Of a stretch of 64,000 nucleotides of DNA, positions 1 through 64,000 are shown piece after piece. Each line of letters starts with the position of its first letter. Within the stretch, counting starts at the first letter, position 1. Both the position numbers and the translations under genes were made by a program. Origin of the DNA: Alphaproteobacteria bacterium (lineage in GTDB: Bacteria; Pseudomonadota; Alphaproteobacteria; MPNO01; UBA830); the NCBI GenBank assembly GCA_964291215.2, contig OZ219790.1:2016001-2080000 (forward strand). The letters are read 5' to 3'. The notes beneath the pieces were generated by a model, which saw only the letters and a program-made list of their open reading frames with translations, was not told the DNA's origin and made no database searches.

Positions 1-190
1 GATTGCGCAGATAGATCAGGTTCAGCTGCAGCTCGGGGTCGTCGGTCGTCTCTTCCTCGTTTACCCATGACGGCACCCAGTAGACGGCATCCTCGGTGTA
101 GAGGTCGATCCAGTCGTCCCAAAGATGTCGGTCGAGAAGCGTTGCCTCGCGACAGATCAGATTGCTCGCCTCGGTCTGCAAATCGGTCAT
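1..190 (-). CDS. Aromatic ring-hydroxylating dioxygenase beta subunit (5' part, runs off window)
   Basis: Manual translation MTDLQTEASNLICREATLLDRHLWDDWIDLYTEDAVYWVPSW... has the beta-subunit pattern EAxLLD..WDDW..LY.ED..YWVP; ATG overlaps the alpha-subunit stop (ATGA). Confidence 0.85.
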   Translation of the reverse strand, partial: MTDLQTEASNLICREATLLDRHLWDDWIDLYTEDAVYWVPSWVNEEETTDDPELQLNLIYLRN

Positions 191-1509
191 TCCTGCGCGT
201 CCCCGTTCAACATGCGCTGCCACTGGCGGTAAAAGCCGTGATAGATGATCTCGTGGTCCCAGTTGGCGGCCGAGGCCGCCGGCTCGAATCCGAGGCGCCG
301 GGCGTCCTCGTCGGCACCCTCGGTTACCTCGTCCATGCCGCGATTAAAATCGTTCCACTTCGCGTCCGCGGCGCCCGCGCCCTCATGGGTGCTCTCGAGC
401 GCCGCAATGTCGTCGGATGTCGCCATGCCCGACGTCAGGTAGAAGTCCTCGAACTTGCGCAGGCGGCCCGCGCGTGCACGGTCGCTTTCCCCTTTCGGCG
501 CTATGCAATAGACGGTGACGTCGGCGCGGTCGGCGGCAAGCGGCTTTACGACCCTGATCTGGGTCGAAGGGTTGTCCATCAGCATGACATTGGGGAAGAG
601 ATAGAGGTTGCGGCCGCGATTCAGGATCCAGTCGAGCTCGACCGGGCGAAGCTCCTGCTCGAGGCGTTCTTTCGCCTCCCAGATCGGCCTCACCTCCGGC
701 GTCGTGTGCTGGGCCCAGATTGCCATGTGCCCGTGACCAAGATCGTATTGAGCCGACGGCACCAGGGCGCTGGCGAGGCGCCCCGATTCGGTCCTGCGGA
801 TGCCGGTATATTCACCCTTGCTCTCGCGCGCGGCGATGGTATTCGCAAACACTCGATGGACGGTCGAGACATGGTAGCCGTCGACCGAGTTCTCGGCCTG
901 GAGTTTCCAGTTGCCGTCGACAGCGTAGGTCGAACTGCCTGGGACGACTTCCAGCCCGTCCGGCGCCTGCACGGCAAGGAGGTCGATCCAGCTGCAGGCG
1001 GCGCCGAGCCAATCCCGAAGCGGCATGACATCCGCGTCGAGGCACCCGAAGACAAGGCCCCGGTAGCTGTCGAGCCGGGCGATCTCGCGCAGATCGTAGC
1101 GACCGCGGTCCGTCCCCTCCTCCTCGTTCTTGATTCCGATGCAAGCGCCGTCGCAGCGATAGGTCCAGCCGTGAAAGCGGCAGGTGAGGGTCTTCGCGTT
1201 GCCCTGCCGGAACGGGGTGAGCACCGCGGCGCGATGGGAACAGGCATTTATGAAGCACTTTAGCGAACTGTCTTTCTGGCGATGCACGAATACGGGCTGA
1301 CGCCCGATCTCGGTCCAGAAATAGTCGCCATGGGCGGCAACCTGACTGTCGTGGCAGAGGAATACCCAGCATCTGGCGAAGATGCTGTCCATCTCCCGCT
1401 CGAAAATCTCCGGGTCGGTGTAGACGGCACGGTCGACCCGAAAGACGCCCTCCGCGACACGGTCGTCCACCAACGGCGGGACACCCGGCGACATCACTCC
1501 CGAATCCAT
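187..1509 (-). CDS. Rieske ring-hydroxylating dioxygenase alpha subunit (benzoate/anthranilate-like)
   Basis: Rieske motif CSHR-x-CRFHGW, mononuclear Fe motif NWKLQAENSVDGYHVSTVH; start set at MDSGVM with GGAGG RBS. Confidence 0.9.
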   Translation of the reverse strand: MDSGVMSPGVPPLVDDRVAEGVFRVDRAVYTDPEIFEREMDSIFARCWVFLCHDSQVAAHGDYFWTEIGRQPVFVHRQKDSSLKCFINACSHRAAVLTPFRQGNAKTLTCRFHGWTYRCDGACIGIKNEEEGTDRGRYDLREIARLDSYRGLVFGCLDADVMPLRDWLGAACSWIDLLAVQAPDGLEVVPGSSTYAVDGNWKLQAENSVDGYHVSTVHRVFANTIAARESKGEYTGIRRTESGRLASALVPSAQYDLGHGHMAIWAQHTTPEVRPIWEAKERLEQELRPVELDWILNRGRNLYLFPNVMLMDNPSTQIRVVKPLAADRADVTVYCIAPKGESDRARAGRLRKFEDFYLTSGMATSDDIAALESTHEGAGAADAKWNDFNRGMDEVTEGADEDARRLGFEPAASAANWDHEIIYHGFYRQWQRMLNGDAQE

Positions 1510-1519
1510 CGCGCCCTCC

Positions 1520-2842
1520 CTATGCCTGTTCCACCTTCTCGCGCCACAGGCGGTAGAAACTGTGATAAAGCGTCTCGTGATCCCAGCTCGAGTTGCTCGT
1601 CTCCGGATGGAACCCACCGCCGCCGGCGGCATCGTCCGGCCCCGTCACCATCGACGACATCCCGCGATGGAACTCGCACCATCTCGCGAGCCGGCCTCGG
1701 CTTCCCTCGTGGCAGGCTTCGAGCGCCGACACGTCGTCGGATGTCGCCATTCCGCTGGCCATGAAGAAGTCCTCGAACTTGCGCAGCCGCGCATAGCGCG
1801 CCTCCCTGCTCTCGTCGGACGGGGCGAGGCAATGGATGGTGACTTCCGTCTGATCCACCGAAAGCGGCCGGAAGACACGAATCTGCGTGGCCGCAAAATC
1901 GTTGATCATCAGCGACGGAAACACGATCAGGTTGCGGCCGCGGCGCAGCATCCAGTCGACCTTGCCCGCGGGGTATTCCCGCTTGAGGCGCTCTTCGGCC
2001 TCCGACAGCGGCGACGTGGCCACCGGGTCGCGGTCGGCCCAGATCACCATGTGGCCGCGGCCAAGATCGTAGCAGCCCGTGCGCACCTTCCTGGCCAGCC
2101 TCCCGACCTCCGTCCTCATCATACCCTCATAGCCTTCCCGGTTCTCGCGCCGGCGCACTGTGTTGGCGAAGACCCGGTGTACGGTGCTCGTGTGGTAGCC
2201 GTCGACGGCGTTCTCGACGGACATCTTCCAGTTCCCGCCGACGAGGTAGGTCTGCGAGCCGGACAGGACCTCCATGCCCGCCGCCGACTGGTCGGCGACG
2301 AAATCGAGAAAGGCCCGCGACTGCCCGAGGAAGGTCTCGAGCGGCGCGACATCGGGCGACAAGCTGCCGAAGACAAAGCCCTTGTAACTGCCCAGCGCGC
2401 CGATTTCCCTGAGGTCGTAGGCGCTGCGGTCGAAGTCCCCGGGGTAGCCGGTATCCTGCTGCTTGATCCGGATGCAGGCGCCCGAGCAGTCATACGTCCA
2501 GCCGTGGAAGCGGCAGGTGATGGTGCGGGCGTTGCCCTGGCGCAACGGCGTGAGCACCGCGCCGCGGTGCGAGCAGACATTGAGGAAGGCCTTGAGACTG
2601 CCGTCCTGCTGACGATGAGCGAAGACCGGTTGGCGGCCGAGACGTGTCGCCAGGTAGTCCCCGGGCTCGCTCAGCTGGCTCTCGTGGCACAGATATTGCC
2701 AGTCGCCCTCGAAGATGGTCTTCATCTCGGCCTCGAAGACCGCCTCATCGAGATAGATGGCGCGGTCGACCCGGAAGATTCCGGCTTCGGTATCGTCCTC
2801 GAGCAACCCGCCCATGCCGGTGTGGTGTATTGTTCCGTCCAC
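1520..2842 (-). CDS. Second Rieske ring-hydroxylating dioxygenase alpha subunit
   Basis: CSHRGA...CRFHGW and ENAVDGYHTSTVH motifs; paralogous to the adjacent alpha subunit. Confidence 0.9.
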   Translation of the reverse strand: MDGTIHHTGMGGLLEDDTEAGIFRVDRAIYLDEAVFEAEMKTIFEGDWQYLCHESQLSEPGDYLATRLGRQPVFAHRQQDGSLKAFLNVCSHRGAVLTPLRQGNARTITCRFHGWTYDCSGACIRIKQQDTGYPGDFDRSAYDLREIGALGSYKGFVFGSLSPDVAPLETFLGQSRAFLDFVADQSAAGMEVLSGSQTYLVGGNWKMSVENAVDGYHTSTVHRVFANTVRRRENREGYEGMMRTEVGRLARKVRTGCYDLGRGHMVIWADRDPVATSPLSEAEERLKREYPAGKVDWMLRRGRNLIVFPSLMINDFAATQIRVFRPLSVDQTEVTIHCLAPSDESREARYARLRKFEDFFMASGMATSDDVSALEACHEGSRGRLARWCEFHRGMSSMVTGPDDAAGGGGFHPETSNSSWDHETLYHSFYRLWREKVEQA

Positions 2843-2854
2843 TGCCCGCCTCCG

Positions 2855-4057
2855 TCACACTGTATGCCGTCCCGGACCGAATTCCTGCATGATGCTGTTC
2901 TGCACGATCTTCACGCGCCGCGTCGGCGGCGGCGTATTGCGCGAGCGGCCGACGAACCGCGGCACGCCGTCGGTGAAGACTGCAGGAATCGCCGGATAGT
3001 CCCCGTTCTTGATGGCCTCGAGCGCCGTCCGCTTGCTGCCGCCGAGCGGCGCGTCGAGAAGCATCACGTCGCCGGCCTTGCCGCGCCTGATAAAGCCCGT
3101 ATTGAGCCGGTAGACCGCGGCGTTGTTGCCGCACGCCGCAGCGAGCAGCATCTCCGGCGGGTAGCTCGACAGGCAGGACAGCTCGCACACCGACTTGATC
3201 ATGCCGAGCGGCATGACGCCGGTGCCCGTCGGTGTGTCGGTCGCGAGGATCACACGGTCGTAGGCATCTGCCTCGACCGCCATGTCGAGGCACATCAGCG
3301 CGGTCCGGATGTTGCCCGCCTGGCAGATCTGGAGCGCGATATCGCTCTCGTTGATCACCCTCGGAAAGTCCCGGTCCGGCATCGCCACCGGGCCGCCATT
3401 GACGTGGAACGACACGTCGGGGCGCATGTCGAGGAGGTGGTCGCCGGTAATCGGTGAGGAATCCGGGATCGACGCGCCGCCGGTATGCACGTTGACGATC
3501 ATTCCCGCCTTCTGCGCCATGCGAACATAGGGCGTGTATTCGAAGGGCGACTTGAACTTCCCGAAACCGGCCTTGGCCAGCCACACTCCCTGTGCCGCCG
3601 CCTGGTCGAAGTGAGCCTGCGTCAGACCGGGCTCGATGATGACGGCGCCGGCATGGACGTGCATGCCGCCCGGCGAATAGTTGTCGAAGCTCTTCTTGGC
3701 GGCAATGGCCAGGGCCACGACCCCGTCGGGATCGCCGGGCCGGCCCGGCACGTGGACCTCGCTGGCCGAGATTGATGTCGTCACACCGCCATGGAGGTAG
3801 CTCTCGAGGAAGCCTATCGCCCGCTGGCGCGGCGTGTAGTCGGCGAAGGCGACATGGACCTGAGAATCGATGAGTCCCGGGGCCGCGGTCGTACCGCCGG
3901 CATCGAGGATAAAGTCGCAGGATTCCAACTGGCGGTCAGTCAGCGTGCCGACCTTGGTGATCCTGTCATTGTTCATCAGGATCGAATCGCCCTTCGCAAA
4001 GGGCGCGCGCCAGTCACCGGTCACGATGGTGGCGATGTTGACGATGGCGGTTCTCAT
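2855..4057 (-). CDS. Amidohydrolase family protein (enamidase-like)
   Basis: PGLIDSQVH metal site, GGVTT, HTGG, ATDTPTG and ADV/GDV-type C-terminal motif. Confidence 0.8.
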   Translation of the reverse strand: MRTAIVNIATIVTGDWRAPFAKGDSILMNNDRITKVGTLTDRQLESCDFILDAGGTTAAPGLIDSQVHVAFADYTPRQRAIGFLESYLHGGVTTSISASEVHVPGRPGDPDGVVALAIAAKKSFDNYSPGGMHVHAGAVIIEPGLTQAHFDQAAAQGVWLAKAGFGKFKSPFEYTPYVRMAQKAGMIVNVHTGGASIPDSSPITGDHLLDMRPDVSFHVNGGPVAMPDRDFPRVINESDIALQICQAGNIRTALMCLDMAVEADAYDRVILATDTPTGTGVMPLGMIKSVCELSCLSSYPPEMLLAAACGNNAAVYRLNTGFIRRGKAGDVMLLDAPLGGSKRTALEAIKNGDYPAIPAVFTDGVPRFVGRSRNTPPPTRRVKIVQNSIMQEFGPGRHTV

Positions 4058-4071
4058 CTCGCAGTCCGTCC

Positions 4072-4650
4072 CTATCTCAGCCCGTCTGTGCCGGCGATCT
4101 CACCGCTCGACAGGCCCCCGACCCGATGATTGAGGCGCCCGCGATTGGCGACGCAGCAGATGACGCAGATCTCGTCCGCGAGCGGCGCGTCGGGGACCAT
4201 TATGGTCATGCCGTCATAGTGTGAGCGCACATAAAGCGCGTCCTTGTGGGCAAGCGGTATGTCGAGCGTCTCCCCCGGCGCGCAACGCTTGGAAAAGGAC
4301 GATATCCAGGCTTGGCCGCCGCCAACCGCGTCGCGGAGCGCGTTGCCGAACACCGTGGTCAGGCATGCCACGCCGTGCTCCTGCTCCCCGGCGCTGCCGA
4401 CGAGCGCCGCCTTGCCGTAGGATTCCACCGCATAGGGCTTCATCTGGGCGACCGCCATCGCGGCAATCTTCGCGCCGAGTGCGGCGCTGGGCTCGATCAG
4501 CCCGTCCAGGTTTTCGGCATAGGCCCGCCCGGCATAGGGGTTGGCAACTACCGCAACCGCCGCAACCTTGCGCAGCACCTGCTCGCGGGGCTGACCCATG
4601 TCGTGGACAGTTTCCTCGACAACCGTGTAAAGACGCCTGGTGTCCATCAC
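4072..4650 (-). CDS. Amino acid synthesis family protein (DUF1185-like)
   Basis: NPYAGR, ESYGKAALVG..GEQEHG, DIPLAHKD..YVRSHYD motifs. Confidence 0.8.
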   Translation of the reverse strand: MMDTRRLYTVVEETVHDMGQPREQVLRKVAAVAVVANPYAGRAYAENLDGLIEPSAALGAKIAAMAVAQMKPYAVESYGKAALVGSAGEQEHGVACLTTVFGNALRDAVGGGQAWISSFSKRCAPGETLDIPLAHKDALYVRSHYDGMTIMVPDAPLADEICVICCVANRGRLNHRVGGLSSGEIAGTDGLR

Positions 4651-4762
4651 TCCTCCTGTCGCGGAGACCGCTGGCTGCCCCGGGCAGACGCCGGACAGGC
4701 TGCACCGGTCGGCCGATGCCGGACGTACGCACCGCGCATGCGGCAGGCCCGGCGGCGGACCG

Positions 4763-5227
4763 CTAGCCGGATTTTACGGAACCCGACTTGGCGACAACGT
4801 TTAACTGTCGGTACTCGGGATCCGGGTTGCGGGTATCGTCGTTCCCCTCATCGGAATCGGGCTCAGGAGAACCCGAGACCTCGCTGAAGCTGCAGCGTCC
4901 GTCGACACGGGCGCCGGCCTCCATGACAAGGGTCTCATAGAGGATGTCGCCTTCAATCCGCGCCGTCTTCGCCAGCGTCAGCGAGCCGGCCCTGACGTCC
5001 CCGCTGATCTCGCCGAGAATGACGCCTTCGGAGCACGTGACCGACCCGACAAACCGGGCCTTCTCACCAAGCAGGAAACTCCGGCACCTGATGTTCCCCG
5101 ACATGGTGCCATCCACCTGGACCTCTCCGTCGCTGAAGATGTCTCCGGCGATCTCAACGCCCTCGGCCAGATAGGACAGCGCAAGATCGCCGCCGAATCC
5201 GGCATTTCGTTTAGTCTTCGAAAACAT
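4763..5227 (-). CDS. Bactofilin / polymer-forming cytoskeletal protein (CcmA family)
   Basis: SYLAEGVEIAGDIFSDGEVQVDGTMSGNI...ARIEGDILYETLVMEAGARVDG; directly downstream of an M23 peptidase, the usual pairing. Confidence 0.85.
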   Translation of the reverse strand: MFSKTKRNAGFGGDLALSYLAEGVEIAGDIFSDGEVQVDGTMSGNIRCRSFLLGEKARFVGSVTCSEGVILGEISGDVRAGSLTLAKTARIEGDILYETLVMEAGARVDGRCSFSEVSGSPEPDSDEGNDDTRNPDPEYRQLNVVAKSGSVKSG

Positions 5228-6077
5228 GTTTCCCCGCCATGGTGAATTTGAGCGGATCTACCGACTCGCCGTCGATGGTAATCTCGTAATGCAGGTGCAC
5301 ACCGGTCGAGCGTCCGCTTCGGCCCACTTGGGCAATCCGGTCGCGGAACCCCACCTCGTCCCCGCGCCTGACATACACGCGGTGCAGATGCCCGTACCGT
5401 GTCATGATGCCGTTGCCATGATCGATCTCGACGAACCCTCCGTTGCGTCCGGAAAACGTGACCACGCCCGGGACGGGGGCAAGAACCCTCTGAAGGAAGG
5501 GCGGCACCATGTCAATGCCATGATGCATCGCGCGCCGACGGTTGATGGGATCCTTTCGCATGTCGTACTTGCTTGACAGATAATAATAATCAAGCGGCAA
5601 TGCAAACGGAATCTACCGCAGCGCCCTCCTGCGATCGAGCTCCTCCTCAAGAGTGGCCACGGTAGCGCCGAATGCATCCTCGACTCCCTCGAACGGCCCT
5701 CCCTGGGCCAGCATCCGCACAGTACTCCCCTTGATCAGCTGTTCGAGCCCGACGCCGGTCGACGCCAGCAGCGTACGAATCCGTTCGATGTCCGCACGGA
5801 ACTCATAGGCCATGCGGTTCGCAAGCGCGAGCAGGATGCGCGTCTCAAGTCGCGCGCGCCCAACAGCCGCAGCGCGGTCCTTGAGCGATCCCTCGATTTG
5901 GGCGGTCCGGCGCCGCACCCGCTCCCGCGTCAGGTGACCGACCCACGCCGCCTCGGCAAACCGTACCCGCTCCTCCTCTGCTTCTCGCGCAGTACGGTCG
6001 GGCAGCGCACCTAGCAGGCGGAGCCGCGTCTGGATGCGTTCGCTCTCCCGGCGGTTTCCCTCAACCCAAGTTGGCAC
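5211..6077 (-). pseudogene. M23 family peptidase, frameshifted near 5600-5615 and 5'-truncated by a MITE
   Basis: HHGID, YGHL, GRSTGVHLHYEI in ORF 5211-5600; coiled-coil part AQGGPF in another frame; small deletion in SGRNG-GFVEIDHG. Confidence 0.75.
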
Positions 6078-6751
6078 GTAAGCGTTCGTTCGTGCGGTGA
6101 GGTGTTGTTGTTTTCGTCCGTTTGACGGGCTTTTGTCAGGGAGTTCCAGCGTCACCCGGAGCGGTTTCGTGCACCGGGATGCGCGGTGAGGAGCACTGGC
6201 GCCATGCCGTGTTTTCCGCATTGGTTGCGGTTTTGTCCCGGCGCTGCGGAGGAGGAGCCGAGTGCCATCCCGTGCCGGTTGCAGGGGTTAGCGATCAAGG
6301 GTCCGCTTCCAGTCCTTGCGGAGCGGGCCAGATGTCCTTCTTCGGCTTGTCGGCCCTGTTGTGTATCACAACACGACGACTGCGACACGTCGCCAGCGGC
6401 ACGTTGATCCCACGCTGCTAATCCGGCGACGACTGGCGAGATTTTCTCAGTTTGCGTCGCGCTGCAATCGTGCCGCCAAGGCTCGATAGGACCTTCTCGG
6501 CACAAAAATTGCGATCAAGGAGGCGATCTGTGATGACCCGAGCCCCAACGCATTCGGATTTCGCGTCTCCGAATTAGCATGGGATCGTCGTGCGCCAGCG
6601 GCGTCCGCACCCGATGATGACGCGAAATCCTCGATGCACATGACCATGCACGACCTGATAGCACCGCCAAAAAAGTTTATCAGCCCCCTTCTCCGAATCA
6701 CCAAAATAAACCTCAGCGCAGATCGTCATCACCGCACGAACGAACGCTTAC
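6078..6751. mobile_element. IS66-type non-autonomous element (MITE)
   Basis: Perfect 23-bp TIR GTAAGCGTTCGTTCGTGCGGTGA (6078-6100 / 6729-6751); about 6080-6345 matches the IS66 remnant end near 53080-53349 in reverse. Confidence 0.75.
6402..6592. repeat. ~190-bp MITE-like dispersed repeat, copy 1
   Basis: Ends CACGnnGATCCCACGCT ... AGCATGGGATCnnCGTG; similar copies at 8867-9058 and 57655-57847. Confidence 0.7.
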
Positions 6752-6761
6752 CTTCGGTCTA

Positions 6762-8823
6762 GGTTGTGGACTCAAATAATTGGTTTGCGATTCTGCGGAG
6801 CAAGAATCGGCTGGCAGCCAGTTGCACGGCGGAGAGGAAGTTCCTTGTCATAACGGGTGGCGACCCGTCGGAACTCCTTGATCTTACCGAAGAACCGCTC
6901 GACCAGGTTGCGCATCCTGTAGATCTCGCGGTCGAGCGGCCGTGGCGATGTCCGGTTGGATTTTGACGGAATGACCGCGGTTGCTCCTGCCGTCTCGATC
7001 AGATGGCGTCGGTGTCGTAGGCCTTGTCGCCGACCACCGTCTCGCCCGAGGTCGGCGAGAAGCGCCTGCGCGCAGTCGGCTGCTTGGCCCGGGGTCAGGA
7101 ACACGGTCTTCACCCTTTCGTTCTCGCCAAGATGGATCTTCGTCGTTCGTCCGCCACGGCCCGATTTGGATTACGCAACCTGATGTCTGGAAATTGTCGT
7201 GAAGCTGATCGAGCTGTTCCCATTTGATGTATGCCTTGGTTTCGGTTTCCCATTTTTCGTCGATGAGGACCGCGGTTGAGAGGCGCTCCAACGAGGCGAG
7301 GTTCGGAAAGACCCTGACTTTGGAGGTGCGCCGCTTGAGCTCTTGCTGGATCGGTCGCTCGATGCCGTTCGAGGTTCGCATGCGCTTGTGGTGAGCATCG
7401 GGCAAGGTGAAGACAGCGAGCCCCGCATTCTTTTCCAGCCAGGAAGCCTGGATGCTTGTCGCTGGCCACGAGGGCGCCCAGTTCAGCCTCGGCGGTTTGG
7501 AGTGAGGACGCATGGCTCCGAGCTGTTTTCCAATACGTTTCCTGATGTCGTTGTTCGGTGCACGGCGTTTTGTGCCAAGTGGAACTGGCAGCGCTGCCAC
7601 ATCGCCGCGCCCAGCACCGTGCCGCTTTCAGCCCGGCATCCGAGACAATGAAGGTCGTACCATGCAGGGCTAGCAAGCTTTCCAGGAAGGCTCTCCAATG
7701 GACCTCGGCCTCGGAGAGCGCCACAGAGAGCCCCAGAACGTGCCTGCAGCCCCTATTCCGATGGCCGAGAGCACTGCAACATCGCGCACAACGCCGTCAT
7801 GGCGGGCTTTTTCATAGCGCGCATCCAGGTATTTCATCAGGGGCCGGTTGCGCGGCGAGTTCTTCATCGAGCAACCTGGTGGCCCCCTGAGAAGAGGACA
7901 GGCTCCCGAACTCGCGCATTACATCTTGCCGCGTGGAAACACCCTTGATGTACATCTCGGCTACGGCCAGCATGACAGCGCGAGAAGATCGCTGGCCGCG
8001 TTCAAGCGACTGGGGGGGTCGTCCCCGTGACCGGCCGTCTTTGGCACCTGAACGGTAACAGTGGGGGTGTCGATCCGTTTGTAGCCGTTGGCATAGCCCT
8101 GTCGCTCCGGTGTCCGGTGGCCCGCTCTCAAGTGCTGCTCGCGCTCGATTTGCATCGCAAGCTCGAAGAGCTGACCAAAGATCCGCCCCAGATCCGTTGC
8201 TCCGTTTGCGATCAGATGTTCCAAAACGGCCTCAATCGTCGTAGTGTGTCGCAGGTCCATTCGCTTCCTCCATGAATGTTTTACAACTCCATGGGATAGC
8301 ACGATGGCGCTGCGTTTCACTGGGGGGCTAGCCCCCCAGTGAAACGCCTCAAAGCGCAAACCTCAGACAAATTTCCAGACATCAAGTTACAGTACCCCGA
8401 TTTTTTGCGAAGGCTCGTCGTCCCGGGACACCACAGCTTGTGAACGCGCACCGACGAGGAGTTCACCATGCGCAGATGAACCGGCGGGCCATCGTCGCTC
8501 CCGTCATCACCGCTCGTAAGCCTTTGAAGCTTCTCCATGCCCAAGTGCCGTTCTTGCTCCACCGGTTGAAGCGGTTGAAGCAGACGGACCGTAGCGCAGG
8601 TCGCGCCACGGCGTACCAGTGCGAAGCACGAAAAATATCCCGTTCCTCCGGTCATGCACCCGCTCCGGGCCTTGGTGCTTGTCAGGAAGCACCGAGCAGA
8701 GAACTTCCCATTCCGCGTCGCTCATGTTGTGTCGGTCGCCGCTCATCCCTCATTCTCCTTGTGAATCGCTTTCGACAAGATATGGCAGATCGTGCAAAAA
8801 TGTCAATATTTGGGTACAGAACC
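6762..8823 (-). mobile_element. IS5 family element, degraded, interrupted by IS256
   Basis: TIRs GGTTGTGGACTCAAATA / GGTTCTGTACCCAAATA in CTAG context; N-term MSDAEWE...NGIFFVLRTGTPWRDL (8507-8746); C-term RNLVERFFGKIKEFRRVATRYDK (6772-7113). Confidence 0.85.
7168..8395 (-). mobile_element. IS256 family element, frameshifted
   Basis: TIRs GATTACGCAACCTGATGTCTGGAAATT / GTACTGTAACTTGATGTCTGGAAATT; target duplication CCCGATTT; motifs RQGYANGY, YLDARYEK, WQRCQFH, RTSNGIER. Confidence 0.88.
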
Positions 8824-8866
8824 TAGGGCATCGGTGATTTTTCTGTCAAGGGCATCGGCGCGGCAC

Positions 8867-9058
8867 CACGACGATCCCACGCTGCTAATCCAGCGGCGAC
8901 CGGCGAGATTTTTCGGTCTGCGTCGCGCTGCAATCGTACTGCCAAGACTCAATGAGACCCTCTCGGCGCGAAAAATTGCGATCAAGGGGCGATCTGTGAT
9001 CACGCGAGCCCCAACGCACTCGGATTTCACATCTCCGAAACAGCATGGGATCACCGTG
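8867..9058. repeat. ~190-bp MITE-like dispersed repeat, copy 2
   Basis: Same ends and body as 6402-6592. Confidence 0.7.
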
Positions 9059-9079
9059 CGCGGCGCCCCAGGTGTTTCC

Positions 9080-10774
9080 CACGCTACATTCAATTTTGCT
9101 GTCCGGAGGTTTCACAGCATGCCGGGTTTTCTGGCTTCGGGGCCGTCCGCGGTCGTCGCCGGCGGCGTTATCGGCGCGTGGGCGGGTTGTTTTCGGGATG
9201 TGGGCGGGTTGTGGGCGGCGTCCGGGAATCGGCCGGACGCTATTGGCGCTCAGGGCTGCGACGGCTTCCCGGCGGTCGAGCCGCCGCCGTGTTTCGGCGA
9301 GGCTCTCGCGTCGGTTGGCGAAGATCACCGCGAGCGCGATGTTGTCGAGGCTGACGCGGTTTGCGAGTCAGGCAGGCGTCCTCGCCGAAGACGCAGTCTC
9401 GGTGATTAATGTTTTCCACGGCCCGCGGCCGCAGCAGTTCCTCTGGCGACGCGTGTTGCGCATCGAGCGAGGTGATGATGTACCGGTGCAGTCGTTGCCG
9501 CTGACGCTCTTTCCCGGCGGCTTGCGACAGCGCTTGATGCGGGCGATCCGGCTGACGCCGGGGTAGTTGATCAAGCCCTTGAGCGGCACGCGCTGCTCGA
9601 GGCGGGCCTTGCCTCCTTGAAGCGGCCATCCGTCTCCCGATCGATGCCGTCGAAGGTTTCGGGCGCCCTTGACCGGGAAGACGTGGTCTGCGCCGCAGCG
9701 CCGGGTGATCAGCGTCGCCGGCGTCGTGCGGGTGATCACCTTGCCGCGAACATCGGTGCGCTCGAGGAGGTGGCCGCCGGCTCGCCGTCGTCGAAGTTCA
9801 ACAGCGCGAAGGGTGCGCCGGAGGCGTGAGGGCCACGGTCTCATGGTCGCCGTTGCGGTTAGCGCCCGGGCGAGCCGGCGGCCGAGCACATCCTCGAGCG
9901 CCTCGGGATCGATCGACTGCCCGGTGGAGGGTCGCCCTGGAGGGCGGCTCGCGCAGCTCCGTCCTCGGGTTCCGCCGATGGCCTCGTCCCGGGACAGCGA
10001 CCGCGCAAACTGCGCAGCTGCCTTTCATGTTCGCAAGCTCGGCGAGAACGTGAGCACACCGTGTGCTTCCTGCGCGGCGGAAGTCCTCGATCGCCGCCAG
10101 CTCGTCGTGCAGCGAACGCATCACCTCGGAACCCCGGGGAGCGAGGAGGCAGGCCACCGCAGCGCCTGCGACAGCAGCCGTCGCGCCGCACAACGAAAAT
10201 CTCCTTGCCATGGGAGGTCGGTGCAGCGCCCGTTGGCGCGGGCAAACCCCCTGGCACGCCAGCCCGCCGCCTTGTGCCCGCAAAACGCGCCGGATCGCAG
10301 AACGTCTCCGCCACCTGGTGGCCGCAGGCCCAGTCGTCGGCCAGCCGCCGCGTCGTAAGAAAGAAGGAGGCAAGGTTCGGAAACGTTCCCGGCGCCGCAC
10401 GCAGTCGCGTGTTGTCAGATCAAGCCACTGCTGCTCCGGCTTCCAGCCACCGGTCGCGGCACTTGAAGGCCCCGTCACGCCGCCAGACCACTGCCCCCTG
10501 AAGGACGCAATATGGCGCAGCCCCGCCAGACGGCGAAACCCGAGATAGTCGTCCATCAACGCAGCGGACGCTCCTCGGGCTTCGCAAACCTCGGACAGAC
10601 CCTTCCGGAGCTGCGACGTGAATCGGACAGGACGCGATGTACTTGTGAACCGACATTCCCGCACCATGACAACTCCAGTGCAGGAAAGCCAGCGAAAACT
10701 GCAAAAAAAATCTCCCCGCACCAACCCGCCCCAACCCCAGGTGCTGCTCTGAAAAACAAACAGAATTTAGCGTG
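9080..10774 (-). mobile_element. ISAs1 family element with N-terminal DUF4338 (DruA-like) region, degraded
   Basis: TIR CACGCTACATTC / CACGCTAAATTC; fragments LMDDYLGFRRLAG, AETFCDPARFAG, TDVRGKVIT, GADHVFPVKG. Confidence 0.78.
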
Positions 10775-11121
10775 AGATTTCTCTGCGCGGCGCCCCAAGA
10801 CTTTCCCATGCTGTGGATGATGTTCAGAATGACCGCTGGCGGGGCACAAATTTCCGCATTCTTGCCAAGCTTTCCGGCTGCGGCAACCCGTGGACGGCCC
10901 CGCAGCCGGAAAACCCGGCAAGGTTGGGCCTGTGCAACCTCCCTCCATCAGCAGTCGGCGAGATCGAATGCAGCGTGGGAAAGTCCTGCTCTCTCCAATC
11001 GGGGATATCGCCCGCACGTAGCGGGCTTCCGTTTGCGGCGGGCGCGACTGTAACACTGGCTGACGCCAGCCGGACCGAAAAAGCTCTCGCTTTCGATGCC
11101 ATGTCGTGTCATATTGCCGGC

Positions 11122-11598
11122 ATGGATCAGGCACCGCAGTTCGCCGCCCAGATTTCTCCTTGGCTGACACCGGTCGTCCTGCTGACCGTTCTCGGTCTCA
11201 TGTGGCGCAGCATGCTGCGGCTCGAAGACCGGCTCGGCAAGCGCATCGACGACACCAACAAGCGTATCGACGACACCAACAGGCGTATCGACGACACCGC
11301 CGCCGCGCTCGTCAAACGCATCGACGACACCGGCGCCGCCCTCGGCGCACGCATCGACGACACCAACAGGCGTATCGACGACACCGCCGCCGCGCTCGTC
11401 AAACGCATCGACGACACCGCCGCCGCGCTCGGCGCACGCATCGACGACACCACCGCCGCGCTCGGCGCACGCATCGACGGAATCGACAACCGGCTGCGGG
11501 CGCTTGAGACCGGCCAGGCGGAGATCAAGGGAAAGCTCGACTTCGTCGAAGCATACATCCTCGGACGCAACGCCCCCGGAACCGCGCCTGCGGAGTGA
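11122..11598 (+). CDS. Small membrane-anchored coiled-coil repeat protein, copy 1 (158 aa)
   Basis: N-terminal hydrophobic segment WLTPVVLLTVLGLMW, then RIDDT repeats of 7 and 11 aa; frame intact in all three copies. Confidence 0.8.
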   Translation: MDQAPQFAAQISPWLTPVVLLTVLGLMWRSMLRLEDRLGKRIDDTNKRIDDTNRRIDDTAAALVKRIDDTGAALGARIDDTNRRIDDTAAALVKRIDDTAAALGARIDDTTAALGARIDGIDNRLRALETGQAEIKGKLDFVEAYILGRNAPGTAPAE

Positions 11599-11817
11599 TC
11601 CGGCGGCTCGGGGCGGCACGCATCCCGCATTGAGCCGCCTGTCCGCATTCACCGAGCGAATGCGGACAGGACCGGATGGAGGGTTCGGCGCGTTGCGCAA
11701 TCGCCGCTGCGGGCGATCTGAATTCAGGCAACATGCCCGAAATTTGTGCGGCGACCTGAACGAAAACAGAGCAGCAGCGGCCGTGACGGCGGCGGAACAT
11801 TCTCACGCTAAATTCTG

Positions 11818-13939
11818 GTAACTGCTCACCCTCCAGTTCCGGCTTGATGTCGGGGTAGAGCAACGAGCGGGTTTTCGTGGAGATTTGACATTGCAGCCCG
11901 ATTCGTTCAGTGGTGGGCATCGAGAACGACGGGGACCACCAGTGGGCTACTTTGGATCGAAGGCGACGAGCGGGCTGTGCCAGCTGCTTTCGGGGCTCCA
12001 GCCCCCGCATGATCTGTTTGTGGAAACGCATCCGGGAGGCGGCGGCGCGCTGATGAAGCGCAAGGCGCCGTGCTCTATCGGGATTGACCGGCGATCGCTG
12101 GACGGGTTCGGGTGCGACTATGCGGTGGAACTGATCCACGGCTGCGCCCACGCGTTCCTGCCGGCCTTGCGTTCCGGCGCACGGAACTGTTCTGCAGCGA
12201 CCCCTGCAGGCGACCCGCCGGTCGGGCCGCCGGTCGGGCCGGCGGTCGGGCTGGCGGTGCCGCCACGACTGCACCGACGCCGACCATGTCGAACTCCTTG
12301 AACTACTCAAGGGGCTGCCGTGTCAGGCGATGGTCTCGGGCCGCCCCTCGGCGTTGTACGACGACCTGCCGCGGGACTGGCGCCGCATCGCTGTGCAGGT
12401 GACGACCCGGGTCCGCACCGAGGTGGTGTGGCTCGACTTCGAGCCCGGGCGGATGCACTCGGCCGGCGATGCCGGGCGGAACCGCACGGACCGTCAGCGC
12501 ATCAAGCGCAAGGCGGGGTACCGGAAGATGCCGCCGGGCGAGCGCCAGGCGATGCTCGCGGCGAGGCCGGGTGATGGCGACGAGCGGCGCACGAGGCGTT
12601 CGAGGCGGCCAGGACCGCGGCGCTGCCGGCAAGATATCCGGAGAGGCCGATGACGTGATCCGCGTGCTGTCCACCTTGGTGAGCATCCTGATTGCCGTCC
12701 TGCTGGAGAAGACGACCCGCGCCAACTCCGGCCTTGCGCCGTCGCAGACGGACAAGGACGAGCGGCGCAAGGGCGCCAGCGGCAAGGGCCCGAAGCCGAA
12801 CCTGCAGACGGGTGACAACCTCCGGAAGACCGTCATCGAGGAGACGGTCGCCGTCAAGGCCTGCGGCGCCGACCTCGATGACGTCGACGCCGTCGACCGG
12901 GAGCGTCGCACGACATCGTCTTCGAGGTCATCGAGCGCCGCGTCGACGCCGAGGTCAAGGAATGCCGGATCCGGGGGCGGTTTCCCGAGACCATGCCCGG
13001 GCCGCTGCAGTACGGCGTCGGTCTGCAGGCCTTCGTCATCAACCTGCCGGTCGCCCAAATGCTGTCCCTGCGCCGTCGCGCTGGTGCAGGCGATCTTCGG
13101 GCTCAGGCTCTCCGAAGCCACCTGCCTCGGCGACGTCAGGCGCCTGCATGACGCGCTGCACTCCAGGCCGCTATCGCCGAGCTGCTGGAACGCCCGGCGC
13201 TGCATGTCGACGAAACCGGCTTCCGGATCGACGGCAGGACCCGATCGCTCCATGTCGTCACCGACGGGACGTGCAAGTTCCTGCATCGCAAGCGCGGCAG
13301 GCAGGCGATCGAGGAGATCGGCATCAGCTACACCGGCACGCTGGACTGCCGGGCCGCATACCCGGCCTGCGATCAATGCACCCACCAGCTGTGCGGGTCC
13401 CACCTGCTCAGGGAACTGACCTTCATCGTCGGCGCCAGTGGCTACCGCCGGGCACGCGTGATGAAGAAACTGCTGCCTGCCACAGGGTTAACAAGAGCGC
13501 ATCCAGGACCCTGAACGAGGCCGACCGCCGCAGCGTCATCAAGCGCTACCGGACCATCCTGACCCGGGGGGCGAAGGAACTGCCTGAAATCCCGCCCCGA
13601 CAGAAAGGAAAACGCGGACGGATTGCGAACGCGCACAACCTCCGGGAGCGTCTCGCAAGACATGAAGAGTCCGTCCTGCGCTTCATGAGCGACCCGGACG
13701 TCAGCTTCACCAACAACACCGGCGAGCAGAAAATCCGGATGGCAAAGGTCAAGGTGTCCGGATGCTTCCGAACCCCGCTCTAGCCGAGGCCTGGTGCCGA
13801 AGCTCAAGCTATCTCACCTCCATGACCGCACTCGGCTACAGCCCGCTCGTCGCCATCTGGATCGCACTCGCCGGAAACGCCGCCGACACGATCAAGATGC
13901 ACAACGCCAAACCCGCCTCTGCGGAGGGTGAGGAGATAC
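11818..13939 (+). mobile_element. IS66 family element carrying a DNA methylase-like passenger
   Basis: TIRs GTAACTGCTCACCC / GTATCTCCTCACCC; TnpC motifs HVDETG, HQLCGSHLLREL, VSFTNNTGEQKIRMAKVKVSGCFR. Confidence 0.85.
11942..12574 (+). pseudogene. DNA adenine methyltransferase-like ORF (Dam/D12-class-like), frameshifted
   Basis: GYFGSKATSG, PPHDLFVETH(L)GGGA SAM-binding region, IGID, eroded DP(PY), DHVELLELLK, MVSG.PSALYD, RTEVVW. Confidence 0.65.
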
Positions 13940-14210
13940 CCCGACGCCAGGAAAGATCCGGCGTGCCGGGCGCGGTACCTGACCGCAATGAGCCGCGTCG
14001 GGATTCTCGTGGCCTCCCGGAAACCGCGCTCCGAGCGGGTCCCGCTTCCGGACGGTACGACGCATGGTGTGCCGGCACAGCGCGAGAAGGAAACAGACCT
14101 TCGGATTGGTCTCGACATGGTGCGAATCGCGCGCAACGGCGCTCTCGATGTGTCCGTGATATTCAGCCAGGATCAGGATTTGGCGGAGCTAGCCCAGAAA
14201 GTTCACACTA
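13940..14210 (+). pseudogene. NYN domain (LabA/DUF88) gene fragment
   Basis: EKETDLRIGLDMVRIARNGALDVSVIFSQDQDLAE resembles the NYN EK..D..I..D.....D...I.S.D.D motif. Confidence 0.6.
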
Positions 14211-14221
14211 ACCGAATCGAT

Positions 14222-14300
14222 CTGCAGTGTCAAATCTCCACGAAAACCCGTTCGTTGCTCTACCCCGACATCAAGCCGGAACCAGGGGGTGAGCAGTTAC
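14222..14300 (-). mobile_element. Isolated IS66 left end closing composite 11818-14300
   Basis: Reverse complement of 11818-11897; 8-bp duplication AAATTCTG at 11810-11817 and 14301-14308. Confidence 0.8.
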
Positions 14301-15995
14301 AAATTCTGTTTGATTTTTCCAGACAGTACTTGGGTATAGCGGAGGCGCGGGTTGGTGCGGGAGATTTTTTGCAGTTTTCGCTGGCTTTCCTGTACTGAAG
14401 TTGTCATGGTGCGGGGATGTCGGTTCACAAGTACATCGCATCCTGTCCGATTCACGTCGCAGCTCCGGAAGGGTCTGTCCGAGGTTTGCGAAGCCCGAGG
14501 AGCGTCCGCTGCGTTGATGGACGACTATCTCGGGTTTCGCCGTCTGGCGGGGCTGCGCCATATTGCGTTCTTCAGGGGGCAGTGGTCTGGCGGCGTGACG
14601 GTGCCTTCAAGTGCCGCGACCGGTGGATCGGCTGGAAGTAGGAGCAGGAGTGGCTTGATCTGATAGCGAACAACACGCGACTGCTGGTGCGTGCGGCGCC
14701 GGGAACGTTTCCGAACCTTGCCTCCTTCTTTCTTGCGACGCGGCGGCTGGCCGACGACTGGGCCTGCGGCCACCAGGTGGCGGAGACGTTCTGCGATCCG
14801 GCGCGTTTTGCGGGCACCCTGTACAAGGCGGCGGGCTGGCGTGCGCCGGACCAAGGGGTTTGCCCGCGCCAACGGGCGCTGCACCGACCCCCATGGCAAG
14901 GAGATTTTCGTTTTGCCGCTGCGGCGCGACGGCTGCTGTCGCGCCGCAGGCACTGCCGGGCGCCGCCTGCCTCCTCGCTCCCCGGGGTTCCGAGGTGATG
15001 CGTTCGCTGCACGACGAGTTGGCGGCGATCGAGGACTTCCGCCGCGCAGAAAGCACACGGTGTGCTCACGTTCTCGCCGAGCTTGCGAACATGAAAGGCT
15101 GCCTCGCAGCTGCGCAGTTTGCGCGGTCGCTGTCCCGAGACGAGCTCGAGGCCATCGGCGGAACCCGAGGACGGGGCTGCGCGAGCCGCTCCTCCAGGGC
15201 GACCCTCCACCGGGTCGTCCGGTCGGTCGACCCCGAGGCGCTTGAGAACATGCTCGGCCGCCATGGCAGGCGCCGGCTCGCCCGGGCGCTTGCCGCCGAC
15301 GGCAAGCGCATCCGCGACGCCAACCGCAACGGCCACCACGAGACCGTGGCCCTCACGCCTCCGCGCCCCCTTCGCGCTGTTGAACTTCGACGACGGCGAG
15401 TTGGCGGCCACCTCCTCGAGCGCACCGATGTTCGCGGCAAGGTGATCACCCGCACGACGCCGGCGACGCTGATCACCCGGCGCTGCGGCGCAGACTATGT
15501 CTTCCCGGTCAAAGGCAATACGCCCGAAACCTTCGACGGCATCGACTGGGAGACAGATGCCAGCGGTTGCTTCAAAGAAGCAAGGCCCACGGACGCCTCG
15601 AGCAGCGCTCGATACGTGCCGCTCAAGGGCTTGATCAACTACCCCGGCAGATCGCCCGCATCAAGCGCTACCGCAAGCCGCCGGGAAAGAGCGCCAGCGG
15701 CGCAGCGAGCGGCAACGACTGCACCGGTACATCATCACCTCACCGCACGAACGCTTACGTACCGCCAGCCGTGCGCAACTCTCGACACCGGGTCGGTTCA
15801 CGGCAACCACGCGATCAATATACGGCCGCATTCCAGGACCGATAGTACCAAACTGCCGATGCTCTCTCCAAATCGGGGATATCGCCCACACGTAGCGGGC
15901 TTCCGTTTGCGGCAGGCGCGGCTATAACACTGGCTGACGCCAGCCGGACCGAAAAAGCTCTCGCTTTCGATGCCACGCCGTGTCATATTGCCGGC

Positions 15996-16373
15996 ATGGA
16001 CCAGACACCGCAGTTCGCCGCCCAGATTTCTCCTTGGCTAACACCGGTTGTCCTGCTGACCGTTCTCGGTCTCATGTGGCGCAGCATGCTGCGGCTCGAA
16101 GACCGGCTCGGCGCACGCATTGATGACACCAACAAGCGTATCGACGACACCAACAAGCGTATCGACGACACCAACAGGCGTATCGACGACACCGCCGCCG
16201 CGCTCGTCAAACGCATCGACGACACCACCGCCGCGCTCGGCGCACGCATCGACGGAATCGACAACCGGCTGCGGGCGCTTGAGACCGGCCAGGCGGAGAT
16301 CAAGGGAAAGCTCGACTTCGTCGAAGCATACATCCTCGGACGCAACGCCCCCGGAACCGCGCCTGCGGAGTGA
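15996..16373 (+). CDS. Small membrane-anchored coiled-coil repeat protein, copy 2 (125 aa)
   Basis: Near-identical to copy 1 except for repeat number. Confidence 0.8.
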   Translation: MDQTPQFAAQISPWLTPVVLLTVLGLMWRSMLRLEDRLGARIDDTNKRIDDTNKRIDDTNRRIDDTAAALVKRIDDTTAALGARIDGIDNRLRALETGQAEIKGKLDFVEAYILGRNAPGTAPAE

Positions 16374-16726
16374 TCCGGCGGCTCGGGGCGGCACGCATCC
16401 CGCATTGAGCCGCCTGTCCGCATTCACCGAGCGAATGCGGACAGGACCGGATGGAGGGTTCGGCGCGTTGCGCAACCGTCGCTGCGGACGATCTGAATTC
16501 AGGCAACATGCCCGAAATTTGTGCGGCGACCTGGACGAAAACGGAGCAGCAGCGGCCGTAACGGCGGCGGAACATTCTCACGCTAAATTCTGTTTGATTT
16601 TTCAAGGCAGTACCTGGGTTTTGCGGGGGCGCAGGTTGGTGCGAGGAGATTTTTTCCAGTTTTCGCTGGCTTTCCTGGACTGGAGTTGTCATGGTGCGGG
16701 GATATCGGTTCACAAGCACATCGCGT

Positions 16727-18783
16727 GGGTGAGAGTCTCGTATGGCACGGTTGCAGGCTCAGTACCATTTGTTCATCTCACAGTGCCGGGGTGTGATTTG
16801 GGCTGATGTTGTCGTTGGCTGGTGCGTCGTCTGCACCGATCATGGTTGCCCATGCGCTTTCGAAGCGGCCGGATTCGAGCAGGGCGCGGAAGGTGATTGT
16901 CCGCCGACGATGCGCCAGCGCATGCCGGAACGTTTCATGCGCTGTGTGACGAGGGTCTTGTTTGCCGCCTCGACAATTCCCGAGCCGGTTGCTTCAGCGC
17001 GTGGTAGCGCATGCGGTGGCGATGCTTGCGGAAGTAAGGACAGTTCCCTGTCGATGTCGGCCCGTTGGCGCCGCGGTGTCGCGAAGGTGGCGCAGCGCCC
17101 GGATCACCTGTCGATGCCGCGGGGGTCGTGACAAAATCCTGTCCCGAAACGGGCGATTGTCACGAAAACTCGTTGTAACTGCTCACCCCCTGGTTCCGGC
17201 TTGATGTCGGGGTAGAGCAACGAACGGGTTTTCGTGGAGATTTGACACTGCAGGCCGATTCGTTTAGTGGTGGTAATCGAGAACGACGGGGACCGCCAGT
17301 GGGCTACTTTGGATCGAAGGCGACGAGCGGGCTGTGCCAGCTGCTTCCGGGGCTCCAGCCCCCGCATGATCTGTATGTGGAAACGCATCTCGGAGGCGGC
17401 GCGCTGATGAAGCGCAAGGCCGGGTGATGGCGACGGGCGGCGCGCGAGGAGTTCGAAGCGGCCAAGACCGCGGCGCTGCCGGCAAGGTGGCGGAAGAGGC
17501 CGTGATCCGCGTCCTCGTCATCCTGCTCGACATCATCATCGTCGTCCTTCTGAAGAAGACTACGCACGAGCCGGAACTCCGGTCTGCCGCCGTCACAGAC
17601 GGACAAGAGCGTGCCGGGAGCAACGGCAAGGGCCCGAAGCCGAACCGGCAGATGGGCGACAACCTGCGCAAGATCATCGTCGAGGAGACGGTCGCGGCCT
17701 GCGACGCCTGCGGCGCTGACATCGACGGCCCCGTCGATCGGGAGCGCCGCGTCCTCTATGACATCGTGTTCGAGGTCGCGCCGCGTCGACGCCGAGGAAT
17801 GCCCGAAGTGCAAGGCCCGGGGCCGGTTCCCCGACAACATCCCGTGCAGTACGGCATCGGCATCCAGGCCCTCGTCATCAACCTGCTGGTTGCCCAGATG
17901 CTGTCCCTGCGCCGCGCTGTCGCGCTCGTGCATGCGATCTCCGGCATCAAGCTCTCCGAGGCAACCTGCCTCGGCTATGCTTTCACGATGCGTCATGGGA
18001 GGAGGCCGCCGTGGCGCACCTCCTGCAACGCCCGATGTCGATGATTTCGGATCAACAGCAAGTGGCTTCATGTCGTGGGACCCTGACGTGCAAGTTCCCG
18101 CACCGCAAGCGCGGCCGGGAGGCAAGAGATCGGCATCATCCCGTGCTACAAGGGCGTCCTGACTGCTGGGCCTCGTACATGGGCCAGTGTAGCCACCAGC
18201 TGTGCGGCAGCCACCTGCTGCGCGAACTGACCTTTGTCGTCGAGGCTACCGCGCGACTGATGAAGAGCCTGCTCCGCGAGGTCTGCCACAAGGTCAACAA
18301 GAGCGCATCCAAAACCCTGAACGACGCCGGGCGCAAGCGCTACCGCACCATCAGGGCGCCAGGGAACTGCCCGATATCCCGCCGAAAGGAAAACGTGGAC
18401 GCAAGTCCGACGCGCACAACCTGCACGAACGTCTCGTGAAACACGAAAACCTGCGCTTCATAGACAACCCCGACGTCAGCTTCACCAACAATGCCGGAGA
18501 ACAGAAGATCAGGATGGCAAAGCTCAAGGTGCCCGGATGCTTCCGCTCCACGCAAAAGCATGGTGCCAAGCTACCTCACCTCCATGGCCGCACTCGGCTA
18601 CAATCATCACGTCGCAACCCAGATCGCCCTCGACGGAAAAGCCGCAGACATCATCAACGAGCACTACGACCAATCAGAACCCAACTAGGGGTGAGTAGAT
18701 ACAACTCGTTTTCGCCGCTGCCTCGCTGACCGCACAACCGTATTAAATCAATGGCTTGGATTCGCCATACGAGAACTGCACCC
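16727..18783 (-). mobile_element. ISKra4/ISLre2-like internally deleted element (contains IS66 17175-18702)
   Basis: TIR GGGTGAGAGTCTCGTATGGC / GGGTGCAGTTCTCGTATGGC; TSD CATCGCGT/CATCTCGT; minus-strand GSGIVEAANKTLVTQRMKRSGMRW. Confidence 0.7.
17175..18702 (+). mobile_element. IS66 deletion derivative
   Basis: TIRs as 11818; perfect 8-bp TSD AACTCGTT. Confidence 0.88.
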
Positions 18784-19323
18784 CATCTCGTCCTGTCCGA
18801 TTCACGTCGCAGATCCGGAAGGGTCTGTCCGAGGTTGAGGTTCGCGAAGCCTGAGGAGCGTCCGCTGCGGGATGCGTTGATGGACGACTATCTCGGGTTT
18901 CGCCGTCTGGCGGAGCTGCGCCATATTGCATCTTTCAGGGGGCAGTGGCCTAGCGGCGTGACGGGGCCTTCAAGTGCCGCGACCCAGGGTGATCTTACGC
19001 TAAATTCTGTCTGATTTTTCAAGACAGTACCTGGGCTTTGCGGAGGCGCGGGTTGGTGCGGGAGATTTTTTTACAGTTTTCGCTGACTTTCCTGCACTGA
19101 AGTTGTCATGGTGCGGGGATGTCGGTTCACAAGCACATCGCATCCTGTCCGATTCACGTCGCAGCTCTGGAAGGGTCTGTCCGAGCATCCATGTTTCTTG
19201 GCAAGGTTTTTGCGGGTGTCTGTGGTGATGTTTTCTGTGGTTGTCCACAAGCGGTGTGGGGTTTGCTCTGCGAGCGAGGCGACATGAAGCTTGTGGTCCC
19301 GGCGGCGGGTTGCCGTCCATTGG

Positions 19324-19500
19324 TCACGTGAACGCGGCTACCTTGCCGTCCCCGGGCATGGTAACGTGACCGTCCGGGTTCCAGGTGTCCCAAGGCGGTT
19401 CGATCTCCTTGATGTCGACCTCGACGATGATCTGCAGACATTCTCCCCAAGTCGTGTCGGAGACTGTCGAGACAGTCCCGATCGCGCTCTCGGCAGGGCC
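19324..19500 (-). pseudogene. Small acidic accessory ORF in the IS110 right end
   Basis: AESAIGTV...DTTWGECLQIIVEVDIKEIEPPWDTWNPDGHVTMPGDGKVAAFT*; homolog in copy B with GGAG-ATG at about 31368. Confidence 0.45.
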
Positions 19501-20246
19501 GTGTCTCCTTCGCTCACTCACCGGTGCTTCAGGCAACGCTGCTGTCGCAGCAAGGTGTTCGCCAGAGCTTGCGCATCACGGCGACAATCGCGACTTTGTG
19601 GGCCTTGCCGGCAGTCTTGAGGCGCACCAGGTCCGCGTTGAAGCGTGCCGGTTGCGGCCATGAACAGGAGATCGCGTGGCCTTCGGCGCCCGCCACGGAT
19701 GTGCCGAGCACCGTGGTCGTTGGCGCCACCCCGATCAAGGCTGCCGACGCTGCCGAGTTCGGGCATCCAGCAAAGAAGGGCCGCGGCGGTCACCGGATCG
19801 AGGTCAGGATGGCATACCTCTGCTTGGGATCACCGGCGATCACCGCTTTGATCGCCGCGCCGGCAATGCGATCATCGAGATCGGCCGCCGAGGCCCTTGT
19901 GACGGTCTCGCCATCCTCCTCATCTGCCACCTGCCTGGCGTCGACAAGCGCGGCACCAGGAGATCCTCCAGGCTCTTGAGGAAGGCGGAGCCACAGGCTC
20001 AAGATCGCCCAGCCGATCTTGGCGTCGACGCGGTTGGCCCATCGCCTCGGCGAAGCCCGCAACGGGTTGACGAGAATAACCTCGAAGCCCCGGTCATGAA
20101 GACACTGGTAAACCTTGCGGTGATAGCGGCCTGTCGCCCACTACCCGGCTCACCCCGAGGCCGCGAAGCCACCTGCCCGTGGCGTCGTTCGCAAAACAAT
20201 GCGCCAGATGTCCAGACTGGCTGACCCTTGCTACTATCTTGACCAT

Positions 20247-20420
20247 CGTCCCTTGCTCCTCGCCTTACGATGATACGGGTTCAAACCCAAGTATCCAGCG
20301 AGGGACGTCAAGGGAGGTTGCCACACTCGGACACGGCCCTGTCAAGGTCGAAACGGCAACCTCCGCGGAGATCGTTTGACCCCCTGTGCGTGTTCGCTCA
20401 GGGGAGCGGAATCTCTCTGC
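20247..20420 (-). ncRNA. IS110 bridge RNA, copy A
   Basis: Stem GGAGGTTGCC (20313-22) / GGCAACCTCC (20355-64) encloses CTCGGACA and AGGTCGAAA matching the flanks of copy A; donor loop closed by CGTCCCT/AGGGACG. Confidence 0.8.
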
Positions 20421-22119
20421 AACCATAGCTCTCCCACAGATCCACATTTTCCCGCCCCCAACTGCTGTGGATGATTTCATCATCAAGGGGACAAAACCTG
20501 GTCATATAAGGTTGAGGTTCGCGAAGCCTGAGGAGCGTCCGCTGCGTTGATGGACGACTATCTCGGGTTTCGCCGTCTGGCGGGGCTGCGCTATATTGCG
20601 TCCTTCAGGGGGCAGTGGCTGGCGGCGTGACGGGGCCTTCAAGTGCCGCGACTGGTGGATTGGCTGGAAGCCGGAGCAGCAGGGCTTGATCTGACAACAC
20701 GCGACTGCTTGCGGCGCCGGGAACGTTTTCGAACCTTGCCTCCTTCTTTCTTGCGACGCGGCGGCTGGCCGACGATTGGGCCTACGGCCACCAAGTGGCG
20801 GAGACGTTCTGCGATCCGGCGCGTTTTGCGGGCACAAGGCGGCGGGCTGGCGTGCCAAGGGGTTTGCCCGCGGGCGCTACACCGACCCCCATGGCAAGGA
20901 GATTTTCGTTGTGCGGCGCGACGGCTGCTGTCGCAGGCGCTGCGGTAGCGCCGCTTGCCTCCTCGCTCCCCGGGGTTCCGAGGTGATGCGTTCGCTGCGC
21001 GAAGAGTTGGCGGCGATCGAGGACTTCCGCCGCGCAGGAAGCACACGGTGTGCTCACGTTCTCGCCGAGCTTGCGAACATGAAAGGCTGCCTCGCAGCTG
21101 CGCAGTTTGCGCGGTCGCTGTCTCAGGACGAGCTCGAGGCCATCGGCGGAACCCGAGGACGGAGCTGCGCGAGCCGCCCTCCAAGGCGACCCTCCACCGG
21201 GCAGTCGATCGACCCCGAGGCGCTCGAGGATGTACTCGGCCGCGGGCTCGCCCGGGCGCTTGCCGCCGACGGCAAGCGCATCCGCGGCGCTAACCGCAAC
21301 GGCCACCACGAGACCGTGGCTCTCACGCCTCCGGCGCACCCTTCGCGCTGTTGAATTTCGACGACGGTGAGCTGGCGGCCACCTCCTCGAGCGCACCGAT
21401 GTCCGCGGCAAGGTGACCACCCGCACGACGCCGGCGGCGCTGATCACCCGGCGCTGCGGCGCAGACCATGTCTTCTCGGTCAAAGGCAATGCGCCCGAAA
21501 CCTTCGACATCCTCGACGGCATCGACTGGGAGCCAGCGGCCGCTTCAAGGAAGAGTAAGGCCCGCCTCGAGCAGCGCGTGCCGCTCAAGGGCTTGATCAA
21601 CTACCCCGGCCAGATCGCCCGCATCAAGCGCTACCGCGAGCCGCTGGGAAAGAGCGCCAACGGCGCAGCGAGCAGCAACGACTGTACATCATCACCTCGC
21701 TCGATGCGCAACACGCGTCGCCAGAGGAACTGCTGCGGCCGCGGGCTGTGGAAAACATGAACCATCGAGACTGCGTCTTCGGCGAAGACGCCTGCCTGAC
21801 ACGCAAACCGCGCCAGCCTCAACAACATCGCGCTCGCGGTGATCTTCGCCAACCGACGCGAGAGCCTCGCCGAAACACGGCGGCGGCTCGACCGCCGAGA
21901 AGCCGTCGCAGCTCTGATTCGGCCCTGAGCGCCAATGGCGTCCGGCCGATTTTCGGATGCCGCCCACAACCCGCCTACATCCCGAAAACAACCCGCCCAC
22001 GCGCCGGCAACGCCGCCGGCGACGACCGTGGACGGCCCCGAAGCCAGAAAACCCGGCAGGTTGTACAACCTGCCTCCATCAGCAGTCGACAAGATCGAAT
22101 GCAGCGTGAGAAAGTCCTG

Positions 22120-23105
22120 GCCGCGACCGGTGGCTGGAAGCCGGGGCAGCAGTGGCTTGATCTGATCGCGAACAACGCGCGACTGCCGGTGCTTGCGGCG
22201 CCGGGAACGTTTCCGAACTTTGCCTCCTTCTTTCTTGTGACGCGGCGGCTGACCGACGACTGGGCCTGCGGCCACCAGGTGGTTGTGGCAGAGACGTTCT
22301 GCGATCCGGAGCGTTTTGCGGGCGCAAGGCGGCGGGCTGGCATGCGCTGGGCCAGACCAAGGGGTTTACCCGCGCCAACGGGCGCTGCACCGACCCCCAT
22401 GGCAAGGAGATTTTCGTTGTGCCGCTGCGGCGCGGCGGCTGCTGTCGCGCCCGCAGGCGCTGCCGGGCGCCGCCTGCCTCCTCGCTCCCCGGGGTTCCGA
22501 GGTGATGCGTTCGCTGCACGACGAATTGGCGGCGATCGAGGACTTCCGCCGCGCAGGAAGCACACGATGTGCTCACGTTCTCGCGGAGCTTGCGAACATG
22601 AAAGGCTGCCTCGCAGCTGCGCAGTTTGCGCGGTCGCTGTCCCGGGACGAGCTCGAGGCCATCGGCGGAACCCGAGGACGGAGCTGCGCGAGCCGCCCTC
22701 CAAGGCGACCCTCCACCGGGTCGTCCAGTCGATCGATCCCGAGGCGCTCGAGGATGTGCTCAGCCGCGAGCTCGGCCGGGCGCTTGCCGCCGACGGCAAG
22801 CGCATCCGCGGCGCCAACGGCCACCACGAGACCGTGGCCCTCACGCCTCCGGCGCACCCTTCGCGCTGTTGAACTTCGACGACGGCGAGCTGGCGGCCAC
22901 CTCCTCGAGCGCACCGATGTTCGCGGCAAGGTGATCACCCGCACGACGCCGGCGATGCTGATCACCCGGCGCTGCGGCGCAGACCACATCTTCCCGGTCA
23001 AGGGCGCCCGAAACCTTCGACATCCTCGACGGCATCGACCGGGAGACGGATGCCAGCGGCGCAGCGAGCGACAACGACTGCACCGAGACCGCGTACATCA
23101 TTACC
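22120..23105 (+). mobile_element. ISAs1/DUF4338 internal fragment
   Basis: Homologous to 14615-15740. Confidence 0.7.
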
Positions 23106-23360
23106 TCACCGCACGAACGCTTACGTACCGCCGGCCGTGCGCGACTCTCGACACCGGGTCGGTTCACGACAACCACGTGAACAATATATGGCCGCATTCC
23201 AGAACCGATAGTACCAAACCGCCGATGCTCTCTCCAATCGGGGATGTCGTCCGCACATAGCAGGCTTCCGTTTGCGGCGGGCGCGGCTATAACACTGGCT
23301 GACGCCAGCCGGACCGAAAAAGCTCTCGCTTTCGATGCCACGCCGTGTCATATTGCCGGC

Positions 23361-23771
23361 ATGGACCAGACACCGCAGTTCGCCGCCCAGATTTCTCCTT
23401 GGCTAACACCGGTCGTCCTGCTGACCGTTCTCGGTCTCATGTGGCGCAGCATGCTGCGGCTCGAAGACCGACTCGGCGCACGCATTGATGACACCAACAA
23501 GCGTATAGACGACACCAACAAGCGTATCGACGACACCAACAGGCGTATCGACGACACCGCCGCCGCGCTCGTCAAACGCATCGACGACACCGCCGCCGCG
23601 CTCGGCGCACGCATCGACGACACCACCGCCGCGCTCGGCGCACGCATCGACGGAATCGACAACCGGCTGCGGGCGCTTGAGACCGGCCAAGCGGAGATCA
23701 AGGGAAAGCTCGACTTCGTCGAAGCATACATCCTCGGACGCAACGCCCCCGGAACCGCGCCTGCGGAGTGA
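23361..23771 (+). CDS. Small membrane-anchored coiled-coil repeat protein, copy 3 (136 aa)
   Basis: Near-identical to copies 1 and 2 except for repeat number. Confidence 0.8.
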   Translation: MDQTPQFAAQISPWLTPVVLLTVLGLMWRSMLRLEDRLGARIDDTNKRIDDTNKRIDDTNRRIDDTAAALVKRIDDTAAALGARIDDTTAALGARIDGIDNRLRALETGQAEIKGKLDFVEAYILGRNAPGTAPAE

Positions 23772-24052
23772 TCCGGCGGCTCGGGGCGGCACGCATCCCG
23801 CATTGAGCCGCCTGTCCGCATTCACCGAGCGAATGCGGACAGGACCGGATGGAGGGTTCGGTGCGTTGCGCAACCGTCGCTGCGGACGATCTGAATTCAG
23901 GCAACATGCCCGAAATTTGTGTGGCGACCTGGACGAAAACGAGGCAGCAGCGGCCATGACGGCGGGAGAACATTCTCACGCTAAATTCTGTTGATTTTTC
24001 AAGGCAGTACCTGGGTTTTGCGGGGGCGCGGATTGGTGTGGGAGATTTTTCA

Positions 24053-24385
24053 CCCCACTTCCAGTCTGAAGTGCAACACCCGGCCCTCATCGCAGTGAGG
24101 GCGTAGCCCGAACGGAGATGAGGGCCGGGTGTTGCGCAAATTTTTCCCCTCTGCCCCTCTCGATTCCGCCTGGGAACAGCTTCAGTTCCTTCAACATCGA
24201 GCTTATGCAACGCCTTTGTCGGCTTCAAGCCACTATTTCGCCGTCGCGCGGCATGGACCCTGCTGCACGTTGCGGCTGCGGAACATGGCGCAGATGGTCA
24301 GGGCGGTTTCACTTCAAGATTACCTCCGTCGGCGATCCCAGGACTTTCCGAGTGTTGAGCCGATCCTGTACCTTCTGAACATCTT
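24053..24385 (-). mobile_element. IS30 right-end fragment, cut by IS256
   Basis: TIR CCCCACTTCCAGTCTGAAGTGCAACA; matches the 3' end of the other IS30 copies. Confidence 0.75.
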
Positions 24386-24446
24386 GATTACGCAACCTGA
24401 TGTCTGGAAATTGTCGTGAAGCTGATCGAGCTGTTCCCATTTGATG

Positions 24447-25644
24447 CCCCCGTTCCATAGTGAAGTGCAACACATGATGGGCTGTGGCCATGTGTTTTTA
24501 GACGCATGATGTTGCGGAGCTGTCCAGCAGCGGCGAAAGTTCCTGTACAAGATGGAGGGAGCTTGTTCATGTCCAAAGGCTACCGTCACCTACGAAGAGC
24601 GATGCCAGATTGAGGCGTTACAGAAAAGCGGTCTTTCACAAGGTGCGATTGCTCGGCAGCTGGGCCGATCAACAATTTTCCGGGAGATCAAGCGCAACAC
24701 CGGGGGACGGGGTTACCGTCACAAGCAGGCGCAAAGGATGGCAGAAACGCGCCGCAGGGCCGCCTCGTCTGTTTTCTGGCGGTTGACGCCTCGGGCTGAA
24801 GCTCAGAAAAAGCTGCGGGAGGGCCCCGAGCAGCGGCCGTTTTCGACTGGAAGGCCGTGGGTCGGCAACGGATCCATGATCGCCGAAGATCGGAGAGCTG
24901 GGGGCGTCTTGTGGAAGAAGCTTCGGCGGCGCGGCAAGAAGCCGAACTGGAAGGGCGGATGCCATTCTGGCCGGGTGGACATTTCCGAGCGCCCTGCGGA
25001 GGCAAAGGAACGGATCGGCGACTGGGAGCCATCATCGGCAAAGCTCACAGTGGAGCTGTCGTGTCGCTCGTGCCACGAAATACACCTTGCTGGGTGGACA
25101 GAAAGACACGGTCGGTATGATCCGCCTGCTCGGCTCTGGTGCGCTATTGGTCCACACAATCACAACGGCAAGGAGTTCGCAGACCACAGGCGTGTCGCTG
25201 AAGCACTTGATGCAGATTTCTTCTTCGCCTTTCCATTCCTGGGAGCGCGGCTTGAATGAGCACACCAACGGCCTGGTGCGGGAGTACTTCCCGAAGGGCA
25301 CGGACTTTCGCGCGACATGCAACGAAGATGTTCAGAAGGTGCGGCTCAACACTCGGAAAGTCCTGGGATCGCCGACGGAGGTAATCTTGAAGTGAAACCG
25401 CGCTGACCATCTGCGTTCCGAAGCCGCAACGTGCAGCAGGGTCCATGCCGCGCGACGGTAAGATAGTGGCTTGAAGCCGACAAAGGCGTTGCATAAGCTC
25501 GATGTTGAAGGAACTGAAGCTGTTCCCAGGCGGAATCGAGAGGGGCAGAGGGGAAAAATTTGCGCAACCCGGCCCTCATCTCCGTTCGGGCTACGCCCTC
25601 ACTGCGATGAGGGCCAAGTGTTGCACTTCAGACTGGAAGTGGGG
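24447..25644 (+). mobile_element. IS30 family element, frameshifted
   Basis: TIRs CCCCCGTTCCATAGTGAAGTGCAACA / CCCCACTTCCAGTCTGAAGTGCAACA; 3-bp TSD ATG; TYEERCQIEAL, IGDWE, ERGLNEHTNGLVREYFPKG. Confidence 0.88.
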
Positions 25645-26746
25645 ATGTATGCCTTGGTTTCGGTTTCCCATTTTTCGTCGATGAGGACCGCGGTTGAGAG
25701 GCGCTCCAACGAGGCGAGGTTTGGAAAGACCCTGACTTTGGAGGTGCGCCGCTTGAGCTCTTGCTGGATCGGTCGCTCGATGCCGTTCGAGGTTCGCATA
25801 CGTTTGTGGTGAGCATCGGGCAAGGTGAAGACAGCGAGCCCCGCATTGTTTTCCAGCCAGGAAGCCTGGATGCTTGTCGCTGGCCACGAGGGCGGCCAGT
25901 TCAGCCTCGGCGGTTTGGAGTGAGGAGGCGTTGCTCTGAGCTGTTTTCCAATACGTTTCCTGATGTCGTTGTTCGGTGCACGGCGTTTTGCGCCAAGTGG
26001 AACTGGCAGCGCTGCCAGGTCGCCGCGCCCAGCACCGTGCCGCTTTCAGCCCAGCATGGTCATCCGAGACGATGAAGGTCGTACCATGCAGGGCTAGCAA
26101 GCTTTCCAGGAAGGCTCTCCAATGGACCTCGGCCTCGGAGAGCGCCACAGAGAGCCCCAGAACGTGCCTGCAGCCCCTATTCCGATGGCCGAGAGTACTG
26201 CGACATCGCGCACAACGCCGTCATGGCGGGCTTTTTCATAGCGCGCATCCAGGATCAGGTATTTCATCAGGGGCCGGTTGCGCGGCGAGTTCTTCATCGA
26301 GCAACCTGGTGGCCCCCTGAGAAGAGGACAGGCTCCCGAACTCGCGCATTACATCCTGCCGCGTGGAAACACCCTTGATGTACATCTCGGCTACGGCGCG
26401 AGAAGATCGCTGGCCGCGTTCAAGCGACTGGGGACGGGTCGTCCCCGTGACCGTTTGGCACCTGAACGGTAACAGTGGGGGTGTCGATCCGCTTGTAGCC
26501 GTTGGCATAGCCCTGTCGCTCCGGTGTCCGGTGGCCCGCTTTCAAGTGCTGCTCGCGCTCGATTTGCATCGCAAGCTCGAAGAGCTGACCAAAGATCCGC
26601 CCCAGATCCGTTGCTCCGTTTGCGATCAGATGTTCCAAAACGGCCTCAATCGTCGTAGTGTGTCGCAGGTCCATTCGCTTCCTCCATGAATGTTTACAGC
26701 TCCATGGGATAGCACGATGGCGCCGCGTTTCACTGGGGGGCTAGCC

Positions 26747-28731
26747 CTCGCATGTCACGGAAATTTTAGCTGAACAACGGTGTTTCGGCGTGGCATAAGT
26801 GTCCCATGTCACAGTCTCAGATCAGCCGCACATTGCGGGACGAGGCAGCAGTTGCGCGGATCGCGTCGCTGCTGTCCTGTGAGCAGTTCGACAGCCGGTC
26901 GGCTCTGGGTCGTCTGCGAGGAGTTTGCCTTTGTCGACGCGCGCGGCCGTCTGCAGCTTGCCGGCTGCATGAAGGCGCTGAGGGCGCCCGGAGATCGTCC
27001 TGCCGGTGCCGAAGTCACCGACAATCGACCGCCGGCCTCGCCTGTTGGTGGATGATATCGCTGCAGAGGTTCCGGCGCGCGCATTCGGGATCTCGAGATC
27101 ATCGTGGTCGGGGATCGTATTGACCGAGCGGTCACGCTGATTGCGCGTGAACACCCGCGACGACCTTCGCCGGCTGCCAATATCTCGTGGGCTCGGCGCA
27201 CGGGTGGCGGGGTTTGCCGCCGCCGCGCGGCGCGGGACCGCTGGATGGAACGACGGGCAGCGCCGGAACCACCTGCAGCGGATCGTCTGTCTGAGCCGTT
27301 TCTTGATCAGGTGCTCTGCCCGCCCAGCCATGTGCGCATCCTGCGCCGCGTGACTTCGAGGACCGTTTCGACCATGGCTCAGTTTTGCCGATGAAGGTTA
27401 CCCTGCCTGCGCGCGGCCAACTTCCTGTGCAGGACCGAAGGCCGGCAGGACTGGGAGACGGTGAAGACGGTCTTCGTGGCCGAACTGGAGCGCGCAGGAA
27501 GCTGGGGAGGTCGATCATGCGCCCTCGCCGGGCGAAGGTCTGAACGACTGGGCGCAGAACGAGTTTGGAGGGGGGTGACAAGCGACTTTCTGCGCGCCTG
27601 GAGCGCCAGCCTTCTGGCGGCCGGTCAGAAGATCAATGCGTCTCCCAGCGCCGACAACACCGCGATCAATGCGTTTTACCGGATGGTCGCCCTCGGAGAT
27701 CACGCCGGCGAACATTCTTGCGCCGCACCGTGAGCGCAGCATCCGGCGCATCCGTGGCCAGAAGACGGTTCTTGCGGCACGGACCTGAACTTCTCCCGGC
27801 TGCGACGGCCTGCAGGTGATCGGGACGAACCAGACCGGGGCCTGCACGCGACCCTGGCGGTGACTGACCTGCCACTCGGGGTGCTGGGTCCGGTGAAGCC
27901 CCGGTCGCAGGAGACACGCCGCAGCTCGAGGGGTTCAAGGCGCTGCCACCCCGGCGGCAAGACGCGCGTCATCTCCGTCGGGAAGCCGACATCTTCGAGC
28001 TGTTCGACACGCGCTTGCCCCGCGTCGATCTGCGCGCCAAGCATGACAGGGTGCTGAAGGAGGGAAGGCTGTTCGCCGTCATGGCCGGCGGCCTGATTGA
28101 GATCGAGGGACTGACGGAGCAAGCCAGCCGGAAGAAGGCCCGCGCGACAGAAGCGCCTGGCGAGTTACGGTCCGTTACGCTGCCCGTGACGGGCACCGCC
28201 CCCAGCGCGAAGCCGGTGTCCCTGCACGGGGTCAGGGAGCGCCCGAGGGTGAGGATCCCGGTGCCTGCTGACCACCGTGCGGGTTGGCGAAGGAGGCGGC
28301 CGACATCGTCGGCTTCTACCTTCAGCGCTGGCGAATCGAGGATTACGTGCTCAAATCCGGATGCAGGGTGGAACACCTGCTGTTCCGCACCGCCTGCAGC
28401 GGGCGATCAACGCCGTCATCGCATGGCGCATCATGGTCATGACCCTGCTCGGCCGCCAGGTGCGAGCCGCAGCTGATGTTCACCGACAGCGAACTCGCGC
28501 GACTACGCACACAAGTACGCCCTGAAGGAACCGGAGCGTCTCGCCGATGCGGTGCACCTGGTCGCCCATCTCGGCGGCTACCGCAGCACGCCCGGGTCAC
28601 CAGATCATGTGGCCAGACACACCAGCGCCGCACTGGGTCACCAAATCGGCCGGGAAATCGGGTTCCGGGATGGACAAAGACACGCGTGAACACGTAAACC
28701 ATTGTCAACCAGATTTGTCATGACACGGCAG
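26747..28731 (+). mobile_element. IS4 family (IS50-like) element with DUF4338-like N-terminal region, degraded
   Basis: Ends CTCGCATGTCACGGAAATTT / CTGCCGTGTCATGACAAATCT; 8-bp TSD GGCTAGCC; DWAQNEFGG, DGTDLNF, LPLGVL, READIFELF, RLQRAINAVIAWR. Confidence 0.8.
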
Positions 28732-29233
28732 GGCTAGCCCCCCCAGTGAAACGCCTCAAAGCGCAAACCTCAGACAAATTTCCAGACATCAAGTTACAGT
28801 ACCGTCTATTATCCGTCTATTAGTTCTGCATGATCGTTGTGACGGGTGTTTTTCGGACTTGACTTCCTGCCTTGATCTTGGTGTAGAAATCGCGTCTCTT
28901 CTATGTGCCGGATTTCGGCGCCGATGTGCTTGGTCGCCTTCGGGAGACCCTCCTCCTTTGATACTGTCTTCCCCGCCCGTGCGTCCTCTCCGGAGGAGCG
29001 CCGGGAGCAGGCAGATGAATACGTTGCCGGGCAGTGCGCACGTCGCGTCGGTGGCAAGACCGCTTCTCGACCGGACTGATTACACCCGGCACGACTTCTG
29101 CCACGGCCTTCCCGAGGCCGTGGCTCCATCCTTCATCCGCAGTGACCCACCGCCCCGACGGGCGCCTGTTCCGACGCCTGTCGGCCAATGAGCGTTGCGG
29201 ATGGACTTAACTTGAGCTGAAGGAGACGAAACG

Positions 29234-30315
29234 ATGACGACAGGCATAACTTGGGCCGGGACGTCCGGCGACGACACCAAAGTCGGCAGCGACGGCGACG
29301 ACGCGCTGTATGGCGGCACGGGCGACGACACCCTTACCGGCAGCGCGGGGGATGACACGCTCTACGGCGGCGAAGGCGACGACTTTCTGTTCAGCCGCGA
29401 CGAAGACGACACGTTCGTGTTCAGGGCCGGAGACGGCGACGACATCATTGGCTGGTTCCAGAACGGCGACATCATCAAGTTCGACGGTGTGCCCGGGGTG
29501 AGCGAGTTCAGCGATCTGACGGTGGAGGAATCTGATGTTACCAACAGCGATGGTGAAAAGACCGGCGCCAAAGTCGTCATCACCTAACGGGGCCGGCCGG
29601 GACACGATCACGCTGAACGGCCTGGGCATGGGGGATATCGGCTCGGCAGACTTCGCGTTTGCGGACACCTCGGGCAAGGCGGCGCGGGCGACGACACCCT
29701 CACCGGCGGCACGGGCAATGACACGTTCGTGTTCAAGGCCGGGGACGGCAACGACACGATCACCGATTTCCAGGATGGCGACAAGATCAAGTTCGACAGC
29801 GTGCCCGGGGTGGACGATTTCGAAGATCTGACGATGCAGCAAGATGGCGACGATGTCGTCATCACCTACGGCGCCGGCGGGGACCAGGAAACGATCACGC
29901 TGACAGGCGCAGACATCGGGAATATCGGCTCGACAGACTTTACGATTGCGGCGAGGGCGACGACACGCTGTATGGCGGCGCCGGCAATGACATTCTGAAC
30001 GGAGGCGCCGGCCACGACAGGCTCAATGGCGGCGCGGGCAACGATACGCTGACGGGCGGCGACGGCGACGACTGGCTCCAGGGTGGCACCGGCAACGACA
30101 CCTTCCTCTACAACGGAATGGGCAATGACACCATCTCGGACTTCGCTGCGGGGGACACCATCGCGTTGAGGAACATTGATGGGGTCACCGCGTTCGGCGA
30201 CATCACCGTTGATTCCACGGAAGGCGGCTTCGAGATCACCTTCGGTGACGGCAACGCCCTGACCGTCACGTCCAGCCTGCAGGCACTCGAAGCCGAACAC
30301 TTCGACTTCCTGTGA
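29234..30315 (+). pseudogene. RTX/hemolysin-type calcium-binding repeat protein, inactivated
   Basis: GGxGxDxLx nonapeptides ([18 protein letters not shown]), G.D.I.DF motifs, C-terminal HFDFL; stop at 29585 and frameshifts. Confidence 0.78.
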
Positions 30316-30526
30316 TGCGTTTCGCGCGCAGAGCCGCCACCGCGGCCCTGCGTTGCGTCCCGAAGGCAAAGTTGTGCGCGCCCGAGGGGAAGACGCGCAG
30401 GAGCAGGCCGGGGATGGTATCATCATGGATGTCGGTCGTAGCGCTTCTCGCGCGGTCTGACGACGTGAACGCACCGTGCGACGGTGGACTTCGGATTGTC
30501 GCCCATAGTTGGCGGCTCCTGTCTAG

Positions 30527-30965
30527 TCCGAAGTTCCAGATGATTTCCTGCTGATCTTCACAACAACTCGCTGATTTTGCGCTATTTGTCGGATTCGTCG
30601 GGCTTCACAGTGTACCCATGTACGAATGCACCTTGTGCTTGACATATGTCTGTGGTGCGCCTATGCACGGTAGCCATGTACATCAAAGCCCTCCTCAACC
30701 GATCCCCTCCACCCGCCATCCTGCTCCGCGAGCCCCCGGCGCGAAGTCGGAAAGGTCAAGAAGCGCACCATCACCCGCAACACCGTGACGCTCCACCTTG
30801 CGGGCGCCGGGCCCTTCCAGGTCACTACGCGACCCACGCCGCTCCAGAGAAGAGCACTCAAACTCCTCGGCGTAAAGCCGTAGTGTACCCAGTCAGACGC
30901 CTCTGAGATCCATCGAATGTCATTCATATCAGATACTTGCGCCTGATCGGCCCTAGAACTTCGGA
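30527..30965 (+). mobile_element. IS1634-like internal deletion derivative (MITE)
   Basis: TIR TCCGAAGTTC(C/T)AG at both ends; keeps N-term MYIKALLNRSPPPAILLRE and the C-terminus of 44435-46240. Confidence 0.72.
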
Positions 30966-31385
30966 TGAAAGGCTGTCTCGCAGCTGCGCAGTTTGCGCGG
31001 TCTCTGTCCCGGGACGAGCTCGAGGCCATCGGCGGAACCCGAGCATCCATGTTTCCTGGCAAGGTTTTTGCGGGTGTCTGCGGTGATGTTTTCTGTGGTT
31101 GTCCACAAGCGGTGTGGGATTTGCCCTGCGATCGAGGCGACATGAAGCTTGTGGTCCCGGCGGCGGGTTGCCGTCCATTGGTCACGTGAACGCGGCTACC
31201 TTGCCGCCCCCGGGCACGTGACCGTCCGGGTTCCAGGTGTCCCAAGGCGGTTCGATCTCCTCGATGTCGGCCTCGACGATGATCTGCAGACATTCTCCCC
31301 AAGTCGTGTCGTAGTAGGGAGACTGTCGATACAGTCCCGATCGCGCTCTCGGCAGGGGTGAGGGCCATGAGGGTGTCTCCTTCGC

Positions 31386-32212
31386 TCACTCACCGTGCCG
31401 GTGCTTCGGTCGACCAGCAACGCTGCTGTCGCAGCAAGGTGTTCGCCAGAGCTTGCGCATCACGGCGACAATGGCGACTTTGTGGGCCTTGCCGGCGGTC
31501 TTGTGGCGCACCAGATCCGCGTTGAAGCGTGCTGCCGAGGTCGCGGCCATGAACAGGAGATCACGTGGCCTCCGGCGCCCGCCTCGGATATGCCGAGCAC
31601 CGTGGCCACTGTCGTTGGCCATCGGCGCCACCCCGATCAAGGCTGCCGACGCTGCCGAGTTCGGGCATCCAACAAAGAAGGGCTGCGGCGGTCACTGGAC
31701 CGGGGATCGAGGTCAGGGTACCTCTGCTCGGGATCACCGGCGATCACCGCTTTGATCGCCGCGCCGGCAATGCGGTCATCGAGATCGGCCGCCGAAGCCC
31801 TTGTGACGGTCTCGCCATCCACCTCATCTGCCACTTGCCTCAACTTGGTCCGCACGTCGACAAGCGCGGCGCGCGATACCAGGAGATCCCCCAGGCAGTT
31901 GAGGAAGGCTTCCTGAGGAGCCACAGGCTCGAGATCGCCGAGCACCGTGCCGATCTTGGCCAGCGCGTCAACGCGGTTGGCCAGATGGCCCAAAGCCTCG
32001 GCGAAGCCCTCAACGGGCAGGACAACCTCGAAGCCCCGGTCATGAAGACACTGGTGAACCTTGCGGTGATAGCGGCCTGTCGCCCACCACACGGGTTACC
32101 TCGAGGCTGCGAAGCCACGTGCCCAGTGCCCGCCAGCTCGTGGCGTCGTTCGTAAAACGACGCCCCAGATGTCCAGACTGGCCTTGCTGACCCCTGCTAC
32201 TACCTTGACCAT
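31386..32212 (-). pseudogene. IS110 DEDD recombinase, frameshifted
   Basis: MVKVVAG-VSK (catalytic GID aspartate deleted), AK.D-type region, GVAPMANDSG catalytic Ser, IRGGR, AGKAHKVAIVAVMRKL. Confidence 0.85.
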
Positions 32213-32400
32213 CGTTCCTCGCCTTATGATGATACGGTTCAAACCCAAGCATCCATTCAGGACGCAAGGGACGCCAAAGGAGGTTGCCACGCTCGGGAAC
32301 GGCTCTATAAAGCCAAGGACGGAACGGCAACCTCCGCGGAGATCGTTTGATCCCCGCTCCCCTGTACGTTCTCACACAGGGGAGCGGAATCTCTTTGCAA
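32213..32400 (-). ncRNA. IS110 bridge RNA, copy B
   Basis: 5' hairpin CCGCTCCCCTGT/ACAGGGGAGCGG (32354-87); target loop 32279-32335 with CTCGGG and AGGACGGAA; donor loop with AGCATCCAT (32248-56) and CTTAT (32223-27). Confidence 0.85.
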
Positions 32401-33321
32401 CCATAGCTCTCCCATAGTCGAGGTTATCCACATTTTCCCGCCCCCAACTGCTGTGGATGATTTCATCATCAAGGGGACAAAACCTAGTCATATAAGGACG
32501 GAGCTGCGCGAGCCGCCCTCCGGGGCGGCCCTCCACCGGGTCGTCCGGTCGATCGACCCCGAGGCGCTCGAGGACATGCTCGGCCGCCGGCTCGCCCGGG
32601 CGCTTGCCGCCGACGGCAAGCGCATCCGCGGCGCCAACCGCAACGGCCACCACGAGACCGTGGCCCTTGTCGACCACGCCTCCGGCGCACCCTTCGCGCT
32701 GTTGAACTTCGACGACGGCGAGCCGGCGGCCACGCACGACCTCCTCAAGCGCACCGATGTCCGCGGCAAGGTGATCACCCTCGACGCGCTGCACACGACG
32801 CGCAAGACGGCGACGCTGATCACCCGGCGCTGCGGCGCAGACCACATCTTCCCGGTCAAAGGGAATGCGCCCGCAACCTTCGACACCCTCGACGGCATCG
32901 ACCGGGAGGCGAATGCCACCGGCCGCTTCAAGGAGGCAAGGCCCGCCTCGAGCAGCGCTCGATACGTGCCGATCGAGGACCTGATCAACTACCCCGGCGT
33001 CAGCCGGATCGCCCGCATCAAGCGCTACCGCAAGCCGCCGGAAAAGAGCGCCAGCGGCGCAGCGAGCGGCAACAACCACACCGGTACATCATCACCTCGC
33101 TCGATGCGCAACACGCGTCGCCAGAGGAACTGCTGCGGCTCGATCGCGGGCACCGGGCCGTGGAAAACATGAACCACCGAGACTGCGTCTTCGGCGAGGA
33201 CGCCTGCCTGACCCGCACCGGCCCCACAAACCGCGCCAGCCTCGACAACATCGCGCTCGCGGTGATCTTCGCCAACCGACGCGAGAGCCTCGCCGAAATC
33301 CCGCCGTTTTATGCAACCGAC

Positions 33322-34829
33322 GTATCTACTCACCCCTAGTTGGGTTCTGATTGGTCGTAGTGCTCGTTGATGATGTCTGCGGCTTTTCCGTCGAGGGCGA
33401 TCTGGGTGGCGACGAGTGGGTTGTAGCCGAGTGCGGCCATGGAGGTGAGGTAGCTTGAGCCCCGGCACCATGCTTTTGCGTGGAGCGGAAGCATCCGGAC
33501 ACCTTGACCTTTGCCATCCTGATCTTCTGTTCTCCGGCATTGTTGGTGAAGCTGACGTCGGGGTTGTCTATGAAGCGCAGGTTTTCGTGTTTCACGAGAC
33601 GTTCGTGCAGGTTGTGCGCGTCGGACTTGCGTCCACGTTTTCCTTTCGGCGGGATGTCGGGCAGTTCCCTGGCGCCCTGATGGTGCGGTAGCGCTCGCGC
33701 CCGGCGTCGTTCAGGGTTTTGGATGCGCTCTTGTTGACCTTGTGGCAGGGAGCAGGCTCTTCATCAGTCGCGCGGTAGCCTCGACGACAAAGATCAGTTC
33801 GCGCAGCAGGTGGCTGCCGCACAACTGGTGGCTACACTGGCCCATGTACGAGGCCCAGGACGCCCTTGTAGCACGGGCCGATCTCTTGCCTCCCGGCCGC
33901 GCTTGCGGTGCGGGAACTTGCACGTCAGCGTCCCACGACATGAAGCCACTTACTGTTGATCCGAAATCGTCGACATCGGGCGTTGCAGGAGGTGCGCCAC
34001 GGCGGCCTCCTCCCATGACGCATCGTGAAAGCATAGCTGAGGCAGGTTGCCTCGGAGAGCTTGATGCCGGAGATCGCCTGCACGAACGCGACGGCGCAGG
34101 GACAGCATTTGGGCGACCAGCAGGTTGATAACGAGGGCCTGGATGCCGATGCCGTACTGCACGGGATGTTGTCGGGGAACCGGCCCCGGGCCTTGCACTT
34201 CGGGCATTCCTTGATCTCGGCGCGGCGCTCGACGACCTCGAACACGATGTCGTGCGGCGCTCCCGATCGACGGGGCCGTCGATGTCGGCGCCGCAGGCGT
34301 CGCAGGCCGCGACCGTCTCCTCGACGATGATCTTGCGCAGGTTGTCGCCCATCTGCCGGTTCGGCTTCGGGCCCTTGCCGTTGCTCCCGGCACGCTCTTG
34401 TCCGTCTGTGACGGCGGCAGACCGGAGTTCCGGCTCGTGCGTGGTCTTCTCCAGAAGGACGACGATGAAGATGTCGAGCAGGATGACGAGGACGCGGATG
34501 ACGGCCTCTTCCGCCACCTTGCCGGCAGCGCCGCGGTCTTGGCCGCTTCGAACTCCTCGCGCGCCGCCCGTCGCCATCACCCGGCCTTGCGCTTCATCAG
34601 CGCGCCGCTTCCGAGATGCGTTTCCACATACAGATCATGCGGGGGCTGGAGCCCCGGAAGCAGCTGGCACAGCCCGCTCGTCGCCTTCGATCCAAAGTAG
34701 CCCACTGGCGGTCCCCGTCGTTCTCGATTACCACCACTAAACGAATCGGCCTGCAGTGTCAAATCTCCACGAAAACCCGTTCGTTGCTCTACCCCGACAT
34801 CAAGCCGGAACCAGGGGGTGAGCAGTTAC
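33322..34829 (-). mobile_element. IS66 deletion derivative
   Basis: TIRs present; perfect 8-bp TSD CAACCGAC. Confidence 0.88.
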
Positions 34830-35020
34830 CAACCGACAGCAGCCAAAGCCAGAAAACCCGGCAGGGTTGGGCCTGTGAAACCTCCGGGCAGCAGAAGACA
34901 AGAAAATTGAATGCAGCGTGGGAAAGGCTTGGCTGGCACGCAAGCGCCGGTTGTTGCAAGCAGACCTTAATGACAAGATGGCCCGGACGGTCGGAAAAAG
35001 GAAACGATGGGCTGCATTTC

Positions 35021-36157
35021 ATGGAGCAGAGGCCGGTCCGCGACAACCCGCTCTACAACCAGAACCGGATGAAGATCGGTATCATCGCCATGAACTGCAG
35101 CCACGGGTCGACGATCACCACCGCCGACAATTCGTGGGAGATGACTTGGCCGGACACCCGCGAGGTCTCGGTGATGGCGGATCGCGCGGGTTTCGAGATC
35201 CTTCTGCCGGTTGCCCGGTGGCGCGGCTATGGCGGCGAGACGAACTTCAACAACCGCACCTTCGAGACCTACAACTGGGCCGCAGGCGTGGCTGCTGTCA
35301 CCGACTATTCCTGCATCTTCTCGACCTCGCACGTCCCGCTCACGCACCCGGTCGCCGCAGCCAAGCAGTGCGCGACGATCGACCATATCTCCGGCGGGCG
35401 CTTTGCGCTCAACGTCGTCTGTGGATGGTTTAAGAACGAATTCGAGATGTTTAACGCCGAATGGCGCGAGCACGATGTCCGTTACGAATACGCGACCGAA
35501 TGGCTCGACCTGGTACGGCGGATATGGACCGAGGAGAACGAGTTCGATTTCGAGGGCCGCTGGTTTACCTCGCGGAATATCTGGAGCCAGCCCAAGCCGA
35601 TCCAGAAACCCATGCCCCCCGTGATGAATGCCGGCGGCTCGCAGGCCGGCCAGAAATTCGCCGCCACGCAGGCGGACATGAACTTCGTCATTCTCAAGCA
35701 GCGGGACATCGAAGGTGGCCGGACGCAGATCCGCAAGCTGAAGGACATGGCGCGCGAGGCCGGCCGCGAGGTCCAGAGCTGGATTCACGTCTATGTCGTC
35801 TGCCGTGAGACCGAGAAGGAAGCCCGCGACTACCTCAATCATTATGTCGTGGAGCGTGGCGACTATGTCGCCGTGAACAACCTGCTCAAGATCTTCGGCA
35901 TGCAGTCGGAGACCCTGCCACCGGATGTCCTCGATGAATTCCGCTTCCACTTCATTGCCGGGCATGGCGGCTACCCGCTGGTCGGCACGGCGGAACAGAT
36001 CGTCGACGAGATCGACACGCTGGTCAGGATCGGCGTCGATGGGATCCTGATTTCCTGGGTCGACTACAAAACCGAATGCCGCCAGTGGATCGACGAGGTC
36101 ATGCCGCTGATGGAACAAGCCGGCCAGCGTCGGCCATTCGAAGCGACGGGCGGCTGA
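35021..36157 (+). CDS. LLM-class flavin-dependent monooxygenase
   Basis: ADRAGFEILLPVARWRGYGG, HPVAAAKQCATIDHISGGRFALNVVCGW, MNAGGS, PLVGTAEQIVD. Confidence 0.9.
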   Translation: MEQRPVRDNPLYNQNRMKIGIIAMNCSHGSTITTADNSWEMTWPDTREVSVMADRAGFEILLPVARWRGYGGETNFNNRTFETYNWAAGVAAVTDYSCIFSTSHVPLTHPVAAAKQCATIDHISGGRFALNVVCGWFKNEFEMFNAEWREHDVRYEYATEWLDLVRRIWTEENEFDFEGRWFTSRNIWSQPKPIQKPMPPVMNAGGSQAGQKFAATQADMNFVILKQRDIEGGRTQIRKLKDMAREAGREVQSWIHVYVVCRETEKEARDYLNHYVVERGDYVAVNNLLKIFGMQSETLPPDVLDEFRFHFIAGHGGYPLVGTAEQIVDEIDTLVRIGVDGILISWVDYKTECRQWIDEVMPLMEQAGQRRPFEATGG

Positions 36158-36329
36158 CGTCCGGAGACACCCGCCTCCACGGCCTGCGCGGTCCGGGCCG
36201 CGGACCGGAAGGTGTCGTCGCAACGGCGCCCCCGCCGGCGGGGCAGATCCGATGCGCCCTTCCACGGCACCTAATCGCCGCGCATTAGGCCAGACTGCGG
36301 AGGAAGACGAGATGACCCATTTCCCGAGC

Positions 36330-37240
36330 TAGTCACCTGAATCTAAAGTTCGTGGCATAAGTTTTGTTCGACGCGGAGACAGAAGCGCTTGACGGCGGCG
36401 AGGATTTCGTCGGCTGATTTGGTCCACTTGAAGGGTTTGGGATTTTCGTTGTGGGTTGAAGGCCCGGATGTCGGTTTCGAGTTGCAGGGTCGAGCGGCCA
36501 CGTTGCAACTGCTTGCGGGTCAGTTCGGCGAACCAGCGCTCGACCTGCACGAGGCGGATGTCGGCGTGAAGTGGACGTGCCAGTGCGGCCGCCGCGCCAG
36601 CCAGACCGCGGCGGTCTTGTGGGTGGCGTAGTTGTCCATGACGATGTCGAGGCCGTCCGGGACATTGCGGTCGATCACCTTGAGGAAGTCGAGGAACTCT
36701 TTGGCCCGGTGGCGTCTGTTGCCGATGACCGCGCCGGTGGCGATGTCGAGCGCCGCGAACAGCGAGGTCGTTCCGTTGCGCTTGTAGTCATGGGTGCGCC
36801 GCTCAGGGATGCCGGGCAGCAGGACCGGCTGGGTGCGGGCCTGGCTCTTTTCGTCGACGCAGAGCACCAGCGCGCGATCCGGCGGCGAGAGGTAGAGGCC
36901 GACGATGTCGCGGACCTTGTCGACGAAGTGCGGATCACGGGAGAGCTTGAACGTCTCGGCCCGGTGCAGGCCGAAGGCGCCCCAGATGCGCCAAATCGAC
37001 GTCAGCCCCGCCTCCTTCGCCATCGAGCGCAGCGACCAGTGGGTCGCGGGCGTCGAGGTGAGCGTGCGCTCGATCACTTCCGCCACCTTCTCGTCCGCGA
37101 TGCTCCGCGGGCGTCCCGGCTCAGCCCCTCGATGCGGTCCTTGACAAAGCGCCTGCGCCACTTGCCGACGGTGTGCACGCCGATCTCTGCGGCCACCGCC
37201 TTGTTGCCAAGTCCGTCCGCGCAACGCAGGATGGGCCGAG
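36330..37240 (-). mobile_element. IS630 family element, 5' end cut by IS256
   Basis: [57 protein letters not shown]; TA terminus. Confidence 0.88.
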
Positions 37241-37310
37241 GTACTGTAACTTGATGTCTGGAAATTTGTCTGAGGTTTGCGCTTTGAGGCGTTTCACTGG
37301 GGGGCTAGCC

Positions 37311-40300
37311 CTGCCGTGTCATGACAAATCTGGTTGACAATGGTTTACGTGTTCACGCGTGTCTTTGTCCATCCCGGAACCCGATTTTGTGACCCGGTGC
37401 GGCGCTGGTGTGTCTGGCCACATGATCTGGTGACCCGGGCGTGCTGCGGTAGCCGCCGAGATGGGCGACCAGGTGCACCGCATCGGCGAGACGCTCCGGT
37501 TCCTTCAGGGCGTACTTGTGTGCGTAGTCGCGCGAGCTCGCTGTCGGTGAACATCAGCTGCGGCTCGCACCTGGCGGCAGGGTCATGATGCGCGATGACG
37601 GCGTTGATCGCCCGCTGCAGCCGGTGCGGAACAGAAGGTGTTCCACCCTGCATCCGGATTTGAGCACGTAATCCTCGATTCGCCAGCGCTGAAGGTAGAA
37701 GCCGACGATGTCGGCCGCCTCCTTCGCCAACCCGCACGGTGGTCAGCAGGCACCGGGATCCTCACCCTCGGGCGCTCCCTGACCCCGTGCAGGGACACCG
37801 GCTTCGCGCTGGGGGCGGTGCCCGTCACGGGTGACGGACCGCAACTCGCCAGGCGCTTCTGTCGCGCGGGCCTTCTTCCGGCTGGCTTGCTCCGTCAGTC
37901 CCTCGATCTCAATCAGGCCGCCGGCCATGACGGCGAACAGCCTTCCCTCCTTCAGCACCCTGTCATGCTTGGCGCGCAGATCGACGCGGGGCAAGCGCGT
38001 GTCGAACAGCTCGAAGATGTCGGCTTCCCGACGGAGATGACGCGCGTCTTGCCGCCGGGGTGGCAGCGCCTTGAACCCCTCGAGCTGCGGCGTGTCTCCT
38101 GCGACCGGGGCTTCACCGGACCCAGCACCCCGAGTGGCAGGTCAGTCACCGCCAGGGTCGCGTGCAGGCCCCGGTCTGGTTCTCACCTGCAGGCCGTCGC
38201 AGCCGGGACGCCGGGAGAAGTTCAGGTCCGTGCCGCAAGAACCGTCTTCTGGCCACGGATGCGCCGGATGCTGCCGGTGCGGCGCAAGAATGTTCGCCGG
38301 CGTGATCTCCGATTCGACGGGCGACCATCCGGTAAAACGCATTGATCGCGGTGTTGTCGGCGCTGGGAGACGCATTGATCTTCTGACCGGCCGCCAGAAG
38401 GCCGGCGCTCCAGGCGCGCAGAAAGTCGCTTGTCACCCCCCTCCAAACTCGTTCTGCGCCCAGTCGTTCAGACCTTCGCCCGGCGAGGGCGCATGATCGA
38501 CCTCCCCAGCTTCCTGCGCGCTCCAGTTCGGCCACGAAGACCGTCTTCACCGTCTCCCAGTGCTCCCGATCCTGCCGGCCTTCGGTCCTGCACAGGAAGT
38601 TGGCCGCGCGCAGGCAGGGTAACCTTCATCGGCAAAACTGAGCCATGGTCGAAACGGTCCTCGAAGTCACGCGGCGCAGGATGCGCACATCGCTGGGCGG
38701 GCAAAGCACCTGATCAAGAAACGGCTCAGACAGACGATCCGCTGCAGGTGGCCCCGGCGCTGCCCGTCGTTCCATCCAGCGGTCCCGCGCCGCGCTGCCG
38801 CGGCAAATCCCGCCGTGCCACCCGTGCGCCGAGCCCACGAGATATTGGCAGCCGGCGAAGGTCGTCGCGGGTGTTTACGCGCAATCAGCGTGACCGCCCG
38901 GTCAATACGATCCCCGACTACGATGATCTCGAGATCCCGAATGCGCGCGCCGGAACCTCTGCAGCGATACCAACAGGCGAGGCCGGCGGTTGATTGTCGG
39001 TGACTTCGGCGCCGGCAGGACGATCTCCGGGCGCCCAGCGCCCTCAGGCAGCCGGCAAGCTGCAGACGGCCGCGCGCGTCGACAAAGGCAAACTCCTCGC
39101 AGACGACCCAGAGCCGACCGGCTGTCGAACTGCTCACAGGACAGCAGCGACGCAATCCGCGCAACTGCTGCCTCGTCCCGCAATGTGCGGCTGATCTGTG
39201 ACATGGGACACTTATGCCACCCCCACTTCCAGTCTGAAGTGCAACACCCGGCCCTCATCGCAGTGAGGGCGTAGCCCGAACGGAGATGAGGGCCGGGTTG
39301 CGCAAATTTTTCCCCTCTGCCCCTCTCGATTCCGCCTGGGAACAGCTTCAGTTCCTTCAACATCGAGCTTATGCAACGCCTTTGTCGGCTTCAAGCCACT
39401 ATTTCGCCGTCGCGCGGCATGGACCCTGCTGCACGTTGCGGCTTTGGAACATGGCGCAGATAGTCAGGGCGGTTTCACTTCAAGATTACCTCCGTCGGCG
39501 ATCCCAGGACTTTCCGAGTGTTGAGCCGATCCTGTACCTTCTGAACATCTTCGTTGCATGTCGCGCGAAAGTCCGTGCCCTTCGGGAAGTACTCCCGCAC
39601 CAGGCCGTTGGTGTGCTCATTCAAGCCGCGCTCCCGGGAATGGAAAGGCGAAAAAAAATCTGCGTCAAGTGCGACACGCCTGTGGTCTGCGAACTCCTTG
39701 CCGTTGTGATTGTGTGGACCAATAGCGCACCAGAGCCGAGCAGGCGGATCATGACCGAACCGACCGTGTCTGCAGTCTTTCTGTCCACCCGTCCCAGCAA
39801 GGTGTATTTCGTGGCACGAGCGACACGACAGCTCCACTGTGAGCTTTGCCGATGATGGCTCCCAGTCGCCGATCCGTTCCTTTGCCTCCGCAGGGCGCTC
39901 GGAAATGTCCACTCGGCCAGGACCCGGCCGGAATGGCATCCGCCCTTCCAGTTCGGCTTCTTGCCGCGCCGCCGAAGCTTCTTCCACAGGACGCCCCCGG
40001 CTCTCCGATCTTCGGCGATCATAGATCCGTTGCCGACCCACGGCCCTCCAGTCGAAAACGGCCGCTGATCTGCTCGGGGCCCTCCCGCAGCTTTTTCTGA
40101 GCCTCAACCCGAGGCGTCAACCGCCAGGAAACAGACGAGGCGGCCCTGCGTTTCTGCCATCCTTTGCGCCTGTTTGTGACGGTAACCCCGTCCCCCGGTG
40201 TTGCGCTTGATCTCCCGGAAAATTGTTGATCGGCCCAGCTGCCGAGCAATCGCACCTTGTGAAAGACCGCTTTTCTGCCTCAATCTGGCATCGCTCTTCG

Positions 40301-40492
40301 TAGGTGACGGTAGCCTTTGGACATGAACAAGCTCCCTCCATCTTGTACAGGAACTCTCGCCGCTGCTGGACAGCTCCGCAACATCATGCGTCTAAAAACA
40401 CATGGCCACAGCCCATCATGTGTTGCACTTCACTATGGAACGGGGGCACGCTGAAACACCGTTGTCCAGCTAAAATTTCCGTGACATGCGAG
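37311..40492 (-). mobile_element. IS4/DUF4338 element copy
   Basis: Reverse complement of 26747-28731; TSD GGCTAGCC. Confidence 0.8.
39221..40446 (-). mobile_element. IS30 element
   Basis: Both TIRs present; 3-bp TSD CAC. Confidence 0.88.
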
Positions 40493-41690
40493 GGCTAGCC
40501 CCCCCCCCAGTGAAACGCGGCGCCATCGTGCTATCCCATGGAGTTGCAAAACCTTCATGGAGGAAGCGAATGGACCTGCGACACACTACGACGATCGGGA
40601 CTGTTTTGGAACATCTGATCGCAAACGGAGCAACGGATCTGGGGCGGATCTTTGGTCAGCTCTTCGAGCTTGCGATGCAAATCGAGCGCGAGCAGCACTT
40701 GAAAGCGGGCCACCGGACGCCGGAGCGACAGGGCTATGCCAACGGCTACAAGCGGATCGACACCCCCACTGTTACCGTTCAGGTGCCAAAGACGGCCGGT
40801 CACGGGGACGACCCCCCAGTCGCTTGAACGCGGCCAGCGATCTTCTCGCGCCGTCATGCTGGCCGTAGCCGAGATGTACATCAAGGGTGTTTCCACGCGG
40901 CAAGCCGAAGATGTAATGCGCGAGTTCGGGAGCCTGTCCTCTTCTCAGGTCAGCCGGGCCACCAGGTTGCTCGATGAAGAACTCACCGCGCAACCGGCCC
41001 CTGATGAAATACTTGTCCTGGATGCGCGCTATGAAAAAGCCCGCCATGACGGCGTTGTGCGCGATGTCGCAGTACTCTCGGCCATCGGAATAGGGGCTGC
41101 AGGCACGTTCTGGGGCTCTCTGTGGCGCTCTCCGAGGCCGAGGTCCATTGGAGAGCCTTCCTGGAAAGCTTGCTAGCCCTGCATGGTACGACCTTCATCG
41201 TCTCGGATGACCATGCCGGGTTGAAAGCAGCACAACGCGCGGTGCTAGGCGCGGCGACATGGCAGCGCTGCCAATTCCACCTGGCGCAAAACGCCGTGCA
41301 CCGAACAACGACATCAGGAAACGTATTGGAAAACAGCTCGGAGCCATGCGTCCTCACTCCAAGCCGCCGAGGCTGAACTGGGCACCCTCGTGGCCAGCGA
41401 CAAGCATCCAGGCTTCCTGGCTGGAAAAGAATGCGGGGCTCGCTGTCTTCACCTTGCCCGATGCTCACCGCAAGCGCATGCGAACCTCGAACGGCATCGA
41501 GCGACCGATCCAGCAAAAACTCAAGCGGCGCACCTCCAAAGTCAGGGTCTTTCCGAACCTCGCCTCGTTGGAGCGCCTCTCAACCGCAGTCCTCATCGAC
41601 GAAAAATGGGAAACCGAAACCAAGATCAAATGGGAACAGCTCGATGACTGAGAGCTTCACGACAATTTCCAGACATCAGGTTGCGTAATC

Positions 41691-42871
41691 CGCGGTCAGC
41701 GGGTGGCGTTGTGCCTTCAGGACGGGACGGACCTGAATTTCGCGACCCGTCTGCGATGGGCTCGGCATCATCGGCACGAACCAGACGACCGCGGAAACCC
41801 CGGGCCTTCACCTGCACGCCAGCTATGTCGTCAGCGGCGACGGCCTGCCGCTGGGGGTGGCGCGTCTCGCCTTCGACGCTCCTCCCCGCCCCCGGACGAA
41901 GACCGGGTCGTCCGAGGATGCCGAGAGATCCCGGCGCATGTCGCAGTGCTGGCTCGACGGTCTCGACGACATTGCGGACCTCGCGGCCCGGACGACCGGG
42001 GTGAAGTTCGTGTGCGTGATGGACCGGGAAGCGGACTTCTTCGAACTCTTTGACCGGCAGCATCGCCATCTGTCGATTCTGGTGCGGGCCCGACACGACC
42101 GAGTCCTGACCCGCGGGGGCCCGAAGCTGTTTGCCCGTCTGCGCGCGTCTGCCTGCCGCGGCACCATGCAGATCGACATTCCCCGCCTGACGGCCCGGCC
42201 GAAGTCCTCGGGGCGCACGAAGCGGCTCGGCCGCACCCCCCCCGGCGGAACGCGGTGCTCGCATTGCGCTGGCTGTCGACCACGCTGCCGGCGCCTGCCA
42301 ACTGCTCCGATGCCGCACCCGTGGCCGTGACTGCGCTGCATCTCCTCGAGACGGACCCGCCGACCGGGGAGTTACCGGTGGAATGCTTCCTGCTGACCGA
42401 CCTTCCGGTGGACCACGCGGCGCGGGAGGTCGTCGGCCGGTATGCGCTGCGCTGGCGGATGCTGGTTCCGGGTGCTGAAGTCCGATTGCCGGGCGGAACA
42501 CCTGGCGACGCACAAGGCCTGCCGGCTGGAACGGCAGATCACCATCCACGCCGTGATCGCCTGGCGTCTTTTCGGGCAGGACGTTCCGACGATCGAGCCC
42601 GACTGCCTGTTCTCGGACTTGGAACTCCGCTTCCTCTCCAACTATGCCCGCCGATACCGGCCGGACCCACACTCGGGGCGGCGATGACACTGGTGGCGAT
42701 CCTCGGCGGATATTTGGACCGCAAGCATGATCCGCTACCGGGCGACCAGACGATGTGGCTATCCGCGACTGGCCACCGCCACGCTGGCCTATGAATGCCT
42801 GCTCGAGGCTCTCGGCCTGGATCCGATGTCGGAAGGACATGATCATGCCCTGCGCGATTTATGACTAAAAG
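41691..42871 (+). mobile_element. Second IS4-family (IS50-like) transposase remnant
   Basis: QDGTDLNF, GLPLGVA, VCVMDREADFFELF, LVRARHDR, WFRVLKSDCRAE, LGGYL.RK.DP.PG. Confidence 0.72.
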
Positions 42872-44416
42872 GTATCTACTCACCCCTAGTTGGGTTCTGA
42901 TTGGTCGTAGTGCTCGTTGATGATGTCTGCGGCTTTTCCGTCGAGGGCGATCTGGGTGGCGACGTGATGATTGTAGCCGAGTGCGGCCATGGAGGTGAGG
43001 TAGCTTGAGCCCCGGCACCATGCTTTTGCGTGGAGCATGGTGCGGAAGCATCCGGACACCTTGACCTTTGCCATCCTGATCTTCTGTTCTCCGGCATTGT
43101 TGGTTAAGCTGACATCGGGGTCGTCTGTGAAGCGCAGGACTGACTTTTCGTGTTTCACGAGACGTTCGTGCAGGTTGTGCGCGTCGGACTTGCGTCCACG
43201 TTTTCCTTTCGTCGGGATGTCGGGCAGTTCCTTGGCGCCCTGATGGTGCGGTAGCGCTTGTGCACGGCCCGGCGTCGTTCAGGGTCTTGGATGCGCTCTT
43301 GTTGATCTTGTGGCAGACCTCGCGGAGCAGGCTCTTCATCAGTCGCGCGGTAGCCTCGACGACAAAGGTCAGTTCGCGCAGCAGGTGGCTACCGCACAGC
43401 TGGTGGCTACACTGGCCCATGTACGAGGCCCAGGACGCCCTTGTAGCACGGGCCGATCTCTTGCCCGCGCTTGCGGTGCGGGAACTTGCACGTCAGGGTC
43501 CCACGACATGGAGCCACTTACTGTTGATCCGAAATCGTCGACATCGGGCGTTGCAGGAGGTGCGCCACGGCGGCCTCCTCCCATGACGCATCGTGAAAGC
43601 ATAGCTGAGGCAGGTTGCCTCGGAGAGCTTGATGCCGGAGATCGCCTGCACGAACGCGACGGCACGGCGCAGGGACAGCATTTGGGCGACCAGTAGGTTG
43701 ATGACGAGGGCCTGAATGCCGATGCCGTACTGCACGGGATGTTGTCGGGGAACCGGCCCTTGGTCCGGGCCTTGCACTTCGGGCATTCCTCGGCGCGGCG
43801 CTCGACGACCTCGAACACGATGTCGTGCGGCGCTCCCGATCGACGGGGCCGTCGATGTCGGCGTCGCAGGCATCGACCGCGACCGTCTCCTCGACGATGA
43901 TCTTGCGCAGGTTGTTGCCCATCTGCCGGTTCGGCTTCGGGCCCTTGCCGTTGCTCCCGGCACGCTCTCGTCCTTGTCCGTCTGTGACGGCGGCAGACCG
44001 GAGTTCCGGCTCGTGCGTGGTCTTCTCCAGAAGGACGACGATGAGGATGTCGAGCAGGATGACGAAGACGCGGATCACGGCCTCTTCCGCCACCTTGCCG
44101 GCAGCGCCGCGGTCTTGGCCGCTTCGAACTCCTCGCGCAGCGACGTTGCGTTGACCGTCGCCATCACCCGGCCTTGCGCTTCATCAACGCGCCGCCTCCG
44201 AGATGCGTTTCCACATACAGATCATGCGGGGGCTGGAGCCCCGGAAGCAGCTGGCACAGCCCGCTCGTCGCCTTCGATCCAAAGTAGCCCACTGGCGGTC
44301 CCCGTCGTTCTCGATTACCACCACTAAACGAATCGGCCTGCAGTGTCAAATCTCCACGAAAACCCGTTCGTTACTCTACCCCGACATCAAGCCGGAACCA
44401 GGGGGTGAGCAGTTAC
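42872..44416 (-). mobile_element. IS66 deletion derivative
   Basis: TIRs present; perfect 8-bp TSD ACTAAAAG. Confidence 0.88.
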
Positions 44417-44434
44417 ACTAAAAGTTAGTGCTAG

Positions 44435-46240
44435 CCCGAAGTTCCAGAGCCGATCAGACGTAAGTGCCTGATAGAAATCACATTCAATAAATTTCAGCGG
44501 TCTGGGTACACCAGGGCTTCACGCCTAGGGTACACTAGGCCGAAGTTCCAGAGCCGATCAGTCCTAAGTACCTGATAGAAATGACATTCGATACATTTCA
44601 GCGGTCTGGGTACACTATGGCTTCACGCCCAGGAGCTTGAAAGCCCTTCTCTGGAACGGCGTGGGCCGTGTGGTGACCGGGAAGGGTTCGGCGCCCGCAA
44701 GGCGGGGCGCCACGGTGTTGCGGGTCGCAAGATCGCCGATGAGGGTGCGGAAGCTGTGCCCCCTCCGGGCGTCCTTTTCGTGGCCGCCTTGGCCCGGGCG
44801 CTCGCCGAGACTTCTGCCGGCGCCACGACGGACGGCCGCCTTCGGCATCCTCGTCGTCGAACAGCATGGGCTTCAGTCGCATGTGCCATTCGATGTAGTA
44901 GGCGAGCATGCACAGGAAGACGCGGACTCGGGGCGGTGGTAGACGGGGCGCACCTTCAGGTCCTTGAGGCTGCGGAAGGCCCGTTCCACGGAGCTCAACC
45001 GCTTGTAGGTCTGCACCGTGCCGGGACCGTCGAGCTCGCTCTGCGGCAGGCGGATCACGTAGAGGAGCCTGGCCTCGGCGGCGATGGCAGCCGCATCGCG
45101 CCCATAGGTGAAGACCCCCTCGTCGTCGATGGACCACGTGAAATGCTTGGCCATCCTGCCGATGACCTTTCGCTCCCCGATCTTCCCGGCGCCCGGCGCT
45201 GGTCTCGCTGCGGCAATCGGTGCGAGCCTCGGTGGCCTCGAGCAGTTCCTGGCGCTTGCGAGCCCGATCCAGCAGGGGGTTGCGGCAGAGGCGCTCGCCG
45301 GGATACGCATCGCTGGTGATCTCCACCAAGTCCCTCTCGTCGAAGAGCGACATCTCGACATCGCCGGCCTCCACTAGGGAACGGATGCCCCTCAAGGCGC
45401 TGGCCCGCAGGCTTCACCTCCTCGCGGGCCTCGGTCAGCATCCCCCACCAGCACCACCTTCGCCAGGGAGAACCGCTCCTGCAGCGTGGTGATCTGCGAG
45501 GACAGCGTCGCCGGGTGTTGCCGGGGAAGACCTGCACCGACACCCGTCCCGGTCGCACAGAAGGCCGACTGCAGCTTGCCCTTCTTGCCATCCCGGGAAT
45601 GACCCCGTTGGGCCAAGGGGCATGCCCTCCCCTCCATCCACACGGAAGTCAGGAGCACCAGGCAGCCCTCTTCGAGGTGCCGCCAGGGGATCTTCTCCTG
45701 ACGTTCCAGGAGCCGTAGAGGGCATTCTCGTCCAACTCCGCATCTCACCCAAGGTGCTGACCGCTGTCGCCAGCCTCCTGGCCAGCTTCGAGGCGGGCTC
45801 AAGGATGCGTGCCACGATCATGGCGAGAACCTGATCGCGCTCGGGAGAAGGCTTCGGGTCGATCCGCCGGTCCAGTTTCTTCAGGGTTCCCAGCACCGCG
45901 GCGACATGGGGAAGAGAGCGGACGAGGCGTCGTCGAGACCTGCGGTTCCTCCCTTGAGCAGAATGCGCAATCCCTCGATGAGAGCGGGCTTGGAAAGGTT
46001 GGCGAGGGTGCGCTTCTTGACCGTTCCGGCTTCGCGGCAGGACTCGCGGAGCAGGATGGCGGGCGGGGACGAGCGGTTGGGGATGGATTCGATATACATG
46101 GCTATAGGCGGCAGATCCATGGACGTCAAGCATCCAACATAATATTACATGGGTACAATATGACGCACGAAAAATCAGATAAACCACGCTGCATCAATGA
46201 CTTGACGTGCATTTCAACCGGAATTTTCTGGAACTTCGGG
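44435..46240 (-). mobile_element. IS1634 family element, degraded, right end duplicated
   Basis: TIR CCCGAAGTTCCAGA flanked by CTAG; MYIESIPNRSSPPAILLRES..KRTLANLS, GHSRDGK, YKRLSSVERAFRSLK. Confidence 0.8.
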
Positions 46241-46413
46241 CTAGCCTGCGCCCAATAGCAATCACGAGACGCCGAGTAGGCGGCGAAGTGGCGCACTTGG
46301 CAGTCGTAGCAAGCGGAGTTCCTCGTGCCGCCACCGGTCTGACGTCTGCGCGCGCCTCGCGCCGGCGCCACGGGCCCTCGATGCGCAAGAAGCCGCGTCC
46401 GCCGAGTTTTCCG

Positions 46414-47613
46414 TCAGCCCAGTTCCCTTGCCCGCGCCAGGACTCCGATCATGGATGACTGGAGAAGATAGTTCCTTGCCGCCACGGGATCGGCGGCCGT
46501 CCGCCGCAATTCGTCGTGCTTTGTCCTGCGCGCATCCGCGTCGACCTCCTCGAGGAGCGCCTTGTTGCGCAAGGTCGCCAGCTGGACGTATTCGATTGCT
46601 ATCGGACGCCGTTGCGCATCGTAGCGATCAAGTTCACTCTCGTCCATTCGCCCGTGCCAGACGCCATCGAGCTTCTCGCAGAGATTGACGGCATCGTGAA
46701 TACCGCCGTTCATGCCCATTCCTCCCAGCGGATTGTTTATGTGCGCTGAATCTCCGGCAAGGAAGATCCGTCCCTTGCGATAGGTGTCGGCAACCCGCTG
46801 ATGCACCGCGTAGGCCGTGCGGTGATACGTCTCGTAGTCGCCGTCCTTGGGGCATATCCGCTGCATGCGCCGCTGCACCGACTCGTTGGTCACCAGCATC
46901 TCGGCGCTCTCCCCCGGTCGCGACGGCATCAGGAGACGCCACAGGCCGGGCACCCGCACGAAGACGAACCAGAAATCGACACCCGCAACATAGGCGATCG
47001 GCGCCAGATTCTCGAAATGTTCATCAAACGGATACGCCGTGCTCGCGCACAGCCACAACTCCGGAAAGGTCAGACCGTCGAATCCGATGCCCTGCTCGAT
47101 GCGGACGACGCTCGAGGCGCCGTCGGCCGCGACGAGATAGCGCCCGCGCAGCGTTTCGCGGCCCCCTAGCGTCTCGACTTCGACGGAAACGCCGTCATCA
47201 TCCTGTGCCGCAGCCACGACGCGGTTCTGGAAACGCACGTCGACGCTGCCCGCCCGGGCGAGTTCCTCGACGATGATCTGGGTCAGCTTGTACTGCTCAC
47301 ACTGCACGCGATAGGGGTGCCTGGTATCGTTTTCGAGCACTCCGAGATCCCATTCCGCGATGACGCCGTCTCGGGCATCCCGATACTGCCAGACCGGACA
47401 GATGATGCCCTCCGAAATGAGGCGCTCGACGACGCCGAGTTCGTCGAGCATGTCCAGGGTCGGCGGGTGAAACGTCGAGGCGCGCAGATCCTCGGGGAGT
47501 TCGGCGCACGCTTCGAGAAGCGTTACCGGAATGCCGTTTTGCGACAGCTGCAGCGCCGCCACACAGCCGACCGGGCCGGCACCGGCTATCAGAACGCGAT
47601 CATCGCCTCTCAT
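46414..47613 (-). CDS. FAD-dependent monooxygenase
   Basis: VLIAGAGPVG, LVAADGASSVVR, GRIFLAGDSAHINNPLGGMGMNGGIHDA. Confidence 0.9.
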   Translation of the reverse strand: MRGDDRVLIAGAGPVGCVAALQLSQNGIPVTLLEACAELPEDLRASTFHPPTLDMLDELGVVERLISEGIICPVWQYRDARDGVIAEWDLGVLENDTRHPYRVQCEQYKLTQIIVEELARAGSVDVRFQNRVVAAAQDDDGVSVEVETLGGRETLRGRYLVAADGASSVVRIEQGIGFDGLTFPELWLCASTAYPFDEHFENLAPIAYVAGVDFWFVFVRVPGLWRLLMPSRPGESAEMLVTNESVQRRMQRICPKDGDYETYHRTAYAVHQRVADTYRKGRIFLAGDSAHINNPLGGMGMNGGIHDAVNLCEKLDGVWHGRMDESELDRYDAQRRPIAIEYVQLATLRNKALLEEVDADARRTKHDELRRTAADPVAARNYLLQSSMIGVLARARELG

Positions 47614-47656
47614 GAATGCGCGCCCGCCGGCCGAACTGCGGATCGGGAGAACGACA

Positions 47657-48073
47657 TCATCCGTCCAGCAGTCCTTCTTCCCTAGCCTGGTCGAGGGCTT
47701 CGGCGGCGCTGCGGAACGCATCGACACCTGCCGGAATACCGCAATACACGGTTGCATGGGCAAGTGCGTCGCGGATTTCCTCGACCGTGCAGCCGTTCCT
47801 CAACGCGCCGCGGGTGTGGGCCTTCAGCTCATGCATCTTGCCAAGCGCGGTGAGGATCGCCAGATTCATCAGGCTCCGCATCTTGTGATCCAGCGTGTCG
47901 TTGGTCCACGCCCCGCCCCAACAATACTCGGTGACCATGGTCTGGATCACGCCCGTGAACGGATCCGTCTTGGCCCGTTCGATCTGGGGGTCGACATAGG
48001 TCTTGCCAAGCACTTTCCTGCGCACTGCGAGACCCGCGTCGAATAGTTTTTCGTTAGTTGGTTCAATAGCCAT
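47657..48073 (-). CDS. Carboxymuconolactone decarboxylase family protein
   Basis: GLAVRRKVLG..YV, TEYCWG, RSLMNLAIL, H.RGALRNG, YCGIPAG. Confidence 0.88.
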   Translation of the reverse strand: MAIEPTNEKLFDAGLAVRRKVLGKTYVDPQIERAKTDPFTGVIQTMVTEYCWGGAWTNDTLDHKMRSLMNLAILTALGKMHELKAHTRGALRNGCTVEEIRDALAHATVYCGIPAGVDAFRSAAEALDQAREEGLLDG

Positions 48074-48454
48074 GCCTTGATCTCCCGTGGCAGGTTGAGG
48101 CGTATCCGGAAGGGGACGGATCCTCGAAATTATCGGACCCGCTGGGCGCCGAAACTGGCACAACGGATCCCCCTGCGCAAGAAACCCGCGATTCTGCTGA
48201 TGCCACCCCGCCGGGGCCGGTTGCGGCCCCGAAAACCGCCCCCGTTCCAGCTTCACTGCCGGGACGGCAATCCTCACGCAGGCATTTCTGCCTTCCATCG
48301 CCAATGCCCGGAAATCCGGAATCGAGCGAGTAAGGCGAAGCCCTCGCGGCAAAGGGCTGCCGTCTCGCCAATCTGCGCATCGACCTCTCCCTTGGGCAAC
48401 TGTGCATACCGGCGGCCGGCGGCTAATCGCGGCCAACCCAACATGAGTGCGCGT

Positions 48455-48590
48455 GGCGACGCAGGATCTGCGAACATACGAACCCCAACGCTGGCCCGAT
48501 GTCGTGTTGTCTGCGGCTCGAAGAGCGGCAATATATCTGGTGCGCATTTCTCCGATGTCTGTCAGATTCTCCCTGCCTCATGCAAACGGC
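48455..48590 (-). pseudogene. C-terminal remnant of a Fic-family protein
   Basis: RTRYIAALRAADN.DIGP resembles Fic C-termini; very short. Confidence 0.35.
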
Positions 48591-48600
48591 CGCGGCCCTT

Positions 48601-49440
48601 TCAATCTGACACCATTGAGTTCATTGATTTCTGCATATCGAGTTTCCGCATCGCTCGGTGATATTCGTTGAAATTGAGGAGGATCTTGTAACCCTGCCAG
48701 AGTTTCTCGGTTCCCGGCAGGGGTTGGCGTTTGCCGGGGATGAAGCCTGCCACGCGTGCGACCTCGATGGCGAAGACTTTGATGGTCGGTTCAGGATCGG
48801 GAGGTCCACGCGGTTGGTGTCGTCTGACGGGCTTGTGGATGTTCAGGACCGTGATCTCGTCGCGGTGGACGATGTAGCTGGCCGGCGTGCGAGACGCTCG
48901 ACAGTCATGACGCGGCATGCGGTGATGGCGTCGAAGGCCGGACACTTCCTCAGGTCGTCGGCCTGGCCGGTCCTCGATCCGTGTGCCGACCTTCAGGGCC
49001 TTGAAGTATTCTTCAATCAGCCATCGCCTTTCGTGGAAGGAGATGGTGTCGAGGGCAGCGGTGACGTCGCCTTCGGTGGTGAGCAGCATCCAGTCGAGGG
49101 GATCTGCCGGTGGGCCGGGTTCCGTGATGTGTACGGCCATCATGGAGAGCGGCGGCGTTCCCCGGGGCTTCCGGTCCGGTGGCGCAAGGTCGACCCTTGC
49201 CGTGCGGCCTTCGAGGCCCTTGCGCTCCTTGCGGCGGCGCGGCCCTCCGCAGGCTGCGATGTCGATCGGCCTGGTCGCGATGCACGGCTCATCGGCCATG
49301 TGGTCCCGAAGGTCCCGTTGCGCGCCCGTTGCGGTGACCACGCGGCGGCATGTCGAGCGCCTGACGCGCACCAGCAGACCAGCTCCGGGCCAGCAGGTCC
49401 CGGATGTCGCCTTCACGGATCACCAGCACCCTTGTCGAGG
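48601..49440 (-). mobile_element. IS4-family transposase 3' remnant
   Basis: LDWMLLTT, RWLIEEYFKALKVG.RIE, ARVAGF.P.KRQPLPG..KLWQG. Confidence 0.75.
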
Positions 49441-49442
49441 GA

Positions 49443-50315
49443 GATTACGCAACCTGATGTCTGGAAATTGTCGTGAATCTGATCGAGCTGTTCCCATTTG
49501 ATGTATGCCTTGGTTTCGGTTTCCCATTTTTCGTCGATGAGGACTGCGGTTGAGAGGCGCTCCAACGAGGCGAGGTTCGGAAAGACCCTGACTTTGGAGG
49601 TGCGCCGCTTGAGCTCTTGCCGGATCGGTCGCTCGATACCGTTCAAGGTTCGCATACGTTTGCGGTGAGCATCGGGCAAGGTGAAGACAGCGAGCCCCGC
49701 ATTCTTTTCCAGCCAGGAAGCCTGGATGCTTGTCGCGATAGCTGGCCACGAGGGCGCCCAGTTCAGCCTCGGCGGTTTGGAGTGAGGAGGCGTGGCTCCG
49801 AGCTGTTTTCCGATACGTTTCCTGATGTCGTTGTTCGGTGCGTGCTGCACGGCGTTTTGTGCCAAGTGGAACTGGCAGCGCTGCCACGTCGCCGCGCCCA
49901 GCACCGCGCGTCGTGCCGCTTTCAGCCCGGCATGGTCATCCGAGACGATGAAGGTCGTACCATGCAGGGCTAGCAAGCTTTCCAGGAAGGCTCTCCAATG
50001 GACCTCGGCCTCGGAGAGCGCCACAGAGAGCCCCGGAACGTGCCTGCAGCCCCTATTCCGATGGCCGAGAGCATTGCAACATCGCGCACAACGCCGTCAT
50101 GGCGGGCTTTTTCATAGCGCGCATCCAGGATCAGGTATTTCATCAGGGGCGGGTTGCGCGGCGAGTTCTTCATCGAGCAACCTGGTGGCCCGGCTGACCT
50201 GAGAAGAGGACAGGCTCCCGAACTCGCGCATTACATCCTGCCGCGTGGAAACACCCTTGATGTACATCTCGGCTACGGCGCGAGAAGATCGCTGGCCGCG
50301 TTCAAGCGACTGGGG
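49443..50315 (-). mobile_element. IS256 element, 5'-truncated
   Basis: Right TIR at 49443; homologous to the other IS256 copies. Confidence 0.82.
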
Positions 50316-50409
50316 ATAGAAAAAAAACGGGGATACTGTAACTTGATGTCTGGAAATTTGTCTGAGGTTTGCGCTTTGAGGCGTTTTACTGGGGGAGGGG
50401 GGGCTAGCC

Positions 50410-52346
50410 CTCGCATGTCACGGAAATTTTAGCTGGACAACGGTGTTTCAGCGTGGCATAAGTGTCCCATGTCACAGATCAGCCGCACATTGCGGGACGA
50501 GGCAGCAGTTGCGCGGATTGCGTCGCTGCTGTCCTGTGAGCAGTTCGACAGCCGGTCGGCTCTGGGTCGTCTGCGAGGAGTTTGCCTTTGTCGACGCGCG
50601 CGGCCGTCTGCAGCTTGCCGGCTGCCTGAGGGCGCTGGGCGCCCGGAGATCGTCCTGCCGGCGCCGAAGTCACCGACAATCGACCGCCGGCCTCGCCTGT
50701 TGGTATCGCTGCAGAAGTTCCGGCGCGCGCATTCGGGATCATCGTGGTCGGGGATCGTATTGACCGGGCGGTCACGCTGATTGCGCGTGAACACCCGCGA
50801 CGACCTTCGCCGGCTGCCAATATCTTGTGGGCTCGGCGCACGGGTGGCGCGGCGGGGTTTGCCGCGGCTGCGCAGCGCGGGACCGCTGGATGGAACGACG
50901 GGCAGCGCCGGGGCCACCTGCAGCTGATCGTCTGTCTGAGCCGTTTCTTGATCAGGTGCTTTGCCCGCCCAGCGATGTGCGCATCCTGCGCCGCGTGACT
51001 TCGAGGACCGTTTCGACCATGGCTCAGTTTTGCCGATGAAGGTTACCCTGCCTGCGCGCGGCCAACTTCCTGTGCAGGACCGAAGGCCGGCAGGACCGGG
51101 AGACGGTGAAGACGGTCTTCGTGGCCGAACTGGAGCGCTCGTGGCGCAGGAAGCTGGGGAGGTCGATCATGCGCCCTCGCCGGGAGAGGGTCTGAACGAC
51201 TGGGCGCAGAACGAGTTTGGAGGGGGGTGACAAGCGACTTTCTGCGCGCCTGGAGCGCCGGCCTTCTGGCGACCGGTCAGAAGATCAATGCGTCTCCCAG
51301 CGCCGACAACACCGCGATCAATGCGTTTTACCGGATGGTCGCCCTCGGAGATCACGCCGGCGAACATTCTTGCGCCGCACCGGCAGCATCCGTGGCCAGA
51401 AGACGGTTCTTGCCGGACGGCACGGACCTGAACTTCTCCCGGCCTGCAGGTGAGAACCAGACCGGGGCCTCAAGCCTGCATGCGACCCTGGCGGTGACTG
51501 ACCTGCCACTCGGGGTGCTGGGTCCGGTGAAGCCCCGGTCGCAGGAGACACGCCGCAGCTCGAGGGGTTCAAGGCGCTGCCACCCCGGCGGCAAGACGCG
51601 CGTCATCTCCGTCGAGAAGCCGACATCTTCGAGCTGTTCGACACGCGCTTGCCCCGCGTCGATCTGCGCGCCAAGCATGACAGGGTGCTGAAGGAGGGAA
51701 GGCTGTTCGCCGTCATGGCCGGCGGCCTGATTGAGATCGAGGGACTGACGAAGCAAGCCAGCCGGAAGAAGGCCCGCGCGACAGAAGCGCCTGGCGAGTT
51801 GCGGTCCGTCACCCGTGACGGGCACCGCCCCCAGCGCGAAGCCGGTGTCCCTGCACGGGGTCAGGGAGCGCCCGAAGGTGAGGATCCCGTGGTGCCTGCT
51901 GACCACCGTGCGGGTCGGCGAAGGAGGCGGCCGACATCGTCGGCTTCTACCTTCAGCGCTGGCGAATCGAGGATTACGTGCTCAAATCCGGATGCAGGGT
52001 GGAACACCTTCTGTTCCGCACCGCCTGCAGCGGGCGATCAACGCCGTCATCGCGCATCATGACCCGGCCGCCAGGTGCGAGCCGCAGCTGATGTTCACCG
52101 ACAGCGAACTCGCGCGACTACGCACACAAGTACGCCCTGAAGGAACCGGAGCGTCTCGCCGATGCGGTGCACCTGGTCGCCCATCTCGGCGGCTACCGCA
52201 GCACGCCCGGGTCACCAGATCATGTGGCCAGACACACCAGTGCCGCACTGGGTCACCAAATCGGCCGGGAAATCGGGTTCCGGGATGGACAAAGACACGC
52301 GTGAACACGTAAACCATTGTCAACCAGATTTGTCATGACACGGCAG
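50410..52346 (+). mobile_element. IS4/DUF4338 copy between two inverted IS256 left ends (50332-50409, 52347-52416)
   Basis: TSD GGCTAGCC; both flanks read outward as TACTGTAACTTGATGTCTGGAAATT. Confidence 0.8.
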
Positions 52347-52419
52347 GGCTAGCCCCCCAGTGAAACGCCTCAAAGCGCAAACCTCAGACAAATTTCCAGA
52401 CATCAAGTTACAGTACCGA

Positions 52420-53349
52420 TCGCCGCCCGCGCCCGCCCCAGGCGGCGCCGGAAGGCAGGCCGCTGCGCTCAACCATCGCGTGTTCGTCGACCATGGACAA
52501 CAATTTCGGAGAAAGGGCTGTCAGGGGCCCGGCCAACGGGCGGAAGCCCGGCTTCGGTTCCGACAGCATGGACGGTTGTCATGTACACGGCACGGTCGCG
52601 AGGAGCGGCCTCGACGTTCTGCGCTGGCGCCTGCGCGGAGAACGGCGGCCCGGCGATCTGTCGCCTTGGTTGCCGTGAGCCCGGAGAGGCGGCGGAGATT
52701 CGCAGCGCCGCCGTGAGGTCGAGGGCGCGACTTCATGGTCGCGCAGATGCGGCTGCTGAGCGAACTGACGATCACGGAGCGGACCCCATCGCCCGCGCCT
52801 TCTGCCGCCGCCAGCCCCGAAGCTGATCACACCGCCGCCCCGAAGACCCTCGACGAGCCCCGCCCGCTGACACTGCCTCGGATACACGCGCCTGGCGGCG
52901 CCGCAGATGCGCTACGCGGTTCATGACCGGAACGGCGAGCCGCTGCTTCTCGACCGCCGCATGGACCGCGCGCTGCAACACCACGCCCGTGCCCTGCGAG
53001 ACCCTGGTCGAGGTCCCGCGCCGCGGCGTCTGCCGGCCGCGTCGGAACAACCAGCGGCCGCTACGACCGACATGACAGAAGCCGAAGAAGGACATCTGGC
53101 CCGCTCCGCAAGGACTGGAAGCGGACCCTCAATCGCTGACCCCTGCAACCGGCACGGGATGGCGCTCAGCTCCTCCTCCGCAGCGCCGGGACAAAACCGC
53201 GACCAATGCGGAAAACACGGCATCGCGCCAGTGCCCCTCACCGCGCATCCCGGTGCACGAAACCGCTCCGGATGACGCTGGAACTTCCTGACAAAAGCCC
53301 GTCAAACGGACGAAAACAACAACACCTCACCCCACGAACGAACGCTTAT
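52420..53349 (+). mobile_element. Second IS66-type remnant (TnpC C-terminus plus right end)
   Basis: MDNNFGERAVRGPANGRK..FGS, DLSPWLP; end CACGAACGAACGCTTA shared with 6078-6751. Confidence 0.6.
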
Positions 53350-53792
53350 CAGTTTTTCTGCCGATAATCACAAGGCGATAACCTGTTGGCATGCAGCATG
53401 AAACAGGCGATCGCCTGATTTATCGAATATTGCAATGAGGCCTTGGCCTGCTGACTTGCCTGATGCGGGCCATGTATGTGACGCTGGGTTTCCGCCCGGC
53501 CTGAACGACCCCGCCACCTTCAGCGCCTGACGCCGTCCTGCAGGCGAACCGATGGAGCCACCAAGATGTGTCGGAACTCCCTTTTGTCGTCCGGCAAGCC
53601 GGAAAGGCTGCAATGATATTGCCTGTTGGGCCGCAACCATATTTGATGGTGTCGAATGCCCCTGACAGGCCCGTTCTTCCCGAACCAAAGCCCAGCCCGC
53701 GCAAAAATGGTCCCGAGGAGATCCCATACACATCGGCCCGGCCCTGTGGTAGTCTACGCTGGTATCAGCTTCCCGAGCACGGAATCAGCAGC

Positions 53793-54389
53793 ATGTCGGA
53801 TTTCAACCTTCGCGATGGCGACACCATCGACTTCCTCCTGTCGCGCCGCTCCATCCTCGCCCGCATGATGGACGGACCCGGTCCCGACGAACAGGACCTG
53901 CGCAAGATCATGGAAGCGGGAATGCGGGTTCCCGATCACGGGCGGCTGGCGCCGTGGCGTTTCATCGTCATACGCGGAGATGCACGCGAAAGGCTCGGCG
54001 CGACCCTCGGCACCGCCTTCCTCAAAAACAACCCCGATGCGATCGAGGAGCAGGTTGGGCTCGAACGCGAACGCCTTACCCGGGCGCCCGTCGTGATCGC
54101 GGTCGTGTCAAAGACCGTCAAGGAACACAAGATCCCGGAATGGGAGCAAATACTGTCGTCCGGGGCCGCCTGCCAGACCATGCTAATCGCTGCACTCTCC
54201 ATGGGATACGCGGCCCAGTGGATCACCGAATGGTACGCGTACGATCCCGAGGTAAAGCGGGCGCTAGGGCTGGATACAGACGACCAGATCGCCGGCTTTC
54301 TCTATCTCGGGCACGAAGCCGAGGAGCCGACGGAACGCAACCGCCCGGACTATGACGACATCGTTTCGGAGTGGATGCCGACCGGCTGA
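53793..54389 (+). CDS. Nitroreductase (YdjA-like)
   Basis: LLSRRS, RVPDHGRLAPWRF, RAPVVIAV, IPEWEQ, GYAAQWITEW. Confidence 0.9.
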   Translation: MSDFNLRDGDTIDFLLSRRSILARMMDGPGPDEQDLRKIMEAGMRVPDHGRLAPWRFIVIRGDARERLGATLGTAFLKNNPDAIEEQVGLERERLTRAPVVIAVVSKTVKEHKIPEWEQILSSGAACQTMLIAALSMGYAAQWITEWYAYDPEVKRALGLDTDDQIAGFLYLGHEAEEPTERNRPDYDDIVSEWMPTG

Positions 54390-54425
54390 CCCGCCCTTCC
54401 CCGGACACGGAGAACGGCCGCGTCC

Positions 54426-55415
54426 CTACGCGCCCATCGCCAGAACTACCTTGCCGCGGATCCGGCGGTCGCGCAGGACTTTGCAGGCCACGGTAACGTC
54501 CTCGAGCGGATAGACGGCTTGGATCGGCATTTCGACGCTACCGGATGCGATCAGGTCGAATATCTCGGCTTGCACTTCGCGCACGCGCGCCGGCTCTCGT
54601 TCGCGGTATTCAGCCCAGTTCAGACCAGCGACGGCGATGTTCTTGAGAAGCGTGTAATTGGTGCGAACCGCCGGAATCGTTCCACTGGCAAAGCCCACGA
54701 CGATCGCGCGGCCGCCGAATTCGAGCGCCCTGATGGCGCCGTCGAACGCATCGCCGCCAAGCATCTCGACCACGACATCGACGCCGCCGCCGGTGATCGC
54801 CCGGACCTGCTCCCGAATCGAATCCCTGAGGTCGCCGGCCGACAGGTCGACCAGATGCCGCGCACCGGCAGCAACGGCAGCATCGCTCTTGTCCATGGTC
54901 GTCAGCCCGGCAATGGCCTCGCAGCCATGCGCTGCAGCAAGCTGCAGCGCCGCCAGCCCGACGCTACCAGATGCGCCCGTGACCAGTACCCGATCGCCGG
55001 CCGCCGCGCGCGCGCGTTCGTGGAGCGCGAAATGCGCCGTCTGGAACGCGATGCCGCAGGCAGCCGCCTGCTCGAAGCTCACGCCGTCGGGAACCGGGTA
55101 GCAGTTTTTCTCGGCAACGACGATCTCTTCCGCGTAGGCGCCCCATTCCACCTGCGCCATGACGCGGTCGCCGGGCTCAAAGAGCGTTACCTCTCCGCCG
55201 ACCGCAGTGACGACTCCGGCCCCTTCCTTGCCCGGCGTGAACGGAAGCGGCGGACGCACCTGGTACTTGCCCTCGATGACCAGCAGGTCGGGAAAATTGA
55301 CCGCAGCGGCCCTGCATCCGACCACCACCTCGTCAGGACCGGGTTCCCGCCCGGACATGTCTTCAACGACTAGATTCTCGGGAGGCCCGAGTGCCTTCAC
55401 GACCGCTGCGCGCAT
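54426..55415 (-). CDS. NADPH:quinone oxidoreductase family (MDR)
   Basis: VNFPD...GKYQ..PPLPFTPG.E, VLVTGASGSVG, VGFASG.IP, LLKNIAV.G. Confidence 0.9.
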   Translation of the reverse strand: MRAAVVKALGPPENLVVEDMSGREPGPDEVVVGCRAAAVNFPDLLVIEGKYQVRPPLPFTPGKEGAGVVTAVGGEVTLFEPGDRVMAQVEWGAYAEEIVVAEKNCYPVPDGVSFEQAAACGIAFQTAHFALHERARAAAGDRVLVTGASGSVGLAALQLAAAHGCEAIAGLTTMDKSDAAVAAGARHLVDLSAGDLRDSIREQVRAITGGGVDVVVEMLGGDAFDGAIRALEFGGRAIVVGFASGTIPAVRTNYTLLKNIAVAGLNWAEYREREPARVREVQAEIFDLIASGSVEMPIQAVYPLEDVTVACKVLRDRRIRGKVVLAMGA

Positions 55416-55504
55416 GCTTGCTCCATTACTGTCCCACCGCCGGCGCCTTCGCCAGACAGGTGGCCGTTTTCCATGAGGAGGCCGGGTACGGGACGCTCTG
55501 CGTT

Positions 55505-56227
55505 CTACGCTTCGAGGATGCGCCACCCCCGGCTGCCCATGACTTCCAGCGGACGGAAGCGCGCCTTGTAGTCCATCTTCTCCGAACCCTCAATCCAGTA
55601 GCCGAGATAGACCATCGACAGGCCGAGTTCCCGGGCGCGGGCGACCATTGACAGGATCATGTAGGTGCCAAGACTGCGGCGCTCGAGCCGGGCGTCAAAG
55701 AAGCTGTAGACCGCCGACAGCGAATCGCGCAGGCGATCCATCAGCATGACCGCAACGAGCGTCCCGTCGGAATCGCGGTATTCGACAATGCGCGACGCCA
55801 CCGGCGAGTCTTCGACCATCTCACGATAGTCCTCGAATGACATCGACGACATCTCGCCGCCGCCGTGGCGAGTCTGCTGGTAGGCCTCGAAGAGGCAGTA
55901 CTGCTCCTCCGTTGCCATCACATCCATGTCGACCAGCGTCAGGTCGGCGTTGCGGTTGATGACCCGTCTGAAGGACCTGGTCGGCTGGAAGTCCGGGACC
56001 ACGATGCGGACCGGCACGCAGGCGTCGCATTGCGGGCAGGCGGGCCTGTAGGCGACGCCGTGGCTACGCCGAAAACCGGCTTCCGACAACCACTCGTAGA
56101 GATCGTCGGCGTCGGGTCCCGACAGATGGGTAACGACCTTCCGTTCCATGCGGCCCTGGATATAGGGACACGGCAGGATGCGCGTACCGAAGAAGAGACG
56201 TTCCGGATCCGTCAGTGGCTGATTCAT
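55505..56227 (-). CDS. ate: Arginyl-tRNA-protein transferase family (Ate/Bpt)
   Basis: PCPY..GRMERK, GFRRSH..AYRPAC..C.AC, RHGGG.M, LSAVYSFFD, SLGTYMIL, YLGYWI..S.KMDYK. Confidence 0.88.
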   Translation of the reverse strand: MNQPLTDPERLFFGTRILPCPYIQGRMERKVVTHLSGPDADDLYEWLSEAGFRRSHGVAYRPACPQCDACVPVRIVVPDFQPTRSFRRVINRNADLTLVDMDVMATEEQYCLFEAYQQTRHGGGEMSSMSFEDYREMVEDSPVASRIVEYRDSDGTLVAVMLMDRLRDSLSAVYSFFDARLERRSLGTYMILSMVARARELGLSMVYLGYWIEGSEKMDYKARFRPLEVMGSRGWRILEA

Positions 56228-56409
56228 GTCCGGGCTCAGGGACGACGGGTCCGGGACGCCCGCCGCGCTCTCCATCGTGTTGTCACGGTGCCGGCAACCA
56301 GGTGGCAACGCCCGGGACCGGCGATCCGTACAGAGAACCCCAGTCTAGCGTGGCATGCACGGCGTTCAAGGCCGCGCATGCGGGCGGGTACGCGCCGCCC
56401 GCATGCCTC

Positions 56410-57345
56410 GCGACCTTCGAATCCATCGGTAATTCGGTGCCCGACAACTCGGGCCGCCGGTCGATGAAGCGCGCCGAGCGATGACTCGCGGAATGCGAGG
56501 GTCGCGCAGTTCGCACGCTCCTGGAGAACGACTATCTCCTTGGCGTGGCCGACGAAACCCGGCTGGGCGCATTGCGCTTCCGTCGGGCTGGCGACCAGAC
56601 GTTCGAGGCTCCGATTCGCACAGGCATGCCGGCTCTGATCGCGCTTGACCGTCTGCTTCAGATCACTGAGCGAATTCTCCGCGACGAGGAAACCGACGAA
56701 TATCTCCGGCTCATCTTCGCGCCCGGTTCCTCCCTGGGCGGCGCGCGCCCGAAGGCGTCGGCGGTCGACCAGTACGGCCGCCTCTCGATCGCCAAGTTTC
56801 CGAAGGAGACCGACGGTTACTGCATGGAAACTTGGGAGGAGATTGCGCTGCGTCTGGCCAACCAGGCGGGGGTCATCACGCCCACGCATGATCTGATCGA
56901 TGTCACCGGCAAGAAGGTCATGCTGTCACGGCGCTTCGATCGCTAAGGCGCAATCCGTATTCCATTCCTGTCGGCCATGGCGATGATGGGTGCGCGAGAT
57001 GGCGAGCGCGGCAGCTACCCCGAGATCGTCGATGGTCTCGCGGAACATAGCGCCCAAGGAAAGACGGACGCCCATGCTCTTTATCGGCGCATCGTCTTCA
57101 ACGTGTTGATCTCCGATGTCGACAATCACCTGCGCAACGACGGCTTCCTGTAACTCGGCAGGACGAGATGGTCACTCTTTCCCGCCTACGACCTCAATCC
57201 TGTATCCGCAGACCTCAAGGCACATGTCCTGACGACCAACATCGATCTCGACGAGGGCACCTGTTCGCTCGATCTGCTGGAGGCCGTCTCAGGGTATTTT
57301 GCGCTGACGCTGGCGCAGGCCCGTCCGATCATCTAGGAAGTCGCG
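56410..57345 (+). pseudogene. hipA: HipA-family toxin kinase pseudogene
   Basis: RLGALRF, GSSLGGARPKA, IAKFP, RRFDR, D.HLRN.GFL, PAYDLNP; in-frame stops at 56482, 56944, 57151, 57334. Confidence 0.82.
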
Positions 57346-57654
57346 ACGAATGTGGAACGGACAGCCGCTCTTCCCGGACAACGGATCCAACCTGCCCTGT
57401 TCCGCGACGATCGACTACCGACAGGGTGCCGCCAACGGAATCCCCATCAGACAGTGTGCCAACGCTCATACGTCATACCGCCGGGAATTTCTTCCGCCTC
57501 CCGACGAACTTTTGCGCCACGCTGAAACAACCAGGACCGGCGGTGCTATAATCGACTGATGGTGTTTCGACAACCGGAATCCCATTCTCCTCGAATCCGA
57601 ATCATGGGTCCGTCCCTTTCTGTCTGGACAAAAGCGGACTGACCGGGCTTCTCC

Positions 57655-57847
57655 CACGAAGATCCCACGCTGCTAATCCGGCGACGACTGGAGAGATTTT
57701 TACAGTTTGCGTCGCGCTGCAATCGTGCCGCCAAGACTCGATAGAGCTTTCTCGGCACAAAAATTGCGATCAAGGAGGCGATCTGTGATAACGCGAGCCC
57801 CAACGCATTCGGATTTCGCGTCTCCGAATTAGCATGGGATCACCGTG
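57655..57847. repeat. ~190-bp MITE-like dispersed repeat, copy 3
   Basis: Same ends and body as 6402-6592. Confidence 0.7.
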
Positions 57848-58354
57848 GGGCTTTTCCGGACCGCCAGCTTGTCTGTCCCCATTTGTCCTCGATTGTCCGG
57901 ACAGGCGGAAACCAGAAGGGACAAACGAAGAGTCATAACAGTGTAAAGTTGCCGCTGGAGCGCCATGCAGCGGGATCGAGAACGCCGCCGCGGCGCGCAG
58001 GCCTCGTTGCAACAGTTTTCCGTTGACGGACGCGTCCTATCTCCTGTCCATCCGCATTGGTGCCACAGCTCTGCGGGAGCCTTCCGTGTTCACGGCAAGA
58101 CTCGAGGGCAGAATTAATACCGGCCACAGACGGTCCGGCCGGAAAACGAACAGCGCCACCGTCAGCAGCCGGTCCGGAGCAGGGTTGCAGCCCGCCCGCT
58201 TATCTGACAAAACCGGCAAAATCCCGACAGTGCGCCGCTCAGCGCCCCGTCTGCGGAGGATGCCGCTTCGGCTGTCTTTCCCGGGCCGGCGCCACGCGAA
58301 CCGGAAACGCCGCCCGGCGCGGACTGGAATCCGAGCGATTTCGAGGAACGAAGC

Positions 58355-58780
58355 ATGCCCGACAACGTAACATCGATGGAAGCTCTGCAGGAGCGGATGA
58401 GCGCCAGCCCGTTCAACGACTGGATGGGCCTCAGGATCGAGAGTTTGACCGAAGACGAGATCACGGTGTCGGTGGGGTGGCGCGAGGAGATGATTTCGAA
58501 CCCGGCCGCCCGTTACACCCATGGCGGGATCATCGGCGCCGTCATCGACACGGTGGCGGATTTCATGATCGCGGCAAAGGTCGGCATGCCCGTCCCGACG
58601 GTCGACATCCGCATCGACTACCACCGCGCTGCGATGCCCGGCGATCTCACCTGCACCGGCCGCATCGTCCGCCTCGGGAGCACGAACTCGGTCGCCGAGG
58701 CCTATCTGCGGGATGGTGAAGGCAGGCTGGTCGCGAGCGGGCGCGGCACGTATTTCACCGCCGCCGCACGGAAAGACTGA
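58355..58780 (+). CDS. PaaI family thioesterase
   Basis: SPFNDWMGL, HGGIIGAVID, PTVDIRIDYHR, GRLVASGRGTY. Confidence 0.88.
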   Translation: MPDNVTSMEALQERMSASPFNDWMGLRIESLTEDEITVSVGWREEMISNPAARYTHGGIIGAVIDTVADFMIAAKVGMPVPTVDIRIDYHRAAMPGDLTCTGRIVRLGSTNSVAEAYLRDGEGRLVASGRGTYFTAAARKD

Positions 58781-58884
58781 CGGATCGAACTCCGCCGGGC
58801 CGGTCTCGGACGGCCCGACACCCTTGCAGACATGCAGGAGCCGGCCGACCGCAAGGACGGCGCGCCGTCCTGCATCTCCCGCGC

Positions 58885-60180
58885 TCAACCGAACACGCGC
58901 CGGAAGATCGTGTTCACATGTTTAGCATGATGGCCCGGATCGAACAGGCCGGCGAGGGTGGCGTGATCGAGGAAACTGCCGATCTCGTCATCCTCCTGCA
59001 GCCGCTCCAGAAACGAACCGCCGCCATTCCACACCGCCATCGCATTGCGCTGCACGGCAGAATAGGCGTCCTCGCGGCTCATCCCGGCCTGGGTGAGCGC
59101 GAGCAGCACCTGCTGCGAATGGACCAAGCCGCCGAGCCGGTCGAGATTGGCCGCCATGTTTTCGGGATAGACGACGAGCCGTTCGATGACGCTGGCGGCG
59201 CGGGCCAGAAGAAAGTCAAGCGTGATCGTCGCGTCGGGGCCAATCACCCGCTCGACCGACGAATGCGAGATGTCGCGCTCGTGCCAGAGGGCCACATTCT
59301 CCATCGCCGGAATGCAGCTCGACCGTACCAGCCGCGCAAGCCCCGTGATGTTTTCGGTGAGCACTGGATTGCGCTTGTGCGGCATCGCCGAGGAGCCTTT
59401 CTGGCCAGGCGCGAAATACTCCTCGGCCTCCATCATCTCCGTGCGCTGGAGGTGGCGGATTTCGACGGCGAGGCGCTCGGCCGAGGACGCGATGACAGCG
59501 AGAGTAGCAAAGAACATCGCGTGCCGGTCGCGCGGGATGACTTGGGTCGACACCGGCTCCAGCTCGAGACCCATAGCCCGCGCGACATGTTCCTCAACCC
59601 GGGGGTCGATATTGGCGAAGGTGCCCACCGCCCCCGATATCGCGCAAGTCGCGATTTCGTTGCGGGCTGCGCGCAGGCGGGCACGGTTGCGGTCGAACTC
59701 GGCATAGTGGCCGGCGAGCTTCAGGCCGAAGGTGGTGGGTTCGGCGTGGATCCCGTGGCTGCGGCCGATGACCGACGTCATTCTGTGCTCTTCGGCCCGC
59801 GCACGAAGCGCCGCCAGTAGGATGTCGAGATCCTCAAGAAGGATTTCGGCTGCCTGGGAAAGCTGGACCGCAAGGCAGGTGTCGAGAACATCGGACGACG
59901 TCATGCCCTGATGGACGAAGCGCGCCTCGTCGCCAACATGTTCAGCAAGGTTGGTCAGAAACGCGATGACGTCATGCCGGGTCTCGCGCTCTATCTCGTC
60001 GATGCGCTCGACTTCGAAGCGGCCGCGCTCGCGCACCGCCCTCGCAGCTTCCTTCGGAATCACGCCAAGCTCGGCCTGGGCATCGCAGGCATGGGCTTCG
60101 ATCTCGAACCAGATGCGGTACCGGTTCTCGGGCGTCCATATTGCCGCCATCCGCGGCCGTGAATAGCGCGAAATGGCCAT
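58885..60180 (-). CDS. purB: Adenylosuccinate lyase
   Basis: RYSRP.M, HDVIAF, HQGMTSSDVLDT, GRSHGIHAEPTTFG, QKGSSAMPHKRNP, WHERDISHSSVER. Confidence 0.96.
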   Translation of the reverse strand: MAISRYSRPRMAAIWTPENRYRIWFEIEAHACDAQAELGVIPKEAARAVRERGRFEVERIDEIERETRHDVIAFLTNLAEHVGDEARFVHQGMTSSDVLDTCLAVQLSQAAEILLEDLDILLAALRARAEEHRMTSVIGRSHGIHAEPTTFGLKLAGHYAEFDRNRARLRAARNEIATCAISGAVGTFANIDPRVEEHVARAMGLELEPVSTQVIPRDRHAMFFATLAVIASSAERLAVEIRHLQRTEMMEAEEYFAPGQKGSSAMPHKRNPVLTENITGLARLVRSSCIPAMENVALWHERDISHSSVERVIGPDATITLDFLLARAASVIERLVVYPENMAANLDRLGGLVHSQQVLLALTQAGMSREDAYSAVQRNAMAVWNGGGSFLERLQEDDEIGSFLDHATLAGLFDPGHHAKHVNTIFRRVFG

Positions 60181-60577
60181 CAGTCTCGCGTCATGTGGCT
60201 GTGAGTCATTGGGACCGCCCCCGAGGGTGGCGCCGCCATGAACCGGCGGACGGTCCAGCCTACTCGACCCGATTCCGGACGACAAGGGAACTGCCGGCCC
60301 GCCGGCTCCGCAAGGCCCGCCAATCCGCGATGTTCCGACACGGCGCCGCGCGAGAATGGTGATGCAGTTCCCTGTCAGACCCGGGCGGCGGCCGAAAACG
60401 CGCCCCGTAAAATCGGCAACACGCGCCGCTGCGACAGCAAAACGGTATTGAAGTTGCGCGGCAATCCGGTCGGTGGCAGAAACCGGGCTGTAGTGGCACG
60501 CGGGCCGGAGCATGACGCAACGGGGGATCCGGCCCGACGCTGGCGGACCAGTACCACGCTATCGGAGGTGGCGCAGG

Positions 60578-61336
60578 ATGGGAGAGTATCCGGACCGTCA
60601 CGATTTCGTCACGGTCGCACTGACCGGAACCGGCACGCCGCGCCGCTTTGCACGAAATGAAGGCGGCCGGGATTTCGTCGTTGGCGACCTTCACGGCGCG
60701 TTCGCCACGCTCGAAGCGCTACTCGACGAGGTATCGTTCGACACTCGCCACGACCGCCTGTTCTCGGTTGGCGACTTGGTGGATCGCGGCGCCGCCTCGG
60801 GAAAGGCCCTCGACTGGATCGAGGGCCGTCCGTGGTTTCATTCCGTTCGCGGCAATCACGAGCAACTCCTGCTCGATTCGGCAACAAGCTTCGGAGCCGT
60901 GCAGCTCTGGATGTCGAACGGTGGCGACTGGTGGCATGCGGAGGACGACAGCCGGCAGAGCCGGTTCCGCGACGCCGTTGCCCGGTTGCCTTTCGCGCTC
61001 CGCATTGAGACCGCCACCGGCGGCGTCGGCGTCATCCATGCGGATATCCCGAGCGGCTGGGACTGGGACTCCATGTGCACCCGCCTCGGAGCGGGCGACC
61101 GCGAGGCCATCTGCCACGCGCTGTGGCTCCGCGAGCGCTGCCGCCTGCCCGAAAGCGGCAAGCCGGTTGCCGGCGACATCGACCGCATCTATTGCGGCCA
61201 CACACCGATGAAGGAACCGACGACCGTAGCGAACATCCATTATCTCGACACCGGCGCCGGCTGGGGCCACCGGCTGACTATCGCGGAAATACACCCCCGG
61301 CGCCACTGGACGCACACGCTGGCCGTGATTGACTGA
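60578..61336 (+). CDS. Metallophosphoesterase (PphA-like Ser/Thr phosphatase)
   Basis: VGDLHG, VGDLVDRG, VRGNHE, GHTP, DTGA. Confidence 0.88.
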   Translation: MGEYPDRHDFVTVALTGTGTPRRFARNEGGRDFVVGDLHGAFATLEALLDEVSFDTRHDRLFSVGDLVDRGAASGKALDWIEGRPWFHSVRGNHEQLLLDSATSFGAVQLWMSNGGDWWHAEDDSRQSRFRDAVARLPFALRIETATGGVGVIHADIPSGWDWDSMCTRLGAGDREAICHALWLRERCRLPESGKPVAGDIDRIYCGHTPMKEPTTVANIHYLDTGAGWGHRLTIAEIHPRRHWTHTLAVID

Positions 61337-61513
61337 TACCGGTTCTCGGGGACAGCACGCGGCGCTTCACCGATTCTACCGCCGGAAAGCCCCGACCGGC
61401 ACCACCTGGATGCCAGCAGCTTCCTGCGGCGCGACCACGACCCTGACAGGGATGTCCACGATAGCTTGGAGATTGCCTTTTGCGCAGACATCGAATATAC
61501 TCCCGTCTTCTAG

Positions 61514-61590
61514 GCGCCCGTAGCTCAACTGGACAGAGTACCTGACTACGGATCAGGGGGTTGGGGGTTCGAATCCTCCCGGGCGCGCCA
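61514..61590 (+). tRNA. tRNA-Arg(ACG)
   Basis: Acceptor GCGCCCG/CGGGCGC, anticodon arm CCTGA-CTACGGA-TCAGG, TTCGAATC T-loop, encoded CCA. Confidence 0.97.
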
Positions 61591-61652
61591 TGCTTCCCGA
61601 CATTGCCAAAGACTACACTGCCCCGGCGCGGCGCCAGTGGTTGGACGCGTTC

Positions 61653-62517
61653 TCAAGCCTCGCCGCAGAAGGCGAAGCGGAAGGCGTCGCCGTGCGCTCT
61701 CACGTGGCCCGCGGACGGCGTCGCGAAATGCGCCGGCATCATCGGAGCATCGTTTTCGGCCTGCGTTTCGAGAAACGCGCGGCGCGTGGCCCGCGCGCCG
61801 TCCGCATCGACGCAGAAGCAGCTGTTCTGGTGCTCCGCATTGCAGCGGATGATGCATCAGATCGCCGCTCATGACCGCCTCGCGCCCGCGGCTCCGGATG
61901 CGCACGCAGACATGGCCCGGGGACGGCTCGAGGCGAACCCAGCGGTCGATCACGTGATCGTCGGCCACGAGGTCCGCCTGCCCGGCACGCATCACCGGCG
62001 TGATCGAGTCCTCGTGATAGGGGTCGTCGGCGAAGTTCTCGGTGCGATAGTGCCGTTCCCAGAATTCTCATTCCCGGCGGCCGAACAGGTAGCGGGCATT
62101 GGGGAAAGTTGGCACCCACACGCCGCCAACGAGCCGCGTGTTCCAGCCGACGTGATCGACATGCAGATGAGTGCAGAGCACACGGTCGACAGCCTCTGGC
62201 GCCACGCCGGCGCGGTCGAGATTGGCAAGGTAAGGCCACGACCTGCGGTGATAGCGCGGCTTGCGCAGCCGTTCGCGATCGTTGCCGCTGCAGGTGTCTG
62301 CCAGGACAACGGTCTGCGGCGTGGTGATGACGAAGCTGTGGAAGGCAAGGACGAGAAGGTCCGACACCGGGTCGAGAAAGCCGGGTCCGAGCCAGCCGCG
62401 CTGCGCCTCGACGATGTCCGGCCGGATAGCAGTAAACAGCACTTCGAGCGCAAGCAGCGGCTGTTCGAATTCGAGGACACGATCTATGCGGACATCGCCA
62501 AGTTGTCAGCTGTTCAT
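61653..62517 (-). pseudogene. MBL-fold metallo-hydrolase pseudogene
   Basis: CTHLHVDHVGWNT, PTFPNARY, SPGH, SGDLMHHPLQ; TGA stops at codon 4 and at 62068, frameshift near 61830. Confidence 0.82.
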
Positions 62518-62606
62518 GAACCCTCGCCGGGGTTTGTCGCATGGCCTGCGACCGCCGACCAAGGCTCTTCTTTTGCCATGTTCTTGATATTAATAAAATA
62601 ATGATT

Positions 62607-63803
62607 CCCCCGTTCCATAGTGAAGTTCAAAACATGATGGGATTTAATCATGTGTTTTTAGACGCATGATGTTGCGGAGCGGTAGCGGCGAGAGTTCCTG
62701 TACAAGATGAAGGGAGCTTGTTCATGTCCAAAGGCTACCGTCACCTACGAAGAGCGATACCAGATTGAGGCAGAAAAGCGGTCTTTCACAAGGTGCGATT
62801 GCTCGGCGGCTGGGCCGATCAACAATTTTCCGGGAGATCAAGCGCAACACCGGGGGACGGGGTTACCGTCACAAGCAGGCGCAAAGAATGGCAGAAACGC
62901 AGGGCAGCCTCGTCTGTTTCCTAGCGGTTGACGCCTCGGGCTGAAGCTCAGAAAAAGCTGCGGGAGGGCCCCGAGCAGCGGCCGTTTTCGACTGGAGGGC
63001 CGTGGGTCGGCAACGTATCCATGATCGCATTCATGAAGATCGGAGAGCCGGGGGCGTCTTGTGGAAGAAGCTTCGGCGGCGCGGCAAGAAGCCGAACTGG
63101 AAGAGCGGATGCCATTCTGGCCGGGTGGACATTTCCGAGCGCCCTGCGGAGGCAAAGGAACGGATCGGCGACTGGGAGCCATCATCGGCAAAGCTCACAG
63201 TGGAGCTGTCGTGTCGCTCGTGCCACGAAATACACCTTGCTGGGTGGACAGAAAGACACGGTCGGTTCGGTCATGATCCGCCTGCTCGGCTCTGGTGCGC
63301 TATTGGTCCACACAATCACGTCAGACAACGGAGTTCGCAGACCACAGGCGTGTCGCACTTGACGCAGATTTCTTCTTCGCCTTTCCATTCCTGGGAGCGT
63401 GGCTTGAATGAGCACACCAACGGCCTGGTGCGGGAGTACTTCCCGAAGGGCAAGGACTTTCGCGCGACATGCAACGAAGATGTTCAGAAGGTGCGGCTCA
63501 ACACTCGGAAAGTCCTGGGATCGCCGACGGAGGTAATCTTGAAGTGAAACCGACCTGACCATCTGCGCCATGTTCCGCAGCCGCAACGTGCAGCAGGGTC
63601 CATGCCGCGCGACGACGAAATAGTGGCTTGAAGCCGACAAAGGCGTTGCATAAGCTCGATGTTGAAGGAACTGAAGCTGTTCCCAAGCGGAATCGAGAGG
63701 GGCAGAGGGGGAAAACTTGTGCAACATCCGGCCCTCATCTCCGTTCGGGCTACGCCCTCACTGCGATGAGGGCCGGATGTTGCACTTCAGACTGGAAGTG
63801 GGG
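62607..63803 (+). mobile_element. IS30 element
   Basis: Both TIRs present; 3-bp TSD ATT. Confidence 0.88.
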
Positions 63804-64000
63804 ATTTTATATCAATGAGTTAAAATTGCATTACCTGATGTGTCTTCATTTCGAGATCAGATGTTTTCAACCCCGTGCGCCCGTTTGTCCGTAAAAGTTC
63901 CGTCGGGCCGTGACGGGCCTGATCGACCCATTTTAGCGATTGAGGGTTCTGAGCCAGATGTGCTTTTTCGGCTGGTCTCGTTTGTTGTGCCTGTCGTAGC

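What the first reader, a model, noticed from the sequence alone, without database searches (positions are those of the whole stretch)
20247..20510. Natural re-programming: the two IS110 copies carry different target guides, each matching its own site
Seen: copy A sits in CCTCAAC-CT-CGGACA and its loop reads UUUCGACCU plus the complement of CTCGGACA. The right guide matches 8/8, and the three left differences are all G:T or U:G wobble-compatible. Copy B sits in CTCCGTC-CT-CGGG and has UUCCGUCCU plus the complement of CTCGGG. The enclosing stems and the terminal donor sequences are identical while the guide bases co-vary with the flanks. The copies have lost different parts of the donor stem, so the ancestor CGTCCCTTGC-TCCT...AGGACGCAAGGGACG can be rebuilt from the pair. 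Inference: guide diversification within one genome.
Basis: seen in the sequence. Interest (0 to 1): 0.88.

Follow-up and report, generated by a model that had tools for sequence, protein, structure and literature searches.

The report
Jumping-gene guides retargeted base by base
About 60 now-broken copies of an RNA-guided jumping gene (IS110) in this one genome carry 17 versions of their targeting guide, 12 of which spell an exact site the family has occupied, a record suggesting that such guides are likely retargeted one base at a time, mostly into other jumping genes.

Summary
Both copies are decayed IS110 (IS621-type) elements with an upstream bridge RNA. A's guides fit its flanks 6/9 (plus wobbles) and 8/8; B's fit 8/9 and 6/8. 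They are 2 of 63 copies in the genome. Guides covary with flanks (0 of 20,000 permutations, also per site class), and 12 of 17 guide pairs have an exact occupied target (3.7 expected). The A/B pair alone cannot show in-genome change: the two are 6% apart, about as far as from an intact relative elsewhere. Other genomes also hold two imported guide variants. Better evidence comes from A's lineage: copies 1–3.6% apart carry nine guide pairs forming one single-step network, five with exact sites. 'Each matches its own site' fails as a rule: 25/39 left and 37/59 right flanks match exactly. Likely mechanism: point mutation and shuffling of guide halves, tolerated single mismatches, then spread into multi-copy IS hosts; later all recombinases broke. 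Natural reprogramming between related IS is published; a within-genome stepwise series was not found in 7 searches. The scan noted other IS110 bridge RNAs before, on other DNA, but not this series.

The parts
19184..20510 (-). IS110 copy A, core CT to core CT (A lineage)
   Evidence: the precise empty site (skip of 1325 nt) is seen in public run X1
20511..20517 (-). left target flank of A (CCTCAAC), inside an ISAs1-family host element
   Evidence: host family (weak hit)
19178..19183 (-). right target flank of A (CGGACA)
20313..20364 (-). target-binding loop of A's predicted bridge RNA (10-bp stem; 6-nt and 5-nt stem deletions versus intact relatives)
20345..20353 (-). left target guide of A
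20326..20333 (-). right target guide of A
20247..20307 (-). donor-binding loop of A; left donor guide (20290-20298) damaged, right donor guide at 20264-20268
19518..20246 (-). recombinase pseudogene of A (46 deletions over the element versus L052); 3' end approximate
31042..32496 (-). IS110 copy B (B lineage), inside another copy of the ISAs1-family host
32279..32335 (-). target-binding loop of B
32316..32324 (-). left target guide of B
32292..32299 (-). right target guide of B
32248..32256 (-). left donor guide of B, 9/9 to the element's right end plus core; right donor guide at 32223-32227
31390..32212 (-). recombinase pseudogene of B (PF02371 hit at G000 C1:2047515-2047664); 3' end approximate
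21150..21164 (-). unoccupied copy of B's target site in the ISAs1 host next to A
21689..21703 (+). unoccupied copy of a third family target (TCAC-CT-CGCTC, site S4) in the same host; another at 33089-33103

Best explanation
This is a decayed population of IS621-type IS110 elements that share one donor sequence and carry 17 target-guide pairs, likely produced by single-base mutation and shuffling of guide halves while the family was still mobile. Shown: the guide bases read about 4 nt left and 5 nt right of a CT core and covary with flanks; nine A-lineage pairs form a one-step network; most occupied sites lie in other repeated elements (ISAs1, IS256 and unassigned repeats); every recombinase gene is now broken. 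Inferred: one mismatch was tolerated, so a guide could reach a neighbouring sequence in a multi-copy host, and a matching mutation then spread because it opened many empty sites. Also inferred: because all donors are alike, one copy's RNA could insert another copy, and recombination between copies later moved guides among sites, which explains the many mismatched copies. The deeper split (A, B, older group) may be separate imports.
For: Permutation of guides among copies: left 138/156 matched bases versus 103, right 265/295 versus 205, 0 of 20,000; one copy per site class also 0 of 20,000. 12 of 17 guide pairs have an exact 11-nt site in a generous set of 66; re-pairing the halves gives 3.7, 0 of 100,000. 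A-lineage guide positions are more variable than the rest: 5/9 versus 250/1273 (p=0.019), tri-allelic 2/9 versus 7/1273 (p=0.0015). Site S4 holds copies with 2, 1 and 0 mismatches on one scaffold type. Single mismatches occur in relatives elsewhere. All four combinations of the common left and right alleles exist 24 nt apart, and single-copy site S8 fits one of them exactly. In two hosts the SNP best separating filled from empty copies lies inside the guide-read bases: 14/14 versus 6/13, p=0.0019, best of 18 SNPs; 20/20 versus 8/21, p=1.6e-5, best of 35. Trans action of bridge RNA is shown for IS621 (PMC11208160, passages); target-independent excision is reported in preprint 10.64898/2026.08.31.748434 (abstract and introduction).
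Against: No activity was tested and no intact recombinase of this family remains. Recombination among copies is heavy (15 of 46 SNP pairs under 15 nt apart fail the four-gamete test), so the order of events cannot be read from a tree. Copies in one host site may descend from one insertion carried along by the host. A window-wise control found the empty-site mismatch rate not extreme (80 of 274 and 74 of 370 background windows as high). A linked host SNP at +27 is also associated (p=4e-4), and hosts S3 and S4 show no association. 5 of 17 guide pairs have no site. IS621 screens report low mismatch tolerance.
Confidence: 0.68

Rival explanations
1. All guide variants were imported as separate, already-programmed IS variants from a shared gene pool, and recombination in this genome later made their scaffolds alike.
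For: Two of five other genomes searched carry two guide variants on lineages 9-12% apart, and one variant is shared between genomes at 1.4%. L052 nests among this genome's lineages, support 50-70. Likely true for A versus B.
Against: Coexisting outside variants differ at 5-6 of 9 guide bases, not one. Copy c58 differs from c38 across 235 nt only at two guide bases and one other base. None of this genome's guide pairs was seen among 13 outside loci, and no long copy was found in 40 relatives.
Confidence: 0.2
2. Guides are rewritten after insertion to match the copy's own flanks, either by templating or by selection for excision.
For: The S4 series (2, 1, 0 mismatches) needs only two mutations and no conversion, both G-to-C changes toward the flank; all three copies share a scaffold base found in 8 of 33 lineage members.
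Against: Mismatches persist in 14 of 39 left and 22 of 59 right flanks. None of the 14 S5 copies has adapted its distal guide bases, and B has not adapted to its own site. Short-range recombination can produce the same series. Excision is reported to be target-independent.
Confidence: 0.07
3. The matches are chance or an assembly artefact in a repeat-rich metagenome-assembled genome.
For: 34.6% of the genome is repeated DNA, and some copies are chimeras with flanks from two hosts.
Against: Permutation tests. The same loop positions match flanks in other genomes. Guide-position variants, the B-type loop and the empty site appear in public runs of one study (one run may be the source sample).
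Confidence: 0.03

Closest known systems
IS621 bridge recombinase system (Durrant et al. 2024, PMC11208160; passages read)
   Same: DEDD plus Tnp20 recombinase, CT core, upstream non-coding RNA with a target loop then a donor loop; guides covary with target and donor (shown there across 5,511 orthologue pairs).
   Different: Here the covariation lies among paralogues of one genome. About 4+5 non-core bases are read. All copies are pseudogenes, and a small passenger ORF and long right end follow the recombinase.
Natural reprogramming ISEc11 to ISXne4 (Siddiquee et al. 2024, PMC11187229; passages read)
   Same: Related elements with a shared RNA scaffold and different target-matching bases at different sites.
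   Different: That pair is of the IS1111 type, and its targets share only 3 of 13 bp with no intermediates described in the passages seen; here single-base intermediates coexist in one genome.
IS110-family elements that target repeats or other mobile elements (IS621 and ISPpu9 in REP; IS1383 in IS1384 inverted repeats, seen only as a reference title; IS4321/IS5075 in Tn21 ends, recalled)
   Same: Multi-copy elements serve as landing sites.
   Different: One family here occupies several unrelated hosts, and three different positions in one ISAs1 host, using different guides.
Relatives in other alphaproteobacterial MAGs (L023-L053, protein P0002)
   Same: Same donor, same RNA fold, 315-aa recombinase; the closest is 92-94% identical over ungapped positions.
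   Different: Each lineage there has one invariant guide (4 of 4, 9 of 9, 5 plus 3 copies).

Membership tests
IS110 group (IS621-like) bridge recombinase element | Recombinase with DEDD (PF01548) and Tnp20 (PF02371) domains | tested here: met
   Fragments of a genome copy hit both families; copy B hits PF02371; 315-aa relatives carry both. The genes are broken in all copies here.
IS110 group (IS621-like) bridge recombinase element | Short core (CT) at both junctions, present once in the empty site | tested here: met
   Empty hosts read flank-CT-flank; precise 1325-nt skip in run X1.
IS110 group (IS621-like) bridge recombinase element | Long non-coding region upstream of the recombinase folding into a 5' hairpin, target loop and donor loop | tested here: met
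   Consensus fold of 13 sequences; target-loop stem 99.5% paired with 3 pairs showing two-sided changes. The donor stem never varies, so it gives no covariation support.
IS110 group (IS621-like) bridge recombinase element | Left guide equals, and right guide complements, the target flanks | tested here: met
IS110 group (IS621-like) bridge recombinase element | Donor guides match the joined ends | tested here: met
   B's left donor guide fits 9/9. The right donor guide follows the end variant (CTTAT versus CTTGT) between L052 and the other relatives. Here all 4 CTTGT copies carry the matching guide, but so do several CTTAT copies. Damaged in A.
IS110 group (IS621-like) bridge recombinase element | Promoter formed at the circle junction | tested here: inconclusive
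   Read by eye from the ends: TTGCCA, 17 nt, TATGAC. The scan of the linear left end found no such site. Not tested for function.
IS110 group (IS621-like) bridge recombinase element | RNA expressed, bound by the recombinase, and directing recombination | not testable with these tools
   No RNA holder listed; needs bench work.
IS1111 group | Non-coding guide region downstream of the transposase | tested here: not met
   The guides lie upstream of the start codon.

The most novel reading that the evidence does not exclude
An IS110 family retargets itself in place. All copies share one donor and act as a common pool of guide halves that mutate and recombine, letting the family hop one base at a time between other mobile elements, while host-element variants with a mismatch escape. 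In the boldest form, a guide is changed toward the flank of the site it already occupies.
Probability: 0.25. Interest if true: 0.8.

Novelty: new member of a known kind. Interest (0 to 1): 0.55.

Why it matters
How bridge-RNA guides acquire new addresses in nature is not addressed in the passages I read: published cases compare finished end points in different elements. This genome keeps the intermediates, with about a dozen guide-site pairs, mismatch steps, and filled versus empty alleles of the same host site. That gives a ready-made natural panel for testing mismatch tolerance, trans-guiding and guide-half shuffling with an intact relative's recombinase. The mechanism itself is not new, and the elements are dead.

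Tried and rejected
Rfam scan of the window found only a tRNA. A scaffold pattern scan of genome contigs found 0 matches because the pattern included a deletion private to this genome. 40 relatives gave no long copy; 3 had 26-45-nt matches. The metagenome scan gave 5 loci, 2 close. The wobble reading at distal guide bases was rejected. 'Copies moved after their recombinase died' cannot be claimed: deletions vary within lineages while SNPs stay lineage-specific, so decay may post-date insertion. The window-wise empty-site control was inconclusive. Helix 4 was entered one column out of register; one search is used for it instead. The donor-guide pattern returned nothing, so donor guides were read from alignments. 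No RNA holder listed. No circle-junction joint was listed in four runs kept as contigs, which shows nothing either way. Hosts of S2 and S3 got no Pfam hit. Fragments without a target loop (23 of 86 loci) and one copy with a replaced left flank were left out of guide counts; the deletion analysis used the 60 copies over 1100 nt. Supplements were not read for any paper, and a similar case could be in them.

Full report
What is there. The two segments are the bridge-RNA regions of two IS110 copies on the minus strand: A at 19184-20510 and B at 31042-32496. The genome (G000, 6.15 Mb, 64% GC, permuted tmRNA) has 86 loci similar to them, 61 left ends, 70 right-end matches and 63 target-binding loops. 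Fragments hit PF01548 and PF02371, but no copy has an intact recombinase gene. The 60 long copies carry 20-52 deletions each relative to an intact relative. Relatives with 315-aa recombinases occur in other alphaproteobacterial MAGs. They share the donor and the RNA fold, with two-sided changes in three pairs of the target-loop stem.

A's left guide fits 6 of 9 with three wobble-compatible differences and its right guide 8 of 8; B's fit 8 of 9 and 6 of 8. The rebuilt donor stem equals that of intact relative L052. Two points need correcting. Only about four bases left and five right of the core are read: in 18 outside guide/site pairs those positions are Watson-Crick in 13-18 cases, positions -7 to -5 in 4-6. 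And A's donor guide is damaged.

Genome-wide test. Ten left and ten right guide alleles combine into 17 pairs. Guides match their own flanks far better than shuffled guides, per copy and with one copy drawn per site class (0 of 20,000 each). Twelve of the 17 pairs have an exact 11-nt site among 66 generously defined occupied or reconstructed sites; re-pairing the halves gives 3.7, and random CT sites 0.03. Exact match to a copy's own flank is not the rule: 25 of 39 left and 37 of 59 right. Several guides fit a site held by a different copy, and some copies are chimeras with flanks from two hosts. No A-type guide (0 of 36) lies at a B-type site.

Did the guides change here? Three groups exist: A (34 long copies), B (18) and an older group. 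A and B are 6.2% apart, against 7.4% and 8.3% from L052 in another genome, and L052 falls among them with weak support. Two of five other genomes searched also hold two guide variants, on lineages 9-12% apart and differing at 5-6 of 9 guide bases; within each lineage the guide is invariant. So the A/B contrast by itself is ordinary and may reflect two imports. Within lineage A the picture differs. Copies 1-3.6% apart carry nine guide pairs that form one single-step network, five with exact sites. Guide positions vary more than the rest of the element (5/9 versus 250/1273; tri-allelic 2/9 versus 7/1273). Three copies at site S4 have 2, 1 and 0 mismatches on a shared scaffold type. B's guide is one step from that of its sister copy c31.

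Where they land. 62 of 70 right ends are followed by repeated DNA in a genome that is 34.6% repeats (my count). Hosts include an ISAs1-family element at three positions (A, B and S4), an IS256-family element, another IS110 gene and one single-copy dioxygenase gene. In two hosts the SNP that best separates filled from empty copies lies in the guide-read bases (p=0.0019 of 18 SNPs; p=1.6e-5 of 35). A linked SNP is also associated in one of them, two other hosts show nothing, and a window-wise control was not significant. Passive spread of one insertion with its host therefore remains possible. B's own site has a mismatch at +5 and is filled once against 25 empties.

Mechanism. Shown: covariation, the one-step network, a shared donor, short-range recombination among copies (15 of 46 SNP pairs under 15 nt apart show four gametes, which recurrent mutation can also cause), and single mismatches in relatives elsewhere. 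Inferred: mutation and exchange of guide halves created new addresses; a tolerated mismatch bridged the steps; multi-copy hosts amplified successful alleles; and trans-guiding plus later recombination uncoupled many guides from their sites. Trans action is shown for IS621 (PMC11208160, passages). Target-independent excision is reported in preprint 10.64898/2026.08.31.748434 (abstract and introduction), which weakens selection for matching one's own flank. Post-insertion rewriting is not excluded by the S4 series, but many mismatches persist and no distal adaptation is seen in 14 S5 copies.

Reality check. Public runs of one study (three runs, possibly including the source sample) show variants at guide positions 20331, 20333 and 20338, the B-type loop, and the empty site.

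Against what is known. The element meets the sequence criteria of the IS621-like IS110 group; function is untested. Covariation across orthologues (PMC11208160) and natural reprogramming between ISEc11 and ISXne4 (PMC11187229, passages) are published. Seven searches listed no report of a single-step guide series within one genome. Papers seen: passages of PMC11208160, PMC11187229, PMC12288879, PMC13626964 and 10.1101/2025.10.25.684509; outline, abstract and passages of 10.64898/2026.08.14.744561; part 1 of 6 of 10.64898/2026.08.31.748434; the rest as listings only; no supplements. Earlier scan notes describe other IS110 bridge RNAs and a junction promoter in a relative, none on this genome.

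Verdict. The feature is real and broader than reported. It is a known mechanism, with an unusually complete natural record of how its guides likely change. Interest 0.55.

Noticed in passing
G000 genome-wide; IS110 copies versus L052; window repeats such as 20520-22000: Repeats carry dense short deletions with a 5-7 nt peak (92 of 190 distinct deletions in this family; about 35% of gaps in all repeat alignments), mostly with little or no microhomology. 25 of 74 scored deletions vary in both the A and B lineages while 54 diagnostic SNPs stay lineage-specific. This suggests deletions spread between copies without flanking SNPs, or recur. Unexplained.
   Followed up: partly
L042-L047, L053 (G044): Seven copies share one 7-nt frameshifting deletion yet sit at several different guide-matched sites, hinting at mobilisation in trans.
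   Followed up: no
window 20313-20364 and 32279-32335: A 6-nt deletion in the 5' arm of the target-loop stem is in all 60 long copies (fragment c15 lacks it). A second 5-nt deletion in the 3' arm, in 32 copies, restores a perfect 10-bp stem.
   Followed up: partly
window about 19790-19800, within the recombinase gene: The element itself contains TGAC-CT-CGATC, an exact target for one guide pair (about 60 copies genome-wide), yet no left end was found inserted there.
   Followed up: no
empty ISAs1 hosts genome-wide: 13 of 21 empty S1 hosts and 11 of 35 empty S4 hosts have lost the target by a 6-7 nt deletion over or beside the core.
   Followed up: partly
L005:1872-2117; window about 19380-19510: Remnant of a small passenger ORF (about 82 aa) after the recombinase gene; no Pfam hit.
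   Followed up: no
G000 C1:480856-481926 and 883670-884746: Two other IS110-family genes with open 429-431 aa frames, 24% identical to P0002; unlikely helpers, not tested.
   Followed up: no
L059 (G000 C1:2110800-2113900): One copy is inserted inside the DEDD region of a different IS110 gene.
   Followed up: no

Follow-up and report, generated by a model that had tools for sequence, protein, structure and literature searches.

The window, a 64,000-nucleotide stretch of contig OZ219790.1 from an alphaproteobacterium, contains a broken IS110-family element, and this locus raises the question of whether the non-coding end of such an element encodes guides that match both its insertion site and its own ends, as the initial annotation had claimed. 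The element occupies positions 31042-32496 on the minus strand, with a CT core at each end (left core, 32495-32496; right core, 31042-31043; both on the minus strand). Read on this strand, it is preceded by the left target (LT, CTCCGTC, 32497-32503), in which guide covariation is confined to the inner 5 nt, and followed by the right target (RT, CGGGTTC, 31035-31041). The left end begins with the right donor (RD, TATAT, 32490-32494) and the right end closes with the left donor (LD, ATGGATG, 31044-31050). The target CTCCGTC-CT-CGGGT and the donor ATGGATG-CT-TATAT were both confirmed at the ends where they had been read.

Three observations fix the boundaries. The right flank has 30 matches in the genome, of which 29 are empty sister sites; the empty joint 31041/32495 is present in assembled contigs of three of four sequencing runs; and the alignment of an intact host ORF covers 30965-31042 (residues 303-328) and resumes at 32495-32992 (residues 331-504). 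They bear out the exact boundaries, the CT dinucleotide on both sides and the absence of terminal inverted repeats that had been proposed, and together with the lack of a target duplication, the short core at both junctions and the clean empty site they carry the hallmarks of the IS110 family. The guides lie upstream of the gene and the sub-terminal repeat is only 2-3 bp, which are traits of the IS110 rather than the IS1111 group. This repeat (CAT/ATG) is invariant and straddles the junction of the joined ends. The element interrupts an ISAs1-type transposase on the plus strand, of which an upstream piece (30965-31041, placed by alignment to the intact host ORF) and a decayed downstream piece (32497-33336; NF033564, E 4.3e-14, below the cut-off) remain.

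The surroundings are rich in similar debris. At about 19200-20512 on the minus strand, a further copy of the element lies inside a different copy of this host; it is more decayed and carries another guide pair. By eye, we take the N-terminal region of the host ISAs1-type transposase (L108:789-2300; window 14315-15642) to be DruA-like; Pfam DruA domains flank the relative sites L021, L054 and L055. Among the IS remnants there are also, judging by motif, what we take to be a broken RTX-like repeat protein (29234-30315, plus strand) and an apparently intact luciferase-like monooxygenase (34616-36157, plus strand). The genome has a marker completeness of 99%, and about 27-28% of it is repeated DNA.

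The recombinase gene of the window copy (31390-32212, minus strand) is a frameshifted pseudogene that has lost the equivalents of D9, E51 and D93 and kept D96 and the catalytic serine. The copy had been called dead on the grounds of frameshifts and a lost aspartate; the decay is greater than that, as deletions have removed three residues of the DEDD set and one arm of the donor-loop stem, and the copy is dead. None of the 58 near-full copies in the genome has a complete recombinase frame, and a genome-wide tblastn search returned no intact recombinase in the assembly. An intact natural member of the window's own lineage is P0132 (316 aa), which scores 210 bits against NF033542 (cut-off 140) and matches IS621 at E 2.4e-27 with all five catalytic residues aligned; the window copy matches the intact lineage at 65-78% over its pieces. 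Another intact recombinase, of 315 aa, is encoded with the same RNA scaffold at L003 in a same-genus genome. The L003 protein contains PF01548 (DEDD RuvC-like) and PF02371 (Tnp, conserved Ser). To judge from the matches of P0132, the intact recombinase of the lineage is an IS110 DEDD enzyme.

Assembly error is disfavored as the source of the deletions, since contigs from runs X1-X3, which share one study and of which one may be the source sample, reproduce the window pieces exactly across the deletions and carry further indels; the deletions look real. An origin of all deletions at short repeats holds only in part: 11 of 36 events have at least 3 nt of overlap, compared with about 6% at random, and 21 of 36 have 0-1 nt, counts that depend on the alignment. 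Repeats throughout the genome, element copies and host IS alike, are riddled with 5-14-nt deletions that are shared among copies in a mosaic fashion, and some are nearly fixed, such as a 6-nt deletion in the target stem found in 63 of 64 copies. This mosaic, near-fixed distribution suggests deletion-biased conversion.

The predicted RNA is read on the minus strand from the left end of the element. Folding places a 12-bp 5' hairpin at 32354-32387, and relatives show two-sided changes at 7 of 13 pairs there. A second small hairpin (32336-32357) overlaps it here and is separate in relatives, where this second helix is 90.6% paired with no two-sided change. The target-loop stem follows, with its 5' arm at 32326-32335 and its 3' arm at 32279-32288, respectively 6 and 5 nt shorter than in relatives. 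It encloses the left target guide (LTG, UUCCGUC-CU, 32316-32324), a mini-hairpin supported by the fold and by the alignment of relatives (32301-32314), the right target guide (RTG, 32292-32298), which is the complement of CT-CGGGA where the site here reads CT-CGGGT, and a handshake dinucleotide CG (32290-32291) whose predicted partner is T6-G7 of the donor, a concept taken from the IS621 report (PMC11208158). In the donor loop, the 5' arm of the outer stem (32264-32272) has lost its partner to a deletion at 32216. The loop holds the left donor guide (LDG, AUGGAUG-CU, 32248-32256), the right donor guide (RDG, the complement of CT-TAT, 32223-32227) and a handshake dinucleotide GC (32221-32222), the first base of which tracks target position 7.

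The 12-bp hairpin, the 10-bp stem, the mini-hairpin and all four guides were thus found at the places given by the initial annotation, with some amendments. Its three-part layout stands for the 5' hairpin and both loops, but it missed the hairpin at 32336-32357, and the donor-loop outer stem is broken. The 9-nt LTG is where it was read, but its first two letters show no covariation with the target. The RTG is indeed the complement of the core plus right target, but extends over the core plus 5 nt with a mismatch at right-target position 5. The 10-bp target stem is itself a shortened form, as a longer stem occurs in relatives and in 1 of 64 genome copies. The 6-nt and 5-nt losses fall on opposite arms and together leave a perfect 10-bp stem; both are present in all 19 copies of the window guide family and are possibly a compensatory pair. 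By eye, contigs of runs X1 and X3 appear to carry the long stem. The outer stem of the donor loop retains its 3' arm in 37 of 58 aligned copies, but not in the window copy.

Folding of the 201-nt left-end region gave z = -4.09, and the region beat all 200 shuffled sequences. When the 282-nt left end was shuffled 20000 times with its dinucleotides preserved, the four guide matches never recurred in order; the patterns for this test had been picked after being seen. Rfam returned no match up to E 1 across 30500-33100. Among 23 relatives, 96.3% of 892 stem cells are paired, a value reached by none of 500 shuffles and compared with at most 49% in slid controls; as this alignment also served to derive the structure, the test is biased in its favor. 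Changes on both sides were seen for 10 of 39 pairs, mostly in the 5' hairpin, the stems keep G-U pairs, and the donor-loop stem is 100% paired. A 5' hairpin, a target loop and a donor loop with conserved stems, as expected of a bridge RNA, are therefore all present.

Copies of the element are numerous in the same genome. BLAST returned 66 left-end and 74 right-end matches, and 60 left ends could be paired with a right end, one pairing being excluded from flank counts as it spans a nested IS. There are about 65 decayed copies sharing one donor (ATGGATG-CT-TATAT) and displaying 20 LTG/RTG combinations, the latter counted from the 64 of 66 left ends with a readable target loop. Right ends almost all finish in ATGGATG-CT, and left ends start with TATATG, TGTATG or TACATG. 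Outside this genome, a DNA search of 40 relatives yielded the element as one short match in the same-genus genome, two further matches being attributable to chance. With L003 we retrieved 79 loci from genomes and 13 from metagenomes, most of them under the titles of Paracoccaceae, Amylibacter and Rhodobacter MAGs. Parsing of the target loop succeeded for 69 of the 92, leaving out 23 that are truncated, rearranged or too distant, and all 69 have the same RNA scaffold.

If the loops are guides, their sequences should follow the flanks from copy to copy. Covariation was scored on unique guide/flank pairs as matches of 7 against 5000 shuffles. For the genome copies the left side gave 4.04 matches versus 3.14 when shuffled (24 pairs) and the right side 4.68 versus 3.72 (25 pairs); for relatives the values were 4.14 versus 2.53 on the left (36 pairs) and 4.73 versus 2.49 on the right (30 pairs). 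In all six covariation tests none of the 5000 shuffles reached the observed value, and the proposal that the loops track their flanks across genome copies and relatives passed; copies and relatives are kin, hence the statistics are not independent. When a single flank was drawn per distinct guide in relatives (22 left and 18 right guides), 0 of 300 shuffles reached the observed match in 40 of 40 draws. The same treatment left a weak signal on the right side in the genome (median p 0.005, worst draw 0.09). Some copies fit their own site poorly, matching it at no more than 6 of 10 positions: 5 of 45 in the genome and 8 of 51 among relatives. Local copying cannot account for the match of the RTG, which is separated from the right flank by more than 1 kb.

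The signal resides in LTG positions 3-7 and RTG positions 1-5 and is lacking at LTG 1-2 and RTG 6-7, whether or not wobble pairs are counted. Wobble pairing as a rescue for LTG 1-2 was rejected in relatives, and these positions are fixed in the window genome. Both guides covary with the target flanks and include the core, as bridge-RNA target guides do, and the pattern points to a working site of about 5+CT+5 rather than the 7+CT+2 of natural IS621; for identifying the positions that are read, a mismatch screen would carry more weight than natural covariation.

On the donor side, the second loop had been described as holding a stretch 9/9 identical to the left donor plus core, and the complement of CTTAT, and both were confirmed. 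The LDG is nearly invariant, with one mismatched clade (L060 type), which is why covariation cannot be shown for it. The RDG does vary, and across 62 relative loci it follows the donor: CTCGC accompanies CGT in 37 loci and CGC in 13, CTTGC accompanies TGT in 8, and 4 loci have other combinations. With the CTTAT guide, which goes with the TAT donor, the RDG follows the donor across three lineages. The fit is looser in the window genome, where CTTGT guides occur with TAT donors in three copies and CTCAT guides fit no donor exactly. The handshake base of the donor loop is concordant with the target in 57 of 62 relative loci (G/C 52, A/T 5), the exceptions being A/C in 4 and G/G in 1. In the window genome, the sole copy at a T site has A, and one copy with A has C. 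The same pattern, with position 7 of the opposite DNA, is reported for IS621 (PMC11208158).

Joining the ends in silico creates TTGCCA-17-TATGAC in the window copy, from a -35 hexamer (TTGCCA, 31057-31062) and a -10 hexamer (TATGAC, 32487-32492), both on the minus strand. The same layout appears in 20 distinct relative junctions listed, and the -10 reads TATGTT, TATGCT or TATGAT in most relatives. A sigma70-like promoter is therefore predicted to form across the joined ends. No circle junction was found in the assembly or among those listed for contigs of four runs; with contigs dropping rare forms and no intact enzyme found, this does not speak against a circle. Other IS elements have repeatedly inserted close to the start of the left end, within its first 12-30 nt (examples are C1:2246183, C2:178904, C2:868416, C2:742251 and C1:1705011), several of them at a CTAG overlapping the -10 box, where they would separate the junction promoter from the RNA. 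At C2:3385609 the left flank of the window copy is combined with the right flank of another site, a rearrangement between copies.

The guide of the window copy points to CCGTC-CT-CGGGA. Counting from the 45 copies in which both flanks could be read, 13 of the 17 perfect 12-mers genome-wide are filled and 4 are empty; among one-mismatch 12-mers 2 are filled, both with mismatches at outer positions, and 98 are empty. The 12-mer at which the window copy sits, a secondary target with one mismatch, is filled in 1 of 28 cases and empty in 27. Within the main host element, 14 filled copies stand beside 10 empty ones, of which 9 carry a mismatch, a contrast that shared descent may inflate. Copy-and-paste and half-match insertion have been reported (10.64898/2026.08.31.748434) and would fit the high copy number and the poorly matched sites.

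Each guide does not always fit its own site best. Own-site matches of 9-10 of 10 positions are found in 26 of 45 copies, and in 19 of 45 the guide of another copy fits the site better. Better-fitting foreign guides together with one shared donor suggest insertion in trans; recombination or conversion between copies would give the same picture. Most site classes fall in repeated DNA, with ISAs1 and ISNCY hosts identified by NCBIfam and further hosts that, from their translations, we take to be IS1634-, IS630- and IS4-like. The 28 distinct sites of relatives have transposase-type domains at the junction in 16 cases, other genes in 4 and no match in 8, a distribution confounded by selection against gene disruption. 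Two relatives, L018 and L060, are inserted in or beside another IS110 recombinase gene. Throughout, copy counts overstate independent events, as the copies are kin and host elements may be copied with their insert.

The right end of the window copy is long only because of a passenger ORF; in relatives this end measures about 200 nt. The remnant (31235-31368, minus strand, lower end approximate) derives from a 96-aa ORF of no known family with 1256 homologues, intact ones including P0121 and P0004, and an all-helical predicted model (pLDDT 86). It has no precomputed Pfam match and no NCBIfam match better than E 0.005, only hypothetical clusters in the Atlas, no plasmid match, no viral contig, and no Foldseek match at E 0.001 in the viral and PDB libraries. 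In many copies from G314 (loci L115-L134) a homologue follows a distant IS110-like gene. By motif, another follows what we take to be an IS21 istB (L136:576-878, G456), and one at L113:777-1034 lies near a presumably IS3-like piece. An IS110-specific accessory role was rejected, given the absence of any match in the 92 relative loci and the homologues beside these IS21- and IS3-like genes; the distribution marks the ORF as a putative general IS passenger.

Taken together, we consider it very likely that this decayed IS621-type element, whose guides track its flanks, moved as an RNA-guided bridge recombinase. The covariation and the family matches of P0132 support the IS621-type layout put forward at the outset, and the distance from IS621 (E 2.4e-27) and the donor ATGGATG-CT-TATAT agree with its view of a separate orthologue. 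In the cycle that we envisage, the two ends would be linked through the CT core to give a circle, the promoter built by joining would drive transcription of the left end, and the recombinase would bind the resulting RNA. The target loop would pair with some 5 nt to either side of the core, the LTG with the bottom and the RTG with the top strand, and the donor loop with ATGGATG-CT-TAT; after strand exchange the handshake bases would pair with position 7 of the opposite DNA. The window copy would have landed at its one-mismatch site and later lost its enzyme and part of its RNA. As one donor is common to all copies, RNA from any of them could in principle serve to insert any circle, and the genome therefore likely held a pool of guides, most of them aimed at other insertion sequences.

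Three other explanations have to be weighed against this one. Short seekRNAs are reported to support movement of ISEc21 (PMC11187229), and the target loop alone might likewise work as a short processed RNA, with the donor-like loop dispensable and the ends recognized with the help of flanking target DNA. The invariance of the left donor guide, whose role is thereby beyond the reach of covariation, and the damaged donor loops of many genome copies are compatible with this. We nevertheless judge it very unlikely, because the RDG changes with the donor, and the handshake base of the donor loop with target position 7, each in three lineages, and because the donor-loop stem is fully paired in the 23 relatives. 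Still less probable is that the matches are read as DNA, by a single-stranded end in the manner of IS200/IS605, or are left-overs of copied flanks, with no RNA involved. DNA and RNA folding are indistinguishable from sequence alone, but the order, strands, core overlap, handshake and junction promoter match the IS621 RNA layout, the stems keep G-U pairs, and the enzyme is a DEDD/serine recombinase, not an HUH enzyme.

The covariation could also reflect shared descent, each guide type having inserted once and then been copied with its host IS. Three sites do hold most copies (21, 13 and 10 occupied), the most complete host copy at the main site of the window guide carries a mismatching allele, and the relatives come from few genomes. 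Such copying would explain copy numbers but not the letter-by-letter match of 22 left and 18 right guides to their own flanks. Host deletions are moreover common to filled and empty copies, and the filled hosts appear unlike one clone. For guide-flank matching this explanation appears largely refuted, and we give it as slim a chance as a DNA-based reading. Returning to the bridge recombinase, a bolder extension is possible, which we hold tentatively and would not yet favor: the lineage may be a bridge recombinase with a symmetric 5+CT+5 reading frame which, within one genome, diversified a single-donor element into a shared guide pool aimed at other IS transposase genes and cross-mobilizing copies in trans. 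Filled and empty sites would then be a record of retargeting and per-position tolerance, and unrelated IS families may have the 96-aa passenger in common as a helper.

In a clade far from IS621, the lineage cleanly and independently confirms the rules of bridge RNAs, covering both target guides, the donor guide, the handshake and the junction promoter. Its intact natural orthologues (P0132; L013, L014, L030 and others) give tool screens access to a new donor and to a right guide that is long by nature, and the single-genome guide pool bears on the natural retargeting of bridge guides. None of the papers that our literature searches listed concerned the window lineage or a guide pool within one genome; IS110 catalogues in supplements may already include the clade. 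Among known systems, IS4321/IS5075 of the IS1111 group reportedly land in the inverted repeats of Tn21 and so resemble the present element in being IS110-family elements that enter another mobile element. They are said to differ in having a right-end RNA and long sub-terminal repeats, and in targeting transposon ends, not transposase coding regions.

The seekRNA elements ISEc21 and ISMch6 share the upstream non-coding RNA of the IS110 group and natural redirection via few guide changes, but belong to a clade with longer enzymes (345-385 aa), and the report describes one natural example of redirection (PMC11187229) versus the 20 guide combinations in the window genome. ISCro4/IS622 (PDB 9T56) has the same architecture, and its 7-nt RTG pairing, in a 14-nt recognition model, resembles the long RTG of the window lineage; it is reported as active in human cells (10.1101/2025.05.14.653916), whereas the window lineage is known from sequence. 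It matches at E 7.3e-24 and has a different donor.

The closest parallel is with IS621 as described in PMC11208160 and PMC11208158 (PDB 8WT6-9): an IS110-group DEDD and Tnp enzyme of about 315 aa; a left-end RNA with a 5' hairpin, a target loop and a donor loop; a CT core; LTG and LDG as copies of the top strand, with RTG and RDG as complements; a handshake; a junction promoter; and a short sub-terminal repeat. The mechanism is already published and thousands of bridge orthologues have been predicted in the same way (PMC11208160), so the gain here is incremental. In contrast to IS621, with its distant enzyme and different donor, the window lineage has an additional small hairpin, begins its first hairpin about 100 nt after the predicted -10 box, inserts mostly into other IS elements instead of REP, and carries a passenger ORF in its right end, with all copies in the window's assembly broken. 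According to the same account, IS621 reads 7+CT+2 and all nine positions matter, whereas the window lineage covaries over 5+CT+5. Since IS621 prefers matches at all nine of these positions and longer natural RTGs have been reported (PMC11208160), it is only the short left side that may be new.
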